The notes below the pieces were generated by a model. It worked only from the letters and a program-made list of their open reading frames with translations. It searched no databases and was not told where the DNA came from. From IMG/VR virus record IMGVR_UViG_3300009152_000046, positions 2,425 through 66,424 of that record: DNA of 64,000 nt; one strand, given 5' to 3'. The stretch comes from a virus. Below, in pieces: positions 1-64,000 of this stretch. A program made the translations under genes and the position numbers. How positions within the stretch are numbered: the first letter of the stretch is position 1; the number at the start of each line of letters is the position of its first letter.

Positions 1-5
1 AACTA

Positions 6-284
6 ATGGATGTAAACTCAAATGCCATGCGATCTCTGTCTAAAGAGGTAGATTCAGTACCAGAAGATGAGTATTTTGAAAAATATGAAGATTTACATAA
101 TGCTACTGAAAACCTCCTATATCAATCTAGTGACAAACTAAATGCTATTGATATTATTATTAGTGCATTCCGAGAAATAGAATACAAAGCAGACGAAGAT
201 AATTTCAAGGACAAATTTGGTGATATTCAACAAATTAACCTAGGAGAATCAGTTATTCGTCTAGAACGAATTACTATGCTGTAA
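6..284 (+). CDS. hypothetical protein, possibly 5'-truncated by the window edge
   Basis: 92-aa ORF; no in-frame stop upstream within the window. Confidence 0.55.
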   Translation: MDVNSNAMRSLSKEVDSVPEDEYFEKYEDLHNATENLLYQSSDKLNAIDIIISAFREIEYKADEDNFKDKFGDIQQINLGESVIRLERITML

Positions 285-292
285 TTCGTAAG

Positions 293-300
293 ATAAATAA
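293..300 (+). promoter_or_regulatory. T4-like late promoter ATAAATAA (representative copy)
   Basis: Same motif on + at 4882, 5652, 7432, 12050, 16287, 18018, 18804, 27464, 32696, 37071, 38856, 56667, 57349 and 60427, and on - at 4847-4854, 24738-24745 and 31482-31489; nearly always just upstream of ORFs; resembles the T4 late box TATAAATA. Confidence 0.75.
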
Positions 301-319
301 TAAAAAAAGATAAGTTAGA

Positions 320-1675
320 ATGTCAAATTCAATTAACAAATTTTGGGCAAAAACGTTCGAAAGTTTTATCAACTTCGACTCTATTTTTGAAGCGTCTACC
401 CTAAGTAAGACTGGTATGCCAGATAAGATGGTGACCGCTATTCATAAAAAAGCTGAACACTGGGATGAATATCCAAGAATGGCGCACACTTACCGTGGAG
501 GAACAGCGATTCCGATGCCGTATAAATATCATGCACCATCTCACGATATTGAAATTAGCGAGCCTAAAGTGTTTACTGGTAAAAAGACTAATGTTGATCC
601 ATATAGTGGTCGCGAAATTAAAAGTTTCTACACTGACTTTCACTGGTTTATTGAGTCTCTACCTTTTGGACAAAATCGTGTCTTGATCGCAAATCCTGAC
701 CTAGATTTTTACATGTATATTTATGATAAATCAAAAAGTAAGGGAGCTACTGGAATGCAGTATGCAATCTTATGGTGGGATAAAGATCGTAAGCGTGCAG
801 TTGACTTCGGTTATTCTGAATTAACAACTCAAGCAGTTGACCGTTCTAGAATTCGTGTAGTACATGATACTAAAGGTGGAAACCGTAGTGATAAAATTCA
901 AGAATTTATTAGATCAGCGACTAAAGAAGGTGAAAAAAATTATGCACCGTCTACTAGTAAACCATTATACGCATATAACTTAGATGTAGACTATAGTGGA
1001 CAAACTGAACCTAGAGCTACACGTAAGGGCAGAGCCGGTTCTGCCGCTCCAGTAACATCAGTTGCTCTAATCGATGTATTTGCAGAGCGTTATAAAAACT
1101 TGCTTTCTATTTCTAAAGATGCAGTTAAAGGTAAATTTGTAGCTCAAGTCAATGCTGCCGAAGGTTATGCTCAGCCTTCTGCTCCAGTAGAAGAACTTGC
1201 AAGCTCAATTGAAGTTGATGCTAACCAATTAATGTATTTCCTTTTCACTAAAGTTAGAGATTTTAGAAAAGAATTATACGGACTTGGTGCTGGTGCATAC
1301 TCTAAAACTACTGGCTTCGAATTAGAAGCTGAAAATAAAATTGCTGACTCTTTTCCAAGACGTTCATATGCTGCAAGATACGAAGTTTCTTCAAAGACAT
1401 TTAGTCCAGACGAAGAGCGTGCAGATCCCGAACAAGGATTTAGAGAAGCTCAACCTGAAAAATACAGAAGATCTCTTCCTGTTGCTGGAGAATATGCATC
1501 TATTCCAAGTATTATTAAAAACCATACACTGGATGGAACTCTATTCCGTTTCTTATATTACACATTAAGTGGAAAAATCAATGCACCTAAAGTTAATATT
1601 CTTGCTCTATTAGGAATCGATCCTGATCAAGAAGATTTTACAGGATTGCCTGATTTTGAAACTTGGACTCTATAA
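320..1675 (+). CDS. hypothetical late protein, putative virion/internal head protein
   Basis: 451-aa ORF after a late promoter; N-terminal KTFESFINFDSIFE motif. Confidence 0.6.
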   Translation: MSNSINKFWAKTFESFINFDSIFEASTLSKTGMPDKMVTAIHKKAEHWDEYPRMAHTYRGGTAIPMPYKYHAPSHDIEISEPKVFTGKKTNVDPYSGREIKSFYTDFHWFIESLPFGQNRVLIANPDLDFYMYIYDKSKSKGATGMQYAILWWDKDRKRAVDFGYSELTTQAVDRSRIRVVHDTKGGNRSDKIQEFIRSATKEGEKNYAPSTSKPLYAYNLDVDYSGQTEPRATRKGRAGSAAPVTSVALIDVFAERYKNLLSISKDAVKGKFVAQVNAAEGYAQPSAPVEELASSIEVDANQLMYFLFTKVRDFRKELYGLGAGAYSKTTGFELEAENKIADSFPRRSYAARYEVSSKTFSPDEERADPEQGFREAQPEKYRRSLPVAGEYASIPSIIKNHTLDGTLFRFLYYTLSGKINAPKVNILALLGIDPDQEDFTGLPDFETWTL

Positions 1676-1679
1676 TACA

Positions 1680-2075
1680 ATGAGCCATAAGTACATCAAG
1701 CTATTTGAAAGTGTCGAGGATATTAAAGATAAAAATATCCTCGATAACTTAATTATTCTGGCTGAAACTGGAATATTAGATATTACTGATACTGACTTTA
1801 CTGATGTTGGACCACGCAACGAGGGCTACGAGATTTACCTGGTAACTGACGATGGGAATGTAGGTTTCCACTGGGATTCGGAAGAGTCAACTGAATATAC
1901 TGGCGACAGCTGGTGGGACATGTTAATCTATTATACTCGTACAATTGGAGATACTCGTTATTCTCTTATTATGAGAGGAAGCGGTAAGGGACATGGAGAC
2001 GAGGTTGAACTTGAAGAAACTGAGTCAGTCTTAAGACTATATAGCAAACCTGCTACAGAAAAAGCCAGATTTTAA
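1680..2075 (+). CDS. hypothetical acidic protein
   Basis: ATG at 1680 (MSHKYIKLFESVE) just after the preceding stop. Confidence 0.65.
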   Translation: MSHKYIKLFESVEDIKDKNILDNLIILAETGILDITDTDFTDVGPRNEGYEIYLVTDDGNVGFHWDSEESTEYTGDSWWDMLIYYTRTIGDTRYSLIMRGSGKGHGDEVELEETESVLRLYSKPATEKARF

Positions 2076-2088
2076 TCTGGCTTTTTTT
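2059..2088. terminator. bidirectional intrinsic terminator
   Basis: AAAAAGCCAGAT-ttta-ATCTGGCTTTTTT between convergent genes. Confidence 0.8.
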
Positions 2089-2608
2089 ATTTTAATTTAA
2101 TATCAAGACCCATTTTCTGCATTTTGATAATGACTTCAGCATTACCCTTTGCATCATCTACTGGGTGATGCGTGTGTACAGTGTCTCTAAGATGTTTCCA
2201 CTTTGCACGCGAATCTTTTACTAAGCCACAGTACATGTCTCCAATTCTTCTACCTGAATATCCAAATGGGTTTGAACCCAAGAAATAGTGAAAGTAATAA
2301 TTGACCCATTGCCAATCGAATGCAAGGTTATCTGAAATAAAGACCGGTCGGCCGCTTTGGTTATTAGCTTCAATCCAGTCTTTAAACTCCTGCATCACGA
2401 TAGCCGGGTCTCTAAATCCCATATGCTGGTCTCGAGTAATGCCGCTTATTGCAAGAGATTCAGGTATCCATTCACCTGAAATTGGTGCTACTTCTCCATA
2501 AAATGTTTTGCTTAAGCTTGGTTCCACAATTACTGCGCCAAACGACACCATTGAATATTTGTGTGGAATCGGTCCGTCTGCTTCAATATCTACTACGATT
2601 AAACTCAT
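2087..2608 (-). CDS. DEDDh 3'-5' exo(ribo)nuclease, RNase AS/Rv2179c-like
   Basis: VVDIEADG, DNLAFDW and HHPVDDA motifs. Confidence 0.8.
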   Translation of the reverse strand: MSLIVVDIEADGPIPHKYSMVSFGAVIVEPSLSKTFYGEVAPISGEWIPESLAISGITRDQHMGFRDPAIVMQEFKDWIEANNQSGRPVFISDNLAFDWQWVNYYFHYFLGSNPFGYSGRRIGDMYCGLVKDSRAKWKHLRDTVHTHHPVDDAKGNAEVIIKMQKMGLDIKLK

Positions 2609-2853
2609 AATAATAAAAATTTCTTTAATTTGTTAGTTATTTCTTCTTCGAATACTCGAGTATAGCGATTGCCTTCAGTTGGAGTTTCGCCATTTTTTAT
2701 GGCGCATACAATATTAACTTCTCTCCATTCTCCCTGAGAATCGTGATTGCCCCATTGATCCCATACCGAATAGCTATGATCGACTATTGAATATCCTTCT
2801 TTTTGCAGAAACTCTTTCATTTCTGACTCTTTAAAATAAATGTCTAGTTTCAT
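2605..2853 (-). CDS. hypothetical protein
   Basis: 82-aa ORF translationally coupled to its neighbours. Confidence 0.6.
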   Translation of the reverse strand: MKLDIYFKESEMKEFLQKEGYSIVDHSYSVWDQWGNHDSQGEWREVNIVCAIKNGETPTEGNRYTRVFEEEITNKLKKFLLL

Positions 2854-2854
2854 C

Positions 2855-3826
2855 TTATTTGAATCCTACTTTACTACCTTTTTTAATACGTGGTGCGTTT
2901 TTTAAATCTCCTAAGTGTTTGATTGACTCTTCGAATGTTTTTCCCATTACGATTACCGAAATAATAAGTTCCTTTAAGTGAGAAAGAGACATGTTTTCAG
3001 TAAGCTGGATCCATTCACCAATATTGATTCGATCTAAATCCTCTGCTGTAAGTTTTGATTTGATGTAAGCTTCTCTTACCTCGCGAGTTGGCATTTCAAC
3101 TTGGTATCTTCTATCAAATCTGGCAGGACGATTCGTGATCCTCTCTTGTAACTTCTCGGGATAGTTTGTTGTCGCGATATAAACTACATTCTCAATCTGT
3201 TTGATCCCATCCAGGATGTTCAGGAGCTTTGTGGTAGAGTACCGATCCTCTCCAGCTAAGGAGTCAATGTCTTCAAGGATTACAATCAGCGGTCGATCTG
3301 GCTCAATTATTTTAATCGTGGTGATAAACTCTGAAAAATAGCGGATTTCATCCTCGTCCTTAATGTTGATAACTATTCCATTCTTCTTTTCAATAATGTG
3401 TTTTATACAAAGCTGGATAATACCTGATTTGCCACAGCCTGGGTCTCCATACAATAGAATCCCGCGTTTGTGTACAAAATTATAGTCGCGATAGGTAGAA
3501 CGACGTTCCCAAAAACATTCAATATCTTCAAGAATACTCTTGATCTCAGCAGACGGTAGTTCATATAACTCGTCCACGTTCATTGGTTGTTTCTTCAGGG
3601 TATGCGCTTGTAAAGAAGCATTCCACTTTATTTCGTATAAACCACTAGGAATTGTTGGAGTGGTTGGAAATGCAGCAACATACTCCTCTCCTTTCATCGA
3701 GCTCCAACAGCTTGGGTTGTCAGGTCTCGGTTCATCTTCAGTAGTGTCGTCGTCGTCCATTAAATCGGATACTATGCCGAGCTTTCTTTCAAGCTCATCG
3801 ATCGTGAGTGTCTTGTTTTTTGTCAT
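2855..3826 (-). CDS. AAA+ ATPase
   Basis: Walker A GDPGCGKS, Walker B ILEDID, SRH TTNYPE..RPARFD. Confidence 0.9.
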   Translation of the reverse strand: MTKNKTLTIDELERKLGIVSDLMDDDDTTEDEPRPDNPSCWSSMKGEEYVAAFPTTPTIPSGLYEIKWNASLQAHTLKKQPMNVDELYELPSAEIKSILEDIECFWERRSTYRDYNFVHKRGILLYGDPGCGKSGIIQLCIKHIIEKKNGIVINIKDEDEIRYFSEFITTIKIIEPDRPLIVILEDIDSLAGEDRYSTTKLLNILDGIKQIENVVYIATTNYPEKLQERITNRPARFDRRYQVEMPTREVREAYIKSKLTAEDLDRINIGEWIQLTENMSLSHLKELIISVIVMGKTFEESIKHLGDLKNAPRIKKGSKVGFK

Positions 3827-3841
3827 ATGTACAGTTTTTAA

Positions 3842-3870
3842 TACTATACAAAGAAACCCGCAAAAAGTTT
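3842..3870 (-). promoter_or_regulatory. putative early/middle promoter AAACY-N16/17-TATAAT-like (representative copy)
   Basis: AAACT-17nt-TATAGT here; same architecture near 13163(-), 18013(-), 27350(-), 30970(-), 35226(+), 43974(+), 55639(-) and 63603(-). Confidence 0.6.
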
Positions 3871-3879
3871 AGAAAAAGG

Positions 3880-4827
3880 TTATTTAATGTACTTAGAAAA
3901 CCACTGAGGTTGTACATTCTTCTTGATGAGTTTATCAAGATCACCATCGTCACGTCGATACACTAGAGAATTAAGTCTCTTTTTAATTTCTTTAAGCTGT
4001 GGAGGTAGCTCATTTGGTGAGCCTCCATCTACAAAAAAGTCAGTAGTTTCAGTACCATCTAAATTAAATTCAATATCAGTATACGGCGGAGTCCAGTAGT
4101 CTCCTGGATCATGATCCACGCGTATTTCAAATTCAGTACTAAACATAAAGGTCACATCAACTGCTGGATCCATGTCAAAATACTGCAAGTACTTTTCATA
4201 TTTTTTGTCTTTACATAAGACTCTAAAATTTATGTCCCATTCTACTGGCGAGGCTGACACATCAGATGCATCACTTGCAGCATTTTTTAATTCATCGCTA
4301 ACTTCGTGAGAAAGAATATCGATTTCTGGAATATTAAAAAATGCAGTGTTTGCAGTTTCAGTAACTACCATTGAATAAAACTCGTTCCATAACTGATCTC
4401 GCTCTTCCATATTGGAGTCAGCTGATTCTAATATGTACTCTACTGGATCAACCACATCTTCGATTTCTCTAAGAGCAGACTGAAGATTTGCATGTTTTAA
4501 GGTCTTCCAATGCCATGGAGTTTTATTATTGTTTTTCACGACACTGATCTTGCCAGGAGTCTTAAGATTTAGGACTGATCTAAGTGCATCTTCACTTAAA
4601 AATGCTATTTTTGCACTACGCAACTGTCCATCTTGTCTAGTAATTCGATAAAAATCATTTGAAAGAAATAACATTGTTACTCCAGTGTGAAGCTCAGCAC
4701 TGCCAATTACGTGGGTTGCGAACAGAGACTTTTTACCAGCCTTTTCTTTTCCCTTAATTAGGACCACTGCACCAAATCCAACGGACTCATCTATCTTTTC
4801 AAAGTAGCTTTTTATATGCTTTGCCAT
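3880..4827 (-). CDS. hypothetical late protein
   Basis: 315-aa ORF; ATAAATAA on the minus strand at 4847-4854. Confidence 0.65.
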   Translation of the reverse strand: MAKHIKSYFEKIDESVGFGAVVLIKGKEKAGKKSLFATHVIGSAELHTGVTMLFLSNDFYRITRQDGQLRSAKIAFLSEDALRSVLNLKTPGKISVVKNNNKTPWHWKTLKHANLQSALREIEDVVDPVEYILESADSNMEERDQLWNEFYSMVVTETANTAFFNIPEIDILSHEVSDELKNAASDASDVSASPVEWDINFRVLCKDKKYEKYLQYFDMDPAVDVTFMFSTEFEIRVDHDPGDYWTPPYTDIEFNLDGTETTDFFVDGGSPNELPPQLKEIKKRLNSLVYRRDDGDLDKLIKKNVQPQWFSKYIK

Positions 4828-4910
4828 TATCTAGTATTTCTTTATCTTATTTATTCTACAAATAAAAATAAGTTGTGATCGATAAATAACATAAATACTA
4901 TATTTTCGTT

Positions 4911-5651
4911 TTGAAGAAAAATGTTTATACCTTTCGTCAGTGGTTAGCTGAAGAAGTTGAATATCACAAAGAGCTTTGTCCAAAGGTATGGAATAATCAC
5001 CAGCTTGATCCAGAGGTAAGAAAAAAGTTATTAGCAATAGGTCAAGACTTTTGGGAATCACTAAAACTTGAAGTTCCAGTAGTGGATGTGCAATTAACTG
5101 GTTCACTTGCAAATTTTAACTGGACTAACTCATCTGATTTGGACGTACATATAATTATTGATTTTTCACAAGTTGATAAAAACGTTGAGCTAGTACGAAA
5201 AGCGTTAGATGGTCAGAGATTTATCTGGAATCAACGTCACCCAGCTATCGTAAAAGGACATGATGTTGAATGTTATGTACAACATAAGGACGAACAGCAC
5301 GTTTCGTCTGGCTTGTTTTCAATCCTAAAGAATAAATGGTTAGTTACTCCTACCTGGAATCCTCCACAAGTTGACGAAAAAGACGTTAACGAAAAGGTAA
5401 GGGTAATTAAGTCTGAATTCAAAGAGATTAAATCAAGAATGCGTGGAGCATCGGCTGAAGAATCCCTTTCTCTATATGATTATCTTGAACGTTTTAAGAA
5501 AAAGATTATGGCAGATCGTAAAGAAGGACTTGCTACTGACGGCGAGTTTTCAGTAGAAAACCTAGTATTTAAGGAGCTGCGTCGTGACGGCACCATCGAG
5601 GACATACTAGATACAATGAGTCAGATTTATACAAATATCTATCAAGATTAA
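4911..5651 (+). CDS. Pol-beta-superfamily nucleotidyltransferase
   Basis: hGS...SDLDVH motif (TGSLANFNWTNSSDLDVHII) plus a third acidic residue (DVECY); TTG start. Confidence 0.75.
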   Translation: MKKNVYTFRQWLAEEVEYHKELCPKVWNNHQLDPEVRKKLLAIGQDFWESLKLEVPVVDVQLTGSLANFNWTNSSDLDVHIIIDFSQVDKNVELVRKALDGQRFIWNQRHPAIVKGHDVECYVQHKDEQHVSSGLFSILKNKWLVTPTWNPPQVDEKDVNEKVRVIKSEFKEIKSRMRGASAEESLSLYDYLERFKKKIMADRKEGLATDGEFSVENLVFKELRRDGTIEDILDTMSQIYTNIYQD

Positions 5652-5832
5652 ATAAATAATAAAAATAACTCAAATAAATGGCATTTATTAATTGGGGTTC
5701 TGAGAGCCCAGAACAACTAGCAATTAGGCGTCAAATCGAAGAGCAGACGATGTACGAACAGATGGTAATGATGGCACAAAGCAGAGCAGGTCAAGCTCCT
5801 GGTGCTGCTGGAGTAGCTGGTGGCGGTGGCGG
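5652..5832 (+). repeat. dispersed ~180 bp repeat, copy 1 (late promoter plus first ~52 codons)
   Basis: Near-identical to 60427-60604. Confidence 0.9.
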
Positions 5833-7081
5833 AGGTCTCACTAACTTTGCTGCACTGTTCAGTCTATATGAAGGACTAACAACATACGCACAAAGTGCAA
5901 CCAGTGACGAAGCCGGTAACATATATACTTTATCTTCTGTAGAAACTGAAGGTGATAAAAATAATGTTCTACGTAAGATATCGTCTACTGGAGTTATTAT
6001 TTGGGAAATCATAGTAGAGTCAAGTATGCCAGAATCCGATATTACGCCGAGTCGTATTAGATTGTCTCCTGATGGGTTTTTGTATGTGGTCGTAAGCGCA
6101 GGTATCTCAAAACATATGACAGAGGACGGTACTTTGCTTTGGACCTATTTAGTCGATACTGATGTTACTAACACAGATATGATTTCTGTGGCTTTCTTGT
6201 CAGATGGAACACCAGTAACACTTTCTGACCTTGATGAATTTGATAATGGTATTGAAACATCTTTATTATGTACCTGGGATAAAATCACTGGTGCTAAACT
6301 TACAGAAAAACAATTTGACTTAGGAATCGGTGATCAATATTCCCAAGCCGATATTATGATTGACGCGGAAGATAACGTAATTCTGGCCTTAGATTATGAT
6401 GACGGTGGATATGGTACTGTGATAATAAAATGGAATTTATCTGACGATAGTGAAGTATGGCGTTACGATATCTATGAAGATGATTATGATGATCAAGATC
6501 AAGACGTTACTGGATTAGGAATGGATCAAGAGGGCAATATCTATGCTAATGGTTATGGCCGAGGACTAACAAAATTAAACTCAGACGGAGAATTGGTTTG
6601 GGCAAGGGTTATAGACGAAGACTTAAACTTATATGGACTAGCCGTTTCACCAGTTGGAGATTGCTATATGTATGGTGATGATTATGAAGCGCTTCAGGTT
6701 ACTAAAATATCATCAGACGGAGATTTACAATGGAGCTATCGTGTTACTGCAGCAGATGATTTAGACGATTCAGGATGGGACGATAACGCAATTTCTTCGG
6801 CACAATGGTCTAACGGCAAGCTATATTTAATGGCACGATATGACTGGGATGATGATTCTGATGAACAAGAACTTATACTTCGGGTTGGTGATCAGCAAAT
6901 TTCGGGTGTCTATGGACCTTTTACTTTTACTCCATATTCTCAAGAGATGATAACAGTAAATCCACCAGATAATGGACATACTGCAAGTACGGCTAATACC
7001 AATATTTTATCAAATAGCGGTGCTACATTAAATACTTTTTATACTAACCTCATAACAGTTGAAATAACAAATTTACCATAA
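5678..7081 (+). CDS. putative virion surface protein: shared N-terminal module plus acidic beta-propeller-like domain
   Basis: Repeated D/SxxGN-IY and KxSSxGxxxW blade-like motifs after a poly-Gly linker. Confidence 0.6.
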   Translation: MAFINWGSESPEQLAIRRQIEEQTMYEQMVMMAQSRAGQAPGAAGVAGGGGGGLTNFAALFSLYEGLTTYAQSATSDEAGNIYTLSSVETEGDKNNVLRKISSTGVIIWEIIVESSMPESDITPSRIRLSPDGFLYVVVSAGISKHMTEDGTLLWTYLVDTDVTNTDMISVAFLSDGTPVTLSDLDEFDNGIETSLLCTWDKITGAKLTEKQFDLGIGDQYSQADIMIDAEDNVILALDYDDGGYGTVIIKWNLSDDSEVWRYDIYEDDYDDQDQDVTGLGMDQEGNIYANGYGRGLTKLNSDGELVWARVIDEDLNLYGLAVSPVGDCYMYGDDYEALQVTKISSDGDLQWSYRVTAADDLDDSGWDDNAISSAQWSNGKLYLMARYDWDDDSDEQELILRVGDQQISGVYGPFTFTPYSQEMITVNPPDNGHTASTANTNILSNSGATLNTFYTNLITVEITNLP

Positions 7082-7083
7082 AT

Positions 7084-7359
7084 ATGAAAACATTAATAGA
7101 AAATAGCATTTTGGTTAAACGCACAGGAAAAGGCAACCAAGTAAAAACAATTTTTAACTCTGCAGAAACAGAGTCACAGAAGTGGTTTGATATCTCAGGA
7201 CTTTCAGGAAAAAGAGTATCAGTTGAGTATTCTTACACTGAAGACTCCCTAACTAAATTCGGTTCTCTGTTTATCAGTATACCGGAGTCGTTAGATGAAT
7301 CTGCTGTAAAGGAACACATAATTTCTGCAATAACAGAATTTTTATCAAATCCTGCATAA
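7084..7359 (+). CDS. hypothetical protein
   Basis: 91-aa ORF. Confidence 0.6.
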   Translation: MKTLIENSILVKRTGKGNQVKTIFNSAETESQKWFDISGLSGKRVSVEYSYTEDSLTKFGSLFISIPESLDESAVKEHIISAITEFLSNPA

Positions 7360-7456
7360 ACGCCAAGTTTATTTTAACGTGAATAGGCGAAGATTCCTTA
7401 CACGAATTAAAAGAATACTTATAAGAAGTAAATAAATAATAAAAAAAAGAAACTAC

Positions 7457-8509
7457 ATGCATCGTTTTATCGACTATAGAAAAATTTTTGAAGCAGAAGA
7501 GACTGGAACCCCAATTGATCCTGCACAAGTAACTCAATCCCAACCTACACAAGCAGAAGCACCAGTTATGACTGGCATTACCGCTCCATCTGGAAAAAAC
7601 GCAATGTTGATAGTATATCTTACTGATGCGGATTCAGAACAATTATCTGATTTTGCACAACAAGGAAATCAAACTGGAGAAATATTTGTTCGTCCAGCGG
7701 TTTTAGTGGACAAGAAAAATCCTGATCCAGCAAAACCGCTAATCGTTCCTAATTTTCCAACAGACCTTAATGTTGCTCTTGCAGTGGCAGTAGACGATAT
7801 GACAAAGACGTATCCTACAGCTGATGCAGCGCATGGAGTTACTGCGGAAAACACACTAGTATTTAACGTGTTACCAAAACAACTTTCTGGATTATCGGAT
7901 ATTGACTCCGGTCCAGTTACGCTACCTTTTAACACTAAAGCTGGAGATCCAAACTCAGCAATGAATGTAATGTTTATTAAAACTCAAGCTGGTGCTCAAA
8001 ATGCACCAACTGAACCGGCTGAACCGGCTGAAGCTACTGCATCTAAAACTCCTGAGATGATTCAACAAATGGCAGACACTGGAACAACTGCTCCTGGTGC
8101 TCTTACCTCGACTGGTGCAAATCCTACTAAATCAATTAACAGCTTCGACGAATTCGTTAGCGAATCTAAAAAGAAATGGATCGCAGATATTGATATGAAG
8201 AAAGGAGCTCTTCGTAAAGAGATGAAGAAGGGAAAAGAAGAAAAGATTACTAAAGCTGATATCTTAAAAAAAGAAGCTAGCTTGAAGAAAAAAGACAAGG
8301 ACAAGAAAAAACCAGGTCTTCAATTAAATAAAAAAGATGCTAAGACTCACAAGAGAGATGTTCTTGCTCTTAACTTAATGAAAGCATCTGGTGCAATCAG
8401 CGAATCGAGACAAGAAAAAATCAAAGGTGCAAAAGATCAATTGGTGAAAATACACGAAGTTATTTCTAAAATGATCGAACAAACTGCACGTAAAAATAAA
8501 GGAATCTAA
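7457..8509 (+). CDS. hypothetical late protein with Lys-rich C-terminus
   Basis: Late promoter at 7432; internal INSFDEFVSES motif. Confidence 0.65.
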   Translation: MHRFIDYRKIFEAEETGTPIDPAQVTQSQPTQAEAPVMTGITAPSGKNAMLIVYLTDADSEQLSDFAQQGNQTGEIFVRPAVLVDKKNPDPAKPLIVPNFPTDLNVALAVAVDDMTKTYPTADAAHGVTAENTLVFNVLPKQLSGLSDIDSGPVTLPFNTKAGDPNSAMNVMFIKTQAGAQNAPTEPAEPAEATASKTPEMIQQMADTGTTAPGALTSTGANPTKSINSFDEFVSESKKKWIADIDMKKGALRKEMKKGKEEKITKADILKKEASLKKKDKDKKKPGLQLNKKDAKTHKRDVLALNLMKASGAISESRQEKIKGAKDQLVKIHEVISKMIEQTARKNKGI

Positions 8510-8510
8510 T

Positions 8511-9029
8511 ATGAAACTTAACGAATGTTCATGTGGCTGCGGCGGAATGTCAGATGGCTGTACTAGTAATCAAAAGGAACAGGAAAACTATATGTTTTTC
8601 GGAAACTTGGAAACTATTAAAAGAGCTGTTGATTCTCTTCTACAAATGGATCCACAAAAAGTTGACGCTATCCTAAAGGATGGACATAACTGGGCAGCAG
8701 ATCATATTGCTACTTCAAAGGACGATATCGAAGAAGTTGCAGGATTCTTAATGAATCGTATGGGTGAAAACCAAATGATGTCTCAACCTAACGAAAAGAG
8801 TATGGGATACGTACAAACATTTGAAAGTTTTGTTAAAAAATATGGAGAGAAAATAACTCCAGAAGAATTTAAAAAGATTAAGAAAAATACTAAGATCGTA
8901 TATTTAGGTACACCATACACTGTTGTAAAGAATGATGACTCAGTTCTGCATCTTAAATCTGAAAAAAGCGGTCACGAAAAAACAGTCAACTTAGGAATGT
9001 TTAATCATGGCGGCGCAATCACTGGATAA
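8511..9029 (+). CDS. hypothetical late protein
   Basis: 172-aa ORF; internal VQTFESFV motif. Confidence 0.65.
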   Translation: MKLNECSCGCGGMSDGCTSNQKEQENYMFFGNLETIKRAVDSLLQMDPQKVDAILKDGHNWAADHIATSKDDIEEVAGFLMNRMGENQMMSQPNEKSMGYVQTFESFVKKYGEKITPEEFKKIKKNTKIVYLGTPYTVVKNDDSVLHLKSEKSGHEKTVNLGMFNHGGAITG

Positions 9030-9048
9030 ACTAAAAAAATAATAAAGA

Positions 9049-9303
9049 ATGAACACGATTTACACTTTCGCAGAATTTATCAATGAGGCAAAGAAAATGC
9101 CAAAGATGAAAGAGGAAGCTCCAGTTAAAAAGGTAGCAAAGAAAAAAGAAGAAAAAGCTCCAGCCAAAAAGGTAGCGAAGAAAAAGATAGATCAAGACGG
9201 CGACGGTGATATGGATTTTGCTGATGCAAAAATTGCTCAATACACTGCGGGTGGAATGGACAAGAAGAAAGCAGTTGCTGCTTCTAAGAAATTCAATAAG
9301 TAA
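9049..9303 (+). CDS. small basic protein with EF-hand-like DxDxDG loop
   Basis: IYTFAEFINE N-terminus; KKVAKKK repeats; DQDGDGDMDFAD. Confidence 0.65.
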   Translation: MNTIYTFAEFINEAKKMPKMKEEAPVKKVAKKKEEKAPAKKVAKKKIDQDGDGDMDFADAKIAQYTAGGMDKKKAVAASKKFNK

Positions 9304-9322
9304 TATTCTTTAATCAAAAAGG

Positions 9323-9348
9323 AAAGCCAGCACTAAGCTGGCTTTTTT
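9323..9348. terminator. bidirectional intrinsic terminator
   Basis: AAAGCCAGC-actaa-GCTGGCTTTTTT. Confidence 0.8.
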
Positions 9349-9961
9349 AGTTTCCGATATAGAGTATCGTCGGATTATTTTTGTGTACATCGATTCCAGG
9401 ATATTCCCTCTTAAATTTTTCTAAGTTAAAAGGTTTAGTAATCAGGTGTATTCCATTTTTTGTTGAAATTATGTCAAGACATTTACTATTTTCTAAACTG
9501 CCATCTGGAGTTAGCTTAGTAATAGGCTCACATCTATATTCAATGAAAGCACACATCAGTGGACTCACTTGGTCGACTCCATCTAAATCAATTATCCATC
9601 GCTTTTCCTTACCCGTTGCATAAGCTCCGCATACTGAATCATAGGCATTACGAACTGACTTATAATCACGGTTCATAATAATATCTGTCACTTTTTTAAG
9701 CGTATGAAATGCAACCATCTCAAAAGATCGAACGTTAAGATTGATGTAGGCACGTGCTCCATGAAAATCACACAGAGCAACAATCTCAGGTTCGACTGCA
9801 TCGAGGTGATTGACTGATCTGATATAATAAGTCTTAATCACTTGAGAGTTTGACCCAAGTTCAGGGTGTTCTTTCTTGCGTTTTAAAACCTGAAGATGAT
9901 AGAAGTCGTCCTCACTTTCAAAGCGAATCAGTTTCATAATCTGTTTAAAATTATTGGTCAT
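9347..9961 (-). CDS. hypothetical phage protein with AEP-like motifs
   Basis: Likely start MTNNF at 9961; WIIDLD and STKNGIHLI motifs. Confidence 0.5.
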   Translation of the reverse strand: MTNNFKQIMKLIRFESEDDFYHLQVLKRKKEHPELGSNSQVIKTYYIRSVNHLDAVEPEIVALCDFHGARAYINLNVRSFEMVAFHTLKKVTDIIMNRDYKSVRNAYDSVCGAYATGKEKRWIIDLDGVDQVSPLMCAFIEYRCEPITKLTPDGSLENSKCLDIISTKNGIHLITKPFNLEKFKREYPGIDVHKNNPTILYIGN

Positions 9962-10766
9962 CTTTTTCTTTTTTTGGAATTGGGCCTTCTCCCTTTGTCC
10001 ATTGTTTAAGATCTTCCAATGCATACCACCCATAATTATCCTGCGAGTCTTGTGGATTGAGCCAAAAGGTTATTTCCTTTTTTGATTCGTCTTTCCAACG
10101 AGGTGAAAGAGCATTAAACTTTTTGCCGGCTTTTTCAAGTATCTTATGAATACCTGTATTAACTACTGCTTTTTCCAAGTCTAATCTATCTTGGTCAGTA
10201 TCAGTCATTGATTTTTTAAAATCTTCAGGTATTCTAGACACGATCGCAATAACTAGTCCGCCATTTTTAAATGCACCAGAGCCACCAGTCCAAATTGCAA
10301 TATCCTTATTTTGAAAAGCGGTTACAAACTCATCGCAAATTAACTCGTCTTCAACTAAAAATAAGAATCTAGACTCTGCCCAAAAACCAAGTACTGAGTC
10401 TCTAGTTGGATCCCAATGCGAAGACTTAGTTAACCATGAATAATCTGAATTGACTCTCCATGAATCCTTCATCGCAATACCAAACAATTTCTTTTTGGTG
10501 CGCTTTACGCTTTTATCCATCGACCACTGTGGAACCTCAAGTTCTACCTTTTCAATGATACTGTCGCACTTAGTTATTGTACGTGAGTCAATTCCGATCT
10601 TTGGAGATTTTATTCCAAAAAAAGATTTTTCCGAAGAAATACCAAAGCGACTATTGATTCCTTTGATACCCCATTCATGTTCTGCACAGTAATCTGCACC
10701 TAAATTAACTGCAATAATTTCTTTGTCATCACCAATCCAGAATTGGCCATCTGTTCCTTTTCTCAT
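9951..10766 (-). CDS. hypothetical protein
   Basis: 271-aa ORF within an operon. Confidence 0.7.
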   Translation of the reverse strand: MRKGTDGQFWIGDDKEIIAVNLGADYCAEHEWGIKGINSRFGISSEKSFFGIKSPKIGIDSRTITKCDSIIEKVELEVPQWSMDKSVKRTKKKLFGIAMKDSWRVNSDYSWLTKSSHWDPTRDSVLGFWAESRFLFLVEDELICDEFVTAFQNKDIAIWTGGSGAFKNGGLVIAIVSRIPEDFKKSMTDTDQDRLDLEKAVVNTGIHKILEKAGKKFNALSPRWKDESKKEITFWLNPQDSQDNYGWYALEDLKQWTKGEGPIPKKEKDDQ

Positions 10767-11068
10767 TATATTAAATCAAATTTAGTTCCTAACTTTTGTT
10801 CTAATTCTTCAAGTGAAAATTTGTGAAATGCGGCAGAAAGTAATTCTAGTTTTTCTTGTCTTACTAAACCTCCGTCCATTCCTCGATCTTCGAAAAAGCC
10901 TACTGTTGCTAGATTAGAGTTGAGGTCAGACACTGCTTGAGCAATATTTTTCAATTCATCCTCACTAGCATAATCGTCGATGTATTCAATAATATCATCG
11001 TAATCAATTTCGATGTCAGCATCAACGTCTTTATACATCGTTCTGCCTCTTTTTCTTCCTTTTGTCAT
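10766..11068 (-). CDS. hypothetical protein
   Basis: 100-aa ORF within an operon. Confidence 0.65.
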   Translation of the reverse strand: MTKGRKRGRTMYKDVDADIEIDYDDIIEYIDDYASEDELKNIAQAVSDLNSNLATVGFFEDRGMDGGLVRQEKLELLSAAFHKFSLEELEQKLGTKFDLI

Positions 11069-11074
11069 GATTTT

Positions 11075-11644
11075 TTATTTTAAATAGTTAATGATTTTTT
11101 CTTTAATTCCACACTGTTTTATTCCTTCTTTTGATTTAGGAGTTAACACAAAATTTTCTAATCCCCAATCTTCTCTCTTTTGCATTTGCAAGTCATCGAC
11201 TGCAACCCAATGGGTAATCTCAGTATGCTCGCGTAAATACTGCAATATTTCTAGAGTACGACACTGTTCTCGATCCCGATTATATTGCCATGGAAAATCT
11301 TTAGGTTGTTCACAATTCTTCAAATCCGGAGTAAAGGCAATTGGTTTTTTTGCGATTCCTTGTTGTTCATAATAGTCTCCCATCTCCTCAACGTTTGCAA
11401 AGTTTTTCCAGTCAGAACTAACTACGATTTCTGCGTCAGTTTCTTCTAGGATTTTATTCAGTACAGTGATGGCTTTTTTATCAAAGTCGTCGAATCTACA
11501 GTCTACTGGCAATCCATAATTTGGAGAAGACATTTTAGGTTTTATGTCAGACTCTCTGTAAAATTTATCTTTTTTCTTTGCGCGACCTCCCCAGTTTTCA
11601 GCAAGGCAAATCACTCCATCATGATCTAAAAATATTACTTTCAT
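11075..11644 (-). CDS. HAD phosphatase of the Swiss-Army-Knife RNA-repair type
   Basis: MKVIFLDHDGV, IVVSSDW and WVAVDD motifs. Confidence 0.8.
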   Translation of the reverse strand: MKVIFLDHDGVICLAENWGGRAKKKDKFYRESDIKPKMSSPNYGLPVDCRFDDFDKKAITVLNKILEETDAEIVVSSDWKNFANVEEMGDYYEQQGIAKKPIAFTPDLKNCEQPKDFPWQYNRDREQCRTLEILQYLREHTEITHWVAVDDLQMQKREDWGLENFVLTPKSKEGIKQCGIKEKIINYLK

Positions 11645-11670
11645 ATTGTATAATTTTTGTTTTACATACT

Positions 11671-11722
11671 TATAACAAAGTGTAAAAAACATTAAAACGA
11701 TTTTTTACACTCAACCGTTATA
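11671..11722. mobile_element. attC-like hairpin site 1
   Basis: TATAAC-aaa-GTGTAAAAAA-cattaaaacga-TTTTTTACAC-tcaacc-GTTATA. Confidence 0.6.
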
Positions 11723-11930
11723 AAGAATTTATTGTTAAATAAGTTAAACAATCTTCAACACACTCATCAATAGTGTCAAAACCGAACCAATTTCTTGTTT
11801 TTACTCCATCAACATCCCAAATATATTTGTAATAAGTTTCCTCACTTTTTGTTCTCATTACCTTTTCAATCTTAACAACATTTCCTGAGTTGAAGATTGC
11901 TCTCATTTTTTCTTCTAATGTAAATTCCAT
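11718..11930 (-). CDS. small hypothetical protein carried on a putative gene cassette
   Basis: 70 aa; its stop codon lies within the TAAC core of the downstream hairpin. Confidence 0.65.
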   Translation of the reverse strand: MEFTLEEKMRAIFNSGNVVKIEKVMRTKSEETYYKYIWDVDGVKTRNWFGFDTIDECVEDCLTYLTINSL

Positions 11931-11962
11931 CGTATTTTATATTTTATTGTTAATAAACTCTT

Positions 11963-12014
11963 TATAACAAATGATAAACAACATTAAAACGATTGTTTAT
12001 CATCGGACGTTATG
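11963..12014. mobile_element. attC-like hairpin site 2
   Basis: TATAAC-aa-ATGATAAACAA-cattaaaacga-TTGTTTATCAT-cggac-GTTATG. Confidence 0.6.
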
Positions 12015-12059
12015 CCCAGATTTTCTAAAGATATTATACTAAAATTTTAATAAATAATA

Positions 12060-12186
12060 AAGACCGGCGGACTTAAATGTCCCACATTAGGACCGGTTAT
12101 AGTTTAGGCTATAAGAAAACGTCGACCTCGCTAGTCGACGTTTTCGCTTTCTATCGACCTGCGGTAAGTTTGTGTTTTACTGCAAG
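12060..12186 (+). ncRNA. candidate structured small RNA downstream of a late promoter
   Basis: Late box at 12050; several hairpins, including a 12-bp GAAAACGTCGAC/GTCGACGTTTTC stem; G-U pairs favour the + strand. Confidence 0.35.
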
Positions 12187-12226
12187 CTATTATCATAACT
12201 TAATAATACTACAAGTTTTGATAAAA

Positions 12227-12256
12227 TAAAAAAGGATCTCAAAAAGAGATCCTTTA
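12227..12256 (-). terminator. intrinsic terminator
   Basis: AAAGGATCTC-aaaaa-GAGATCCTTT with a T-tract on the minus strand. Confidence 0.75.
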
Positions 12257-12276
12257 GCAAGAGCCTGACGTTAAAT

Positions 12277-13032
12277 TTAGAATTGAGTGCCGCAGCTTGG
12301 ACAGAACTTCCAATTTGCATGTTTGATGCGAGTTCCACAGTTACTACAGTAATTGCGAATGTCTGATGCCTCTACTGGTTTGCTAGATTCTGGTAAGATC
12401 TGTAGTTCAATTGATTTTGAACACCAACTAGAATAATTAGACGAATCACTGCTAAACTGTTGGCTTGACATTTCTCCTCGTTCTGCACGACCAGTCTCAA
12501 GTGAACCAACTGGCTGCAAATTAGAATTAGTAAACGAAGCATTTACTCCAATTGAACCAGTAAGATCAGCTGAAGTGTTAGAATAAAGACAGTTAACTGT
12601 AGTGCCTCCAAATACTGGAGGATTCCAGTGCTGTGGTCCGGTTGTGTAAACATATGTTGAGATAGACGGATAGTTAATCGTCTGTTCATCATAGAATTCT
12701 ACACGGAGTTTTCCATTATCCGCAATTGCTTCCTTCGCGTCAGTTGAATCCTCAACTTCGTAGGTTTCAAAGAGGAATTTTTTTGACTCATCAAGCCATC
12801 GTTCTAAGAAAACTCTTTGGCCTGGACGAATCACAATTCCAGATGAGGAAATTGAGATCCCATTCAAGTAGATCTTTGCGAGAATTTTTATACTTTTTGG
12901 ATTGAATAATTCTATCTCAAAGTGAGTCTTGTCTTTAAGATAGACTTTATCGCCGTAGTGTTTAAGGCGATTTCGGTTTACTGCGATAGTCGCAGTGGGT
13001 TGTTGCCAACCTGTAAGTGTTGTATGGTACAT
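12277..13032 (-). CDS. beta-rich protein with C-terminal zinc ribbon
   Basis: C-terminal YCSNCG...FCPSCG. Confidence 0.75.
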   Translation of the reverse strand: MYHTTLTGWQQPTATIAVNRNRLKHYGDKVYLKDKTHFEIELFNPKSIKILAKIYLNGISISSSGIVIRPGQRVFLERWLDESKKFLFETYEVEDSTDAKEAIADNGKLRVEFYDEQTINYPSISTYVYTTGPQHWNPPVFGGTTVNCLYSNTSADLTGSIGVNASFTNSNLQPVGSLETGRAERGEMSSQQFSSDSSNYSSWCSKSIELQILPESSKPVEASDIRNYCSNCGTRIKHANWKFCPSCGTQF

Positions 13033-13143
13033 AGTTTACCTGATTATTTTTAATTAAGCAAACGTCTTTATGGCGATGAAACCATTCTAAAGCCACTAGG
13101 ACTCGACGCCGACTAGAGTGTCAGGCTCTTATAGTTATATACT

Positions 13144-13455
13144 CTAAATGGTAAAAGAGGTTTCGTTGACTGGGATTACTTGATAATTAGGAGGTCCCAT
13201 TTGCTTGTCGTACTTTAGGATAAAGTTAAAAAGCAAAGAAATTTCAGCAAAGTCGCTATAGTCAATTTCCTTACCCATTTTTTCAGAAAGCTTGATCTCG
13301 TTTCCAGTATCGAGTGCAGACAAGATTAATTTATTAGGATAAGTCCAGTGGCTTGCACTAGAATAATGTAATGAATATTTAGTACCAGCATCTATATCTT
13401 CTACGAAAATTTCGTATTCATGTTTATTATTTTCAAATACTTTAAATTCCTTCAT
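13144..13455 (-). CDS. hypothetical protein
   Basis: 103-aa ORF. Confidence 0.65.
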   Translation of the reverse strand: MKEFKVFENNKHEYEIFVEDIDAGTKYSLHYSSASHWTYPNKLILSALDTGNEIKLSEKMGKEIDYSDFAEISLLFNFILKYDKQMGPPNYQVIPVNETSFTI

Positions 13456-13898
13456 CTTCTTTTTTTATTTAATAAATCCTTTAATCTTTTAATTTCAGCA
13501 ATTACATCATCACCTAATTCAATTTTAGACATCATTGATAAGTCTACCACTTGAGAGTATAATACATCAATTAACTCTTGTTGTACTTTGATTGTTTCTT
13601 CGTTATTCATCTTTTTTCTTTCGTTTATTATTTCTATTAGTGCATTACCGTGGCATAATTTGGGTGCACACCAGCACCCGAGAGTCTTTCCTTCTAACTC
13701 ATGTAAATGATCTAATAACCATTTACCGTCGCCTTCTAGAATCCACTCCTTGTATTTCTGAACGGCTTCTTCTCGACTAGCAACAATAAATTGTGCGGCG
13801 GTCTTTTTATCAGCGATATGGGTAAATGGATTCCCCCATTTGCTCGGTCGTCCGATATACACGTCGTGTGGGTCCCTTTTAAAATGTACTACTTTCAT
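13452..13898 (-). CDS. DUF4326-family protein with C-terminal extension
   Basis: VYIGRPSKWGNPF and LGCWCAPKLCHG motifs. Confidence 0.85.
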   Translation of the reverse strand: MKVVHFKRDPHDVYIGRPSKWGNPFTHIADKKTAAQFIVASREEAVQKYKEWILEGDGKWLLDHLHELEGKTLGCWCAPKLCHGNALIEIINERKKMNNEETIKVQQELIDVLYSQVVDLSMMSKIELGDDVIAEIKRLKDLLNKKRR

Positions 13899-13900
13899 CC

Positions 13901-14149
13901 TTAATATCTTTTTAACATTGGATATTCAATAATGGTAACGAACCTTTTGTCGATTTCATAATGGTGTTCCAGTACTTCTTTTAATAACTCATCTTTAGTG
14001 TCTTTACAATACATGTACCAAACACTGTCTCCGCTACATGCCATTTGCCAATACCCAATATGCTTCCAACCTAACCAGGTTTTCTTTTGAATTAGATAAT
14101 CCTTTGCTGGATTGCCACGTTCAATAAATCTTATTTTTATCTTTTTCAT
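13901..14149 (-). CDS. hypothetical protein
   Basis: Likely start MKKIKIRF. Confidence 0.55.
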   Translation of the reverse strand: MKKIKIRFIERGNPAKDYLIQKKTWLGWKHIGYWQMACSGDSVWYMYCKDTKDELLKEVLEHHYEIDKRFVTIIEYPMLKRY

Positions 14150-14150
14150 A

Positions 14151-14423
14151 TTATATAAAAAATGTTGATATCCATAAGCCAATTAATCCACCGAATGCAC
14201 CGCCAATCGCATAACCTGCCCATTGGTGTAGAGCGTCCTCACTCTTTGCAATCTTACGAACTACAAAAAAGTTGAAGGAGGCAATGATAAAATCAGTGAT
14301 GACTGTGCCTGGATAATTTACCCATGCAACAAATCGATAGTTGATAACGAGTAGCAAATACAAGAGTAACTGTATTGCAAAAAAGAGGAAAAATTCCTTG
14401 AGTTTAATTTTATTGATTTTCAT
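14151..14423 (-). CDS. small membrane protein
   Basis: Three hydrophobic segments. Confidence 0.65.
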   Translation of the reverse strand: MKINKIKLKEFFLFFAIQLLLYLLLVINYRFVAWVNYPGTVITDFIIASFNFFVVRKIAKSEDALHQWAGYAIGGAFGGLIGLWISTFFI

Positions 14424-14859
14424 ATTGTAGTCTTTCGTCGGCGTTTAATAAGCCTTTGCCGTATTTTTCAATTCGCTTATTATATCTTTCTTTTACATAG
14501 TCATGGATTCGTAATGAATTTCCTTCGTCATCAATACGTACAAACTTAATATTGGTGTGTACAACTACACTTTGTTTACCTGTGTAGACATTGTGCTTAC
14601 GAACTTCAAGATAAACCGTCACTGAAGTATTACCAAATTCAAAAATGTTACCGTATACTTTAAGGATATTACCAACTTTTACTGGATGCTTAAAGATAAG
14701 CTCGTCAATTTTTAGAGTGACGACACGTTGAGTGTCGCAAATTTGAGAAACATAAGAAGCTGCAGCATCATCAATAAGAGATAAGATAGTTCCACCGAAC
14801 ATATTATCATGCACTCCAATATCACTCTTCTTACAGATATACGTAGTAATTAATTCCAT
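14410..14859 (-). CDS. hotdog-fold acyl-CoA thioesterase
   Basis: NMFGGTILSLIDDAAA, FKHPVKVG and GNTSV motifs. Confidence 0.85.
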   Translation of the reverse strand: MELITTYICKKSDIGVHDNMFGGTILSLIDDAAASYVSQICDTQRVVTLKIDELIFKHPVKVGNILKVYGNIFEFGNTSVTVYLEVRKHNVYTGKQSVVVHTNIKFVRIDDEGNSLRIHDYVKERYNKRIEKYGKGLLNADERLQYENQ

Positions 14860-15500
14860 TAGCTTTGAATATTTGATTCAAATGATTTGTTTTGTGCAAT
14901 CTGATTAAAAGGTAAAACCACTCTAATGTTATACTTGCCAGATTGATTATGGTTATAACTCATGTGCTGAATTATTTTTGCATAAAAATTATCCATTTCC
15001 ATGCCAGAGCCATCTGCCATATTGATAATATCATCAAATACTTTGCTCTTTACTGCATATGCGTGTAAACACACAATCTGATTTCTAAAAAACGGTTCAA
15101 TTAGTCCACCGAAATAGAGCACGTCCCAATCATGTAGAATTTCTTGGTTTTGAGTGAGCAGCTGATTTGGATCTTGCAAAAAAGTAATATCGTCCTCTAA
15201 AATAAGAACTCTCTCATAACCTCGAGTTTTCGCTAATTCAATACACTTAAGCTGTGCAGCTTTACAGCCTAACTGACCTAGTCGATATTTCATATCGCCC
15301 TTTATAAAATTACGATATAACTTAGGCGATGGTAATTCAGTAAGTTGTACTCCTTCTACTCGTTCAAAATTTTTAATTCTAAACTGGTTAAACTGTGTAA
15401 GGATATGCTCATTGCGGGCAACATCCTTACTCATATTGATATAAAAAATTCTATCGAAATAAGAGTCTAATGTTATTCTAGGATAGGTAAAATCAGCCAT
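14859..15500 (-). CDS. glycosyltransferase family 25
   Basis: IFYINM..R, GQLGC and LILEDD motifs. Confidence 0.8.
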   Translation of the reverse strand: MADFTYPRITLDSYFDRIFYINMSKDVARNEHILTQFNQFRIKNFERVEGVQLTELPSPKLYRNFIKGDMKYRLGQLGCKAAQLKCIELAKTRGYERVLILEDDITFLQDPNQLLTQNQEILHDWDVLYFGGLIEPFFRNQIVCLHAYAVKSKVFDDIINMADGSGMEMDNFYAKIIQHMSYNHNQSGKYNIRVVLPFNQIAQNKSFESNIQS

Positions 15501-15503
15501 TAC

Positions 15504-15734
15504 TTATAGCGAGAGCAAATTAATTTCTCTTTTCCAAATAAGTTCTTCGCCACACCAGATTTCAATAACTTTTTGATCAGTCTTCGCATGGTTAGCATAC
15601 GCAGCGACATTTTTAATTTTATCATATACACGTCGTTCTCCGTTGCTATGGACTAGAGTCACAACATCTCCTCCTGGAGTTAAGCTAAGATCGTTTTTTC
15701 TGTGTGAGTCGTTTACTATAATTTTTCTAGGCAT
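15504..15734 (-). CDS. hypothetical protein
   Basis: 76-aa ORF within an operon. Confidence 0.6.
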   Translation of the reverse strand: MPRKIIVNDSHRKNDLSLTPGGDVVTLVHSNGERRVYDKIKNVAAYANHAKTDQKVIEIWCGEELIWKREINLLSL

Positions 15735-15744
15735 ATTGTTTGAG

Positions 15745-16206
15745 TTATTTTTTTACGGTATGTTCTATGTTAACTCGGATGCAAGTTTGAGGTTGGGCTT
15801 CATTCATTAAAAAATTATTAATGTATCCCATGATATTTGCAGAGCCGATTGGGTTTGCGGAATGAGTTACGACGATTGGGAAACGGACAATTGACTCTTT
15901 TTTTTCCGGTCTAGATTTTCCTTGCCATTCTGGATTAGTTGTATAAAATTGACGAACTAACCATTTAGCACTGTCCATGCCAGTAGATTCAGTAATATTT
16001 ACATAGTCCAGTTTATAGTGTGGACTTACATTAGTGAAGTATTCATGCATTGCCGAATCATCAAGATCGTGATCCAGGGAGATCATTTGAATATTTTCCA
16101 AGCCCAATTCAACAACTTTTGATACTAATTCATCATGCGTCCTAACTACGATCCAGTCATGGTCAACCGGAGTTCTAACATCGTCTAAATATATTCTATT
16201 TTTCAT
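15745..16206 (-). CDS. cyclic-phosphate-processing receiver domain protein
   Basis: IYLDDVR, ISLDHDL, TGMD and HSANPIG motifs. Confidence 0.8.
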   Translation of the reverse strand: MKNRIYLDDVRTPVDHDWIVVRTHDELVSKVVELGLENIQMISLDHDLDDSAMHEYFTNVSPHYKLDYVNITESTGMDSAKWLVRQFYTTNPEWQGKSRPEKKESIVRFPIVVTHSANPIGSANIMGYINNFLMNEAQPQTCIRVNIEHTVKK

Positions 16207-16313
16207 TATCGTGTAATATAATTAATTGTTTGATTTAATAATACTATATTGAACCATAATATTAAAATTTGGTGGCTACTTTATTGATAAATAACTAAAA
16301 ATAACTTACTGAC

Positions 16314-16940
16314 ATGCCAGGAAGAATTCTAAACTTTTCAGAGTTTTTTGGTAAATATTCTAAAGATACTGAAAAGAATCTAGACGATTTTACTAATGCT
16401 GCATCTAACTTCGAAGAAGGATTTGATGACGAAACATACAATCAAAATCAAATTGGACCAAATCGCCCAGTTGCTGGTGGAACTGAAGTAACACCTCCTC
16501 AACCTGGTGAAACAGGTTCACCAAAATTTACATCACAACCTGATACTGAAATGAATGCTCCAGAAGAGGAAGAATTAGAAGAGACTCCTGCGGAACAATC
16601 TGCTGAAGAGACTGAAGAGGCACCTGAAGCTCCAGAAGAAGAGGAAGGAGATGAAACTCCTGAGCCAGAAATGGGAGCAAATCCTGAAGAAAGTAAAGAA
16701 GGTGAAGAAAAAGTAGAAGAATCACGATTAGTAAAAGGATTTCATCAATTTATTTCAGAATCCTACCATGATGCTGATTATTTGAGCGACGATTGGAACG
16801 AAGAGGAAGAAGATGAAGATTGGAAAGAAGATCGTTTTGATGATGGAGACGATACTGAAATTTACGACAAGCACGGATACTGTGAAGACTGTGGAGAACC
16901 AAATGATGAGTTTGGATCAACTTGCGGTTGTAACATGTAA
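16314..16940 (+). CDS. very acidic late protein with C-terminal Cys cluster
   Basis: Late promoter at 16287; ILNFSEFF and VKGFHQFISE motifs; CEDCG...CGC. Confidence 0.65.
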   Translation: MPGRILNFSEFFGKYSKDTEKNLDDFTNAASNFEEGFDDETYNQNQIGPNRPVAGGTEVTPPQPGETGSPKFTSQPDTEMNAPEEEELEETPAEQSAEETEEAPEAPEEEEGDETPEPEMGANPEESKEGEEKVEESRLVKGFHQFISESYHDADYLSDDWNEEEEDEDWKEDRFDDGDDTEIYDKHGYCEDCGEPNDEFGSTCGCNM

Positions 16941-16960
16941 AAACTACTAATTGTAAAGAG

Positions 16961-17554
16961 ATGACTGAAATTATAATTGCTTTCTTGACAGGTATATTGG
17001 GCCCAATCGTGGTTCTACTAGTCAAGCATATATTAAACACGAGAAAAACTCCAGATCTTATTGCAGAAGCAGTAAACAATGCAAATGTGATTAATGACGA
17101 GATTGAAAAGATTATGGAGGAGTTTACTCCAGACAGAGTATGGATTGCACAATTCCATAATGGAGGTCACTATTATCCAACTGGCAAATCTATCCAAAAA
17201 TTTAGCATCTTCTTTGAACAAGTAAAGCATGCTAAAGATACTACTCGTGATAATTTTCAAAATATCCCAGTAAACCTATTTAGTAAATCATTTAGCCGAG
17301 TTTTAACTCACGATTATCTAGCTATCCACGATTTTAAAGACGAGACTCTTGCTACATATGGCTTAAAATATATTGCAGAAGAAAATGGAACTAAGAGTTC
17401 CTACATATTTGCAATCAGAACCGTTGAAAATAGACTAATTGGATTACTTGGAATTGACTATACTACTAGAAAAAAGACGCTAGACTCTGAAGATATTATT
17501 GAGCTACGTTTAGAAGCAACTAAACTTGGCGGAGTCCTAATGAGTCAATTATAA
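16961..17554 (+). CDS. N-terminal TM plus GAF-like domain protein; holin candidate
   Basis: Single TM helix, then DRVWIAQFHNG...IGLLGIDY GAF-like strands. Confidence 0.55.
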   Translation: MTEIIIAFLTGILGPIVVLLVKHILNTRKTPDLIAEAVNNANVINDEIEKIMEEFTPDRVWIAQFHNGGHYYPTGKSIQKFSIFFEQVKHAKDTTRDNFQNIPVNLFSKSFSRVLTHDYLAIHDFKDETLATYGLKYIAEENGTKSSYIFAIRTVENRLIGLLGIDYTTRKKTLDSEDIIELRLEATKLGGVLMSQL

Positions 17555-17703
17555 TGAAGAAGCTGGTCGAAAACTTCCTCGAATTTATTCAAACAGCTAA
17601 GGTTGCACAGGAGCCTGAGTCCTTCAGAATATACAGTGCAAATCCTAGAAAGAAATCTCGTAAATTAGCGATTGCTCGATACGCAAAGAAGTGTAAAGCT
17701 TAA
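17554..17703 (+). CDS. unannotated 49-aa basic protein
   Basis: TAATG overlap with the upstream gene; MKKLVENFLEFIQ...KKCKA. Confidence 0.55.
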   Translation: MKKLVENFLEFIQTAKVAQEPESFRIYSANPRKKSRKLAIARYAKKCKA

Positions 17704-17969
17704 TCTTCATCGTCATCATACTGATCATCAAAATCATCATTTATAAATCCTGGACTGGACACAGTACGAATGCCAGCGTCTTCCCAGTTAAGTAAGACGT
17801 CATCTAATTCATCAGTAACCATCGTTAGAATCTGTATATTTTCCCTAACTGTGCCATCAGAATAGGTCAGTATTTTTACCTTGATTGCATCAAGCTTCTT
17901 CAATATTGTAGTTTCAAGTTCCTTTCGAACTGCTTGATACTTTTCGATTTGAGAGTTATCCATTTTCAT
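17700..17969 (-). CDS. hypothetical protein with acidic tail
   Basis: 89 aa; AAACC-17-TATAAT promoter upstream. Confidence 0.65.
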   Translation of the reverse strand: MKMDNSQIEKYQAVRKELETTILKKLDAIKVKILTYSDGTVRENIQILTMVTDELDDVLLNWEDAGIRTVSSPGFINDDFDDQYDDDED

Positions 17970-18063
17970 ATATTACTTATTACTTATTATATTACACAAT
18001 CTGCGATTGGTTTCTAAATAAATAAACTAAAGAGTTTCTAACTTATTAAAATAACGAACAAGA

Positions 18064-18522
18064 ATGAAAAACTACAAAAACCTTAGAAGAATTTACGAGG
18101 ACGGTATTCCAGCAACTCCAGCTATTGATGCTGCTGACGCTCAAGAACTTGGAATGCAACCTGAAATGGCACATAATCAAGAAATGCCTGAAATGCCAAT
18201 TGATTATCCAGCACAACAGCTTGCACTTCCAGCAGAAGGTCAAACCTCTGCTGCGCCAGATCCAATGACAATGACTGTTGGAGATTTCTTAGGTAAATGT
18301 AAGGAAGTTGACCCATTAGTATGTATGGGAATCCAATCATTTATTGATAAAAATATGCATGCGTTTAGCGCACCAGCTCAACCAGCAGCAATGCCAGGAA
18401 TGGAAGCAGAACCAGATTTAACTTTCTCAAATGCAGTTGCACCAGAAGGACACATGACTCCTGCTCCAGTACCAGCATTTTCGTTAGACCAATCACCTGA
18501 AACTTTAAATTTTCCAGGTTAA
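18064..18522 (+). CDS. Pro/Ala/Met-rich late protein
   Basis: Late promoter at 18018. Confidence 0.65.
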   Translation: MKNYKNLRRIYEDGIPATPAIDAADAQELGMQPEMAHNQEMPEMPIDYPAQQLALPAEGQTSAAPDPMTMTVGDFLGKCKEVDPLVCMGIQSFIDKNMHAFSAPAQPAAMPGMEAEPDLTFSNAVAPEGHMTPAPVPAFSLDQSPETLNFPG

Positions 18523-18525
18523 TCG

Positions 18526-18807
18526 ATGGTAAGAAACTTTAATACTTACTTAGTTGAAGTAATGGGTGCAGACTCAATGGAAAGGGATCCAGCGGATATT
18601 ATACTTAGTCCAGATACTAAACGGGCTAGTGTAATGTCATTTTATGCAGGTTCATCTGGTACAATTCCTACTCATTGGAATAATTCTCCATTCTTAACTG
18701 GCGGTAGATTAACCAGTGCCTTTGGATTAAACCCAAGTAAGGTAAAGAAAAAGAGTGTACTCTCTTACCGCGAGTTCATACAGACAACTAAAGGATTTTC
18801 AAAATAA
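18526..18807 (+). CDS. hypothetical late protein
   Basis: VRNFNTYLVE and VLSYREFIQ motifs. Confidence 0.6.
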   Translation: MVRNFNTYLVEVMGADSMERDPADIILSPDTKRASVMSFYAGSSGTIPTHWNNSPFLTGGRLTSAFGLNPSKVKKKSVLSYREFIQTTKGFSK

Positions 18808-18826
18808 ATAATAAAAAGAAATTACA

Positions 18827-19192
18827 ATGGGATCACATATTGCAAGCTTTAAGAAATTCATGAAATCTGAAGAAAAGAAAGCAGAAGAGATTGGAGCTGC
18901 ACCAATGGTCGACGAACAAGCCGCACCAGGTGCAGGAGATAATATTGGCGGACCCACTACTCCAGCGGCAACACCTCCAGCTGCACCAGTAGTTGTAAGT
19001 GTTGAGGCAAACCCAGCAGTAATCGCAGCTCGGCAAGCAGCAGCGGCAGCCGTTGCAAACCGAGATAAAGTAGTTGCAGCAAAACAAGCAGAACTTGATA
19101 AACTTAAAACTGACCAAGACACTTTCGTAAATACTGCAAACACAAACTTAAATAAAGCTTTACAGGATGCTGGAAAAGCAACCACCACATAA
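18827..19192 (+). CDS. Ala-rich late protein
   Basis: Late promoter at 18804; IASFKKFMKSE motif. Confidence 0.65.
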   Translation: MGSHIASFKKFMKSEEKKAEEIGAAPMVDEQAAPGAGDNIGGPTTPAATPPAAPVVVSVEANPAVIAARQAAAAAVANRDKVVAAKQAELDKLKTDQDTFVNTANTNLNKALQDAGKATTT

Positions 19193-19638
19193 TGGAAAAA
19201 TTAGTAAAAACATATCAAGAGTTTGTAAACGAAGCTACAAAAGAAGTAGTTTATCCTACTAACTTTAAAGGCCAAGTACAGAGTGCGCTAGCTGGAGTTT
19301 ATACTTCAGTAATGGCAATCGCTCAGGAATTAGCAAATGAAAAAGCTGCTCGTAATCCTGGAAGATATACTGGAACTATTGAAGAAGTAGATATTACTAG
19401 AGCAATGAATCTTATTTTTCATAGCGACTGGAAAAAGAAATTAAAACAACAAGCATTAGGCCAAATGGTATATAAATCAATGGAACGTGCTGGTAAACAG
19501 GATAATGTAGTTGCAAAGAAAAATCAAAGAGCAATGGGTCGTATGTTAGGAGATAAAGACTTTAATTTAAACATCGACAAATCAAGCACAAGATTTAGTG
19601 ACAAACGCCAAGGCACTGGCCCTGGATCAAATCAATAA
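19192..19638 (+). CDS. hypothetical late protein
   Basis: VKTYQEFVNE N-terminus. Confidence 0.65.
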   Translation: MEKLVKTYQEFVNEATKEVVYPTNFKGQVQSALAGVYTSVMAIAQELANEKAARNPGRYTGTIEEVDITRAMNLIFHSDWKKKLKQQALGQMVYKSMERAGKQDNVVAKKNQRAMGRMLGDKDFNLNIDKSSTRFSDKRQGTGPGSNQ

Positions 19639-19645
19639 TTAAAAG

Positions 19646-20293
19646 ATGATAGTTTCAGGAATATATCAAATACGGAATTTAATAAATAATAAGATTTATG
19701 TAGGTTCTGCAAAAAGTATTAGACATAGATTTAATAGTCATGTGTCGACATTACGCCGAGGAATACATCATTCAATTCTTCTGCAAAATGCATGGAAAAA
19801 ATATGGAGAAAAAATGTTTATTTTTGAAATATTGGAAGAAACTAATAATTTAATAGAAAGAGAACAATTTTATATTGACCAAACTGAATGCTTTACTAAA
19901 GAGCGCGGATATAATATTAAAAGAATAGCAAATAGTAATCTTGGAGTATATCCATCTGCTGAGACTCGAAAGAAAATGAGTGATTCTAGAAAAGGTCGCA
20001 AATTTTCAGAAGAACTTAAAATGAAATTATCAATTTCCGCTAAAAATAGAGCAAAGCCATCAATCGAAACTAAGAAAAAAATATCAAATTCTCAAAAGGG
20101 TAAAATGAAAAATAGATTACGTTTAAAATTGATTAATATTGCTACGGGAGAAGAAAAAATAGCGAATAATATAAAGGTTTGCTTGGAAATATTGAATATT
20201 TCACCAAGCAGAAGAACTCGAATTTATTCTGTAATAAATGGAATCGCTGATTCAATAAATGGATATAAAATAATTAATTTACGAAATGAGTGA
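19646..20293 (+). CDS. free-standing GIY-YIG homing endonuclease with NUMOD3-like repeats
   Basis: SGIYQI...KIYVGS, REQFYI, GYNI; SAETRKKMS repeats; more AT-rich than flanks. Confidence 0.9.
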   Translation: MIVSGIYQIRNLINNKIYVGSAKSIRHRFNSHVSTLRRGIHHSILLQNAWKKYGEKMFIFEILEETNNLIEREQFYIDQTECFTKERGYNIKRIANSNLGVYPSAETRKKMSDSRKGRKFSEELKMKLSISAKNRAKPSIETKKKISNSQKGKMKNRLRLKLINIATGEEKIANNIKVCLEILNISPSRRTRIYSVINGIADSINGYKIINLRNE

Positions 20294-21020
20294 ACATGAA
20301 TTAATAGAAGACATTAATAATGAGATCACCTTTTCTGGTGCACTTCCTTATTCTCTTCCGGAAAAAGAGATTAAACGTATTATCTTAAACGATTCAAGAT
20401 ATTTTTGGGATAACTGGAGATATGCAGTAGAAAGTAGATATATGTTGCTTACTCCTCAGATCTTCAATAATCCTACCTTTAAGAAATTAAGACAGATTCA
20501 GTTACCGGATTGCGTACAGTTCGTTGTTGATTTTAAAGAAGCCAAAGGAGGATCTATTTTTGCTACGATTGACCGAGATTTTGCCGAACAAAAATTTATT
20601 GGTTCTGAGATCTATTTGACTCCATTCATTGGAGAAAGTATTATGTATAGAACAGTTATCTTCTCATTCCTTGATTTAACTAAGAGTATGATGATTGACT
20701 CTATTGCATACGACTACAATAAGAATACTAAAATGCTTGGAGTAATCGGTAGAACTCCAGCAACAAATGCAGTTATTCGAATCTATAAAAAACTTGATCA
20801 GGATAAATTGTTTGAAGACGAAGTTTTTCAACGATATGTTCGTGCTCATGCTAAAGTTCGTTTAGCACACATGTTACAAACTTTTAACTATACTCTACCT
20901 GGAGACGTTACTGTAAATTATCAAAACATCACGACTACTGCTGAAAAGGAGATGGAAGATGTTAAATTGATGATGAAGGGAGAAAACACTCCAGATTGGA
21001 TGTATTTATATCATCAATAA
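20286..21020 (+). CDS. neck/head-tail adaptor protein (T4 gp13-like)
   Basis: C-terminal FQRYVRAHAK...LPGDVTVNYQNI...AEKE resembles the gp13 LPGG motif. Confidence 0.6.
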   Translation: MSEHELIEDINNEITFSGALPYSLPEKEIKRIILNDSRYFWDNWRYAVESRYMLLTPQIFNNPTFKKLRQIQLPDCVQFVVDFKEAKGGSIFATIDRDFAEQKFIGSEIYLTPFIGESIMYRTVIFSFLDLTKSMMIDSIAYDYNKNTKMLGVIGRTPATNAVIRIYKKLDQDKLFEDEVFQRYVRAHAKVRLAHMLQTFNYTLPGDVTVNYQNITTTAEKEMEDVKLMMKGENTPDWMYLYHQ

Positions 21021-21025
21021 TTAAT

Positions 21026-21403
21026 ATGGCAAACCTTAGAGATTTTTATCTTAGACCTGAAACAGATCCTGCATTTCGACCAGAACAGTTAGAAGTGTAT
21101 GATGAACTTGAATCGTGTCTACAACAAATTAAGATGACTCTTTTTACTCAAAAGGGAGAAGTACTTGGTGAACCTGAATTTGGTTTAGAAGTAGAGAAAT
21201 ACTTATTTGAATTTACAATTGATCCGTTTGCTCTTACTAAAGAGGCCGGCGGTCAAATAACTAAGTATGTCGGTGAAGCTCGTAAAAGAAATATTGGAGT
21301 TAGACCCGCATCATACAAAGATGATAGAGCTGGACGAGAAATTTTTGTACTATTAATTGATATTCCAGAACTAAAGAATCCTCTTTCTATTTTCTACGAT
21401 TAA
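21026..21403 (+). CDS. baseplate wedge protein, gp25-like
   Basis: LFTQKGEVLGEPEFGLEVEKYLFE. Confidence 0.75.
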   Translation: MANLRDFYLRPETDPAFRPEQLEVYDELESCLQQIKMTLFTQKGEVLGEPEFGLEVEKYLFEFTIDPFALTKEAGGQITKYVGEARKRNIGVRPASYKDDRAGREIFVLLIDIPELKNPLSIFYD

Positions 21404-21516
21404 TCTATTGAACCGAACCCGCGTTCGCGGCATTTTATTCGTTCTGTCTCTACAACAGAGATAAATTCCCATGCAGTTTTACATGTTTTACTAAGATATG
21501 AGATAAGTCTTTTCAT
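21400..21516 (-). CDS. possible 38-aa ORF after the portal gene
   Basis: MKRLISYLSKTCKTAWEF...GFGSID; fills the intergenic gap. Confidence 0.3.
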   Translation of the reverse strand: MKRLISYLSKTCKTAWEFISVVETERIKCRERGFGSID

Positions 21517-21520
21517 GTTT

Positions 21521-23227
21521 TTATAATTGGCCGGTGCCCTTTACTTCGCCACCTTCAGTAGTTTCTGATCCACCTTCTGCTGGCGTCTCTGCTGCTGTTG
21601 CGGCTGGTGCTCCTCCTCCGCCTGCTGGTGCAGCTCCTCCGGCTGCAGCTGCTGCCTCATCTGCTTCATCTTCTTTAGAATCAAGCCACTGTTGATTTGA
21701 TTCAATCTCCTCTTCAGTCATTCGAAGTTCAGTTCTAATTAAGTATTCAGTTGCAAAGTATGGAGTTCCGTCATCATTTACAATACCTTTTTTAGCAGTA
21801 AATGCAGCAATACGTTTAGCTTCAATCTCGTTCTTCTTCATCTCTTCGAAGACGTTATCGTTGTTGTAGATAAGACCGATTGCATTATTGAATTTATGAT
21901 CGTCACCGAGTTCAGGAAAATCTAAACACATTTGTAAATACCATGGTTTAACAAGTAGTTCAGAAAAAGCAGAACGTAATCTTTTAATAAATTTCTGATA
22001 ACGAACTTCCTCTCTAGTAATACCTTCCGCATTGAGTGTAAATGCACCCATACCGCTTTGGCCTTCCCAACGTGAATATGGAATCTTTGAATCCATTTTC
22101 AGTTTTTTATAGAAGTAATTTAGTAATTCAGAACCAGAAAGATTTGGTCCTGGGTATTGTAATGGCTCTATTTTTACAGATTGATTTTGATCGTTTACTG
22201 GCAATACATAGTTCTTATAGAACATCATGTTTGGTTTACCGTCTACTTGTAATTCACCCGAATCTCCATTAAAGTAAATATCTTCTTTTAAGAGGTTCAT
22301 AAATTCACGAACGTCCTCTTGACTCTTTTGTAAACTCTTTGATCCGACTGGAACAGTTGTTGTCAAACGAATTGGAGCGTTCATTACGTGCCAAATAACT
22401 TTACTGTGCTCAATAATTCTAAGCAAGTTAAACGATCGAATCAGACGTTCTACGAAAGAAACGCGTTTTGTTCTAAAGTGGTTGGCATAAGAAATATAGA
22501 TGATCTGTGAATCGTTTAACATTCGGGTTCCACCAGTGGCTTGGTCATACTGTACCCATTGTAAAAACAATTTACCTTTAGTATCCTTTTGTAATTGAGG
22601 AGCAATACTTGCTGGATCAAGTTCCTTGAAACCAATAATTTCAGTAGGCTTCTCTAAGTTATCATAGATGATCTCAAAAGAAAGGTGACCTTCTACTAAG
22701 AATTGAAATGCATATTGCCATGCTGCAATTCCTTCAGCAAATCCCCAAGCATTGTATATCTTTTGGAAGTTATCTGTATGCTTACGTACGATTTTTTCTT
22801 GGAAATTAAGACGCTCATCTTTTGTATTTCCACGATACATCATTTTACCAGTAAGATCGTTTGCATAGCAGAAACGATTTTCATCATCAAATACAATCAT
22901 ATCATCAACGATTGTCTCTAGGATAAATTCTATTTCTCCATTGGAGGCAACATCTCTTAACCGTTCTCTTTTTACTACATAGTCCAATTGGAAAAAGGCG
23001 ATTGCTTTGCTTCTTAATTGGGAAGTAGTATCGGCAATTGCCATTGAAAACTTGAGCAGGTCATCTCCAGGACCAAGTCGAGTTGATCTGGCCGAAATCT
23101 GACTTTCGATAAAACCGATTGCTTGAGAGTTTTTAAGTAGTAAGTCTTCGTATCGAGTACCGAACTTACTTAATCCTGAAAGTTTACCTCCAGTGAATCC
23201 GCGTTGTGTATCTAAAAATCCTGCCAT
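21521..23227 (-). CDS. gp20: portal vertex protein (T4 gp20-like)
   Basis: RSFNLLRIIEHSKVIWHVMNAP, YFYKKL..KIPYSR and EGITREEVRYQKFIKRLR match the gp20 pattern. Confidence 0.85.
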   Translation of the reverse strand: MAGFLDTQRGFTGGKLSGLSKFGTRYEDLLLKNSQAIGFIESQISARSTRLGPGDDLLKFSMAIADTTSQLRSKAIAFFQLDYVVKRERLRDVASNGEIEFILETIVDDMIVFDDENRFCYANDLTGKMMYRGNTKDERLNFQEKIVRKHTDNFQKIYNAWGFAEGIAAWQYAFQFLVEGHLSFEIIYDNLEKPTEIIGFKELDPASIAPQLQKDTKGKLFLQWVQYDQATGGTRMLNDSQIIYISYANHFRTKRVSFVERLIRSFNLLRIIEHSKVIWHVMNAPIRLTTTVPVGSKSLQKSQEDVREFMNLLKEDIYFNGDSGELQVDGKPNMMFYKNYVLPVNDQNQSVKIEPLQYPGPNLSGSELLNYFYKKLKMDSKIPYSRWEGQSGMGAFTLNAEGITREEVRYQKFIKRLRSAFSELLVKPWYLQMCLDFPELGDDHKFNNAIGLIYNNDNVFEEMKKNEIEAKRIAAFTAKKGIVNDDGTPYFATEYLIRTELRMTEEEIESNQQWLDSKEDEADEAAAAAGGAAPAGGGGAPAATAAETPAEGGSETTEGGEVKGTGQL

Positions 23228-23233
23228 ATTATG

Positions 23234-23854
23234 TTATATTATTGAATTTGTAATAAACTGTTCAAAAATCTCAACGATATTAATTGTATCTGGGAAAAGC
23301 CCAACCTGTGAAACTTTAGGTCTGACTAACATTCCAAAATTATCCCAATCAATTAATCGAGCTTCTGCAATAGTGTCTATATTATATTTATTTATTGAAT
23401 AGTTTAAATTTGAAACCCCTATGATCTGGCTCAAAATGGTCGTGGTAACAAAGTAGAACTTCCTGTCCAGAAGTCTTCTCTCATTTAGATCAATTAACTC
23501 TTCGTCTTTAAAAAGACCTGGCATTCCATTTTGTGACGAGAAGGCATAGTATGCTTCCATTAATTTGGCACATACTGGAGTCGGAATTACTTTAAGATTA
23601 AGAATTAGTGCAGTTTCTTTCCAATTTTCATGGAATAGAGCAAGTCCGCATGGTCTAAGATCTAAGTAAGGTTTTCCGTCATTAAGAAACGGAACATTTT
23701 GTTCAGTAAGATTCGGTACTTGGCTAGCTATTTTAAAGGAATAAAATCTTCCTGGAATAAATTGCGACCTATTTTGAGTGATTCCGACATTTTCTGAAAC
23801 CTGTTCTAATGTGTACTGCCCATTGTTCTTCTCTATGTCTTCGAATCTTTTCAA
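23234..23854 (-). CDS. possible DNA end protector (T4 gp2-like)
   Basis: PGRFYSF and LNLKVIP..AKLM motifs; adjacent to the gp4-like gene. Confidence 0.4.
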   Translation of the reverse strand: MKRFEDIEKNNGQYTLEQVSENVGITQNRSQFIPGRFYSFKIASQVPNLTEQNVPFLNDGKPYLDLRPCGLALFHENWKETALILNLKVIPTPVCAKLMEAYYAFSSQNGMPGLFKDEELIDLNERRLLDRKFYFVTTTILSQIIGVSNLNYSINKYNIDTIAEARLIDWDNFGMLVRPKVSQVGLFPDTINIVEIFEQFITNSII

Positions 23855-23874
23855 ACTAATAAACTTTAGATATT

Positions 23875-24375
23875 TTACACCTTATTGAATAAAAAGTTTT
23901 CAGTAATAATTCCAAATCGCATTGAGTTCTTGTGAGCATAGACTTGAGCTGCCTTAAACTTTGCAGTATTAATGATGTATGCCTTTGCATGTCGTGCATA
24001 GTTTAGTGTCTGTTTTTCAGTCAGGCGTTTTGGAGGCTCAGGGGGCGTAAGATACTTGTTTGGTTTGATTTCTATTAGCCATTTAGTAAGAGTCCCGTCT
24101 GGACTCTTTGTAACCATATAGCAATCTATCCAATAAGTACTTTCTTTCTTTAGGATCGGATTATTGTATGCAATACCTACTGGTTCGGCAATATATTCTA
24201 CAATCGACTCGTTATTATCACAATAGGTCAGAAACTTAAGTTCCCAACTAGAACGATAAATGATTTTAGAAAGATCGCCTTTATACTTATGTGGATTTTG
24301 AGGAGTAAAATACCCTTGCTTAACCCTACCGTTTTGCGGTTTCAAGAAATCTTGAATGTCCCTTTGTTTCTTCAT
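23875..24375 (-). CDS. gp4: head completion nuclease (T4 gp4/TnsA-like)
   Basis: PQNPHKYKGD..IYRSSWE, IEIKP, N.AKFKAA and F.IITE motifs. Confidence 0.9.
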   Translation of the reverse strand: MKKQRDIQDFLKPQNGRVKQGYFTPQNPHKYKGDLSKIIYRSSWELKFLTYCDNNESIVEYIAEPVGIAYNNPILKKESTYWIDCYMVTKSPDGTLTKWLIEIKPNKYLTPPEPPKRLTEKQTLNYARHAKAYIINTAKFKAAQVYAHKNSMRFGIITENFLFNKV

Positions 24376-24392
24376 AGTTGGACGGGATTAGA

Positions 24393-24719
24393 TTACTCTA
24401 AGTGGTCTGCGATAAACGAATCAGCTTCGTCTGGACCAAGTTTGCCCATTTCAACTAATTTAACAACCAGTGCGGCAATCGCAAGTTTTTCAGGAACTGA
24501 CTCTTCAGACATTTCAAGTTCATTCTTTTCGAATGCTTCAGTAAGATCGTTGAATGATGCTTCAGCTGCTGCTTCTACTTCTTCTTCTGACCCTACTAAC
24601 TCAACTAGTGCATCTAGGATATCGTCACCAATATTTAATTCTTCAGATGGCTCTGCTCCCATTTTATATGAAGCTGAAGAGCTACTGTATTCCAAAAGAG
24701 ACATGATTTTATTGTTCAT
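24393..24719 (-). CDS. acidic hypothetical late protein
   Basis: Late promoter at 24738-24745 (-). Confidence 0.65.
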   Translation of the reverse strand: MNNKIMSLLEYSSSSASYKMGAEPSEELNIGDDILDALVELVGSEEEVEAAAEASFNDLTEAFEKNELEMSEESVPEKLAIAALVVKLVEMGKLGPDEADSFIADHLE

Positions 24720-24744
24720 TATTGCTCAATATTTTTATTATTTA

Positions 24745-25887
24745 TTAAACAAGTAATAAGTCGAAGGCTGAATCGGAAAAGTATTTGTCTAGTGTCTCAT
24801 TAAATTCATTAAAAGTAAGAGCTGGCTGCTGATTTAGCATAAATCTAAAGAGATCATTAACGTCTTTGATCTTAGTATTGATCTCTCTAGTTAAAGCTGG
24901 GTAAGTTTTTCTTAAATCAGTAATTAGTAAATTCCATAAGAACACTGAGTAACCTTTCATTAGCAATTCAATTGAGGCTTCCTTACCGGCTCTATCATTA
25001 TCAAAAAAGATTCGCGAGTTTTCTTTCGTAACTAAGCTGGCCAGTAACTGCTTACTTTTTGTAACTCCGGTAGTGGCAATACAGTTTCGGACAAACATTG
25101 AATCAATTTGGCCCTCAGTAATAGTGATCTTTTGGGTAAAATTTATGTTTAGTATATTAAAATAATTGTTTAGTGAGTTAACTTGAGTGATAAAATCTTC
25201 ATCTAGATCTGGAACAAGTCCATTCTTCTTAAATTCAGTATAGTTCTTAATATCGTATTTTGGACCCGGATAATCATCGTTAATACGACGTAATGCAAAG
25301 CCAATAACTTTTCCTGATTTAATGTCAAGGTTAAAAATATACACCTTGTCTTGTCGAGAATCATAATAACAGCTCTGTTCAAATACTGGAAGTTTATTAA
25401 TTTTTCGTTTTTCAATAAATATTCCAATCGGGCTGTCGGCTTCTGCATCTTTACATGGAATAAGAGAAAAACGATCAACTACCTCACTAAATACAAGCAG
25501 TTGCTTACCTACTTCTCGGTTAATTAAGAATTCAATTAGGAAACCTTTCTTCTTGATCGAAGTTGCAGGTTTATACTCTACTTTCTTCTTCTCTACTCCA
25601 GGAACACCTAGTGTATATTTAAGAGCAAACTTTGAGATAAACTTTTCAAGAGGAACCCAAGTAGAACACCCATCGTTGTAGCATTTATAAGTTTGCGTAC
25701 TCAGGTAAAGGTGGCCCCTCTTCTTATTTGGATCAGTTAGTGAGTCACCGCAATACGGGCAGGCAAAATTAAGCTTATCCTCATCGGTATCATTTATTTT
25801 TTGTCGAAGAGGATCTCCTGGAAATCTCTTCTTAAGAACATCTTCGACAAATTTAACAACTGTGTAACTCACGTCTAATTTAAACAT
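24745..25887 (-). CDS. DNA primase (T4 gp61-like)
   Basis: Zn finger CPYCGDS...CYNDGC; TOPRIM ITEGQIDS, FDNDRAG and KDVND. Confidence 0.9.
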   Translation of the reverse strand: MFKLDVSYTVVKFVEDVLKKRFPGDPLRQKINDTDEDKLNFACPYCGDSLTDPNKKRGHLYLSTQTYKCYNDGCSTWVPLEKFISKFALKYTLGVPGVEKKKVEYKPATSIKKKGFLIEFLINREVGKQLLVFSEVVDRFSLIPCKDAEADSPIGIFIEKRKINKLPVFEQSCYYDSRQDKVYIFNLDIKSGKVIGFALRRINDDYPGPKYDIKNYTEFKKNGLVPDLDEDFITQVNSLNNYFNILNINFTQKITITEGQIDSMFVRNCIATTGVTKSKQLLASLVTKENSRIFFDNDRAGKEASIELLMKGYSVFLWNLLITDLRKTYPALTREINTKIKDVNDLFRFMLNQQPALTFNEFNETLDKYFSDSAFDLLLV

Positions 25888-25892
25888 ATTTT

Positions 25893-27317
25893 TTATTCTA
25901 CTTCTTCCTCTTCAACTTCTGCAACTGGTACTTCTTTCTTCTTTGCAAGGCGCTTGAGATATTTTTCAAGTTCAAACTTCGGAACTATTATTGAATTTAG
26001 ACCATACGTAGTTATTAATGATAGATACTCAGCAAAATTGCTTTCTGGAATATCTGCATCAGGATTACCGATAATCTTCCAAAACTTTTCTGGAACTTCT
26101 ACTGATGCTAGTGACTCTTGGTCAACTACATAAAGAGGATATATCTGATCGTCAGTTAATGGTTTTTTACTCTTTATGGTTATTACATCGATGCTACGTT
26201 TTAGATGTATGTCTATTGCACCAACTTTCATGGCAGCAAGTAACTTATTTACAGGTTCAATAATTAACATAAAGAACTGATGGTTCATATCGATCGGCAC
26301 AGCAAGCTCTGCTGGAAAACTTGCAGGGGAGTAGGCAAATACATCAAAATTATGCTCATTTGGTGCACAGTGATAGAATTTAATCTTATCCTTTTCTCTA
26401 AGTGGAGCATACTTTGCATTTAATCCGGTCTTAATAAGAAGATGATTATAATACGCTGCAGATCTTGCGAATATTGATATGCCTTTTCTTAAAGAACAGG
26501 TTTCAATATTATCAATATACTTATCAAATACTGTAATTTTAAAGTTTAGCGCAACATCATCTATTGATAGGCCATTAAATTCTTCTTTTAATTCCTTTAA
26601 TTTAGGAAGAACATCGCGTTCAAGATCTAGAGTCTTTCCTATCTCCATGATATATTCAGTAAGAGCAACAAGTTTTTTTCTTGCCCAGACTGGATACGAG
26701 CCTTTAATTGAATCTAATCCCTTTATGACTAAGTATCTCTTTTCATTAGTCATTAGTTCCATTGCTGGATTTGGGTCATACGCTACTTTAATCGCATAAT
26801 TCTTCTTCTTTAGCCAGATACCGTATTCTGATAAGTTTTCAAGCTTAAATTTAAGACGATTTCGAGTATTAAAGATTCGCCCGTATTTTTCAAAGCAGAT
26901 ATCAAAATATTTAGAAAGACGATTATTGTCTATCGCGACGCATATCTTTAAAGCTTCTTCTCGAGTAAAGGTCGCACCCTCAATTGAATGGATTGCAGAT
27001 TCAAACTGCACATAAATGGAGTCAGTGTCTGTATAAATTGCCGCTTCTTCTGTAATTTGATTTATTTTATACTTATCAATACCTAGGAGTTGGTGTAGCT
27101 CAGTATCGAGGTGCCAACGATCCATAAAGTAGTGGTTTACTGCCTTAATGCTAAACTTAATTAGGTCCTGACCTTGTAAAGTAATCGATTGGGCAATATC
27201 TGGATTATAGAAATAAAACCATTTGTTACCAAAAGCTCCATAAATGGAATTAATTAAGATTTTTATCGCGTTTTGCTTAAGATCGAGCTTTTTGATCTGG
27301 TTTGAGTTGTCTTTCAT
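25893..27317 (-). CDS. family B DNA polymerase, C-terminal subunit only (split gene)
   Basis: Begins at motif B KILINSIYGAFG; motif C YTDTDS; KKKNYA; no exonuclease domain or motif A. Confidence 0.85.
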   Translation of the reverse strand: MKDNSNQIKKLDLKQNAIKILINSIYGAFGNKWFYFYNPDIAQSITLQGQDLIKFSIKAVNHYFMDRWHLDTELHQLLGIDKYKINQITEEAAIYTDTDSIYVQFESAIHSIEGATFTREEALKICVAIDNNRLSKYFDICFEKYGRIFNTRNRLKFKLENLSEYGIWLKKKNYAIKVAYDPNPAMELMTNEKRYLVIKGLDSIKGSYPVWARKKLVALTEYIMEIGKTLDLERDVLPKLKELKEEFNGLSIDDVALNFKITVFDKYIDNIETCSLRKGISIFARSAAYYNHLLIKTGLNAKYAPLREKDKIKFYHCAPNEHNFDVFAYSPASFPAELAVPIDMNHQFFMLIIEPVNKLLAAMKVGAIDIHLKRSIDVITIKSKKPLTDDQIYPLYVVDQESLASVEVPEKFWKIIGNPDADIPESNFAEYLSLITTYGLNSIIVPKFELEKYLKRLAKKKEVPVAEVEEEEVE

Positions 27318-27487
27318 ATAAGATCTTACTTTATTTTTTTAAAATGGTTTATTAATTGGTCACCTGGAGATAATACAGGTGACTATTTTTACTGATATAT
27401 GGCAATTTACCAAAAAAGTTAATTCTATTTTCCTAAGTAACTATACTAAGAAAATCTGAAAGAATAAATAATAAAAAGAGGTTTTAG

Positions 27488-28105
27488 ATGAGTGAAAATG
27501 ATTCACTGGATAAAACTTCAGAGTTATACAAAAACTTACCTTTTATGGAAGCATTTCCATTTAAGGAGTACGAAATAACACTGGAAACCGAAGGGATAGA
27601 TTCTGCAGAACTTGGAATTGCACCAATTTTGCTCAATACACTAGGCACGTTTGGCACGGAGAACCACATTAACTTTAATTATATTGAAAACGACGAAATC
27701 GTCCTAATCTCATTCTATCTAGAAGACGTGGTTCACGTTTCTAATATTTCACAAAAAATAAAAAAACTAAATTCAGTAAAAGATGACCTAGACGAAGGGT
27801 TGTCGAGCAATTCTTTACAAGTAAAAATTGACCACATAAAGAAGAGTAAAAAATTTATTAAGCTCTTAGAGTCAGAAAACCTAGAATGTGCACCATTTAC
27901 TGATGTTCTACAGGATATGATGTCAATTAATGATGTTATCCTAACCTCACAACAAGTTCTTGGAATACAAAAATTAAATTTACTTAAAATTCAAGAGGAA
28001 GATTTAGTAACCAAGCAAAGAGAAGTAATTGTCTCTTTTCTCAACTTTCAATTACACTATGCTCGAATAATATTAGGCATAGTTATTGCAGCTAAAATAT
28101 ACTAA
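27488..28105 (+). CDS. hypothetical late protein
   Basis: Late promoter at 27464. Confidence 0.65.
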   Translation: MSENDSLDKTSELYKNLPFMEAFPFKEYEITLETEGIDSAELGIAPILLNTLGTFGTENHINFNYIENDEIVLISFYLEDVVHVSNISQKIKKLNSVKDDLDEGLSSNSLQVKIDHIKKSKKFIKLLESENLECAPFTDVLQDMMSINDVILTSQQVLGIQKLNLLKIQEEDLVTKQREVIVSFLNFQLHYARIILGIVIAAKIY

Positions 28106-28110
28106 CAATT

Positions 28111-28878
28111 ATGACAAGACGCAAGAACAAATTCACCAAAGACGAAATAGAAGATATTTCAAATTGGGACAGTGAGAGAAGCTCAGTAATGAATACTAAA
28201 GCTCTTTCAGGTAAACTTGATATTAAATGTAGGTCGAAAGCACAAAAAGACGTTCTTGTAGCAATTGAAGACAAAGTAATATCAGTAATTATTGGTCCTC
28301 CAGGTACAGGTAAAACGTATCTCTCTTGCGCTAGAGCTCTAAAGTTTATTAAAGAAGACTCAATGACTTATAAGAAAATAATTTTGATTAAGTCAGTGAA
28401 TGTACCAAAGGACGAAGAGATTGGATATTTAAAAGGCACGCTTGAAGAAAAGATGGAAATGTACATGTATCCATTTATTAGTAATTTTCACAAAGTAATT
28501 GGTAAACTTGCAACTGAAAATCTAAAGAATAATGGAGTAATAGAAATTCTTCCAATTAAGTTTGCATTAGGCGTTACTCTAGACGATGCGATTATTATTA
28601 TCGATGAGGCACAACAAATTTCTAAAGACAATTTAAGAACGTTAATCACCAGAATTGGAAACAACTCTAAGATGATATTCTTGGGAGACGTTAAGCAAAA
28701 ATCAGTAAATAAAAGAGAAAAGAGTGCACTTGAAATCTTGATAGAACACTTTACGAATATTCCTGAAATAGGAATAGTTCGACTTGGAAAAGAGGATATT
28801 GTAAGACATCCTATTATTAAAAAGATAGAAGAAATTTTCGATAAGATAGAAGACTCTGAAAAACTAAATGGAAAATAA
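28111..28878 (+). CDS. phoH: PhoH-family ATPase
   Basis: GPPGTGKT, IGYLKG, IIDEAQ, TRIG..SK, GDVKQ and DIVRHP motifs. Confidence 0.92.
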   Translation: MTRRKNKFTKDEIEDISNWDSERSSVMNTKALSGKLDIKCRSKAQKDVLVAIEDKVISVIIGPPGTGKTYLSCARALKFIKEDSMTYKKIILIKSVNVPKDEEIGYLKGTLEEKMEMYMYPFISNFHKVIGKLATENLKNNGVIEILPIKFALGVTLDDAIIIIDEAQQISKDNLRTLITRIGNNSKMIFLGDVKQKSVNKREKSALEILIEHFTNIPEIGIVRLGKEDIVRHPIIKKIEEIFDKIEDSEKLNGK

Positions 28879-28907
28879 AAAAAGAGCAGCGTTAGCTGCT
28901 CTTTTTT
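28878..28907. terminator. bidirectional intrinsic terminator
   Basis: AAAAAAGAGCAGC-gtta-GCTGCTCTTTTTT. Confidence 0.8.
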
Positions 28908-30463
28908 GTTAAGTCTATTTCTTTTTTGGCTATCTCAAATTTTTGATCCTTATAAATTATTTCACGTTCAGCTGCATGTTTTACCATATATCCATCTAAT
29001 TGATCTACTAGATCCCAAATGTAAACTTTATTTTTTTCAGCAAGTTTACGCATACCTCTACCTATCGACTGACGAATTGTAATTTCAGCTTTAGTCGATT
29101 CGGCAAAAACTATATGATGCACATTTTTAAGGTCAATTCCAGTAGAGAAGGTACCAAAAGATGCAACGATAATTACGCTGTTTTCGGCTTCCATTTTTTC
29201 TTTAAATAGATCGCGATCTGAAGACTCTACTTCACCATCAATATAAAAAGTGTTCTCATTCCATTCAGATATTTTCTGTTGAATCTTTTTACCATATCCA
29301 TTTTTTACATCTGAAAAAAGAATAAGAGTATTTTTATTTAGCTTTTGAATAAGGTCACTAATAAAATTAAGACGAGCTGCACTTTCAAAAAGAAAACCTC
29401 TTTCAATAGATAACATGTCTCTGCCGTAATCTTTAGCATTTTTGTACATGTCCTTTCCATCTTTCTTGAGTGCCCAATATTTTTGAAGGTATTCATCGTT
29501 TTGATCGTACCTAAGATTTAGGATTTGAATTTTAATATTTGGTGAATAACCATTATCAATTAAGTGTTTTGCAGAAAGTACCATTACTAGCGGACCGACA
29601 TTTTCCTGTACTCGATAAAAATCTGAAAACTTCTCGTCGATCTTTACTGTTCCAGAAAGACCCAATCGATATTTCCATTCAGTACATGCAAGAAGAATAT
29701 CTCGAATTACATTACCTCTACTCTTATGAGTTTCGTCAACGCAAACTACTGCAAATTTTTTGAATATTTCAGGTGCAAGATTTTGTAAACTCTGATAGGT
29801 AGAAATTACAACTTCGCACTCATCGAATTTTTCTTGCTTAAATTTATTATCGCCTCCGATTTGACAAATCTTCCATCCTTTTTTTCCAACTGAATAGAGA
29901 TCAAATTTATCGGCAGTCTGACCAACTAATGAAATATTTGGAACTATAATAAGTGCCTTGTTTTCAGGATCTATTTTTCTTGCGTCTCTTAAAAAAGAAT
30001 TATAAATATAGAAGATGAGAGTTTTACCAGCAGAGGTAGCTAACTCTTGAGTACAGAATCTATATTTGATTGCTCGGAATGCACCTTCGATCTGATAATC
30101 TCTAGGCACAATCGATAAACCTTTTTCGTCCACTACGCCACTTAAGAGAGATTCGACATATTTAAGATATTTGGTATTGTCTAATCCTAGATTTAGAAAG
30201 TCATCGATTCCGTCAATCTCACAGTCGTATCCATAAAGATCGGCAAAATTGTAAATCTCTTTCCAAAGACCGACTGCAATCTCTCCCTCCTTTGTAATAA
30301 AAGTATCACAACCATCCCAGATTCCACGATCAACCAAAACATTAAATGCGGCTTTTTTTGATTTCTTCTTAAAGAAGGAAAAAAGGTCTCGACGTTCAGA
30401 GTTGAGACTGAAATCAACTAACTTAATAAATTTTTTGTCTTGGGTAAGTTCGAACTTTAACAC
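28892..30463 (-). CDS. uvsW: SF2 DNA helicase, UvsW-like
   Basis: PRDYQ, ATSAGKT, VDETH, GLSGT, FSTGID and QSIGRGMR motifs. Confidence 0.9.
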   Translation of the reverse strand: MLKFELTQDKKFIKLVDFSLNSERRDLFSFFKKKSKKAAFNVLVDRGIWDGCDTFITKEGEIAVGLWKEIYNFADLYGYDCEIDGIDDFLNLGLDNTKYLKYVESLLSGVVDEKGLSIVPRDYQIEGAFRAIKYRFCTQELATSAGKTLIFYIYNSFLRDARKIDPENKALIIVPNISLVGQTADKFDLYSVGKKGWKICQIGGDNKFKQEKFDECEVVISTYQSLQNLAPEIFKKFAVVCVDETHKSRGNVIRDILLACTEWKYRLGLSGTVKIDEKFSDFYRVQENVGPLVMVLSAKHLIDNGYSPNIKIQILNLRYDQNDEYLQKYWALKKDGKDMYKNAKDYGRDMLSIERGFLFESAARLNFISDLIQKLNKNTLILFSDVKNGYGKKIQQKISEWNENTFYIDGEVESSDRDLFKEKMEAENSVIIVASFGTFSTGIDLKNVHHIVFAESTKAEITIRQSIGRGMRKLAEKNKVYIWDLVDQLDGYMVKHAAEREIIYKDQKFEIAKKEIDLTKKSS

Positions 30464-30477
30464 ATAGACTCATTTTT

Positions 30478-30924
30478 TTAAAGACCGAGAGTCTTTTCAA
30501 TATCTAACCTGGTTTTTATACCAAAGATGATATTATCAATTGTCTTGATTGATTCATTAAAGAATGAGACTTGATTTTCAAAGATTTCAAGATATTCCTT
30601 AGTGCTAGAGGTCTTGCCCTCAATTACAACGTTCTTTTCGTTAGATTGATAACGAAGTTGTAGGTTCTTTGAAAGATTTTCCATTACTTCTGCTTTTTCG
30701 TCCCTAAATTTTTTACGAAGCATAGTTATATGTTCTAAAAGAGTATGATTGTCCTCAAGGAGACGTTGTCTAAGTGAAAGCATGTTTACTTGAGCATCTT
30801 TTAGAGTCTTAAGATTAGAAAGCTTTTCGATATTTTCGTAGATTTCTTTAGAAACATCAGCTCTTCTTGCTTGGAATTTTTCAGCAATATTTTTCTTAGT
30901 ATCTTTGGATCCAGTTTCGCTCAT
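30478..30924 (-). CDS. recombination mediator, UvsY-like
   Basis: Helical 148 aa ending IKTIDNIIFGIKTRLDIEK; adjacent to uvsW. Confidence 0.55.
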   Translation of the reverse strand: MSETGSKDTKKNIAEKFQARRADVSKEIYENIEKLSNLKTLKDAQVNMLSLRQRLLEDNHTLLEHITMLRKKFRDEKAEVMENLSKNLQLRYQSNEKNVVIEGKTSSTKEYLEIFENQVSFFNESIKTIDNIIFGIKTRLDIEKTLGL

Positions 30925-30968
30925 GTTAATAAAAATTTAGAGTCTTATACTAAAGAAGACTAAAGAGT

Positions 30969-31463
30969 TTAGCCGACAAATTCAATGAATCGATAGTAAT
31001 GAGAACCTAATTTAAAGTAGTCTTCAGTACTAAAATCACTTGGAGTAAGAGAAGAAACGATCTCATTACCAAAATCGCTAGACGTTCCATCCTGAGAGTA
31101 TAGTGTAGAATACTCAGAACCGCCTTTACCTAGAATGATTTGTTTAATATCAAATTTTTCGTAAAGTCTCTTTATTTCAGTTCTAAAGTCTCGATCGCTG
31201 TCTAGAATAAAGAAAATCGATGGATACTTAAGTGACTTGCCGTCTCGCCTCATGATTGCAGTCTGCTGAATATAGTCAGTTTCATTAAAATATGAGTCTA
31301 GCGCATCATTATAACTATCAACTTTTCTAAACACTACAATAACAAAAGGTCTTTTTAATTGGATTGCATCTCGAACATCAGTCCAAGTGTGAGAAGTCTC
31401 AGCACCAGCTGTTTTTAGGTCCCTGGTGTAATCTTCGAATAATTTTATGAACTTTTGAGGCAA
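30969..31463 (-). CDS. hypothetical late protein
   Basis: Late promoter at 31482-31489 (-); IKLFEDY motif. Confidence 0.6.
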   Translation of the reverse strand: MPQKFIKLFEDYTRDLKTAGAETSHTWTDVRDAIQLKRPFVIVVFRKVDSYNDALDSYFNETDYIQQTAIMRRDGKSLKYPSIFFILDSDRDFRTEIKRLYEKFDIKQIILGKGGSEYSTLYSQDGTSSDFGNEIVSSLTPSDFSTEDYFKLGSHYYRFIEFVG

Positions 31464-31517
31464 TTTCGTTAAAACTTTTTATTATTTATCAATACAAGAC
31501 AGCATAATCATAACTAA

Positions 31518-32093
31518 ATGGACAAAGTAACAAGACTACAAGTATTTGATTTTGATGATACTTTATTTAGAATTCCGACCTACACCAGTAAGATACACTT
31601 AGAAGGCTTGGGCTATACATTTAATGATCTCTATGAGTTTTACGATCATAATATTTCGTTAGACGAGTCGCTACACAACATTCAACTAATTGGTCCAGTG
31701 TACGATGCATGGAAAGAAGGAAAAGATGATCCTGCATGTATGCAGCTCTTAATTACTCATCGAGTGACTGCAGTAGAAGATGCACTCATGAAAGTCTTGG
31801 ATAAGAGAGACATGAGTTTCGATAAAATCTTTATCCTGAGCAGAAAGACTGAAAAGGTTGACTCTATGAAAGAAGTGATGAGTATTTTGCCTAACCTGGA
31901 GACAATCGAAATATATGAGGACTCAATAGATCAAATAATAAGATACCAAGAAAACTGTCAACGCATCAATAATTTATTGTATATTGATAAAAAGCCCTAT
32001 TTGAATATTAAGATTTATATTGTTGATAAATCTAAAATGTACCGGATAGAAAATGTAAAACTTTCAGAAAAGAAGAGAATAACGCTAATATGA
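31518..32093 (+). CDS. HAD-family phosphatase (Swiss-Army-Knife-like)
   Basis: VFDFDDTLF, LITHR and IYEDS motifs. Confidence 0.75.
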   Translation: MDKVTRLQVFDFDDTLFRIPTYTSKIHLEGLGYTFNDLYEFYDHNISLDESLHNIQLIGPVYDAWKEGKDDPACMQLLITHRVTAVEDALMKVLDKRDMSFDKIFILSRKTEKVDSMKEVMSILPNLETIEIYEDSIDQIIRYQENCQRINNLLYIDKKPYLNIKIYIVDKSKMYRIENVKLSEKKRITLI

Positions 32094-32686
32094 TAATTTT
32101 TATAGAAGGGCCGCGGCACACTGGCAAGACCCACTTGATGGAAGAGTTCTTTAAACAGAACCAGAATCCAAATGTTCTCTATTATAAATTTGCTTTTGCA
32201 AAGTATATTGAAGAACTTGGTATGAGAGACCAGGAAACTGGTCCAGGAGTACACTATTTTAGTATTGCAAACGTATTAACTATCCTAGAATTAAATAAAG
32301 AGATCTTAAAAGACAAAGTTATTGTATTCGATCGTTCTATTTTTTCAGCGTACGTCTGGTCGATCTATCGGGAACGAATGGATAAGCAGAGATTACTAAA
32401 CGAGTTTGAAAAAGTGCTAGATAGTGACCTCTATCAAAACTGCGCTCTAGTATATTTGACTAGAAAAGAGATGGAGACTCCAGAAAAGAGGGACAAAGAC
32501 TATTTTGGTAATTTCGAAAACTATGATGCTGAGAAAAAGGTTTTTGAAGAAGTATTAGAGATGGCCAGTCAATATACATCAGATTCAAGCAAAAGAAACT
32601 TTAATATTATGTACTTAAACAACTTTGATACTAAGAGCGTGGCTCTTTTTTGTCAGATGCTCAATGACATAGCAAATCTAGGCTAA
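32090..32686 (+). CDS. P-loop nucleotide monophosphate kinase (dTMP-kinase-like)
   Basis: IEGPRHTGKT and FDRSIFSAYVW motifs. Confidence 0.75.
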   Translation: MIIFIEGPRHTGKTHLMEEFFKQNQNPNVLYYKFAFAKYIEELGMRDQETGPGVHYFSIANVLTILELNKEILKDKVIVFDRSIFSAYVWSIYRERMDKQRLLNEFEKVLDSDLYQNCALVYLTRKEMETPEKRDKDYFGNFENYDAEKKVFEEVLEMASQYTSDSSKRNFNIMYLNNFDTKSVALFCQMLNDIANLG

Positions 32687-32719
32687 TCTTCTTTAATAAA
32701 TAATAAAAAACTATTTAAA

Positions 32720-33289
32720 ATGGCTAAAGATATTAAGCTCTTTACTCAATACCTTAAAGAGGAAGAGGAAAAATCGGGAAATGCAGACCGTCCATTAAAA
32801 GGCTACACATCAGATCAAATTATTGGCAGAATTGGTGATTTAATGGAAATCCTGTCAGATGATATACGTTTTGGTGTCCCTTCTGATACTTTAGGCAGAG
32901 CTACAACTTATCGTGATGCAAATGGAGCAATCCAGAAAATCAAAGACATGCAGCACTATTACGATAGTAAAAATGAGGATATACGTTTCTATTGCTGGTC
33001 AATCAGTTACAATGGAAGCTGGAAAGCAACTAAAAATTTAAAACAAAAAATAGAAGCTGCTGGTGGATTCGGAGAAGAAAAGTTGAATATGAACTTAAAG
33101 AAAATTATTTCATACTTCACTGAAAACGCAGAGGATTCAGATAACGTTCGCAGTATCTCAATTAGTATGGATGCACTAAGCATTAGGAAAGCAATGAGCA
33201 AAGAAGAAGAACCGATTGAGGGAGAAAAAGTGTCGGCTGAGGCACCAGCTCCTACACCAAACGAACAACCAACTGAAACTCCAGCATAA
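32720..33289 (+). CDS. hypothetical late protein
   Basis: Late promoter at 32696; IKLFTQYLKEE motif. Confidence 0.65.
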   Translation: MAKDIKLFTQYLKEEEEKSGNADRPLKGYTSDQIIGRIGDLMEILSDDIRFGVPSDTLGRATTYRDANGAIQKIKDMQHYYDSKNEDIRFYCWSISYNGSWKATKNLKQKIEAAGGFGEEKLNMNLKKIISYFTENAEDSDNVRSISISMDALSIRKAMSKEEEPIEGEKVSAEAPAPTPNEQPTETPA

Positions 33290-33297
33290 TATAAATC

Positions 33298-35226
33298 ATG
33301 GCAGGTATAAACAATTTAAAGGAAGTTTACGAAAAAAGAGGTGAAGATTTTTTAAAGAATCTTCTGAATAGTTATGTCATCATCAATGAAAAAGTAGATG
33401 GTACCTTTTTTGGAGTAAAGAAGAGCAAGAACGATCAATTCAGATATTTTAAAAAATCTGGAGAGATTAGTTATGTTGATCGAGTATTGATGAAATACTA
33501 TAATTCAGCGATTGCATATTTTGAACAAATTTCTCCTGAAAAAAGACAGAGGATTCCGGCTAATTTCTATTTTGGATTTGAGTATTTTACAAACGGTGAT
33601 TCCCTAAATCATAGATATGACCGGCTTCCAAAAAACAATTTAGTCCTTTCTTATATCCATAAATTGGATGATTCTGGAGCAGTTGTTTCGACTATTCAAA
33701 ATAAAGAGCAACTTGACAAATGGGCAGATTATCTTGGAGTAGAGAGACCGCCAATTATTTTCGAAGGTAACTTAACAGATGAACAAAAAACTGCAATCCT
33801 TGAATTTGTGTATGCACCATCTGAGGAGTTATTTAGTAAATTTAAAACTCGATCATTCACTAAATATATTTTATCAATATTAAATGATGAGCAGTCTTCT
33901 TCATTTTTAAAAGACACTGCAAACGGCAGTATTGATACTATCGTTTTTAGATTTTATGACGAAAATGTAGAGGATCCAGAAGCAGCAGTGTTTCTTGCAA
34001 AAATGGTCGACCCTATCTTTAATCATGAAAAAACAGTTAAACCAAAAGAAAATAAATCGCAAGATTATATTTGGCTTATTGTAATTGACGTGATGAACCA
34101 TTTCGAAATGTATGACGTTGCTGATTTGAAGAAAATGGCAAGTGTCGGAAATACATTTGACGAAAAATACGTTGCGCTAATAAATACAATGTTCAAGGAT
34201 TTTATTAAAGAATATTCTGGAAAATATGAAGGTCTTCGCCTTGAGATTCCAGACTATTTAAAGAGACCTGAATTTGAATTGGATAAAACTCTCGTTAACG
34301 ATCCAGCAGTAATTAAGTTATTAAAGGACGACACTTATTCTGAGATCTATAAAATACTTTTAAATTTCTTTAGAAGAAATAGAAAGAACTCTTCATCTGG
34401 CTTTTTTACTCCTGAGTTATTGACTCAACTTAATTTGATCGTTAATAAGATTAGGAACGTTATTATGGGCGATGAAGTATATGAGAGTTTATTTCCTAGC
34501 TTTAGCGAATTTGTTGGAACCAATGGTGACGATTCAATGTTAAGTGAAAAAGAAGTTGCTGAAGGTAAGCATAAAAAACCGGTGCAAACTGAAGTTAACT
34601 TATTGATTGGTAATTTTCAACCAATTACAATGGGTCATATTAAAGCGGCTCAAAAATTAAAAGAAAAGAATGATTGTAAAACAGTATTCGTTGCAATCAA
34701 ACCTGAAAATCCAACTCAAAAATCTCCGTTCTCAGTAAGAGAAACAAGAGTAATGCTTGAAAAGGTTCAGCAAGAATATCCTGATCTAATTACTGATATT
34801 TGCTTAATTAAGTCTGGACAAATTGAAGAAATATTAGACGCGCTACAGCCAAAGTATAAACCATTATTATGGGGAACATCTGAGCGTCGTCTCAAAGATT
34901 ATGTTCTACAATTAGATTATATTAAAAAGAAGAGTATTCCTTTACGATTAGACAAAGGATTTAAACTTGTTGAATTACCGGTTTTTGTAAAATCAGAAGA
35001 TGTAGTAAACTCAATTGTAAAATCTGATTTTGCAGAATTTAAAAAACTAGTACCTACCTCGATAGCCTCTGAATTTTTTAATCTACAAAAAGAATTAGAA
35101 AAGAGCGTAAGCGAAGAAGTTAAACCAGCTTCAAAATTTAGCGCAATTTTTGAAAATCAAGATATTGTAGCCGATGTAGTTGATTCTGATGATACAGAAG
35201 AAGATATTACGAAGGAAGATATTTAA
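33298..35226 (+). CDS. RNA-ligase-like domain fused to a cytidyltransferase-like (HIGH) domain
   Basis: INEKVDG (ligase motif I) and FGFEY; C-terminal GNFQPITMGH...KSPF. Confidence 0.6.
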   Translation: MAGINNLKEVYEKRGEDFLKNLLNSYVIINEKVDGTFFGVKKSKNDQFRYFKKSGEISYVDRVLMKYYNSAIAYFEQISPEKRQRIPANFYFGFEYFTNGDSLNHRYDRLPKNNLVLSYIHKLDDSGAVVSTIQNKEQLDKWADYLGVERPPIIFEGNLTDEQKTAILEFVYAPSEELFSKFKTRSFTKYILSILNDEQSSSFLKDTANGSIDTIVFRFYDENVEDPEAAVFLAKMVDPIFNHEKTVKPKENKSQDYIWLIVIDVMNHFEMYDVADLKKMASVGNTFDEKYVALINTMFKDFIKEYSGKYEGLRLEIPDYLKRPEFELDKTLVNDPAVIKLLKDDTYSEIYKILLNFFRRNRKNSSSGFFTPELLTQLNLIVNKIRNVIMGDEVYESLFPSFSEFVGTNGDDSMLSEKEVAEGKHKKPVQTEVNLLIGNFQPITMGHIKAAQKLKEKNDCKTVFVAIKPENPTQKSPFSVRETRVMLEKVQQEYPDLITDICLIKSGQIEEILDALQPKYKPLLWGTSERRLKDYVLQLDYIKKKSIPLRLDKGFKLVELPVFVKSEDVVNSIVKSDFAEFKKLVPTSIASEFFNLQKELEKSVSEEVKPASKFSAIFENQDIVADVVDSDDTEEDITKEDI

Positions 35227-35276
35227 AACTTTATATTCATAAAAGAATATAAGAATTATAAATTTGTAAAGCACTA

Positions 35277-36848
35277 ATGAAGTTTACTGAACTAGAAGAC
35301 GCGGACATTGAATATATTGCAGAGACATATTTCAATAAATCTATTTCTTGGGATCAACGCCTAGATTTACTTGCGCAAAGATTTAAAAGATCTGAACGAA
35401 CAATACAGCACTGGATTGCAAAACTTGGATATAGTACTAAACAAGTCGAGGAGTCACCTCAATTAATTGCAGCAAAAGCAAAAGAATTTAATCGCGAAAA
35501 AAAGAGATTTATTATAACTTGGGCACAGAATGATACTCCTGTGAATGAAGAGTTTATTGTAAATCTTGAAAAATACGCAGAATTCGTTGATGCAGACATT
35601 CATGTTATTGCAGGTCGCTATAAAAATCCAACCTCAGTATTTACTGATAAAAATTACGAAACCTGGTCAGATAGAATTATTGATTACCTAGATGCAAATC
35701 GTCACGATGTGCATAAGTATCTTTCAATTATGTCAGACGTAAAGATTCAGCCGACCGCAGTAGACCCAATGACTGGTTTACAAGGAATGAGCGGAATTAA
35801 CTCATGTGTGTTTGGTTCGCCGCGCGTACAATTAGAAACCATCCCAGTATTAGAAGGAAATCGTCCAAAAATGATGGTTACTACTGGTGCGTGTACAGTT
35901 TCAAATTATACTGACTCTAAGTCCGGTAAAAAGGGAGAATTTCATCACACGTTAGGATTTGTTATTATTGAAATAAAGGACGACGATAAATTCTTTATTC
36001 GTCAAGTAACTGCAACTGATGGTGGAAACTTTACTGATCTCTATCACAATGTTACATACAATTTAGTTACTCAAGAAAGTGTTATCACTAGAGTAACTAG
36101 TGTAGCGGCAATCGTTTGGGGAGATATCCATTACGGCAAACATGATCAGCGTGTATTTGATTCTACCTTTGACTTAATGGCAAAGATCCACCCAGAATAC
36201 GTTGTCTTACATGATGTATTTGACGGCGATTCAATTAACCATCATGAAATAAAGGATCCGTTTATTCAATATGAAAAGGAGATGAGCGGAGCAAACTCAT
36301 TGAAACGAGAGATTGATGAATTATTAGTTGGACTAGAAGAATTTCAAGACTATAATGTAATTGTAGTTCGCAGTAATCATGATGATTTCGTAGATCGGTG
36401 GTTGAAGGACACTGATTGGAGAAGAACAGTTACTCCAAAGAATTCTTTAGAATATATGCAGTTCGCAGCGGCGATCCTGAGTAAAGAAGCACCAAATGGA
36501 GTAATTCCATATGTTATCAATAAGAAGTTCCCTCAGTTTAAAACTCTAGGCCGCGGGGATAGCTTTATTATAAAAGATTGGGAACTCGGTCAACATGGAG
36601 ATATTGGTTCAGGCGGAAGTCGAGGATCTCTTTTACAATTTAGAAAATTAAACACAAAGATAGTAGTAGGACATTACCACTCTCCTGGTAGAAAGGATGG
36701 AGCACTAGCTGTCGGAACCTCAACTCACCTTAGAATAGGATATAATAGAGGAGCCAGTAGCTGGTTACAGTCACATGTGATTATTCATAATGATGGAAAA
36801 GCTCAACATATCCATTTTATCGGAGGAGAATATACTACCTTAAAATAA
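35277..36848 (+). CDS. metallophosphoesterase with N-terminal HTH (T5 A1-like family)
   Basis: GDIH, HDVFDG, SNHD, QHGD and GHYHSP motifs. Confidence 0.7.
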   Translation: MKFTELEDADIEYIAETYFNKSISWDQRLDLLAQRFKRSERTIQHWIAKLGYSTKQVEESPQLIAAKAKEFNREKKRFIITWAQNDTPVNEEFIVNLEKYAEFVDADIHVIAGRYKNPTSVFTDKNYETWSDRIIDYLDANRHDVHKYLSIMSDVKIQPTAVDPMTGLQGMSGINSCVFGSPRVQLETIPVLEGNRPKMMVTTGACTVSNYTDSKSGKKGEFHHTLGFVIIEIKDDDKFFIRQVTATDGGNFTDLYHNVTYNLVTQESVITRVTSVAAIVWGDIHYGKHDQRVFDSTFDLMAKIHPEYVVLHDVFDGDSINHHEIKDPFIQYEKEMSGANSLKREIDELLVGLEEFQDYNVIVVRSNHDDFVDRWLKDTDWRRTVTPKNSLEYMQFAAAILSKEAPNGVIPYVINKKFPQFKTLGRGDSFIIKDWELGQHGDIGSGGSRGSLLQFRKLNTKIVVGHYHSPGRKDGALAVGTSTHLRIGYNRGASSWLQSHVIIHNDGKAQHIHFIGGEYTTLK

Positions 36849-36857
36849 TCACAGGCC

Positions 36858-37052
36858 GTGAAACATGAAAAACCAGAAAGTTGGAAAAACTTAGAAAACT
36901 ACAGAAAGGGTAAAGAACAGTTAAAAAATGCAATAGTTCAGCACCCAGACGACGAACCCAAGACTTCAATCTACGATTATGTCAAAAAGAACGTTAATCG
37001 AAAGCTATGGGTGATACCATTTGACAAATTTAAAAGAAAAGGCGGTAAATAA
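36858..37052 (+). CDS. small hypothetical protein
   Basis: 64 aa; GTG start. Confidence 0.5.
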   Translation: MKHEKPESWKNLENYRKGKEQLKNAIVQHPDDEPKTSIYDYVKKNVNRKLWVIPFDKFKRKGGK

Positions 37053-37067
37053 CTGCCTTTCTTTTTT
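37034..37067 (+). terminator. intrinsic terminator
   Basis: AAAGGCGGT-aaata-ACTGCCTTT followed by a T-tract. Confidence 0.65.
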
Positions 37068-37099
37068 ATGATAAATAACTAAAATATAGCGTATACACA

Positions 37100-38827
37100 A
37101 TGACGTTTTCCAAATACTTATTCACACTTTTAAACAAAGATAGACTTATCGTTGAAAATGCAGGTGCTCCAAGTAGCCCAGTAATAGATGTTGACTCGAT
37201 CAAAAATCAAATTGAGTCCGGCGTCGGTGGTGATATTACGCAAAAGGATGCGGTTACTGCATCTTTTGAGGCCCTTGAGAAGGCATTTGACTCAATTCCA
37301 TTAGATTATTTAGAAAAAGCTGAAAATCCTGGGCTAGAAGACATTTTTACTGAACTTGCTAAGTCAGATAAGCTTGATTTTCTAGAAAAATATGCCCAAA
37401 ATGAGAAAAATGCGATCGAGGGAGTTGCAAAATCGATGGAAACCATTGATAAGGAACGTGATGAAGTAAAATTCATAAATTATCTTCGTGACTATTCTAA
37501 TATTTCAGAAAGATTACTTAAAATTTACAGACTTTGCGCTGGCCAGATCGGTTTATCGCTAACTGAGGCAGTAAATTTAGAGCCTGAAGTAAAGAGTAAA
37601 GTAGAACGTATTATCAAATTAAGTAAAGAGGGTGCAGCTAGTACCTGGAAGAAGATCTTAGATGCTGAAGCTAAAAATATTGATTCTTTACCAGAAACTC
37701 CAGAAGGAGCACAAAAGTTTTATGAGTATAAAGACTTATTAGAACTACTTGGACTTACTCAATTCCTAAAGGATGCACTTGCAGCAAAAGAAAAGGAGGT
37801 AGCTGCAAAAGAAAAGCCAGAAAGCGTAAGCACCAAACGAAAAAAGAGAATTATTGATAATCGTCTTATTAAAGGTATTCAGTATGCTGAACTACCAGTA
37901 ATTTCAAATGATATTGCGGAAGTTCCGGGTGATCTTTTCAAAATGTTTAAAGCTCTAGAGAAACAAAATTCTGCATGGATGAACTCTTCACTAAGTAAGT
38001 ATGTGTTTGCGGCCGGCGATTCAGCTAGAGCAAAGGAATTTGATACTACTGCTCGACAAACGGAAAGCGTTAAAGAAGAAGATCAGCTGGCCTATTTAAT
38101 GGCATGCCGTTCATGGTCACTAAGCTATATTAAAGGTTTAGTTGATGGAGATCTTACTGAAAAGGAAGAGTCAAATTATGTAACTAAACTTGAAAATGTT
38201 TCTTCTGAAAAAGAAAGAGAAATTAAAAATTATTACCTATCTAGAGATTTTAATCTTGGTAACTTCGGTGGAGTTCAACTTACACCAGAAATTAGATTAC
38301 CTTTATACGCTAGAGTAAAATTACCAGTAACTGATGAGGACCGTAAAAAAGAAAGTCCACTAAGAAATATATTAAAAGGGCTTGGTCAAATTGTGACTGG
38401 TTTATTTGGTGCAATTCCAGATAAAGGAAATGAAGCAGTTGCAAAAATGGCAAGAAACAGAAACCTTGCAATATTTAATGGACTCAATGCGATCGTTAAA
38501 GGAACAGTTACTGCAGTCGGTGGAAAACAGGCAGGTCGTGATTATTCTGAAAAAGTAGATAAACTTGTTCCTGGTAAAGCAGTAGTTAAGGAGGATATGC
38601 TTTCTCTAGGCGATGCACCAGGAGTAGTTGTAGTAAATCCAGAATCTCCAGGTCAAGTAATGCAAACGCCGGACTCTCTACCTGGTAATAATATGGATAT
38701 TTTTTCTTTAGCTGGACCGGGTAAAAAAATTACCTCGACTAAGAAAAGTAAAAAGAAGAGCAAGAAAAAAGCGGCTAAAGTTAATCATATAGTTTCTAGC
38801 TTTTCAGACTTTATGCAGCGCAAGTAA
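37100..38827 (+). CDS. large helical late/virion protein
   Basis: Late promoter at 37071; C-terminal VSSFSDFM motif. Confidence 0.65.
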   Translation: MTFSKYLFTLLNKDRLIVENAGAPSSPVIDVDSIKNQIESGVGGDITQKDAVTASFEALEKAFDSIPLDYLEKAENPGLEDIFTELAKSDKLDFLEKYAQNEKNAIEGVAKSMETIDKERDEVKFINYLRDYSNISERLLKIYRLCAGQIGLSLTEAVNLEPEVKSKVERIIKLSKEGAASTWKKILDAEAKNIDSLPETPEGAQKFYEYKDLLELLGLTQFLKDALAAKEKEVAAKEKPESVSTKRKKRIIDNRLIKGIQYAELPVISNDIAEVPGDLFKMFKALEKQNSAWMNSSLSKYVFAAGDSARAKEFDTTARQTESVKEEDQLAYLMACRSWSLSYIKGLVDGDLTEKEESNYVTKLENVSSEKEREIKNYYLSRDFNLGNFGGVQLTPEIRLPLYARVKLPVTDEDRKKESPLRNILKGLGQIVTGLFGAIPDKGNEAVAKMARNRNLAIFNGLNAIVKGTVTAVGGKQAGRDYSEKVDKLVPGKAVVKEDMLSLGDAPGVVVVNPESPGQVMQTPDSLPGNNMDIFSLAGPGKKITSTKKSKKKSKKKAAKVNHIVSSFSDFMQRK

Positions 38828-38881
38828 TCGTATGCAGCATAATTTTACAATTACAATAAATAATAAAAAGAAATATAGTAA

Positions 38882-40825
38882 ATGAGCATAACTGATCCTA
38901 ATTTACTTGGAGCAAACTCGAACACTGGTGAAGCACCTAAATCATCTACAAATGATTTGCTTGGCATAACTGATGCTTCATGGTCTTCTTTAAATAATAC
39001 TCACACGGAAAAAATATACGGAGCATCCGATGCTGCAGGTAAAGAGGCAAAAGCGGTATTAGGAACTGACTCTATCTTTAATCCATTTTATGTATTTAGA
39101 TATGCAAAATATGGAAGTATTTCCGGCGATAATTATTCTCCGGAATATCACAAAGATACTCAAGATGTAGTTTCAAATGTTCTTGAAGCATTTGCATTAA
39201 CTCCATTAGATAAGATTAAAGAGCAGAAAAAGGAATCAGAAAACCCGACTGCTGGAGAAATTATCCGTTGGGCTCAAAGCAATGCCGATCAAAATAAAGG
39301 TGATACTACTTTTGGTGCAATGCCGTATCAATGGAACGATTTCTTATGGTGTAAGTGGTATGGTAAAATGCCCAATAATAGAATGTTGACACTACGCAGA
39401 TTTCCAATTCCAGTAGAGGATAATTTACAAATTGCTGAATCAAAAGCCCCATTGGTGCCAATTGCACAAGCCGTTACCTGGTGGGGAGGAGATACTGGAA
39501 ATAAATTATCTAGTGTATTAAATATTGATTATGGATATAATTGGATACCGAAAACGGCTAAGATGCAGGACGTTACTGGTAATGAAATTTCAGCAGATGC
39601 ACTATTAGACGCAGCAGGATTAACACAAACAGATAATCCTAACCTTAGAAAGATTTTACTTGCGACTCTTTTTCAAAATAACGATAATCCATTTGCAGCA
39701 ACAGGATACGACGGAAAAGTACAAAACTGGCTTACAACTGCATACGGCGAAGAAGGTCAATATTGGAATCGTGTGCGTGGTCCACTTAACGTAATTAACT
39801 CAACACTAATTAGAAACACTGGGTTCACATATCAACACCCAGTAACGATGACATTTAGTTATAAATTAAGATCGTTTTCTAATATTAATCCTAGGATTGC
39901 AATGTTAGACCTAATTAGTAACTTTTTATCCTTAACATATAGCAAAGCTGAATTTTGGGGTGGAGGAATCCGATATTTTCAAAAAACTGGGTTTATTCTT
40001 CCTGGAATGCCAAGTCAAAAGTTTGAAAATGGCGATTTTATTGGAGGTATACAGGACACAATTACGTATATGCTTGGAGAATTCCAAAAGAAAGGAAAAG
40101 ACTTAGCTGAAGGTGTCGCGGCACTTACGAAAGGAGTCGGCGATGCTGATCTTACTGGAGTAGCAAACACGCTAGGGGCTTCACAGACTGCACAAAACAT
40201 TGCAGGTTCATGGGTATCAGAACTTATGCAGACTCCTCTTACGATGCGATCATTCCTAGACGGTCGAGCCGTTGGTGAATGGCATCTTACGGTAGGTAAC
40301 CCAATGAATCCACTGGCAGTAATGGGAAATCTGTGCTTAAAAAGCACTAGTATGTCATTCAACGATTCATTAGGTATGGATGATTTTCCAACTGAAGTTA
40401 CTTTTAAAGTAATTTTTGAACACGGCAGACCTCGAGCAAAACAGGATATTGAATCAATGTTTAACTTTGGTGGAGGCGCATTAACCTTTACTCCATTACC
40501 TCAGCCTTCTTCTTCATATAACTCACTTGGAGAAAGAAATAGTATTGCCGCAAATAATGCAATAAATGGTAGAAGCGACACTACTCCAGGTTCAACACAA
40601 AGCAGCACAGCAACGTCAGTCGGACAAGTGTTTGAAGCTACTTCTGGTGGAACAAAAAATAGCAGTACTGGTGCAAATAAAGAAAGATTTGATCAGTTTG
40701 ACGATAAAACTAAAGATCAAATTGCAGGTTATATAAAAAGCAAAGTTGCAAGAGCATACGGAACAAAATTTGCAGCGTCGCCAGTTTTGGTAGACTACTT
40801 CCTAGACTTAAAAACAAAAGACTAA
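38882..40825 (+). CDS. baseplate/tail-associated structural protein
   Basis: Late promoter; GNPMNP..MGNL...DDFPTE tube-fold-like C-terminal region; heads the baseplate cluster. Confidence 0.55.
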   Translation: MSITDPNLLGANSNTGEAPKSSTNDLLGITDASWSSLNNTHTEKIYGASDAAGKEAKAVLGTDSIFNPFYVFRYAKYGSISGDNYSPEYHKDTQDVVSNVLEAFALTPLDKIKEQKKESENPTAGEIIRWAQSNADQNKGDTTFGAMPYQWNDFLWCKWYGKMPNNRMLTLRRFPIPVEDNLQIAESKAPLVPIAQAVTWWGGDTGNKLSSVLNIDYGYNWIPKTAKMQDVTGNEISADALLDAAGLTQTDNPNLRKILLATLFQNNDNPFAATGYDGKVQNWLTTAYGEEGQYWNRVRGPLNVINSTLIRNTGFTYQHPVTMTFSYKLRSFSNINPRIAMLDLISNFLSLTYSKAEFWGGGIRYFQKTGFILPGMPSQKFENGDFIGGIQDTITYMLGEFQKKGKDLAEGVAALTKGVGDADLTGVANTLGASQTAQNIAGSWVSELMQTPLTMRSFLDGRAVGEWHLTVGNPMNPLAVMGNLCLKSTSMSFNDSLGMDDFPTEVTFKVIFEHGRPRAKQDIESMFNFGGGALTFTPLPQPSSSYNSLGERNSIAANNAINGRSDTTPGSTQSSTATSVGQVFEATSGGTKNSSTGANKERFDQFDDKTKDQIAGYIKSKVARAYGTKFAASPVLVDYFLDLKTKD

Positions 40826-40826
40826 T

Positions 40827-41414
40827 ATGTTAATAACTAGATTACTTCGACTTAAGAATATTTTTACGACAGCTGCCGGCGACGGAATAGTTGACTTAAT
40901 TAGTTCAACTTTTAGTTTTGCAAAGGATTCAGGAATTGCACAAAGTGTAATCAGAGTACAGGATGAAGAGGCAATGCGCCCAGACTTAATATCCGTTCGT
41001 GTATATTCAGATCAGCAATACTATGAAGCTCTAATGAAATATAATGGAATATCGAATCCATTTGCAATTGCGCCAAATGATATATTATTTGTACCTGCAT
41101 TCAAGAGCCTTGAAAAGATGATGGTTACTCCAACTAAAGTAATTGATAAGGGAGCACAGAAGAAAGATAATAACGAAGCTAAACTCTTAAATCCTAAAAC
41201 AGTTAAAGATAAAAAGAGATTAGAGGCGCTAAAGGATAAGGTTAAAGAAATTGTTCCGCCAAACGTTAACACTACTGGAAACAAGAATGTTAAGGTGAGA
41301 GACGGTAAAGTAATTTTCGGTGAGGACGTTACTCAAGTAAATAAAGATAATTGTCCAGTACCTATCTCAAGAGCTAGACTAATTCAGCAGTTAACTAAAG
41401 CAAATTTATTTTAA
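40827..41414 (+). CDS. baseplate wedge protein, gp53/LysM-like
   Basis: RPDLISVRVY...LMKYNGISNPF...ILFVP. Confidence 0.7.
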   Translation: MLITRLLRLKNIFTTAAGDGIVDLISSTFSFAKDSGIAQSVIRVQDEEAMRPDLISVRVYSDQQYYEALMKYNGISNPFAIAPNDILFVPAFKSLEKMMVTPTKVIDKGAQKKDNNEAKLLNPKTVKDKKRLEALKDKVKEIVPPNVNTTGNKNVKVRDGKVIFGEDVTQVNKDNCPVPISRARLIQQLTKANLF

Positions 41415-42907
41415 TGTCATTTGGTCAAATCATAAAAGGTACATTACTACCAAAGGTTCAGTTAAAAACGTTATATGAAGAGGATACTTCATCTGATAGT
41501 ACAAATCCGTCATCATATAAAGCGCCAAAAAGCATGCCAGATTCTGGCCAAAAGACCGGTGCAACTGAACCTTATATTAAAATAGGTGGACAAATAGTTA
41601 AGGGTATTGAAACAATGATACTTGATGAAACGGGTTTTATTCCAACTATCTCTCTTACGTTTGTTGATAATTTTGGTGAATTTGCAGGGGATTACTTTCC
41701 TAAGACTGATCTACTTATGAGTGTCTACTTGAAAGTCGGTACTGAAAAATTAAAACCGATTCGTTGCGACTTTTTAATTACTCATGTAAAATCTATCCCA
41801 GCAAAATATACAGGTGATCGTAAGGGTATTTCTATTGGCACTACTTACTTAATTAAGGGAGAGCTATATGTTCCAGGTATCTATGCAAATATTTCTAGAA
41901 GTTATTCTGGTCTAAATTCAAAGGACGCATTAAAAAAGATATGTGGCGATTTAAGTCTAGGCTTTGCAGAAAACGAGAATACTCCTAATGATAAGATGAC
42001 TTGGATTAATACAAATATGAGTACTCTTGCTTTTATGCAAACTATTGCTCAACATGCATATCAAGACGATGATTCTTTCTTTATGACGTTTATTGATAAG
42101 TACTATTACTTAAATTATGTTGAAGTAAATCGTCAATTAAAAGTAGAAGAGGCTCAGAAAACCTTCTTGACTTCAGCGAGACCGTTGGCTAGTGGAATCA
42201 ATCAACAACTAAAGGATTCACCAGAAAGAGCCCAGTTAGAAGAGGAGACTATGGTAAATTATCTTACTACTGAACTTGAATACAAAGGTAAAGCTAATTA
42301 TATTACTTCACTAAACTTGATTTCTGATCAGGGACAAATTGTTAAGAGCCAAGGTTATAAGAAACATATTTTCTATTACGATCACCTCAAGTCTACCCAG
42401 ACTCCATCTGAAAAGTTTAAAGACTTTTTCATGAGCCCGCTTAAGAGTATTGATCGTAATCAAGACCAACACCTAGTGCCAGCTGACCAACAATTAGCAG
42501 AAAACGAGATTAAAAAATGGATGAATATTGACTATGGTAATAATCATCCTGAATGGAATGCTGCACGTTTATTGAATGCGCATAATTTAAAGGAATTAGA
42601 TAAAATAAGACTTAAAGTTACTCTGAATAATATAAATTTTCAGGCAGTTAAAGGATTTACGGTGCCGATTTACATATCCGTACAAGAGGCTGAAAATACT
42701 TTAAAGGCTACAAAATCAACAGAAGAGCAAGACGCAAAAATAAAGAATGAAAACGGTCTAGGCGCACAAACATTTGATGCTCAATTAAGCGGTTATTATT
42801 ATGTATCAGGTGCAAAGTATTACTATGATAAACTTAACCCAAATGGATTGTATACTGAACTCTTCTTATCAAGAAGAGAATGGGCTCCTTCTAAAAATAA
42901 TAACTAA
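41414..42907 (+). CDS. baseplate hub protein, gp27-like
   Basis: Size and context; FIDKYYYLNY and LSGYYYVSG motifs. Confidence 0.55.
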   Translation: MSFGQIIKGTLLPKVQLKTLYEEDTSSDSTNPSSYKAPKSMPDSGQKTGATEPYIKIGGQIVKGIETMILDETGFIPTISLTFVDNFGEFAGDYFPKTDLLMSVYLKVGTEKLKPIRCDFLITHVKSIPAKYTGDRKGISIGTTYLIKGELYVPGIYANISRSYSGLNSKDALKKICGDLSLGFAENENTPNDKMTWINTNMSTLAFMQTIAQHAYQDDDSFFMTFIDKYYYLNYVEVNRQLKVEEAQKTFLTSARPLASGINQQLKDSPERAQLEEETMVNYLTTELEYKGKANYITSLNLISDQGQIVKSQGYKKHIFYYDHLKSTQTPSEKFKDFFMSPLKSIDRNQDQHLVPADQQLAENEIKKWMNIDYGNNHPEWNAARLLNAHNLKELDKIRLKVTLNNINFQAVKGFTVPIYISVQEAENTLKATKSTEEQDAKIKNENGLGAQTFDAQLSGYYYVSGAKYYYDKLNPNGLYTELFLSRREWAPSKNNN

Positions 42908-42909
42908 CG

Positions 42910-43971
42910 ATGCCTCATAATTTCTATGGAATAAAAAATAAAGTTGATAATTTCAGAAAGGGTACTTTTATGGATCCGTATGATGAGCCTACGTTCCTGA
43001 CGTTTGCACTAGACTTTAAATTTGAAGATACATCATCGCTTGTGCAGGACACTCGACTTTCTGAGTCTCCTCTTTTTATTGAAAGAAGTGGAGGAATTGT
43101 TGAGTTCTTGAAGAACAGAGGCCATGCTGACAAAGCTCATGGCATGAAAGTATTTAAGAATATTTTATCTTACTTAACCTTTGATGCTCCATGGTATTTC
43201 CAAAGTATTTCAGGTTTAGGTGCGATGTGGAAAGGAGCGACAGATATTGAATCTGGTTGGAAAGGTAAAAGTGCAACGATTACTATAGACACATTAGAGG
43301 CAGTTGACCTAAGAATAAACGAATTAGCTGATATCTATCGTAATGCAGTATATGATAAAATCCACATGAGAGAAAGAGTGCCAGATAATTTAAGATGGTT
43401 CTCAATGGATATTTATGTGGCAGAGGTTAGAAACTTGCGTTATCGAATTCCAGGAGTTGGACAAAACGCTGCTAACTTGTTAGGAATAAACACTGGTATT
43501 ATTGGAAATATCGTAGGTGGAGGTAATATCTTATCTAACGTATTAAAACAATACGGCTATATTAAATTTAGATGTAGGCAGTGCGAATTTGATTTTTCAG
43601 ACACTTTTGCTGGCGGCTCCGGCAAACTTGAAGTGACTCCAAAAAATACACCTGCCACTAATTCATTTAAAATTAATATTGGTTTCTTTGAAGAAGAGAG
43701 CACATATGCAGATGGCAGTAAATTATTTGACGATCATATCAAGTCTGAACTGCATAATCCATGGAGTGCACGAAATGTTGGTACGAATGTTCAAAACACT
43801 GCATCTTTCTTGTCTGGCTTACCGGTAATTGGAGAGTCAATTCAAAATGCTGGTGAAAGCGTGCAGAACGCTCTTGCTCAAGTAGGAGGATTAATTAATC
43901 CAGCATTGGGCGCAGCAAGTAATTTCTTAGAACCGCCAGTAACTGATCTCGGTAATGTATATGGCCGATAA
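42910..43971 (+). CDS. tail tube/baseplate-associated structural protein
   Basis: Context; PWYFQSISGL and ITIDTLE tube-like motifs. Confidence 0.5.
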   Translation: MPHNFYGIKNKVDNFRKGTFMDPYDEPTFLTFALDFKFEDTSSLVQDTRLSESPLFIERSGGIVEFLKNRGHADKAHGMKVFKNILSYLTFDAPWYFQSISGLGAMWKGATDIESGWKGKSATITIDTLEAVDLRINELADIYRNAVYDKIHMRERVPDNLRWFSMDIYVAEVRNLRYRIPGVGQNAANLLGINTGIIGNIVGGGNILSNVLKQYGYIKFRCRQCEFDFSDTFAGGSGKLEVTPKNTPATNSFKINIGFFEEESTYADGSKLFDDHIKSELHNPWSARNVGTNVQNTASFLSGLPVIGESIQNAGESVQNALAQVGGLINPALGAASNFLEPPVTDLGNVYGR

Positions 43972-44006
43972 CTAAACCAAAAGTACTTTTTTAGATATAA
44001 TTTAAT

Positions 44007-44798
44007 ATGGATAATCACGATATAGAATCACGAAATAACCGAGACTTAGTTGACAAACAATTTCTTGGCATAGTTGAGGACGCAAACGACCCTCGAAAAG
44101 AAGGTCGCGCAAAAGTTAGAGTTATTAGCCTATACGATGATATTGCAGTAGCTGATCTTCCATGGGCGTATCCAAAACAAAAGAGCGCTTTTTTCGGTAA
44201 GAAAGGCAAAGGAGGTTCCTTATCGGTTCCTAAAAAAGGATCGATCGTTGCAGTTAGATTCGATAATGGAAATCCCTATTCACCAGAGTACTATTCCTTG
44301 CATGAAATTGCAGACGATGTTCGAGAAGAGTTAGGCAAAGACGGAGAATATTTAGGTTCACATATTGTGCTATTCGATGGTGACGAAGAGTTAAAAATCT
44401 GGTTCAGTATTAGTAAAGGAATTACAATGCAATTAAAAGGATCTCGAGTAAATATTGGTCGCGATAAAGCGATTACTATTGAACACGATCAAACACAATC
44501 AGTTATTGAATTAAGAGGCGGTAATATTACGATCCATGCAAATTCCAGAATTGAAATGTCAAGCGGCAGCGAAATTGAAGCAGCATCAAACGATATTTGG
44601 ATCAATGGTAATTTCGTAAAAGTAGGTCATAATCCAGTAAATGGACCGGCTGTGCTTGGAGATAAGCTGTTTCTCCTATTAGAAGCGATGGGCAGTGCAA
44701 TCGATGCAAAATTTCCACCAACACCTGGAGCAATAACTGCAGCTGTGAGCTCATTTAAACCAGCAGTATTATCAAATACGGTAAAGGTTTCACTATAA
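44007..44798 (+). CDS. baseplate central spike, gp5/Vgr OB-fold (no lysozyme domain)
   Basis: GIVEDANDPRKEGRAKVRV, LPWA and VPKKGS.V.V.FDNGN motifs. Confidence 0.85.
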   Translation: MDNHDIESRNNRDLVDKQFLGIVEDANDPRKEGRAKVRVISLYDDIAVADLPWAYPKQKSAFFGKKGKGGSLSVPKKGSIVAVRFDNGNPYSPEYYSLHEIADDVREELGKDGEYLGSHIVLFDGDEELKIWFSISKGITMQLKGSRVNIGRDKAITIEHDQTQSVIELRGGNITIHANSRIEMSSGSEIEAASNDIWINGNFVKVGHNPVNGPAVLGDKLFLLLEAMGSAIDAKFPPTPGAITAAVSSFKPAVLSNTVKVSL

Positions 44799-45413
44799 AG
44801 ATTTCTTGTAGAGATTTCCAATATTTTCATATCGGAAAAGCTTGTTTAATCTAGAATTTGGAGTGACTGATATAATATCATAATTATGGGTCTTCAGCTT
44901 CTTAAAATTAGTTAGCATTGCTTCAAATCGAGGAAGGTACCAGTCGGCGCCAACAGTATTTGCAGAAGTATGATTTTCATCTTTCCAAAAATGACTAGGC
45001 TCTTGCCAAGTCAAAGAGATTCCAGCTAAATAAAATGTATATTGTTCATGCGGATTATTACGAATATCTCTAAACAATTCAATAGAGTTAGTCACTGAAT
45101 CTGGAAAAGCTCGTTTATTTTTTCTAGGATAAACCTTTGTCCATGGTGGAATAGCTGCATCATTTGATTTCTTTGCTTTTCTAATCCAATCGCTAGAAAA
45201 AATAGTAGAGTGCTGTTTAAGCTTCGCTAAAGTTTCAGGGTATCTGGAAAGTTCATTATTGATTACTAAGTCATTGAAGAAAAAATAATTTGGAATATAT
45301 TTTAACCATATCCTGTTTATTCCAAGAGTAATAATGGATCGATCTAATTTATCAAATTCAATTGAATTGATTTGAGGATCGTTTCCTAAAACTAAGACTT
45401 TAACTTTTGCCAT
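44793..45413 (-). CDS. Maf/MptE-like (GT29/GT42-type fold) putative nonulosonate transferase
   Basis: VLGNDPQI, LGINRIW..PNY and YLAGIS motifs. Confidence 0.5.
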   Translation of the reverse strand: MAKVKVLVLGNDPQINSIEFDKLDRSIITLGINRIWLKYIPNYFFFNDLVINNELSRYPETLAKLKQHSTIFSSDWIRKAKKSNDAAIPPWTKVYPRKNKRAFPDSVTNSIELFRDIRNNPHEQYTFYLAGISLTWQEPSHFWKDENHTSANTVGADWYLPRFEAMLTNFKKLKTHNYDIISVTPNSRLNKLFRYENIGNLYKKSL

Positions 45414-45705
45414 TTAACCAGTCTCTTGAATTTATATTTTTATCGTCAATGAAGAAATCATACGTCGGCTTTCCGAACCTTAATTCGTGATATAGGACGC
45501 CCCAGGAAGAGAGTTGACCCTCAGTTAATTGTCTCCAATCCAATCCAGAAGAAGTCCCCCTAGCGGTCCAGAAAACGATAGTATGTCCAGCTAAATATAG
45601 GTCATTCACCTTCTTAACCGCGTCTGGAATAGGTACTGCAGATTCGTATTCCATGTGATTAGCAAGAGTACAAATAGTATCGTCAATATCAATGAAATAT
45701 ATCAC
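45400..45705 (-). CDS. small HAD phosphatase (capsule-biosynthesis type)
   Basis: DIDDTI, WTARG and GKP...IDDK motifs. Confidence 0.85.
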   Translation of the reverse strand: MIYFIDIDDTICTLANHMEYESAVPIPDAVKKVNDLYLAGHTIVFWTARGTSSGLDWRQLTEGQLSSWGVLYHELRFGKPTYDFFIDDKNINSRDWLNGKS

Positions 45706-45991
45706 CAGTAATCTCTAGGTTATTTTCCAATTTATATTTTTCCCAGTCTTCTGCATTCATTAGATCTGGAAATCTTTCTCCCTCATTACAAGAAACGTTG
45801 ACATACATTTTTCCTGGTGTAGAACAGCCACAATATTTACAGTAGCCCTGTACCATGCAATCATCTTTACAGATTTCAGAACGATATAGCACTTGCTCAC
45901 GCTCATGTTTTGGAAGAAGATGCATTTTATCGCCTAGCATTTTTAGGTTGCCTTCAATAAATTGAAAGACCTTTTTTGGTGTAATTTTCAT
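45689..45991 (-). CDS. Cys-rich hypothetical protein
   Basis: CKDDC...CKYCGC. Confidence 0.6.
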   Translation of the reverse strand: MKITPKKVFQFIEGNLKMLGDKMHLLPKHEREQVLYRSEICKDDCMVQGYCKYCGCSTPGKMYVNVSCNEGERFPDLMNAEDWEKYKLENNLEITGDIFH

Positions 45992-46878
45992 TTTCCTCTA
46001 AGTGTTTTTCTTTTTGCAAGCTCAGATGCGATTACTTCACGTGGTCCATATCCGCCACGAGCAGCTTCAACATCACGGATACTCTTTACTAATTTAATGA
46101 GTCCTTGCGGTTCAACTGATGCCATCTGATCGCTACCCCAAAGAGAGCGGTCTAGCGTAATATGTCGTTCTACCCAAGTTGCACCTAATATTGTAGCAGC
46201 AACGGTAGTCGTAAGACCAAATTCATGGCCAGAATAACCGACTTCAAATTTCTTTTCAAAATCATTACCTCTATTAATATGTGATAAGTATGTAATATAG
46301 TCTAGGTTTAATTCTTCAATTGGCGATGGATATGTTGAATTAGTATGGAACACAACATCAGGTCGACCTGCTGCAATGGCAAGATCAATTTCTTCTTGCG
46401 TGCTCATTCCAGTAGAAATTAGCAAAAAGTCAGAATTCTCTCTAGCATACTCTACTAAAGTTAGGTCATTAATTAAAGCTGAAGGTATTTTAGTCATAAC
46501 TCCCCATTTACCATTAGGTAGCATTGTTTCAAAACCTCGCATAAAATCAACTGCACCCTTATCCCAAACTGAAGCAAACCACTTCATTCCTTTAGAATCA
46601 CAATACTTGTCAATTTCTTTGTATGTTTCCTTTTCAAATTCAATATCACGCTTATATTGAAAGTATGTAGTTTCCTCTTTTCTCCAAGGAACGTTCTTTG
46701 CTTTTAATCTCTCAGCTTGAGGTACACATAGCTCTGGAGTTCTTTTTTGAAACTTAACATAGTCGACGCCAGCGATAGACGCAACATCGATAAGTTTCAT
46801 AGTATGCGCTAAAAACTTTTCAATATGGGTACCGTATGCATAATTAATTCCAATTTCAGCAATAATTTTAGTTTTCAT
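45988..46878 (-). CDS. neuB: N-acetylneuraminate/nonulosonate synthase
   Basis: IIAEIGIN, VKFQKR, ISTGMS, STYP, GYSGHE and ERHITLDR motifs. Confidence 0.92.
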   Translation of the reverse strand: MKTKIIAEIGINYAYGTHIEKFLAHTMKLIDVASIAGVDYVKFQKRTPELCVPQAERLKAKNVPWRKEETTYFQYKRDIEFEKETYKEIDKYCDSKGMKWFASVWDKGAVDFMRGFETMLPNGKWGVMTKIPSALINDLTLVEYARENSDFLLISTGMSTQEEIDLAIAAGRPDVVFHTNSTYPSPIEELNLDYITYLSHINRGNDFEKKFEVGYSGHEFGLTTTVAATILGATWVERHITLDRSLWGSDQMASVEPQGLIKLVKSIRDVEAARGGYGPREVIASELAKRKTLRGK

Positions 46879-46883
46879 TTAAT

Positions 46884-47594
46884 TTAATTATTTTTCGAAT
46901 ACTGTTCCTCATCGTGATAACAAGTAAATTCATTTATGTAATAACTTTTTAGATTATTTTTTTTGATAAAGTTCCTAGACCTTTCCCACAAGTCTGCGTC
47001 GGCAGGTAACCCAACCTTTCCAGTTTCGGCAAAAAGATCCCTATATAGTAGAGGAATTTTTTTAAAATTCATACACACTGATGAGTGAATTAATTTACTG
47101 GATATTGGATAACCCTCAACAAATTTGGATTGAGAATAGAAATCTGGTAAAATTCGAATTGGCGTAATATGTGTGGATTTAGTACACATCCAGTCTGCGC
47201 CAGTTCTAATTATACAATTATTAATTTCAGCCAAGTGATTTGGTTTCCAGTGGTCATCATGGTCAAGGTGACAAATATACTTAAATTCCTCTGCTTGTGC
47301 TGTTTCAATTGAACGATTAAGTGCGTTAACTCCACCGTATGACCATAGTGCTTTTTTATCAGTGTAATTATCTCGTTCCTTTGCAACATTAAGATTTTCA
47401 AAATGTAATTTATCAGATGGGTACTGAGAAATAATATCATTAATTTCTGTTAAATTTTCATATCGATCACCAATTAGAAATATTTTAAAATCAGAGTACG
47501 TCTGATTAAAGATTGAGTTAAGCGCTCTCTTTAAATAAAATGGAGTCTTATTGTCTGCACGTTGATAGGTCGCAATTGAAATTGCAAGTTTCAT
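46884..47594 (-). CDS. glycosyltransferase family 2
   Basis: SIATYQR, SIFNQTY and HLDHDD motifs. Confidence 0.85.
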   Translation of the reverse strand: MKLAISIATYQRADNKTPFYLKRALNSIFNQTYSDFKIFLIGDRYENLTEINDIISQYPSDKLHFENLNVAKERDNYTDKKALWSYGGVNALNRSIETAQAEEFKYICHLDHDDHWKPNHLAEINNCIIRTGADWMCTKSTHITPIRILPDFYSQSKFVEGYPISSKLIHSSVCMNFKKIPLLYRDLFAETGKVGLPADADLWERSRNFIKKNNLKSYYINEFTCYHDEEQYSKNN

Positions 47595-47614
47595 TTTCTA
47601 CTAAATATTTTTTA

Positions 47615-48373
47615 TTAAATTAGCGTCCACTCACTAAGATACGTATCTGGAATAATATATTTTACATTTATGGTATTGTCTTTAAACCATAGCCGTGGGG
47701 CAATCGTTTTAGCATTTGACAAATATGATCCCCACCAAGAAAAAGTACTATTTGCCATTACGAGATGTTTTGCCTGGGTTAAAACATAAAAATCTTCAAT
47801 AACTGAATTTTTTATGTATTCACAATCTAATCCAATTGTATTTTTTGCTGCAACAATATTATCAGTCACGACTATTACTCGTTTTGTTGGAAAAAAGGTT
47901 AATGCTTTTTTATAATATTCCCTATCTAATTGGTGCCAGGTAGTATGTCCTCCACCGGCATAGTCTCGATAATGCATAATTACGCATTCATCAAAATCAA
48001 TATTCAAATGATTGGTAATTGGCTTGGGTGTCAAAAAATGTTTAATTATGTCTGGACAATGATTAAAATATTTAGGTGAACCTAAATAGCCGTGTATGTT
48101 AACATTATCTGGAATATTGAACCCAACAAATCCGACATCTGCCCCATATAAATTTTTGGTCATTGCATGGATTCGATAGGAGCCCGGTGACTCTATTTTA
48201 GGTAACGGATTAGTAAAATGTTCTTGATGTATCCATTCTGGAAAACCGTAAGAGAAGCCATTGTTAGTAGCTATTCCAATAACACTGGCGATTCTAAATA
48301 AAATGTTTCCTAAGCCACTATCACCTTTTCCAGTAAGCATAGTGTTATTATTGAGTAGAGATGTTGTAATCAT
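47615..48373 (-). CDS. alpha-1,2-fucosyltransferase-like (GT11)
   Basis: GLGNILF, HYRD.Y and ANSTFSWWGSYL motifs. Confidence 0.85.
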   Translation of the reverse strand: MITTSLLNNNTMLTGKGDSGLGNILFRIASVIGIATNNGFSYGFPEWIHQEHFTNPLPKIESPGSYRIHAMTKNLYGADVGFVGFNIPDNVNIHGYLGSPKYFNHCPDIIKHFLTPKPITNHLNIDFDECVIMHYRDYAGGGHTTWHQLDREYYKKALTFFPTKRVIVVTDNIVAAKNTIGLDCEYIKNSVIEDFYVLTQAKHLVMANSTFSWWGSYLSNAKTIAPRLWFKDNTINVKYIIPDTYLSEWTLI

Positions 48374-48377
48374 AATT

Positions 48378-49160
48378 TTAAATTATATTAATATTTTCAC
48401 TTTTATGCCAAGGTCTAGATGGAGCACCGGCATATGGATCTAGCGCTGCTCCAACATCAATTTGAGTGATGTTTGGATATTTAAAAAACATTTTACTAAA
48501 CAGCATTTTACCAGTAACTGCACATCCATATATTATTACAGGATCTTTTATTTTATCTAAAAGTAAAGTAAGGGACTCCTCATAATTTTCGTGGTATTCC
48601 CAAGAATAAGTTATTGGGGTGGTAATATGATATTTTTCGATACACTGAAATTTCATATTTTTTTGATGATTCGGTCCGACTAGTATAACTCGTCTATCTC
48701 TAAGAGATTTAAAAAACTCATTAAGCCCATAGTAAACATACATATGCATAAAAGTTATGCAATTAATAGATAAGGCGTCAGTATGTTTAAACCTTTGATA
48801 AAAGGCATCAAGTATAGAACTATAGTTTTTATGGCGGGTATAGATATCATCTATACACGGTGTTCTATTTTCTATACCAATTGTTAGATTTAGATCATTT
48901 GTCTCTTCTTTATATTTAAAGATTGGGTCGAGTGACTTTTCATAAATAGTTCGATATGGCTCTTCAAGTATAGTATTTTGAGGAATGTTTAAATACGCTT
49001 TTATATCACCATCCCCCATTCTTAAAAAAGAAAAATTAATATTATTTTTAATTAATTGTATAATTTTATTATACGTTTCTTCAGAAGAGTGGGGAGTAGT
49101 CGGATACGTCCATTTTTCCCAGTTTTTCGCAATATGCGTATCGTTTCGTTTAGGCAGCAT
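48378..49160 (-). CDS. GT-D-fold-like glycosyltransferase
   Basis: FSFLRMGDGD and IDVGAALD motifs; ATG at 49160. Confidence 0.6.
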   Translation of the reverse strand: MLPKRNDTHIAKNWEKWTYPTTPHSSEETYNKIIQLIKNNINFSFLRMGDGDIKAYLNIPQNTILEEPYRTIYEKSLDPIFKYKEETNDLNLTIGIENRTPCIDDIYTRHKNYSSILDAFYQRFKHTDALSINCITFMHMYVYYGLNEFFKSLRDRRVILVGPNHQKNMKFQCIEKYHITTPITYSWEYHENYEESLTLLLDKIKDPVIIYGCAVTGKMLFSKMFFKYPNITQIDVGAALDPYAGAPSRPWHKSENINII

Positions 49161-49164
49161 AAAT

Positions 49165-49275
49165 TTATATCTTTTCTCTAATTGATGAATTTGTGCCAAA
49201 ATAAACACAGTCTCCTATTACTATTGCGCGACTATCATCTGGGCAATATGCAGTAATTGAGATTAAATCTTTCAT
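49165..49275 (-). pseudogene. 36-aa chimeric remnant containing a hexapeptide acetyltransferase fragment
   Basis: MKDLISITAYCPDDSR-AIVIGDCVYFGTNSSIREKI*; ATGA overlap with the upstream gene. Confidence 0.5.
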
Positions 49276-50066
49276 ATTATTTGATCCTGGTCTTTTTTAT
49301 AAAATCTTTTATTTTCAGGTTGGTACCATTCATACAAAGATGCAGGTACCCTTGAGTGATATCCTAATAATTGTTGTAATTCAAAACTAAACTCATCAAT
49401 CCTGTCGTAACCAATTGCTCTTGGGTAATCTAATAATTGTTTCATGAACGGTTTACTTACGGTTATTGGGATTGCTCTTCTATGATCTTGTGTTATATTT
49501 AGTGCCGATGAATGCCAAACATTAGCGTTAAAAACTATCATGTCGCCCTTTTTACCAACGGCTTGTATAGCGTTTTGAAAAAATTCTTCGTCACTTGGTT
49601 TTTTTTTATCTAAATGAGAATAAGGCAATAGATATGTCGCTCCATTTTCAATTGTAAAATCATCCACCATTAATAAACAATTTAACATAATTGGGAAATC
49701 ACCAGAATAAAATCTTAAATCTCGGTGAACAATTGCCGAGAAATTTGGTTGATTTGGTAGATTATCCAATCCACTAAATGAATTAATAATACACTTACTA
49801 TTAAAAAAAGATTCCGAAAGGAACTCAAAGAATTTTTTACTTTGAATATCTTCCAATAAATTAATGAATATTGGATTACTTAATAACACATGAAGAGCAA
49901 CTCCATTAGTTTGAATATCATTATTGTTATTTAATTGAGTTTCTCTATGCTCAATAAATGCTTTGTCCAAAGCATCCCTTAACAAATCTAACCAATTTTC
50001 ATTGACTAAATTTCGGATAATTGTATACCCTTGTTCTTTTAACTCTATGCTATTTTCTTTTTTCAT
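49272..50066 (-). CDS. phytanoyl-CoA dioxygenase family 2OG-Fe(II) oxygenase
   Basis: HRD, DDFTIENGAT..PYSH and GD..FN..WH motifs. Confidence 0.85.
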   Translation of the reverse strand: MKKENSIELKEQGYTIIRNLVNENWLDLLRDALDKAFIEHRETQLNNNNDIQTNGVALHVLLSNPIFINLLEDIQSKKFFEFLSESFFNSKCIINSFSGLDNLPNQPNFSAIVHRDLRFYSGDFPIMLNCLLMVDDFTIENGATYLLPYSHLDKKKPSDEEFFQNAIQAVGKKGDMIVFNANVWHSSALNITQDHRRAIPITVSKPFMKQLLDYPRAIGYDRIDEFSFELQQLLGYHSRVPASLYEWYQPENKRFYKKDQDQII

Positions 50067-50728
50067 TTTAAAAATTTTTCGTTTTGAGCTCTTTCTCTTA
50101 TAATTTTAGCAGGATTTCCATATGCTAAAACATTTGGTGGTAATGATTTAAGAACAACGCTACCAGCACCAACAACTGTATTTTCTCCAATTTCTAATCT
50201 ATCTAAAACAGTAACGCCTAAAGTTAATGCGGAGAATTTACCCATTTTAACATAACCACCAGTCACTGAACCTGCAGAAATACTTGCAAAATCAGAAATT
50301 ACACAATCATGTTCGACTTGTGCACCGGTTGCAAAAAATGTAAAATCACCAATTGTAGCTTTTGGATTAAATATTACTCCAGCCATTGCAACAACACCAA
50401 CACCAATTGAAACGTAATTTCCAATTATGACTGATGGATGTATTGCATTTACAAATTCGAAATTAGGCATTCTACTAACAATGTCATTATAGACTAATTG
50501 TCTTGACCAATTATCTCCAATGGTTATGATACCACAATCAATGTAATATCTTTTGCATAATTCAACAATATCAGTTTGTCTTCCAAGGACTGGATAATCA
50601 AATCTAATACTTCCAATTTCTTGAACTGAATCGATTATACCAACAATGTTGTACTTACCTTCACGTTCAATAATATCTATGCAATAATGTGCTTGGTTTC
50701 CTCCACCAATTAAAACTATATTTTTCAT
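50063..50728 (-). CDS. NeuD/PglD-family sugar acetyltransferase
   Basis: IGGGNQA, IGDN..R, VEHDC, hexapeptide repeats and GNPAK. Confidence 0.9.
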   Translation of the reverse strand: MKNIVLIGGGNQAHYCIDIIEREGKYNIVGIIDSVQEIGSIRFDYPVLGRQTDIVELCKRYYIDCGIITIGDNWSRQLVYNDIVSRMPNFEFVNAIHPSVIIGNYVSIGVGVVAMAGVIFNPKATIGDFTFFATGAQVEHDCVISDFASISAGSVTGGYVKMGKFSALTLGVTVLDRLEIGENTVVGAGSVVLKSLPPNVLAYGNPAKIIRERAQNEKFLK

Positions 50729-51354
50729 TTTTTATAAATTTCAAATTTTGATAAATCAGGATAAGGTAATTCTAAATCAGCATTATGTTTTTTAGTACCA
50801 TCGGTATTATAGAACTGGCCCATTAATAGAAGTCCACGAGCAGCTAGTTCAGGCATCATATAAAAATTCCATCCTAACATATCAAAATTATCATCATGAT
50901 ATGAACATTCACGGCGACCGCTATATCGAGCTCGTTTAAACCACATGTATGCATCATGATTATCAGTTAAGATCGCACCGCCTTTACTTAATTTAAAGTG
51001 TTTGTATGGACCAGTAAATGAGATACACATATGAGTTCCAGGTTTATACATGTCTGCAGTAAAGCTTAATGCTGAATCCCAAACATTACTTGGAGCCAAT
51101 TGATATGCACCTTTAATTGTTCGCCCTTCAACTGGTGTAAAATTTATTTTAGCGCCAGCATGGATAATTTCACAAGGAACAGAAGGATATGTTCTTGCAG
51201 GTATCGTGATTTCCATACCTTCTACTTTTTCGTACATTAACGCTAAAAAAAGCGCATTACTTTGATTATCGACAGTTATTACATATGGGGCGCCAGTGTA
51301 GTCGCCTAATGCTTTTTCAAAGTCTTCAGTTATTTTGTATACTCCGTTTGCCAT
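50725..51354 (-). CDS. short DegT/DnrJ-family PLP aminotransferase
   Basis: NALFLAL, WDSA and SF...KH...GGAILT motifs. Confidence 0.8.
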   Translation of the reverse strand: MANGVYKITEDFEKALGDYTGAPYVITVDNQSNALFLALMYEKVEGMEITIPARTYPSVPCEIIHAGAKINFTPVEGRTIKGAYQLAPSNVWDSALSFTADMYKPGTHMCISFTGPYKHFKLSKGGAILTDNHDAYMWFKRARYSGRRECSYHDDNFDMLGWNFYMMPELAARGLLLMGQFYNTDGTKKHNADLELPYPDLSKFEIYKK

Positions 51355-51380
51355 GTTATTCTATTTTTTTTATATTTTAT

Positions 51381-52088
51381 TTATTTTATTTTTGAGAAGG
51401 TCGGTTTAAAATTACAGTATTCAAAACACACATCGAGTCTTCCATGTGGGAAACCTAATTTTTTATATTCAGATATATCTTTATTTGAAATTCCAGGAAT
51501 TCTAGGAGTCACTCCTTGAAAATGTATTATTGGAGAACTAGTAGCGATTGCAAATTTCCAACCTTTTTTATATAACATTTCATACAAGTAATCGTCTCCA
51601 CAGAAAAAGCTTAGAGTCTGAGGTATTTGAGAGTATGCAGAACGCCTCATTGTAAAATCCCAGCCCTGACGATATTTGTCTGAAAAAATTTTATAATTTA
51701 GTGGAGTGCAGGTTTGATAGTTAAGATGATTTGTAGCATGCGACACACAGCCAACAGTTGATTCTTTTTCAAAAATATCAAGAGTATCCTTTACAAAATT
51801 TTTAGGAATAATTACGTCATTATTTAGAAAGCAGTAATACTCATATTGATTTTGGCGTACAAATCCATTCCATAAATGGTTCAATGGAATATTTTGTCCA
51901 TTGTATTGTATGCGCTCAATAAAAGGATATTTTAGTGAACTTAAAATATTTTTAGTATTTGGCTCAGTTGATCCATTGTCAATTATAGTCAACTTAAAAT
52001 CAGTAGACGTCTGTTCAGAAAGTTGTCGAACGACGTCAGCGGTATAATTGATATGGTTTCGATTAATTACAATTATTCCAAGTTTCAT
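51381..52088 (-). CDS. glycosyltransferase family 2
   Basis: IIDNGSTE, FLNND and FCGDD motifs. Confidence 0.85.
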   Translation of the reverse strand: MKLGIIVINRNHINYTADVVRQLSEQTSTDFKLTIIDNGSTEPNTKNILSSLKYPFIERIQYNGQNIPLNHLWNGFVRQNQYEYYCFLNNDVIIPKNFVKDTLDIFEKESTVGCVSHATNHLNYQTCTPLNYKIFSDKYRQGWDFTMRRSAYSQIPQTLSFFCGDDYLYEMLYKKGWKFAIATSSPIIHFQGVTPRIPGISNKDISEYKKLGFPHGRLDVCFEYCNFKPTFSKIK

Positions 52089-52948
52089 AAAGTATCGTAT
52101 ATTTTAGTAAATTCATTGACTATTGTTTGAGGATGCCAATGTTTATTCATCCAAGCACGACTTGCATCTCCTTTACTTAAGATTGATTCAATTCCGCTAT
52201 CAATAATTTTACAGAGTTCAAGTTCTAAGTCAGTGCTCCATATGTTAACAAATGGAGAAATAGTTGCACCAGACGATGATAATAAAACCCGTTCTACTTC
52301 AGGAGAAAGAGAGCAAATTGTCATCTTTCCAAGAGCCAGGCCCTCTAGTCCAGAACGGTGATAACTTGCAGTCACACATTCATCAATAATAATATTACAA
52401 TTAGACTTGCGAGCAATACATTGATCTAGAGGAACTCCAGTAATAATGTCGATTTCAACGTCAGTTCCATATATTTTTTTAATTTTAGTTAGAACAGCAA
52501 GTGTGACTGAATATCCTTTATCATGCCATTGACCCATTTTAGTAGACCTGCTTGGAGAAAATCCTATTCTAACGACATTGCTTATAGACTTTGGTGTGTA
52601 TTGAGCAGTTGTGAAATCGATAACATTTCTGACAATTTTGCAATTTGAATATTGAGGAAGAGTTGCATGGTATTGCGAAATAACAAGACGATTATCGACT
52701 CGGCTTTTTAGGTCTACTTGAAACGGTTCGCTATGATATTGCAAAATAGTTTTCTTACCTCGATTTACTGAAGGAAGACGATTATGCGCATGTAAAATAT
52801 CATATCGAGCAGCTGACTCTGGTCTAGCTGCTCCATGCCCTATCATAGAACATCGATAACTTTTGCTAAATTTATTAATAGCAGAAGCAAGTTCGACTGG
52901 AGCTTTTGCTATTGGAGTAGCGCTATAATGATATACTGTTTTTATCAT
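52085..52948 (-). CDS. GT-B glycosyltransferase-like protein
   Basis: FSPS...KG and IIIDE...Y..SGLEGLALG motifs. Confidence 0.65.
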   Translation of the reverse strand: MIKTVYHYSATPIAKAPVELASAINKFSKSYRCSMIGHGAARPESAARYDILHAHNRLPSVNRGKKTILQYHSEPFQVDLKSRVDNRLVISQYHATLPQYSNCKIVRNVIDFTTAQYTPKSISNVVRIGFSPSRSTKMGQWHDKGYSVTLAVLTKIKKIYGTDVEIDIITGVPLDQCIARKSNCNIIIDECVTASYHRSGLEGLALGKMTICSLSPEVERVLLSSSGATISPFVNIWSTDLELELCKIIDSGIESILSKGDASRAWMNKHWHPQTIVNEFTKIYDTL

Positions 52949-54336
52949 CTTTGATTTTTTTTAAAAACTCCAGGTAATATTTCCTTAAATGTTTTCTTTA
53001 GGTATAATTGTTCCGTCGCATACTCGTGGACATTTGAAATGGCCAGTGAATCATTTGATCGAAGAACAGATAATTTACCATTTTCATATCCATTAAATCC
53101 AAATAATGCTAATTCATAGTTAGTTAACCTTAGCTCGTCAATTAAAATAATTATAGCTAGACCGGATGTTGGGACGAGCGTATCTTTACGAAAAGTTCGA
53201 GTTATACTAGATTTGTCTGGATAATTATAGTTTATGATACGCTTCGATGGATAACTTGAAAGTATTTCATCTACTGCATTTTTCCATGGAGATATAGGTT
53301 TGGATAAAATAATTAAATAATCAGAATCAAGATCTAAATTAAATCGGGCTTCTCTAAATATGCAATGAATATTAGTTTTGGTTCCAGTATGCTTAGTTGA
53401 GGTTACATAACCATTAAATCTGATAATTATGTCATATGAATCAATGAGTTCTCCATATTGATAATTAAGAAGTTCTGCTGAATTTGCAACAACTGCTATT
53501 TTTTTACCATTTAGATATTTAAAAAGAGTTTCTCTACTTATAAGTTGAGTTGAGTTAGTAATTTTAGCTAACGGTTCAGGCGGGTTTACAGCTAACTTAG
53601 CGGTTACTTCCTTTTTTTGTTCACGTACTGCAGAATTAAAATTTAAAGGTTTACTCAATTTATGATTAAGTAAATGATTTTGATATAACCATACCTGATT
53701 GATTTTTCCATATTTAGGATTAGTATATGCTATGGTATCATAATCAATAAAACTTGCATTTGCTAATGCTCGAGCAAGTTGCATATACTTTGGATCTGGT
53801 ACAGTCGATGCTAAAACTCCAAGCGTATCAGTATATTCAACGTTATTAGTTTGAAGTAAACTATTTTTTAGACAGTTTAAATAAGAATCAGTTGATGTTT
53901 TATTTAGTGAATCTGTATACGCAGTGTTTGGCGAATCTACATAAAAAATTGAATAATTACCAGCGACCATTATTTTATTTGGTTGTAAAATAGAAGTCAC
54001 GTCCTTCATAAAAAGACAAGTATTACTAAAAAATAATAATTTACTTGGAGCAAAAGAAAAAATAAAGCACCTAAGTTGGTCTTGAACATGGGCTGGTGTT
54101 ATTTTTAATCTTGGTGAAATTGCGACTGCTTGGGAAAATAGTACTATTTCAATATTTTGATAAATTGCTTTTAATTTTTCAAAGTTTAGACTTGAAAGAG
54201 GAAAGTTTGGATGTACAACTAGTGTTATTTTTCCGTTGAACCAGGTGTTGGTTTCAAGGAAACTGTGCACGCTTACTCTAGCTAAGTGGAACTGTGCATC
54301 GCTGGCAATTGTTACTGCATTTATCTTATTTTCCAT
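52945..54336 (-). CDS. GT8-like domain fused to a GT29 sialyltransferase-like domain
   Basis: Sialylmotif-L-like KKIAVVANS..L....GELIDSYDIIIRFN; PTSG; LFGF; HEY..E. Confidence 0.7.
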   Translation of the reverse strand: MENKINAVTIASDAQFHLARVSVHSFLETNTWFNGKITLVVHPNFPLSSLNFEKLKAIYQNIEIVLFSQAVAISPRLKITPAHVQDQLRCFIFSFAPSKLLFFSNTCLFMKDVTSILQPNKIMVAGNYSIFYVDSPNTAYTDSLNKTSTDSYLNCLKNSLLQTNNVEYTDTLGVLASTVPDPKYMQLARALANASFIDYDTIAYTNPKYGKINQVWLYQNHLLNHKLSKPLNFNSAVREQKKEVTAKLAVNPPEPLAKITNSTQLISRETLFKYLNGKKIAVVANSAELLNYQYGELIDSYDIIIRFNGYVTSTKHTGTKTNIHCIFREARFNLDLDSDYLIILSKPISPWKNAVDEILSSYPSKRIINYNYPDKSSITRTFRKDTLVPTSGLAIIILIDELRLTNYELALFGFNGYENGKLSVLRSNDSLAISNVHEYATEQLYLKKTFKEILPGVFKKNQR

Positions 54337-54973
54337 CGAATTTATCTAAATCTTTTTGTGTATCAACATCAACTACTTCCGGAATTTCATAAAATATAGT
54401 AGAGTCGCAATATAAGTTCCTGTTTAATTTATATATTGCGCTGGACTTAAAAATACAGAGATAATGACTTATTTCGAAGCATTTTGGGTAGTCCTGGCGT
54501 CTATATAGATCATGGGGTGTAATTTGGGTACCGAATATACCATTTGATCCAAGCTCCTGTAAACAAAGATATGGGTGAGTCTGAGTCTCCTTCTTACATA
54601 AGAGGGAATCAGTTATTCCGAGCTTATAGTAATCTAAAAAGAACGTTAATGCCCTACCGATGTCCTCCCAAGTACGTTCAGGATAGGTTAAGTACAACAT
54701 TACTATAATATCATCTGGTGTAGAGTCAATTTCGGTGAGTGCATGTAATAAGACATCACGAGTAGAAGTAGTGTCCCTTCCAAGGGAGTCAGGTCGTCTA
54801 ATTACATTAAACCCATGGTCATTGGCTAGGGTTGCAACAATCGGATCGTCGGTAGTTACCCAAACTGATTTTTTATATTCTTCTGGAATAATATTTGCAG
54901 TGTGCTTAAAAAGAGTACGATTTTTAAAAGGAAGTCCCTTTGATCCTAGTCGGGCTGGAATTATTATTTTCAT
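54326..54973 (-). CDS. neuA: CMP-nonulosonate synthetase (acylneuraminate cytidylyltransferase)
   Basis: IIPARLGSKGLPFKN, VTTDD, RRQD and DVDT..D motifs. Confidence 0.9.
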   Translation of the reverse strand: MKIIIPARLGSKGLPFKNRTLFKHTANIIPEEYKKSVWVTTDDPIVATLANDHGFNVIRRPDSLGRDTTSTRDVLLHALTEIDSTPDDIIVMLYLTYPERTWEDIGRALTFFLDYYKLGITDSLLCKKETQTHPYLCLQELGSNGIFGTQITPHDLYRRQDYPKCFEISHYLCIFKSSAIYKLNRNLYCDSTIFYEIPEVVDVDTQKDLDKFDGK

Positions 54974-55620
54974 AGTTTATCGAATGCCTCGATAGATATT
55001 TTTGGAAGATCGACTCTACTTGTAGCGCTAAGATTATATAACCCTACTCCTCTTTTTTCAAGAGCTATTCGATAACTATTGTATGCTGAGTTAACTTTTG
55101 GTAAATTCCTGATCTTAATAATTTGGTGTTGTCCATCCTTCGGATTGTAAAAATGACCGTCTGTAAAATCAACTCCAATTAAGCCAATATTCTTTGCGCC
55201 CATTTTATAGGCAAGTCCAATTGCAGTATATGGAGAATTTTGAAAATGGTCAAGATGGTTGGGCTTATCTAAACTTGAAATAGAGGTTGTACCTAATTCA
55301 AAATGAGCAATATTTTTGTGTCTCCAACCAGCAACACAGGTAAAGAGACACTTTGCAGTTGACTCATTGACGAGCTTACGACGAGAATCAGTAAATCTCT
55401 GTGGAACATCGGTAACTAACAGATAAGTCGGCTGAAACAGTGCAGGTACATCGTTTACCCCTATTGTGATATATTTTGAATAAATATTCTTAAGCTGTAA
55501 AAGAGAAGTACCACATCCGCACACAATAATCTTCGAATCGGGATGAATCCCAACAAATTCGCTCATATTTTTCAGTAGTGCTGACATTCGAGTAGAACTT
55601 TTTCTTTTTTTGTTATACAA
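54970..55620 (-). CDS. Maf/MptE-like putative transferase
   Basis: VCGCGTSL, IGVND, AYKMGAKNIGLIGVDF and YNLS motifs. Confidence 0.6.
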   Translation of the reverse strand: MYNKKRKSSTRMSALLKNMSEFVGIHPDSKIIVCGCGTSLLQLKNIYSKYITIGVNDVPALFQPTYLLVTDVPQRFTDSRRKLVNESTAKCLFTCVAGWRHKNIAHFELGTTSISSLDKPNHLDHFQNSPYTAIGLAYKMGAKNIGLIGVDFTDGHFYNPKDGQHQIIKIRNLPKVNSAYNSYRIALEKRGVGLYNLSATSRVDLPKISIEAFDKL

Positions 55621-55657
55621 TATAGAAGAATAAAAGTTTAGAAAAAAACTGATAAAA

Positions 55658-56632
55658 ATGGATTATTATGCAATATTAGGAGTTCCGAGAACATCAACTG
55701 ATACTGAAATTAAAAAAGAGTATCGCAAATTGGCATTAAAATATCATCCAGATAAAAATGCAGGTGATAAAACGGCAGAGGAACAGTTTAAAAAGATTGC
55801 AGAGGCGTATGGGGTATTGGGAGATCCGGAAAAAAGGAGAAAATACGATGCACCACATAGTGCTGGCTCATTTAGCTTTGACGATTTCGTTAATGGTTTC
55901 GGCAGTCAAGGATTTAGAGAAAGACAGACACAATCTAGTGGTCGTGCTCGATCAAGCCAACATAGAACGCACACACCTCCACCAGCAACTGAATACTTAG
56001 ATATTAAAGTATCGGCTAGCATAGACTTAGCCGAGGCAGCTCAAGGTAAAAAGATTGAACTTAATTTTTCAAGAAAAAAGATCAATTATACTGGCAGAAG
56101 TGGTGACTTAATTACCTTTGTAAAAGAGGACGAGGAGAAGGAGATTAAGATTCAGTTAAATTTAAAAAAGACTTATCTTCAAATAAAGAAAGAGGGTAAT
56201 CGGTATCTTTCAAAAGTAAGAGTCGGCAAACTTGGACACGAGGATGTTTATTCTAGAACGAATATTTGGGGAGAGCTTGAACAGCTACCTCTATTTGGAG
56301 ATCTCTATGTGGAAATTGAAATTATCGTACCAGATAGTATAACACTAGAAGGCAATAATATTGCACAACGAGTAGATATTCCACTGTATAAAGTTATCAC
56401 AAAAGGAGAAAAAATACGTATCGAAACTATCTTTAATAAGAAGTACGATGGCGAAATAAATCAGCCTCAAACACTTACTGATTTGAAATTTATTTTATCT
56501 TCTGAGGGTATAATTGACGAAAAAGGAAAGGTTGGAGACTATATAATAAAGTTTGATATCCTTACACCTGATGTAACTAAGCTAAACAAAGAAGAAAAAG
56601 CTGCTTTCCTATCCTATTTGAGCACCATTTGA
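55658..56632 (+). CDS. dnaJ: J-domain co-chaperone (type II, no Zn finger)
   Basis: [30 protein letters not shown] and GDLYV motifs. Confidence 0.9.
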
Positions 56633-56691
56633 TAAGTGTACCATGAATTTTTTTACAAAAGCCTTAATAAATAATAAAAAAATTTAAGGCT

Positions 56692-58671
56692 TTGATAAAT
56701 TCAAACAATAAGTCCAATAGTGAGGATGTAGTTCTTATTATTGAGAATGTTGGTCAGAAACTTGCCATACAAACTAACACCAAGAACGGAACCGTTTTAG
56801 AAGGTGTGTGTGCAGTATTTGGTGAAATGAACAACAATCGTAGAGTTTACGAGAAAAACGAGTATTTGCCTCATCTTTCCTATCTTAATGAGAAGATCGC
56901 AAAAAACCAACTAGTTGGTGCTCTAGATCACCCACAACATTTTGAGCCAAAACTAAGTGAAGCTTCACATATCATTGAAAACTTATCACACGATGGTGGT
57001 AACAAAGTAATGATTAAACTTCGAATCTTAGAAAACACGCCAAATGGTAAAATTGCAAAAGCCCTATTAGATGGAGGAGTTCAATTATCAATTTCTTCAA
57101 GAGCAGCTGGAACAGTTAATGAAAGTGGCCGTGTTACTTTACAAAGAATATTTACATATGACTTAGTTGGAGAACCTGGTTTTACTGATGCTGTCCTAAA
57201 ACAAACAGTAAGCGAGTCTCTAAAAAATGAGTTTCAAATGATTACTGAGAGCTATTCTCACCTAAAAGAAATATCATTTATTTCTGCTAAAAAATTACAG
57301 GACGTTTCAGAAAGTTTGAATTTTGCAGATAATTTTAAAGTCTATAAGATAAATAATTCAAATAAAGAGTTAGGAAACGTATTTCAACCGACTCAAAAAA
57401 CACAAAAAAATAGCACAACAATGGCCGATTTTGTAACAAGAGAACAAATGGATCAGTACTCAGAAGTTTTGAAAAATCAGTTTTCTGGCATTAAAAAAGA
57501 GCTTAAAGCTCAAAAAGTAATGTTTGAATCAACTGGTTCAGGATCACCTGAAGTAGATAATTTAAAGCTTGTAGGTTTCGTTAACTACTTAGCAGAACAA
57601 CTTGAAGGAGTTGTAAACTACGCAGACTATCTTTCTAACAAACTTAACGAGTCTATTAAATATACTGAACATGTAGCTGAAACTACAAACAGCGGTATTG
57701 AATATTCTAGTTATGTTGGTGAAAGATTAAACCAAAGCATTAATCATCAAGATTACCTAGCTGAAAAATTAAATCAAACGATTAATTATTCAGAGTATAT
57801 TAAAGAAAATTTAAACAACTCTATTAAGTATCAAGGTTATTTAGCTGAAGAGTTAGATAAAGGACTTCAATACACTGAATATGTTGCTGAAGGAGCAAAC
57901 AGAGGAATTGAATACTCTGAGCACTTAGCAGAAAACATTAATTTGAACCGTGAATATCAACAATACGTTGCTGAGAAATTAGGTCAAACTATCGGTTACA
58001 CTGAATACCTTGCAGAATCTTTAAATGAAGGAGTTACAACAGGCGGAAAACGCAATGTTTTAGGTGGAGTTTCTAAATTAGATGAATCAACTTCAGTTGA
58101 TGCGCTAATCGCAAAAGTTGACCAAGTAATCACTGAAGTAAATGATAATTCTTCTAAAGCAGTTCTTGAAAACAAATATCCTTTCTTAAAGGTTATGACT
58201 GATGCTAAGAAGAAAGCATTCTATACACTAGATGCAGAGAATAAACAAGCGATTGTTGAAACTCTTAACGCATCTGTTTGGTTCAATGAAGCTGATGTAA
58301 CTGGAATCATGGAAGCAGTAATTGCTCACAAAAACGAAAACGTTCCTGCACATATTAAATTCATGCCAGCTGATTTCAAACAAGCATGGTCATTAATGAA
58401 TGAAAATGAAAAAGCAAGAGTTAATGCAAAAGCTCAATTATATACTATCAAAACTCCATACCAAGCTATGACTTTCTGGAGCGAAATAGATATGAGAGGA
58501 CTTAATGAAAGAGTAGAAATTCAAAAGAATAACGCAAAAATAGAAGCACAGCTCAACGAAAGCCAAGGTACAGAAGGCCTAATACCTGTAAATCAGGTTG
58601 TTGAGATGCAGAGAGGTTACTCTCAAGGTTACTTAGAAATGTTATCGCGTCAAGCAGACTATCGAAAGTAA
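56692..58671 (+). CDS. prohead protease (gp21-like) fused to scaffold/core domain
   Basis: NNNRRVY, GALDHP, ISSRAAG and TYDLVGEPGF motifs; C-terminal 14-aa repeats; directly upstream of the capsid gene. Confidence 0.9.
   Translation: MINSNNKSNSEDVVLIIENVGQKLAIQTNTKNGTVLEGVCAVFGEMNNNRRVYEKNEYLPHLSYLNEKIAKNQLVGALDHPQHFEPKLSEASHIIENLSHDGGNKVMIKLRILENTPNGKIAKALLDGGVQLSISSRAAGTVNESGRVTLQRIFTYDLVGEPGFTDAVLKQTVSESLKNEFQMITESYSHLKEISFISAKKLQDVSESLNFADNFKVYKINNSNKELGNVFQPTQKTQKNSTTMADFVTREQMDQYSEVLKNQFSGIKKELKAQKVMFESTGSGSPEVDNLKLVGFVNYLAEQLEGVVNYADYLSNKLNESIKYTEHVAETTNSGIEYSSYVGERLNQSINHQDYLAEKLNQTINYSEYIKENLNNSIKYQGYLAEELDKGLQYTEYVAEGANRGIEYSEHLAENINLNREYQQYVAEKLGQTIGYTEYLAESLNEGVTTGGKRNVLGGVSKLDESTSVDALIAKVDQVITEVNDNSSKAVLENKYPFLKVMTDAKKKAFYTLDAENKQAIVETLNASVWFNEADVTGIMEAVIAHKNENVPAHIKFMPADFKQAWSLMNENEKARVNAKAQLYTIKTPYQAMTFWSEIDMRGLNERVEIQKNNAKIEAQLNESQGTEGLIPVNQVVEMQRGYSQGYLEMLSRQADYRK
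57571..58032 (+). repeat. about eleven tandem 42-nt (14-aa) repeats in the scaffold domain
   Basis: IKYTEHVAETTNSG / INYSEYIKENLNNS / IGYTEYLAESLNEG and similar units. Confidence 0.85.
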
Positions 58672-58698
58672 TAAAATTTAAAAAAATCAACAAAAACA

Positions 58699-60366
58699 AT
58701 GGCACGTACTAAAATTTTTAGACGTTCAAGCGACGCTCGCTTGTCAAACACTTGGAAGCCTGTTCTTGAAGGATACGGAGCAGATATGTCGAAGACTCCA
58801 TGGTTAGCTGAGTACGCTCACAACCACGCGATTTTCGATAATACTACACCATTATTCGAACAAGCAACTCCAGGATTATTTTTCCAACAACCATCTTCTT
58901 TAGGCGGTTATATGGGAGCACCAACTGCACCAACTTCTGGACAAACTCCATTTTCAATGGGTGCAAAAAATTCTTACTCAGATTCTGGATCTGGTGACAA
59001 ATTCCCTTCACTTTTACCTGTAGCTATCCAAGTTGCAGCTAAAACAATCGGATTTGACTTAGTACCAGTAATTCCAATGGATTCTCCAGTAGGTTTCTTA
59101 CCGTACTTAGATTACGTTTATGCAGGTGGTCGTACAGACAACCCTAACGGTAATGGGAATAACTTTGATCCTTATTTGATTAAGGTTGAAGGTCTTACTT
59201 ACAATGAATTTCCAAGTGCAACCTCTGGTGATACTGTAAATGGTGCTGCTGACTTTACTGCAGAATTCGTAGGATTCTCTCGTATCGATGGTAATGTAAT
59301 CATTAAAGTAAAAACAGATATTTCAACTGCAGGTGAAGGTTTCGTATCGGATAACGTACTTGGTTTCCTTGCTCCACTTACTATTAATGGTGACGGTCCA
59401 TTTACAGGTACCGCAGTATCTTTAGTTTCTGCACTAGAAAACCACATCTCTGGTTTCACTTCAGTATCTGATGCTGATTATGCTACTACAGACTTCAATG
59501 GTCCATACTTACCAACTACTGGTACTGTACCGGGATCTATGAAGAGAGATAAAGCTGAGCTTTCTAAATTCCGTCAAATGGGATTAAGAATGTTCACTAA
59601 ATTCGTAGAAGCAGAAGGTGACCAAGTGTCTATCTCTGCAACTGTAGAACAAATCCAAGATTTGAACCGTGTATGGAATTATGACGTAATCTCTATGTTA
59701 GAGAACGTTGCAGTTAACGACATCGCTCAATCTATCAACAAGCGTTTAGTTGACAGAGTATTAACTCTTGCGGCTACTCACTCTACTGAAGTAGCATTAG
59801 TTGAAGGTGCAGGTATCACTAACCTAGACCTTACTGCTGGTGGTGGTGGATTCGAAAACGTTTCTACATTACAACGTCGATTAGCGACTAAAGTTCTTGA
59901 AATGGCTAACTTGATTTATCATAGAGGTCGTTTCGGAGCAGCTACCTTCATGGTAACTAACGGTCGTATCGCTTCTGCTCTTGCAGACGTTGCTGGTTAC
60001 TCAATTGCTCAAGTTCCAACCGATATGGCTGGAGTAGCAGGTAACCTTTACCCAGCTGGTAAAGTTTACGGAGTACAAGTATACGTAGATCCTAACATGC
60101 GTTGGGGAGATAACCGTGTAGTATTAGGCCGTAAAGGTGCTGATGAAGAACCAGGTATCAAATTCATGCCGTATATCATGGCTGAGTCTTTACAAACAAT
60201 TGCAGAGGGTACATTCTCTCCAAAAATTGGTATGAAGTCTCGTTATGCTATCACAGAAGCAGGATGGCACCCAGAAACTCAATACATTAATATCGAGATC
60301 GATCCTAATGCTATTGGAGTTCTTACTGGAAGCACTGCTCCTGCTACATCATACGGTACGCTTTAA
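58699..60366 (+). CDS. gp23: major capsid protein (T4 gp23-like)
   Basis: LVPVIPMDSPVG, TVEQIQDL, VYVDP, FMPYI and FSPKIGMKSRYA motifs; strong codon bias. Confidence 0.92.
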   Translation: MARTKIFRRSSDARLSNTWKPVLEGYGADMSKTPWLAEYAHNHAIFDNTTPLFEQATPGLFFQQPSSLGGYMGAPTAPTSGQTPFSMGAKNSYSDSGSGDKFPSLLPVAIQVAAKTIGFDLVPVIPMDSPVGFLPYLDYVYAGGRTDNPNGNGNNFDPYLIKVEGLTYNEFPSATSGDTVNGAADFTAEFVGFSRIDGNVIIKVKTDISTAGEGFVSDNVLGFLAPLTINGDGPFTGTAVSLVSALENHISGFTSVSDADYATTDFNGPYLPTTGTVPGSMKRDKAELSKFRQMGLRMFTKFVEAEGDQVSISATVEQIQDLNRVWNYDVISMLENVAVNDIAQSINKRLVDRVLTLAATHSTEVALVEGAGITNLDLTAGGGGFENVSTLQRRLATKVLEMANLIYHRGRFGAATFMVTNGRIASALADVAGYSIAQVPTDMAGVAGNLYPAGKVYGVQVYVDPNMRWGDNRVVLGRKGADEEPGIKFMPYIMAESLQTIAEGTFSPKIGMKSRYAITEAGWHPETQYINIEIDPNAIGVLTGSTAPATSYGTL

Positions 60367-60387
60367 TTAATAGTTTACTAAATAAGA

Positions 60388-60417
60388 ATAGAGAGCCCGT
60401 AAGCTCTCTATTTTTTT
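60388..60417 (+). terminator. intrinsic terminator after the capsid gene
   Basis: ATAGAGAGC-ccgtaa-GCTCTCTATTTTTTT. Confidence 0.85.
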
Positions 60418-60426
60418 GTTATAAGG

Positions 60427-60604
60427 ATAAATAATAAAAATAACTCAAATAAATGGCATTTATTAATTGGGGGTCAGAGAGCCCAGAACAATTGGCAATA
60501 CGTCGCAGATTCGAAGAGCAGACGATGTACGAACAGATGGTTCAAATGGCACAAAGTAGAGCAGGTCAAGCTCCTGGTGCTGCTGGAGTAGCTGGCGGTG
60601 GCGG
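60427..60604 (+). repeat. dispersed ~180 bp repeat, copy 2
   Basis: Near-identical to 5652-5832. Confidence 0.9.
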
Positions 60605-61391
60605 GGATCCTTTAACTGGTCTATATGGAGTAGGAGCAGACGGTCTTATCTATAACTTAAATCGAGGAGAAGCAAATTGGCCTTATAATTTTGAGTCATT
60701 TTCTAACGTTACACAAATCACCTTAAACGGAGACGATGGGTTCCTATATGCAATAGTAGATTCTGGAGGCACTGTTGATTTTATAAGAATTGACAGGACA
60801 ACTAGAGAATTTACATTTATTGACAACGATATTTCAGATTATGCGATGAAGGGAGCCTCGTCTCTCTATTATGAAGGAGACGGTAAATTTATCTACCTAG
60901 ATAACCTATATAAAAAAGCAATTAGTAGTATTATTCGAATTGAACTAGACCCACTTTCACCAGAAGTAGCAACGGCAACTGAAGTTTCAGAAGTGGATGA
61001 AGGAGTAACTGGTTATATACTTAGAAACCTATTTCTCTATGAAGGAGTCACCTGGGCAGTTGCAATAGATACTGGGTCCCCAGTCTTTATTACTGGACCA
61101 TTTAATATTAATTCAGGCACGTTTGACTATTCTAATATATTAGCCCCTTCACCAAGTGAATCTAATATTAATATTGTATCAATCGAAACAGTACTTGGAG
61201 TAGTTGAGCATAATGGCGTCGTATATGTAGCCGCAGTATGGTTCGATCCTGAAGTTAATTACTATTTTGGGCTATTTAAAATGGACACGGACAACGGCGG
61301 AGCTGTCGCCCCATATTATTTGACCTTTGTTAAAGACTTAATTATCGCGGAAGCCGAGGACGTTCCGATCGTTTCAATCACTCGTTTCTAA
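60453..61391 (+). CDS. putative virion surface protein: shared N-terminal module plus beta-rich domain
   Basis: Same N-terminus as the 5678 ORF with an unrelated C-terminus. Confidence 0.6.
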   Translation: MAFINWGSESPEQLAIRRRFEEQTMYEQMVQMAQSRAGQAPGAAGVAGGGGDPLTGLYGVGADGLIYNLNRGEANWPYNFESFSNVTQITLNGDDGFLYAIVDSGGTVDFIRIDRTTREFTFIDNDISDYAMKGASSLYYEGDGKFIYLDNLYKKAISSIIRIELDPLSPEVATATEVSEVDEGVTGYILRNLFLYEGVTWAVAIDTGSPVFITGPFNINSGTFDYSNILAPSPSESNINIVSIETVLGVVEHNGVVYVAAVWFDPEVNYYFGLFKMDTDNGGAVAPYYLTFVKDLIIAEAEDVPIVSITRF

Positions 61392-61406
61392 AAAAAATTT
61401 AATTAT

Positions 61407-61739
61407 ATGAAATTGTGTATACTATGCGAAGACGCAAACATCACCGAGGCTCGCAAAACCTCAGCTGATGTTTTACCAAAATACGAATTTGCTGAGAGAT
61501 TACTTGAATTAAAAAAGAGGAAAGATCCTGAAGCGGCACTAGAACATTTAAAAATACCTCTTTCCCCAACTGGAGAGTTACCAGCAACCCATTGGTTTTG
61601 TTTCATCAACGTAAACGACACAACCTATCAAAAAATGCTGGAGTCTCAAAAGTATACCATTATTGAAGAGGCAGTACCGTCTGAGTTTTTAGCTAAACAT
61701 AACTTAAAGAAAATAAAAAGCTTTGGTCCAGGATTATAA
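61407..61739 (+). CDS. hypothetical protein
   Basis: 110-aa ORF. Confidence 0.6.
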   Translation: MKLCILCEDANITEARKTSADVLPKYEFAERLLELKKRKDPEAALEHLKIPLSPTGELPATHWFCFINVNDTTYQKMLESQKYTIIEEAVPSEFLAKHNLKKIKSFGPGL

Positions 61740-62346
61740 GTTACTCAAAGGATTTGTCAGTCGAAGCGAAACTGAAGAAATAAAGGCTTGGGTCGATAGT
61801 TTAACTATTGAGTCAGGTTCGCCGAATCATCACCTTAGTGAGTTGGCTAAAGCCATAAATGGAAAATCCATTATTTTTGATATTGCAGACACTAGCTATA
61901 CTAATTATATTACAAAATTTCAATCGATTTCGGCAGTCAAGAATGAGCCTGTCCCAGTGATCATTCTTAAGCTAATTGATAGAATTGCAGAAACTTTAAA
62001 GATTTCAAAAGATCATATCTTTCTACAGGCAGTAGACATGAATCGCGGCGGGCGGATTGCTCCGCACTATGACGCTTCAGTCGAAGGTTGTATCAATTAT
62101 AAGTGTAATCTAAGCGTACACTCAGAAGATTATACGATGCATATTGATAAAAATAATGTGCTAATTCAGGAGACTGATCTATACTGCTTTGAAGCATCTC
62201 TTTACAAACACTGGACTGATCCTTTTAAATCACGCAGAATATTTTTAAGTTTTGGTTTTATCTTAAAATACGAAGAGTTAGGGAGGACCGAACTGGATCC
62301 TAGAGTAAGGTTGAGCAAGCGTATAGAAAAGTACTTTCAAAAATAA
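61723..62346 (+). CDS. 2OG-Fe(II) oxygenase
   Basis: GGRIAPHYD (HxD), distal KHW and R..LSFG motifs. Confidence 0.75.
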   Translation: MVQDYKLLKGFVSRSETEEIKAWVDSLTIESGSPNHHLSELAKAINGKSIIFDIADTSYTNYITKFQSISAVKNEPVPVIILKLIDRIAETLKISKDHIFLQAVDMNRGGRIAPHYDASVEGCINYKCNLSVHSEDYTMHIDKNNVLIQETDLYCFEASLYKHWTDPFKSRRIFLSFGFILKYEELGRTELDPRVRLSKRIEKYFQK

Positions 62347-62349
62347 AAT

Positions 62350-62377
62350 AAAAAAGGACCAATTTGGTCCTTTTTTT
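62350..62377. terminator. bidirectional intrinsic terminator
   Basis: AAAAAAGGACCA-att-TGGTCCTTTTTTT. Confidence 0.85.
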
Positions 62378-62383
62378 ATATGG

Positions 62384-62580
62384 TGGGCATCCTTCAAAAG
62401 CCGTAAGATAAGTAGAATAATTAAATTGAATTTTGAACGAGTGAGGTTTGCTTTTTGAACTCTTGTGTCTTGAATTTTGAGAAAATCGCTATCTTAATCG
62501 TGCATCATTCTGTCAGAATTTGTATAGACGTGCAAGTCTGATATTATGCTACAGATAATACTTCTAGTGTCAGACGCCCA
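62384..62580 (-). ncRNA. candidate structured RNA with periodic CAA repeats
   Basis: Closing stem UGGGCGUCU/GGAUGCCCA; inner stem UAAGAUAG/UUAUCUUA encloses 8 CAA/CAC units. Confidence 0.55.
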
Positions 62581-62582
62581 TA

Positions 62583-63011
62583 TTAGATCTGGGTAGTATT
62601 ATTAAAATGATCCAATTTTTCTTGGATTGCATCCAATTGACCTTCGATTAGATCCATTTGCGAATCTTTCCACTTAATATCAAAGTGAGCTTCCATTTCT
62701 ACTGAATCGTCAGCATATCTGTCGCGAAACCGCCCGTTTGTCGTGTTTAAACTACGAACGTTATTGATTTTAGTCTTTAATTCAGAAAGAGTAAAGATTT
62801 GGTCTCTTACTGGAGCAGAAGCAGTATGAATCTTGGTTTTTAGCTCAATTAGAGAAGTAACCTCTGCATTATATTCTTCCCAAGTAGCCTCAAGATCGTA
62901 TGGCTTTTCTGCACCCTCAATTGATGAGTTATGTTGCGAAATACGGCTCCACAATTTTTGAATTTTAGAGACTTTTTTGTTCTTTTCTTTTAGTGCTTGT
63001 GCAATTGTCAT
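62583..63011 (-). CDS. all-helical coiled-coil protein, possibly DIP1984-like
   Basis: MTIAQALKEKNK...LIELKTKI...IQEKLDHFN..T; family resemblance is from memory only. Confidence 0.6.
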   Translation of the reverse strand: MTIAQALKEKNKKVSKIQKLWSRISQHNSSIEGAEKPYDLEATWEEYNAEVTSLIELKTKIHTASAPVRDQIFTLSELKTKINNVRSLNTTNGRFRDRYADDSVEMEAHFDIKWKDSQMDLIEGQLDAIQEKLDHFNNTTQI

Positions 63012-63292
63012 GACTTTTTTCTTTTATTTTTAGATGAGTTATAATTAAATCGTTCTTTGATTGGGGTAAGGTCTGATACTAGCACAATAATTGGGCAATA
63101 TCCATTATCTTCAGGATACTTTTGCCAGATTTCACGCATTCTGCGGCCGGCTTCACAATCTAAGATGAATAAACTGTCTTTTGCTGGGGTAGAAACTGCA
63201 TACTCGTTTACGAGCGGTTTCTTTGTTTGATCCACTTGTGCCGAAATTACTTCGCTGACCAACAATAACAAACTAGTGATTAGTATTTTCAT
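63008..63292 (-). CDS. hypothetical exported protein
   Basis: Signal-peptide-like MKILITSLLLLVSEVISAQ. Confidence 0.55.
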   Translation of the reverse strand: MKILITSLLLLVSEVISAQVDQTKKPLVNEYAVSTPAKDSLFILDCEAGRRMREIWQKYPEDNGYCPIIVLVSDLTPIKERFNYNSSKNKRKKS

Positions 63293-63555
63293 TTTACTAC
63301 TTCTTCGTAAGATTTCCACAATACTTGACTCATTCCTTCTGCTAAAGGTTCTTCTCCCTCTTCGGGTTCTACTGGAAATGCAAGTAAAATATTTCCATTA
63401 ATATCTTTTGCAACTGCCACGAAACCAAATCCTTCACAAATAATTGAGGTATAGTGTTCGTTCGGAAGACCGTCTGCGATTTCATGAATATCGAAATCTG
63501 ATCCTATTCCTGTTTCATCGTGGATTTCACACCACTGCTTAGAAAATTCTGCCAT
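63289..63555 (-). CDS. hypothetical protein
   Basis: 88 aa; AAACC-16-TATAAT promoter upstream. Confidence 0.65.
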   Translation of the reverse strand: MAEFSKQWCEIHDETGIGSDFDIHEIADGLPNEHYTSIICEGFGFVAVAKDINGNILLAFPVEPEEGEEPLAEGMSQVLWKSYEEVVK

Positions 63556-63602
63556 AGTTTTTGATTATTTGCTTAAATTATACAAAGAAAAGTTATAAGG
63601 TT

Positions 63603-64000
63603 TCACAAAAGGTGAGGTTTTGCCTCATTTATTCCAGCATTAGTAACTATTACATACTCTGGATAATATTCATGTAGGTTAGTTGCACCAGCATAGGAAA
63701 GCGCAGAACGAACTCCATCTAAAAGACCATTAACTATAAACTTAGTGCCACCTTTATATGGAATAACAGTAGACTCGCCCTCTACATTTCGAGCAGCTTG
63801 TCCGTGTGCAACTTTAGTTTCAAGCGAAGCAGAACCCCGATATCTCTTATATAGACCATTTGTTTTTTCAATAATTTGACCAGGAGATTCGTCAGTTCCC
63901 GCAAGTAAGGAACCTAACATTACACAATTTGCGCCGACTGCTAAGGCTTTTGCAATATCACCACTCGTTCTGACTCCTCCATCTGCCATTACGGGCACGA
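63603..64000 (-). CDS. IMP dehydrogenase/GMP reductase, C-terminal part (runs off the window)
   Basis: [39 protein letters not shown] and VEG motifs. Confidence 0.9.

Follow-up and report, generated by a model that had tools for sequence, protein, structure and literature searches.

The window (the whole stretch of 64,000 nucleotides that was analysed) belongs to a viral record of 66,424 bases with a CheckV completeness of about 26%. The phage is a distant relative of T4: huge phages share 37-39% identity with it in the major capsid protein and the portal, and searches with these two proteins match thousands of T4-type records. The region considered here contains three genes, all on the minus strand: a zinc-ribbon gene, an open reading frame of 70 codons, and a gene of the HAD_SAK_2 family. 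It also contains two hairpin sites, each positioned just 5' of a gene (Table 1); site 1 is immediately upstream of the HAD-family gene. The minus strand is called the gene strand below.

Table 1. Features of the region with the two hairpin sites (positions in the window)
Feature	Start	End	Strand	Remarks
HAD_SAK_2-family gene	11075	11644	-	downstream of site 1
Leader module	11645	11670	-	from site 1 to the HAD start codon; AGTATGTAAAACAAAAATTATACAAT
Site 1	11671	11721	-	stem type GTGTAAAAAA; covariance model score 83.7 bits (G000:14082-14156)
Putative mobile cassette, 292 bp	11718	12009	-	site 2 hairpin, leader, 70-aa ORF, and complementary end stopping at TAA
Candidate cassette end X	11718	11735	-	complementary to the stretch after site 2 (12/14, 16/17)
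ORF of the putative cassette, 70 aa	11718	11930	-	no family match; stop codon in the TAACG core of site 1
Stretch Y	11949	11968	-	directly follows the hairpin of site 2 when the gene strand is read; would pair with 11718-11735 in a circular cassette
Site 2	11963	12013	-	stem type TGATAAACAA, the commonest type; covariance model score 74.3 bits
Non-coding stretch upstream of site 2	12010	12230	-	strong 12-bp hairpin at 12115-12145
Terminator-like hairpin and T-run	12231	12255	-	after the zinc-ribbon gene (12277-13032); parts this gene from the cassette region

The 70-aa protein matched no Pfam or PHROG family, and its protein-atlas scores were all below 0.9. Its homologues fall into 45 protein clusters (51-99% identity), every one of them unnamed. 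The segment 12009-12188, mostly within the non-coding stretch upstream of site 2, is found again in other lake phage contigs with different flanks. An Rfam scan of positions 10500-13500 gave nothing at E-values up to 1, a tRNA scan of the site region gave nothing either, and related GenBank phages have no DNA match to 11000-13100.

The pattern TATAACAAA-N30-50-CGTTAT has exactly two matches in the window, which are sites 1 and 2 as read on the plus strand. Dinucleotide shuffles of the window have on average 0.02 matches, and two matches were obtained in none of 100 shuffles. The original prediction described two 52-bp sites with a common 11-nt loop, different but perfectly paired stems and asymmetric spacers. 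Both sites are indeed present, at a length of 51 bp by the pattern used here, and the other particulars are as described. The loop is CATTAAAACGA in both sites; the stems are GTGTAAAAAA/TTTTTTACAC in site 1 and (A)TGATAAACAA/TTGTTTATCA(T) in site 2, without mismatches; the spacer is AAA on one side and TCAACC or TCGGAC on the other. On the gene strand, both sites have the layout (A)TAACG, three unpaired bases, one half of a 12-bp stem, the loop TCGTTTTAATG, the other half of the stem, and TTTGTTATA. Site 1, for instance, reads ATAACG-GTT-GA-stem-TCGTTTTAATG-stem-TTTGTTATA.

Single-stranded folding of both sites on the minus strand is better than that of shuffled sequences, with RNA z-scores of -4.5 and -3.5; none of 200 shuffles equalled the first site and one of 200 the second. 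The folding energy is -17.3 and -16.8 kcal/mol on the gene strand versus -12.4 kcal/mol on the other strand. Searching the complete record of 66,424 bases with a covariance model, we found only the two sites of the window.

At least 118 viral stretches contain the same site pattern. Of 150 distinct instances that have exactly this loop, 121 form a 12-bp stem, and there are more than 12 stem types, the most frequent being TGATAAACAA with 82 instances. For the analysis of covariation we aligned 38 diverse sequences selected from 139 distinct instances, with at most eight sequences per stem type and with short or broken forms dropped. In the upper stem, two-sided changes were observed at 10 of the 12 pairs, and 99.6% of the cells of the alignment are paired. 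When the partner column is slid, pairing falls to 37-58%. The motifs TAAC and GTTA are present in 37-38 of the 38 sequences, and three to four unpaired bases occur on one side only. Two G:U pairs of the gene strand are kept, in 38 and 34 of the 38 sequences. The invariance of the loop in these counts is partly due to construction, as the search patterns required the loop.

A second class of sites, with a long loop, was identified by the covariance model. Its base is again TAACG...TTGTTA, while the stem measures some 20 bp and the loop some 30 nt; its G:T wobbles are also on the gene strand. Short forms, TTGTTAT-N4-loop-N4-ATAACG, exist as well. A TA dinucleotide in the stem is fixed. Taken together, the covariation and the strand-specific G:T wobbles suggest that the functional substrate is a single strand.

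In the 136 instances considered, the sites are intergenic and have the same orientation as the genes. The start codon follows the start of the loop by 51-107 nt in 90 instances. In 27 instances the stop codon of the upstream ORF is the TAA of TAACG. The sites occur where small ORFs, most of them unique, follow one another in rows, and each such region has one to five sites. A covariance-model scan of related genomes, one of the checks proposed with the original prediction, yielded two to six sites per genome of 220-360 kb.

In the window, the relation between the sites and the ORF is of particular interest. The ends of the segment that lies between the hairpins had been predicted to be complementary, in contrast to the outer flanks. 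They do pair at 16 of 17 positions (11717-11733 with 11952-11968), whereas the outer flanks pair at 7 of 17, and the combinations as they lie at 10 of 17 and 10 of 17. The ORF had also been predicted to end in the core of a site, and its stop codon TAA corresponds to TTA on the plus strand at 11718-11720, which is part of the CGTTAT of site 1. If the ends are joined in silico, they form one long hairpin with an energy of -29.8 kcal/mol, compared with -18.3 and -17.3 kcal/mol for the sites as they lie. Site 2 is the hairpin belonging to the cassette of the 70-aa ORF. The boundary can be shifted within the shared dinucleotide CG (11716-11717 and 12008-12009), and by analogy with the cassette boundaries in related genomes it would be set at 11718 and 12009.

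No partner end was found in the window for the outer flank of site 2, and none for site 1 or its leader. There is no site after the HAD-family gene, so this gene is not a bounded cassette here. Since, in addition, the flank of site 2 has no partner, the window contains one cassette and a terminal site. Eighty related loci with homologues of the HAD-family gene (742 kb) contain no site, and thus this gene is not cassette cargo in general.

Complementary ends were then sought in other site-bearing stretches by comparing the 14 nt after a site with the 14 nt before the next site, at a threshold of at least 11 of 14 paired positions. This level was reached by 10 of 45 distinct consecutive pairs of sites, spaced by 223-807 nt. 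In the controls it was reached by none of the 45 comparisons of the two flanks of a single site and by 45 of 5000 random pairs (0.9%). The pair of the window scores 12/14 (16/17 over 17 nt). A T:G wobble recurs in the complementary end pairs, again on the gene strand. The remaining 35 of the 45 consecutive pairs are below 11/14; these low scores may partly come from other site classes or from several intervening genes.

The boundaries of the mobile units can be seen when instances with similar downstream and unrelated upstream DNA are compared. There are 23 such pairs, with an identity of at least 90% over the downstream 150 nt. In 17 of them the homology breaks at positions -24 to -20, directly before TAACG. 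The exceptions include two pairs with the L061 site, which is chimeric in or beside the loop rather than at TAACG, and the tRNA case at locus L100 described below. One cassette family was found in four contexts, and there the upstream hairpin is kept and the shared sequence ends at TATAACG. Homologues of the 70-aa ORF of the window occur at loci L115 and L422, preceded by the same type of site and followed by a different structure; at L421 the shared sequence ends after TTTATAA and then diverges. All this places the cassette boundaries within the invariant TAACG (CG|TTA when the opposite strand is read), although sequence alone does not show at which phosphate, or on which strand, the crossover occurs.

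The most direct example of an insertion is provided by locus L100. Here a 262-bp unit, consisting of a hairpin, an ORF of 71 codons and X-TAACG, splits a tRNA-Met gene in two. As it is, the locus yields no tRNA with ARAGORN; with the unit removed in silico, it yields tRNA-Met(CAT). The junctions share only the dinucleotide CG with the target, which reads CG|TTAGGC. We found no isogenic uninterrupted copy of this tRNA locus: 82 loci have the intact junction motif and none of them has the L100 flanks, and the two loci found with the 5' half of the tRNA are unrelated phages. The insertion thus rests on in-silico removal. Together with the cassette edges, it bears out the precise gain or loss at the GTT boundaries that the original prediction proposed to look for, as both lie at the CG beside TTA/TAA.

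The original prediction noted that the window encodes no integrase, and the Phage_integrase domain (PF00589) has no match in the whole record of 66,424 bases. Among 49 site-bearing records, on the other hand, 14 encode exactly one PF00589 protein above the Pfam cut-off. These proteins have 204-293 amino acids, and 13 of the 14 have 265-293. Twelve of the recombinase loci were fetched, and in 10 of them hits of the covariance model lie within 1.5 kb of the gene. All 14 hits are upstream of the recombinase, on the recombinase strand, and none is downstream. In genome G049, which comprises 362 kb and is rated 100% complete, six sites are located in the roughly 10 kb upstream of the recombinase gene. 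Genome G001, also rated 100% complete, has five sites and no recombinase; hence the sites can persist without the enzyme. As a control we considered 50 of 80 relatives that had been found via the HAD-family gene, that is, irrespective of sites: none of the 50 has a site, and one has a recombinase.

The recombinase consists of an N-terminal SAM-like domain and a catalytic domain. The alignment of a 268-aa representative with IntI4 (2a3v) covers residues 18-181 and 216-263 of the former and 17-183 and 265-312 of the latter. Between these blocks the phage protein has 34 residues where IntI4 has 81, a region that we take to be the place of the IntI-specific insert. With TIGR02249 its score is 158.6 bits, short of the 265 required; the best-scoring family is XerA-like, where it reaches 186 bits, again under the cut-off (220). 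Thus the expected tyrosine recombinase does exist in related phages, at the end of the site arrays; it is Xer-like and lacks the IntI insert, and the IntI-like character that had been suggested for it does not hold.

The family is not confined to phages. The same sites with the same loop were found in 116 stretches of bacterial genome contigs. Of these, 80 titles were listed, and 54 of the 80 are Bacteroidota; the carriers include isolates of Olleya, Lacibacter, Algibacter, Wocania, Wandonia and Polaribacter. Five of the 116 bacterial loci contain a homologue of the recombinase. Given that the site family occurs in Bacteroidota genomes, it is likely that the hosts of the phages are Bacteroidota too. 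Among GenBank phages, a 75-base query has a sole match, the uncultured huge phage LR756500.1, in which the covariance model has four hits within 20 kb.

In lake DNA metagenomes the sites are covered ten to forty-five times more deeply than the adjoining DNA. For example, DNA run X3 has a depth of 108 at one site and 432 at the other, versus about 9 alongside. Metagenome contigs start or stop at positions 11716, 11991 and 12009. Both the excess of depth and the contig breaks fit the presence of many genomes with sites in different contexts. A joint of the type expected in a circle was absent among the contig alignments listed; all four runs consist of contigs, which cannot show rare forms or RNA ends, and some of the runs leave parts of the stretch without coverage.

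Several explanations of these data have to be weighed. Our first reading was that the sites are terminator/promoter elements similar to the PeSLs of T4-related phages; it was downgraded because of the linked recombinase, the complementary ends and the tRNA insertion. PeSLs combine sigma-70 promoters with terminators, and their exchange proceeds by homology (Arbiol et al. 2010, PMC2839356; Comeau et al. 2014, PMC4122927). According to PMC2839356, their stem-loops may overlap -35 or -10 boxes, and PeSLs form mini-circles. Regulatory cassettes of this type, that is, composite terminator/promoter motifs shuffled by ordinary homologous recombination between repeats, would account for a number of observations. 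The phage is distantly T4-like, and repeated intergenic stem-loops flanking small ORFans in plastic regions of T4-related genomes are what PeSLs and our sites have in common. The sites are co-oriented with the genes and lie close upstream of start codons. After the hairpin there is a T-rich tail, and TGTTATA(A/T) resembles an extended -10 element. The motif TTGTTATA also occurs upstream of two other genes of the window. Finally, leader modules move together with the sites: the leader and site are found before unrelated genes in other phages, and at L021 and L068 they precede another gene family with 91% identity over 69 bases.

As to the promoter side of this explanation, a scan of the region with the sigma-70 consensus gave only 9/12 matches, in numbers not above those of shuffles (13 found versus 10.9 expected), and no clear pair of -35 and -10 boxes is specific to the site. 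The motif TTGTTATA is not enriched in the window (4 found versus 5.5 expected), and its copy at 60416 lies after an ordinary terminator and before a ATAAATAATAAAAA motif. It is ATAAATAATAAAAA that is the recurrent promoter-like motif of this phage, and it differs from the site. The Bacteroidota -33/-7 promoter motif is TTTG ... TAnnTTTG. As judged by eye, the site does not conform to it, since the spacing is off by one base and there is no -33 partner.

Other observations speak against this explanation. The junctions of the tRNA insertion share two bases only and thus do not result from homologous exchange, and the complementarity across cassette ends is not predicted by this explanation. The sites are few, two to six per genome of 220-360 kb, with a dedicated recombinase at the end of the array, and the same sites are present in bacterial chromosomes. 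In comparison with PeSLs, the elements considered here differ in the cassette-specific complementary ends, the two-base junctions and the linked recombinase. We thus regard regulatory cassettes of this type as an unlikely explanation. It should be noted that the hairpin with TTTGTTATA upstream of genes could also act in transcription.

Another explanation is that the hairpin is primarily an RNA element, such as a processing site, an attenuator or a binding site of a phage RNA-binding protein, and that its cassette features are secondary. Processing hairpins are exemplified by the RNase III sites between the early genes of T7. The structure is indeed better on the mRNA-sense strand, the G:U pairs are conserved, and so is the loop, a property of hairpins that bind proteins. 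In other contexts, the element is spanned by contigs of the RNA libraries X15 and X16. However, these contigs may result from DNA carry-over and show no ends, the Rfam scan gave no match, and the strand bias would be the same if the folded molecule were the analogue of the integron bottom strand. An RNA element also leaves unexplained the complementary cassette ends, the tRNA insertion and the linked recombinase, and we consider it rather improbable. Single-strand transposon ends of the IS200/IS605 or REP/RAYT kind, moved by a hairpin-recognising HUH (Y1) transposase, would share with our sites the shape-recognised hairpins, the conserved short flanks and the small size of mobile units, but they are hardly credible, as the Y1_Tnp domain (PF01797) was found in none of the five genomes searched, one of them rated 100% complete, the linked enzyme is a tyrosine recombinase, and the units hold unrelated small ORFs arranged in arrays.

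The reading that we prefer, and regard as probable, is that the sites of the window serve recombination in the manner of attC, as parts of an integron-like cassette system that a clade of large freshwater T4-related phages has in common with Bacteroidota chromosomes. The original prediction of a hairpin-bounded cassette system of the integron type is supported by the covariation in the family, the complementary ends, the boundaries in relatives, the tRNA insertion and the linked recombinase.

On the gene strand, the elements of a cassette of this system would be, in order, CG, a hairpin whose stem varies and covaries, TTTGTTA, about 14 nt of Y, a short leader, a small ORF, X, and TAA. In the subfamily considered here the hairpin would carry the fixed loop TCGTTTTAATG, and X would be about 14 nt complementary to Y. 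On excision as a circle, X-TAA would be joined to CG, creating one long hairpin. The segment 11718-12009 would be one such cassette, with the 70-aa ORF, lying before the second site, the one that precedes the HAD-family gene. Strand exchange at the CG beside TAA would be performed by the small Xer-like tyrosine recombinase, which is encoded at the downstream end of the site arrays in related phages and is absent from this record of 66 kb. The recombinase probably acts on the folded gene strand, which would correspond to the bottom strand of integrons. The role of the array-linked recombinase in cassette exchange is suggested by its position. The cassette of the window may still be mobile, or it may be a relic.

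Integrons are the textbook device for the capture of gene cassettes. The system described here resembles them, and sedentary chromosomal integrons in particular, in its hairpin sites, which have AAC...GTT at the base, unpaired bases in an asymmetric spacer and variable but paired stems, in the single long hairpin that the cassette ends would re-form in the circle, and in a crossover that may lie beside G|TT / AA|C. Insertion at L100 into a secondary GTTAGGC-like target is another similarity, as is a tyrosine recombinase at one end of the array, pointing away from it in the attC orientation. The near-identity of sites within a lineage is known from Vibrio repeats, and the same is observed here.

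On the other hand, the differences are considerable. The linked recombinase is Xer-like, with 34 residues instead of the 81 of IntI4, and is below the integron-integrase cut-off. The cassette ORFs are inverted, being encoded by the strand that folds, and the site is at the 5' side of the ORF. In the attC orientation the recombinase occupies the position of intI, yet the cassette ORFs face it. The 11-nt loop is strongly conserved, unlike in attC, although this is partly due to the construction of the search. The carriers are large phages of the virulent type and Bacteroidota, and neither attI nor a Pc promoter was identified here. The system thus falls outside the integron family proper by its integrase domain and by the orientation of its cassettes. 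The system is an integron analogue and not a true integron, since its recombinase is Xer-like and lacks the IntI-specific insert; apparently, it is run by a simpler recombinase than that of true integrons. The window itself, with two sites 292 bp apart and no PF00589 protein in 66 kb, is similar to a CALIN, an assignment by analogy only, as the sites are not canonical attC.

Two known systems come close in other respects. In Ross et al. (2019, 10.1101/471110), rAID-1 of Bacteroidales is described as a XerD-family recombinase with small co-directional genes and intergenic repeats reminiscent of integrons, and is recognised by a recombinase that is more than 44% identical to BF9343_RS08045 and located 5' of at least two co-directional low-GC genes. 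Common to rAID-1 and the arrays studied here are the Xer-type recombinase beside small co-directional genes and the host phylum, Bacteroidota. In that description, however, the recombinase is at the 5' end of the genes, whereas here it is at the 3' end, and the cargo of rAID-1 consists of immunity genes.

Integrase-less attC clusters in virulent phages, including a phage of Polaribacter (Bacteroidota), have been reported by Qi et al. (2023, PMC9892861); those sites were found with canonical attC models and were recombined by IntI1. The two sets of sites are alike in being cassette recombination sites carried by phages. The family described here is distinguished by the conservation of its loop, by the inversion of its ORFs and by an Xer-like recombinase of its own. 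Our search of the literature found no paper describing this phage cassette system, and such a paper may still exist.

Taken alone, the window is a modest find, as it offers a single orphan cassette plus one further site, and the enzyme is missing from the sequenced part. The wider proposal, for which we would put the chances at about even, is that Bacteroidota and large phages possess a second, independent gene-capture machine of the integron type. In it, a minimal Xer-like recombinase would read the conserved 11-nt loop and the fixed TA of the stem, and each cassette would carry a site at its 5' side and its own expression signals. With such a machine virulent lake phages would trade small genes among themselves and with their hosts, even into tRNA genes.

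The accepted view is that integrons require a special IntI domain, by which the extrahelical bases of the folded attC are read. If a plain Xer-like enzyme runs the system described here, recombination of folded hairpins arose, or can work, without this domain. Small ORFans of large phages are often genes of host takeover or anti-defence, and the system, if real, would provide a mechanism for their rapid turnover. It would also be a direct route of gene exchange between the chromosomes of Bacteroidota and their viruses.

The standard attC-like hairpin, with its TAACG base, paired variable stem and conserved 11-nt loop, has aberrant relatives in several of the site-bearing loci. In the short forms the conserved loop lies directly between TTGTTA(T/G)-N4 and N4-(A/C)TAACG, so that the order of the base motifs is swapped; some of them immediately precede a standard site. 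One site in the locus L061 is a chimera, in which an unrelated 5' half is combined with the 3' half and loop of the class named GTGTAAAAAA after its stem sequence. The composition of this site hints at an exchange within or beside the loop, not at TAACG.

The copies in the bacterial chromosomes of Wocania and Algibacter (L308, L371) are single sites. Their own flanks are complementary (GGTTCGTTTAACG ... CGTTAAACGAAG), and in this they differ from the sites in the phage arrays. These bacterial copies may be solo or target sites. In another site-bearing locus, L100, a 262-bp cassette interrupts a phage tRNA-Met gene, and thus this phage has a disrupted tRNA.

The related phages G005 and G040 have no full gene of the Xer-like tyrosine recombinase found at array ends. 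Each contains a 32-aa open frame whose match to the recombinase domain is restricted to the last 20 positions (E about 3e-4). In G005, this frame is within about 1.5 kb of two sites. The frame is possibly a remnant.

In the window, a 180-bp non-coding stretch contains a perfect 12-bp hairpin. The stretch is also present in other lake phage contigs (two records), where both flanks are different. It may represent a gene for a small RNA, a cassette that has no ORF, or a docking site.

The recurrent motif (G)ATAAATAATAAAAA precedes many start codons of the window, those of virion protein genes among them, at a distance of 15-25 nt. The T4 late promoter consensus is TATAAATA, and the motif looks like a promoter of this type. 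The major head protein gene is followed by an ordinary G+C-rich terminator, and then at once by TTGTTATAAGG and the late-promoter-like motif. Finally, a 474-aa ORF matches a DNA polymerase family in the C-terminal part only (positions 501-839 of 856), and the polymerase of this phage may be split or shortened.

Coordinates of the features in the window and in related loci and genomes
Feature	Location	Strand
Short forms of the site	L039, L068, L079, L118, L120; L215:1957-2032	
tRNA-Met gene with cassette	L100:2739-3090	
32-aa open frame	G005:54643-54705; G040:6781-6843	
Sites near the 32-aa frame	G005:55352, 56168	
Non-coding stretch	window 12009-12188	
12-bp hairpin	window 12115-12145	
Starts preceded by (G)ATAAATAATAAAAA	window 320, 7457, 27488, 31463, 38882, 56692, 60453	
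Terminator	window 60390-60425	
474-aa ORF	window 25893-27317	-

What the first reader, a model, noticed from the sequence alone, without database searches (positions are those of the whole stretch)
62384..63011. Coiled-coil protein gene followed by a structured RNA displaying eight periodic CAA triplets
Seen: about 200 non-coding nt lie between the stop codon and the terminator in an otherwise tightly packed genome. On the minus strand, UGGGCGUCU (62580-62572) pairs with GGAUGCCCA (62392-62384) using G-U pairs, and there are inner hairpins (UAUUAU/AUAAUA, AGAC/GUCU). An 8-bp stem UAAGAUAG/UUAUCUUA closes a large loop, UCAAAAUUCAAGACACAAGAGUUCAAAAAGCAAACCUCACUCGUUCAAAAUUCAAUUU. Its CAA/CAC triplets map to + coordinates 62426, 62433, 62441, 62448, 62455, 62463, 62470 and 62477 (spacing 7,8,7,7,8,7,7). 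Known: evenly spaced triplets are how ring oligomers such as TRAP bind RNA. Inference: the 142-aa helical protein oligomerises on this RNA, one subunit per repeat, forming an undescribed ribonucleoprotein, autoregulatory or type III toxin-antitoxin-like module. This is my best candidate for a novel system.
Basis: partly seen in the sequence, partly recalled or inferred. Interest (0 to 1): 0.85.

Follow-up and report, generated by a model that had tools for sequence, protein, structure and literature searches.

The report
Conserved RNA partner of DIP1984 genes
A folded RNA of about 200 bases with eight evenly spaced CAA triplets sits directly behind a small helical protein gene of unknown function in many phages, and related RNAs follow related genes on plasmids and in bacteria, which points to an undescribed RNA-protein pair.

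Summary
Window 62380-62581 (- strand) is a conserved structured RNA, not a chance pattern. It starts 1 nt after the stop codon of a 142-aa gene and ends just before an intrinsic terminator.

It has four parts. A long imperfect closing helix joins the 5' and 3' ends. A small hairpin follows the 5' arm. Then come four GAU triplets (period 6-7) and eight CA(A/C) triplets (period 7-8) in a G-poor stretch with no conserved pairing.

A covariance model finds one copy per locus, always right after a homologue of the gene: 37 of 37 matches at E<=0.01. Base pairs covary: 83.7% of cells are paired against 42-46% when partners are slid, and all 28 pairs show double changes.

The protein is a distant DIP1984/DUF6847 member (hhalign 96%, TM 0.77-0.80 to PDB 3KDQ) and is predicted to self-associate. 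True DIP1984 genes in Actinomycetota, Pseudomonadota, Cyanobacteriota, Bacillota and Bacteroidota also carry a related downstream RNA.

Rfam 15 has no match, and full-text searches found no description of the RNA or a function for the protein.

Best reading: a cis-encoded RNA partner of the protein. Binding is inferred, not shown. The defining features of TRAP/HutP, type III toxin-antitoxin and Ro/Y-RNA systems were tested and not met.

The parts
62583..63011 (-). 142-aa gene for a distant member of the DIP1984 / DUF6847 superfamily. The predicted fold is four helices plus a beta hairpin, and the protein is predicted to self-associate.
   Evidence: ORF. Pfam DUF6847 scores 26.7 bits against a cut-off of 27. 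NCBIfam DIP1984_fam scores 39.4 against a cut-off of 70. hhalign against true DIP1984 proteins gives 96.2% probability, E 2.5e-9. The AF2 model has pLDDT 92.3. Foldseek matches 3kdq at TM 0.77-0.80 and finds no other fold. Homo-oligomer score is 0.67 against a best control of 0.03.
62380..62581 (-). The whole conserved RNA element, 202 nt. It starts 1 nt after the stop codon.
   Evidence: Model R2 scores 120.8 bits with E 8e-24 over 397 kb. It is the only copy in the window and in the 66-kb virus record. Covariation is shown. No Rfam match.
62541..62581 (-). 5' arm of the closing helix (helices 1-5 of the model). It begins with AUGGGCG.
   Evidence: cmsearch alignment. Pair counts. MFE fold.
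62525..62540 (-). Small hairpin with stem AGAC/GUCU.
   Evidence: Helix 6: all 4 pairs show changes on both sides. Coordinates.
62485..62506 (-). Four GAU triplets with period 6-7.
   Evidence: Positions. GAT-GAT distances peak at 6-7, 13-14 and 20-21 across 38 elements. GAU...GAU is invariant in alignments A1 and A2.
62424..62481 (-). G-poor block (9% G, 45% A) with no conserved pairing, carrying eight CA(A/C) triplets at 7-8 nt spacing. It ends in UCAAAAUUC.
   Evidence: The stretch CUCAAAAUUCAAGA...UCAAAAYUC is the most conserved sequence in alignments A1, A2 and A5.
62385..62423 (-). 3' arm of the closing helix, followed by the conserved tail ACCAU (62384-62380). It contains an 8-nt insertion peculiar to this lineage.
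62350..62376 (-). Intrinsic terminator that also faces the convergent gene 61723-62346 (+).
   Evidence: A terminator-like hairpin follows the element in 25 of 38 relatives under a strict pattern.
63577..63606 (-). Promoter-like site ahead of the 88-aa and 103-aa ORFs that precede the gene. It may be the start of the transcription unit.
   Evidence: This is a consensus match only; 6 sites were found in the region against 7.1 expected from shuffles, so the evidence is weak.

Best explanation
The 142-aa DIP1984-like gene and the about 200-nt RNA behind it form one two-part module. They are transcribed together and stop at the terminator at 62376-62350.

Shown by comparison:
- The RNA folds so that its two ends form a long, interrupted closing helix.
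- The helix encloses a small hairpin and a G-poor stretch with no conserved pairing, which carries four GAU and eight CA(A/C) triplets in a register of about 7 nt.

Inferred:
- The linked protein is the factor that reads these triplets.
- It binds as dimers, several per RNA, and forms a ribonucleoprotein.
- Because the RNA is part of the protein's own message, the first consequence would be capture of newly made protein in cis. That could mean autoregulation, or sequestration of the protein's activity.

The biological role of the particle is not known. The module occurs on phages, plasmids and scattered chromosomal sites, which fits an accessory, mobile-element function.
For: (1) Linkage.
- 40 of the 44 viral loci with a downstream ORF call have at least 150 nt of non-coding DNA after the gene.
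- With model R2, all 37 matches at E<=0.01 lie directly after the gene, each in a different source, and 43 of 45 matches at E<=1 do so.
- The gap from stop codon to element has a median of 3.5 nt and is 20 nt or less in 36 of 38 elements.
- A sequence pattern from the CAA block hit 15 viral contigs, and all 15 have the gene upstream.
- No other neighbour is conserved: 12 of 45 at best.

(2) RNA-level selection.
- 85.3% of cells are paired against 43-48% when partners are slid, and 25 of 28 pairs show double changes, on 14 sequences.
- 83.7% against 42-46%, 28 of 28 pairs, and 0 of 500 shuffles reaching the covariation score, on 44 sequences.
- G-U pairs are frequent, the element is strand-specific, and a terminator follows it.

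(3) Conserved triplet register.

(4) Depth of the pairing.
- Homologues at 28-35% identity from contigs labelled Bacteroidales, Akkermansiaceae, Verrucomicrobiia and Bifidobacterium show GAU-then-CAA-type repeats downstream when read by eye.
- Thirteen true DIP1984 loci from five phyla share a downstream RNA of 170-220 nt. Its conserved inner helix uses 9 different sequences. It keeps at least 4 of 5 pairs in 12 of 13 as scripted. The 13th (L095) was anchored wrongly by the script and reads 5 of 5 by eye. The outer arms have z<=-2.2 in 10 of 13.
- The repeat word differs between clades (UCAA, UUAA, CGCAA, CUCA/CAC). That is what co-evolution with the linked protein would give.

(5) The protein is predicted to self-associate.
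- Score 0.67, best of 3 controls 0.03.
- The mark was reached by 20 of 30 proteins solved as pairs of one chain and by 1 of 23 proteins solved as single chains.
- The runs agree in at least 90% of contacts, and the partner's pLDDT is at least 87.
- The calibration used two copies, whereas four were folded here.

(6) Invariant polar residues K8, K10, N11, Q130 and N137 are not among the residues listed at the predicted interface. They would therefore be free for a ligand; this is inference.

(7) The element is present in RNA libraries of three studies. In one contig an adapter abuts 62383, at the foot of the closing helix.
Against: - No binding was measured or modelled.
- The protein is not basic: pI 5.8, and the family median is 6.4.
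- It has no known RNA-binding domain.
- The oligomer prediction may be a memory of PDB 3KDQ, which holds four chains. It shows a symmetric dimer contact, which gives no ring and no obvious 7-nt repeat.
- Tight linkage would also arise if the RNA only stabilises or times the message.
- The RNA contigs of three studies stop at 62561-62565, inside the 5' arm. If that were a true 5' end the closing helix could not form. More probably these are assembly breaks, where strains that share the element differ in the gene.
- The pair counts were made on alignments fitted to the model, which leans them towards the structure.
Confidence: 0.5

Rival explanations
1. The RNA is a decoy or sponge for a host factor, not for its neighbour. 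The closed loop of evenly spaced triplets would soak up a host oligomeric RNA-binding protein or nuclease. The DIP1984-like protein would act in the same pathway without touching the RNA.
For: The layout of many short motifs in an unpaired stretch inside a stable frame resembles sponge RNAs such as CsrB/RsmZ (recalled, not checked in any call). The protein is acidic to neutral and has no RNA-binding domain. The element is found in RNA libraries.
Against: The module is found on contigs or records labelled with at least six phyla that share no obvious single non-ribosomal RNA-binding factor. The repeat word changes with the protein clade. No copy was found away from the gene.
Confidence: 0.2
2. 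The RNA is a purely cis-acting 3' untranslated element. The long closing helix and its content would protect the message from 3' exonucleases or direct its processing, with no dedicated protein partner.
For: It begins 1 nt after the stop codon and is followed by a terminator. In one clade the closing helix followed by a U-run seems to serve as the terminator itself.
Against: A stabiliser does not need about 60 nt of unpaired sequence with a conserved triplet register kept across phyla. It also does not need invariant sequence blocks. Other genes in the window manage without such an element: only 4 ORF-free stretches of 150 nt or more exist.
Confidence: 0.15
3. The pair is a toxin-antitoxin-like module in which the protein is harmful and the RNA neutralises it by binding, in the manner of a type III system. 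This is a special case of the best explanation.
For: It is a two-part protein-plus-RNA module on phages, on 372 plasmid records including small Acinetobacter plasmids, and at scattered chromosomal sites: 3 of 301 and 2 of 401 sampled genomes. That is the patchy, mobile distribution typical of addiction or defence modules.
Against: The defining features of type III systems are not met. There is no tandem repeat of about 36 nt. The RNA lies downstream, with no terminator between it and the gene. There is no ToxN/AbiQ-like fold. PADLOC gives only weak coiled-coil noise. No toxicity data exist.
Confidence: 0.1
4. It is a DNA-level signal, such as iterons for replication, packaging or recombination, or it is a chance pattern.
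For: Short repeats at fixed spacing are also typical of iterons.
Against: Compensatory changes, including many G-U pairs, are kept over helices that span about 190 nt. The element keeps a strict orientation and position relative to one gene. It is present in RNA libraries. It was found in more than 40 diverged loci. 0 of 100 shuffles reach the chain of 8.
Confidence: 0.03

Closest known systems
HutP with hut terminator RNA (Bacillus subtilis)
   Same: Triplets (XAG) in a 7-nt register on unpaired RNA are read by an oligomer, and the spacer bases are free to vary. Passages of PMC2425495 were read. They say each face of the hexamer reads three XAG motifs, and in the crystal RNA the contacted adenines are A4, A11 and A18.
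   Different: HutP is a hexamer of another fold; Foldseek found only 3KDQ for our protein. Its RNA lies in a 5' leader and controls a terminator, with 3+3 motifs. Here the RNA is 3' of the gene, the words are CAA and GAU, there are 8+4 motifs, and they are enclosed by a long helix.
TRAP with trp leader RNA
   Same: Evenly spaced triplets, one per subunit of an oligomer. This is recalled textbook knowledge and was not checked in a call.
   Different: TRAP is an 11-subunit beta-sheet ring that reads (G/U)AG with 2-3 nt spacers in a 5' leader (recalled). Our protein is helical and predicted to form a symmetric dimer. The period is 7-8 nt and the position is 3'.
Type III toxin-antitoxin systems (ToxIN and relatives)
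   Same: A protein gene with a cis-encoded repetitive RNA that is thought to bind it, carried on phages and plasmids.
   Different: The features of ToxIN given here are recalled. ToxI is made of tandem repeats of about 36 nt lying upstream of the toxin, separated by a terminator and cut by the toxin, which is an endoribonuclease. None of these features is present here.
Ro60 (Rsr) with bacterial Y RNAs / YrlA
   Same: The non-coding RNA is encoded next to its protein partner. Its 5' and 3' ends form a long stem. The RNAs behind four true DIP1984 genes contain a tRNA T-arm-like hairpin, GGGUUCGAYUCCC, which recalls the tRNA mimicry of YrlA. For that, only the title and abstract of PMC4201824 were seen in the listing.
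   Different: There is no Ro60/TROVE gene nearby. Rfam Y RNA and YrlA models do not match. The triplet-repeat block has no counterpart that I know of in Y RNAs (recalled).
Orphan phage-associated structured RNAs (GOLLD, ROOL)
   Same: Conserved structured RNAs of unknown function in phages, often near tRNA genes (recalled). Here tRNAs lie within 3 kb in 8 of 58 loci by ARAGORN. Rfam adds tRNAs in two more loci, L044 and L100.
   Different: Those RNAs are 400-800 nt and are not tied to one protein family (recalled). Neither matches here.

Membership tests
DIP1984 family / DUF6847 (protein) | Score above the curated cut-off of the family model | tested here: not met
   NCBIfam NF038048 scores 39.4 bits against a cut-off of 70, although the match runs the full length (3-141 on 2-148 of 149). 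Pfam PF20935 scores 26.7 against a cut-off of 27. Many close homologues carry PF20935 in the precomputed table.
DIP1984 family / DUF6847 (protein) | Profile-level homology to true members | tested here: met
   hhalign of A6 (22 sequences of the phage clade) against A8 (3 true DIP1984 proteins) gives probability 96.2%, E 2.5e-9, over 123 columns.
DIP1984 family / DUF6847 (protein) | The fold of the solved member, PDB 3KDQ | tested here: met
   Foldseek gives 3kdq_A and 3kdq_C probability 1.00 with TM 0.77-0.80. No other hit has E<1. The model has pLDDT 92.3.
Type III toxin-antitoxin | RNA built from tandem direct repeats of about 30-40 nt | tested here: not met
   Tandem Repeats Finder finds nothing in 62380-62582 at a score of 30 or more. 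The only periodicity is of triplets every 7-8 nt.
Type III toxin-antitoxin | RNA gene upstream of the toxin gene, with a terminator between them | tested here: not met
   The RNA lies downstream and starts 1 nt after the stop codon. The only terminator follows the RNA.
Type III toxin-antitoxin | Toxin is a ToxN/AbiQ-type endoribonuclease | tested here: not met
   No Pfam, NCBIfam or PADLOC match of that kind. The fold search finds only 3KDQ.
Type III toxin-antitoxin | The protein is toxic and the RNA neutralises it | not testable with these tools
   This needs expression experiments.
TRAP / HutP type triplet-repeat RNA with ring protein | Evenly spaced triplets on unpaired RNA | tested here: met
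   Eight CA(A/C) triplets at 7-8 nt spacing; 0 of 100 shuffles reach this chain. The register is conserved. The block is 9% G.
TRAP / HutP type triplet-repeat RNA with ring protein | Protein of the TRAP or HutP fold forming a closed ring | tested here: not met
   The fold is helical and only 3KDQ matches. The predicted contact is a symmetric dimer contact using the same residues on both copies.
TRAP / HutP type triplet-repeat RNA with ring protein | The RNA lies in a 5' leader and decides between terminator and antiterminator | tested here: not met
   The element is 3' of its gene and lies between the stop codon and the terminator.
Ro60 / Y RNA | Adjacent Ro60 (TROVE) gene and a match to the Y RNA or YrlA models | tested here: not met
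   No such domain in the neighbouring ORFs. No Rfam match in the window region or in 24 related loci at E<=1, or E<=10 for the window region.
Any Rfam 15 family | Match at or near the gathering score | tested here: not met
   The best hits in the window region come mainly from the terminator hairpin. SSRC38 scores 29.9 against a gathering score of 80, and SraG scores 23.9 against 50.

The most novel reading that the evidence does not exclude
Proteins of the DIP1984/DUF6847 fold, wrongly annotated as 'septicolysin', would be a widespread class of sequence-specific RNA-binding proteins. Each would be encoded together with its own structured RNA. Protein dimers would line up on triplets spaced about 7 nt apart, making a previously unseen kind of ribonucleoprotein. 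Phages, plasmids and genomic islands across at least six bacterial phyla would carry it as an addiction, defence or counter-defence device.
Probability: 0.35. Interest if true: 0.9.

Novelty: categorically new. Interest (0 to 1): 0.8.

Why it matters
The protein family is large and has no known function. A profile of the phage clade finds 1,962 clusters at 50% identity with E<=0.001. The family sits on 372 plasmid records, 343 of them Acinetobacter, where it is annotated as a putative cytolysin. Passages of PMC5559437 call it a putative virulence factor by analogy with thiol-activated cytolysins. Its small helical fold makes that analogy doubtful.

A conserved RNA behind every clade examined gives this family its first concrete functional lead and makes it testable with simple binding assays. 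It would also add a new structured RNA class that Rfam 15 does not hold. If the protein does read the triplets, it would give a new example of how proteins read evenly spaced words on RNA.

Tried and rejected
Checks that found nothing:
- Rfam on the window region and on 24 related loci gave only tRNAs, one T-box and noise.
- No tRNA or tmRNA in the window.
- PHROGs gave nothing for the gene or five neighbours.
- PADLOC gave only weak LmuB coiled-coil matches at 13-14 bits.
- PDB by single sequence gave nothing.
- blastn of the region against named phages gave no match.
- tblastn against named phages found only two uncultured huge phages.

Ideas rejected:
- T4 stable RNAs rnaC and rnaD as relatives. 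They were fetched and read, have no repeats and show no resemblance.
- A tRNA-like 3' end. The ACCA tail at 62384-62381 is present only in part of the closest clade.
- A small peptide starting at the conserved AUG of AUGGGCG. The frame is 3 codons long here and about 10 elsewhere, so it is not conserved.
- A kink-turn at the GGGCGA/AGA junction. The window copy replaces the G-A pairs with standard pairs (read), and the true DIP1984 RNAs have an extra base. This is left open.
This rests on recalled binding registers that do not fit a period of 7.3 nt, and it was not tested.

Methods that fell short:
- RNAalifold on plain MAFFT alignments gave little or nothing. The structure had to be set by hand and refined with covariance models.
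- The first cognate versus non-cognate duplex test (mean -25.9 against -19.9 kcal/mol, with poor ranks for many loci) was confounded by terminators and by related loci. It is not used as evidence.
- Model R2 does not reach the true DIP1984 RNAs, even with filters off. The link between the two RNA groups rests on shared layout and on the GGGCGA junction read by eye.

Sequencing runs: parts of the window stretch without cover in the RNA contigs, and the differing depths, are not used. The contig stops at 62561-62565 are only a weak hint and may be assembly breaks.

Literature searches:
- 'DUF6847': 0 papers.
- 'DIP1984': 1 paper, irrelevant.
- 'septicolysin': 34 papers, mostly plasmid annotation.
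- 'septicolysin' with 'noncoding RNA': 1 paper, irrelevant.
- '3KDQ', 'PF20935', 'NF038048' or 'DIP1984 family': 3 papers, irrelevant.
So no description of the RNA or of the protein's function was found in the searchable library. Subscription journals and supplements were not seen.

Full report
SETTING. The window is part of a 66,424-base virus record that CheckV rates 26% complete. It is a T4-like phage: a Gp23 major capsid protein lies at 58699-60366, Pfam E 1.6e-36. The finding lies where two transcription units converge. A 207-aa ORF (61723-62346, +) faces a minus-strand run of an 88-aa ORF, a 103-aa ORF and the 142-aa ORF at 62583-63011. Between the two stop codons are 236 ORF-free bases. 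This is the third longest of only four such stretches of 150 nt or more in 64 kb. The stretch ends in a 12-pair hairpin with a T-run at 62376-62350.

- The outer pairing 62580-62572 with 62392-62384 is in the minimum-energy fold.
- The eight CA(A/C) triplets sit at the coordinates given, 7-8 nt apart. This chain of eight is unique in the window, where the next longest is three. None of 100 dinucleotide shuffles of the whole window reached eight, and one reached seven.
- Upstream of them I also found four GAU triplets at 62506, 62499, 62493 and 62487.
- Thermodynamics alone would not single the region out. Without the terminator the z-score is -1.75.
These are the 8-bp UAAGAUAG/UUAUCUUA stem and the UAUUAU/AUAAUA hairpin. 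The 3' half of the 8-bp stem lies in and beside an 8-nt insertion special to this lineage.

CONSERVATION OF THE ELEMENT.
- A protein-guided scan of viral contigs gave 48 loci with relatives at 99% down to 34% identity.
- In 40 of the 44 loci where a next ORF could be called, at least 150 nt of non-coding DNA follow the gene. The sequences show the same layout.
- I set a structure by hand on four well-aligned sequences, built model R1 and searched all loci. It gave 23 full-length matches, one per locus and always after the gene, and no second copy in the window.
- On 14 non-redundant matches, 85.3% of cells form standard pairs against 43-48% when the 3' partners are slid by 1-3 columns. 25 of 28 pairs show changes on both sides. 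None of 500 shuffles reached any of the five measures.
- Model R2, built from these 14 matches, was run on 59 sources. It gave 45 matches at E<=1. All 37 with E<=0.01 lie directly after the gene, each in a different source, and so do 43 of the 45.
- The window copy scores 120.8 bits (E 8e-24).
- Fifteen sources had no match. Three of these are cut off just after the gene. With filters off, one more passed (L045, E 4e-6) and eight gave weak matches at the right place (E 0.06-1.3). In L081, L086 and L088 the layout is seen only by eye.
- On the 44 distinct sequences of that wider alignment, 83.7% of cells are paired against 42-46% slid. 28 of 28 pairs have double changes, and the covariation score is 0.634 against 0.181 in shuffles (0 of 500). 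The measure 'pairs with a double change' itself was reached by 144 of 500 shuffles.
- Caveat: both alignments were fitted to the model, which favours the structure.
- The distance from stop codon to element has a median of 3.5 nt and is 20 nt or less in 36 of 38 elements. A strict terminator pattern follows in 25 of 38.
- A sequence pattern from the CAA block hit 15 viral contigs. Fourteen were already known through the protein. The fifteenth has the gene upstream, cut by the contig end.
- Across 38 elements, CAA-CAA distances peak at 7-8, 14-15, 22 and 30 nt. GAT-GAT distances peak at 6-7, 13-14 and 20-21 nt. Both stand well above flanking coding DNA. These sequences are related, so they are not independent.

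ANATOMY IN THE WINDOW (- strand).
- 5' arm, 62581 to about 62541.
- Hairpin, 62540-62525.
- GAU block, 62506-62485.
- CA(A/C) block, 62481-62424. It is 45% A and 9% G.
- 3' arm, about 62423-62385.
- Tail ACCAU, 62384-62380.
- Terminator, 62376-62350.

THE PROTEIN.
- Family models miss their cut-offs: Pfam DUF6847 26.7 against 27, and NCBIfam DIP1984_fam 39.4 against 70, although the NCBIfam match runs the full length.
- A profile of 22 clade members matches a profile of three true DIP1984 proteins with 96.2% probability.
- The AlphaFold2 model has pLDDT 92.3 and consists of four helices and a beta hairpin.
- It matches only PDB 3KDQ, a Corynebacterium diphtheriae protein of unknown function, at TM 0.77-0.80.
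- Four copies folded together scored 0.67 against 0.03 for the best of three controls. The mark was reached by 20 of 30 proteins solved as pairs of one chain and by 1 of 23 solved as single chains. The runs agree in at least 90% of contacts, and pLDDT is at least 87.
- The interface uses the same residues on both copies, so it is a two-fold dimer contact. The pass may reflect memory of 3KDQ, which holds four chains.
- The protein is not basic: pI 5.8.
- A profile search finds 1,962 clusters at 50% identity (E<=0.001). The 150 best listed are 137-182 residues long and match over nearly their whole length.
- Close homologues come mostly from uncultured freshwater phages and from contigs binned with Flavobacteriia such as Crocinitomicaceae and Cryomorphaceae.

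THE PAIRING GOES DEEP.
- Only the gene and the RNA stay together. The best-conserved other neighbour, the 88-aa ORF, is found in 12 of 45 loci.
- Homologues at 28-35% identity, on contigs labelled Bacteroidales, Fimbriimonadaceae, Akkermansiaceae, Verrucomicrobiia and Bifidobacterium, show downstream GAU-type then CAA-type repeats with a period near 7. The word changes between them, for example CGCAA in L086 and UUAAAAG in a 595-kb uncultured phage.
- True DIP1984 genes, scoring over the curated cut-off, were found in 3 of 301 sampled genomes of one phylum and 2 of 401 of another. They were also found on 372 plasmid records, 343 of them Acinetobacter.
- I read the downstream DNA of 13 such loci from Actinomycetota, Pseudomonadota, Cyanobacteriota, Bacillota and Bacteroidota-sample genomes. 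They share an RNA of about 170-220 nt with these features: outer arms that pair, a 5' motif GCG(A/U)G followed by a 5-nt helix strand whose partner lies just before a 3' (C/U)UGA-type motif, and a C/A-rich block with CUCA/CAC words every 7 nt or so. Four of them also have a T-arm-like hairpin.
- The inner helix uses nine different sequences. It keeps at least 4 of 5 pairs in 12 of 13 as scripted. The thirteenth (L095) was anchored wrongly by my script and reads 5 of 5 by eye.
- The outer arms have z<=-2.2 in 10 of 13.
- These RNAs are too far from the phage clade for model R2, and RNAalifold on their MAFFT alignment predicts nothing. Their kinship with the window's element therefore rests on layout and on the shared GGGCGA junction.

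TRANSCRIPTION. Six metatranscriptome runs hold part of the stretch. When four were laid on it, RNA contigs of three studies covered the element almost exactly:
- X16, 62383-62564, no mismatch, with an Illumina adapter abutting 62383.
- X18, 62387-61561 is not the range; the range is 62387-62561.
- X15, 62365-62565.
The gene is covered by separate contigs. Contigs give neither strand nor level, and DNA can be present in RNA libraries. The stops at 62561-62565 fall inside the 5' arm and may be assembly breaks, where strains share the element but differ in the gene.

HOW IT MOST LIKELY WORKS.
- Shown: a structured RNA selected at the RNA level, made from the same strand and probably the same transcript as the gene, displaying triplets in a fixed register in a stretch without conserved pairing.
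- Inferred: the linked protein reads those triplets. The only factor that travels with the RNA through phages, plasmids and at least six phyla is that protein. The repeat word changes with the protein clade. The protein is predicted to self-associate. Its invariant polar residues (K8, K10, N11, Q130, N137) are not among the residues listed at the predicted interface.
- I put the odds that the element is a real functional RNA at about 0.95.
- I put the odds that the protein binds it at about 0.5.
- I put the odds that the pair works like a toxin-antitoxin module at about 0.1.
- The rivals are a sponge for a host factor, a purely cis-acting 3' stabiliser, and a DNA signal. They are weighed in their own sections.

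COMPARISON WITH KNOWN SYSTEMS.
- It works most like HutP or TRAP RNA recognition, with spaced triplets read by an oligomer. The HutP passages read show a 7-nt register.
- It is laid out most like Ro/Y-RNA pairs: the RNA lies next to its protein gene and its ends form a long stem. For these, only a title and abstract were seen.
- It is a member of neither, nor of type III toxin-antitoxin systems. The defining folds, positions and repeat types were tested and not met (3, 48, 96).

NOVELTY. The searches found no paper on the RNA or on the protein's function. The common annotation 'septicolysin' is used in plasmid papers by analogy with large thiol-activated cytolysins (passage of PMC5559437). A 142-154-residue helical fold makes that analogy doubtful.

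VERDICT. This is a new RNA class and a new RNA-protein gene pairing of wide distribution, and its mechanism is still to be shown.

Noticed in passing
L093-L095, L098-L101, L104-L110 (downstream of true DIP1984 genes): The RNAs behind true DIP1984 genes share motifs across phyla. These are a GGUAG hairpin, GCG(A/U)G...(C/U)UGA flanking a covarying helix, 'CCCAGCA', and a G-rich tail CGAGGGYGGGNNCGGGG in 7 of them. L100, L105, L106 and L109 also have a tRNA T-arm-like hairpin, GGGUUCGAYUCCC.
   Followed up: partly
L036, L046, L064, L073, L085, L088, L096 and L100; also L044 by Rfam only: tRNA genes lie within 3 kb of the module in 8 of 58 loci by ARAGORN. Rfam adds tRNAs in L044 and L100. In L036, L046 and L088 a tRNA follows the RNA directly. 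The window itself has no tRNA.
   Followed up: partly
window 11931-12276, 36849-37099, 27318-27487: These are the three other ORF-free stretches of 150 nt or more in the window (346, 251 and 170 nt). They were not examined. R1 and R2 do not match them.
   Followed up: no
L004:3430-3556: In this 65%-identical relative, a GC-rich insert of about 127 nt that folds on its own lies between the stop codon and the RNA element.
   Followed up: no
L103:1990-2080: In the 595-kb uncultured phage, a short lysine-rich ORF of about 28 codons lies between the gene and the RNA. That RNA uses UUAAAAG repeats.
   Followed up: no
window 63289-63555 (-): The 88-aa ORF upstream has no family match. It is conserved next to the module only in the closest clade: 12 of 45 loci at 41-61% identity.
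   Followed up: partly
window 63603-63998 (-): The ORF running off the window end looks like the C-terminal part of an IMP dehydrogenase / GMP reductase-type enzyme. That name is recalled from its sequence and was not scanned. A 73%-identical copy lies in L007.
   Followed up: no
L065-L068, L076 (contigs binned with Crocinitomicaceae and Bacteroidota): In this clade no separate terminator follows. The 3' arm of the closing helix runs straight into a U-run, so the closing helix may itself terminate transcription.
   Followed up: no
L098 (A. baumannii pAC12) and 343 Acinetobacter plasmid records: The gene annotated 'septicolysin' or 'DIP1984 family protein' on small Acinetobacter plasmids is followed by about 500 nt without an annotated gene. 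That stretch holds an element of about 190 nt closed by GAACAUACUG/CAGUAUGUUC.
   Followed up: partly
L099:1097-1327 (-): A T-box leader (86.8 bits, just under the gathering score of 93) lies upstream of the E. faecium DIP1984 gene on the opposite strand.
   Followed up: no
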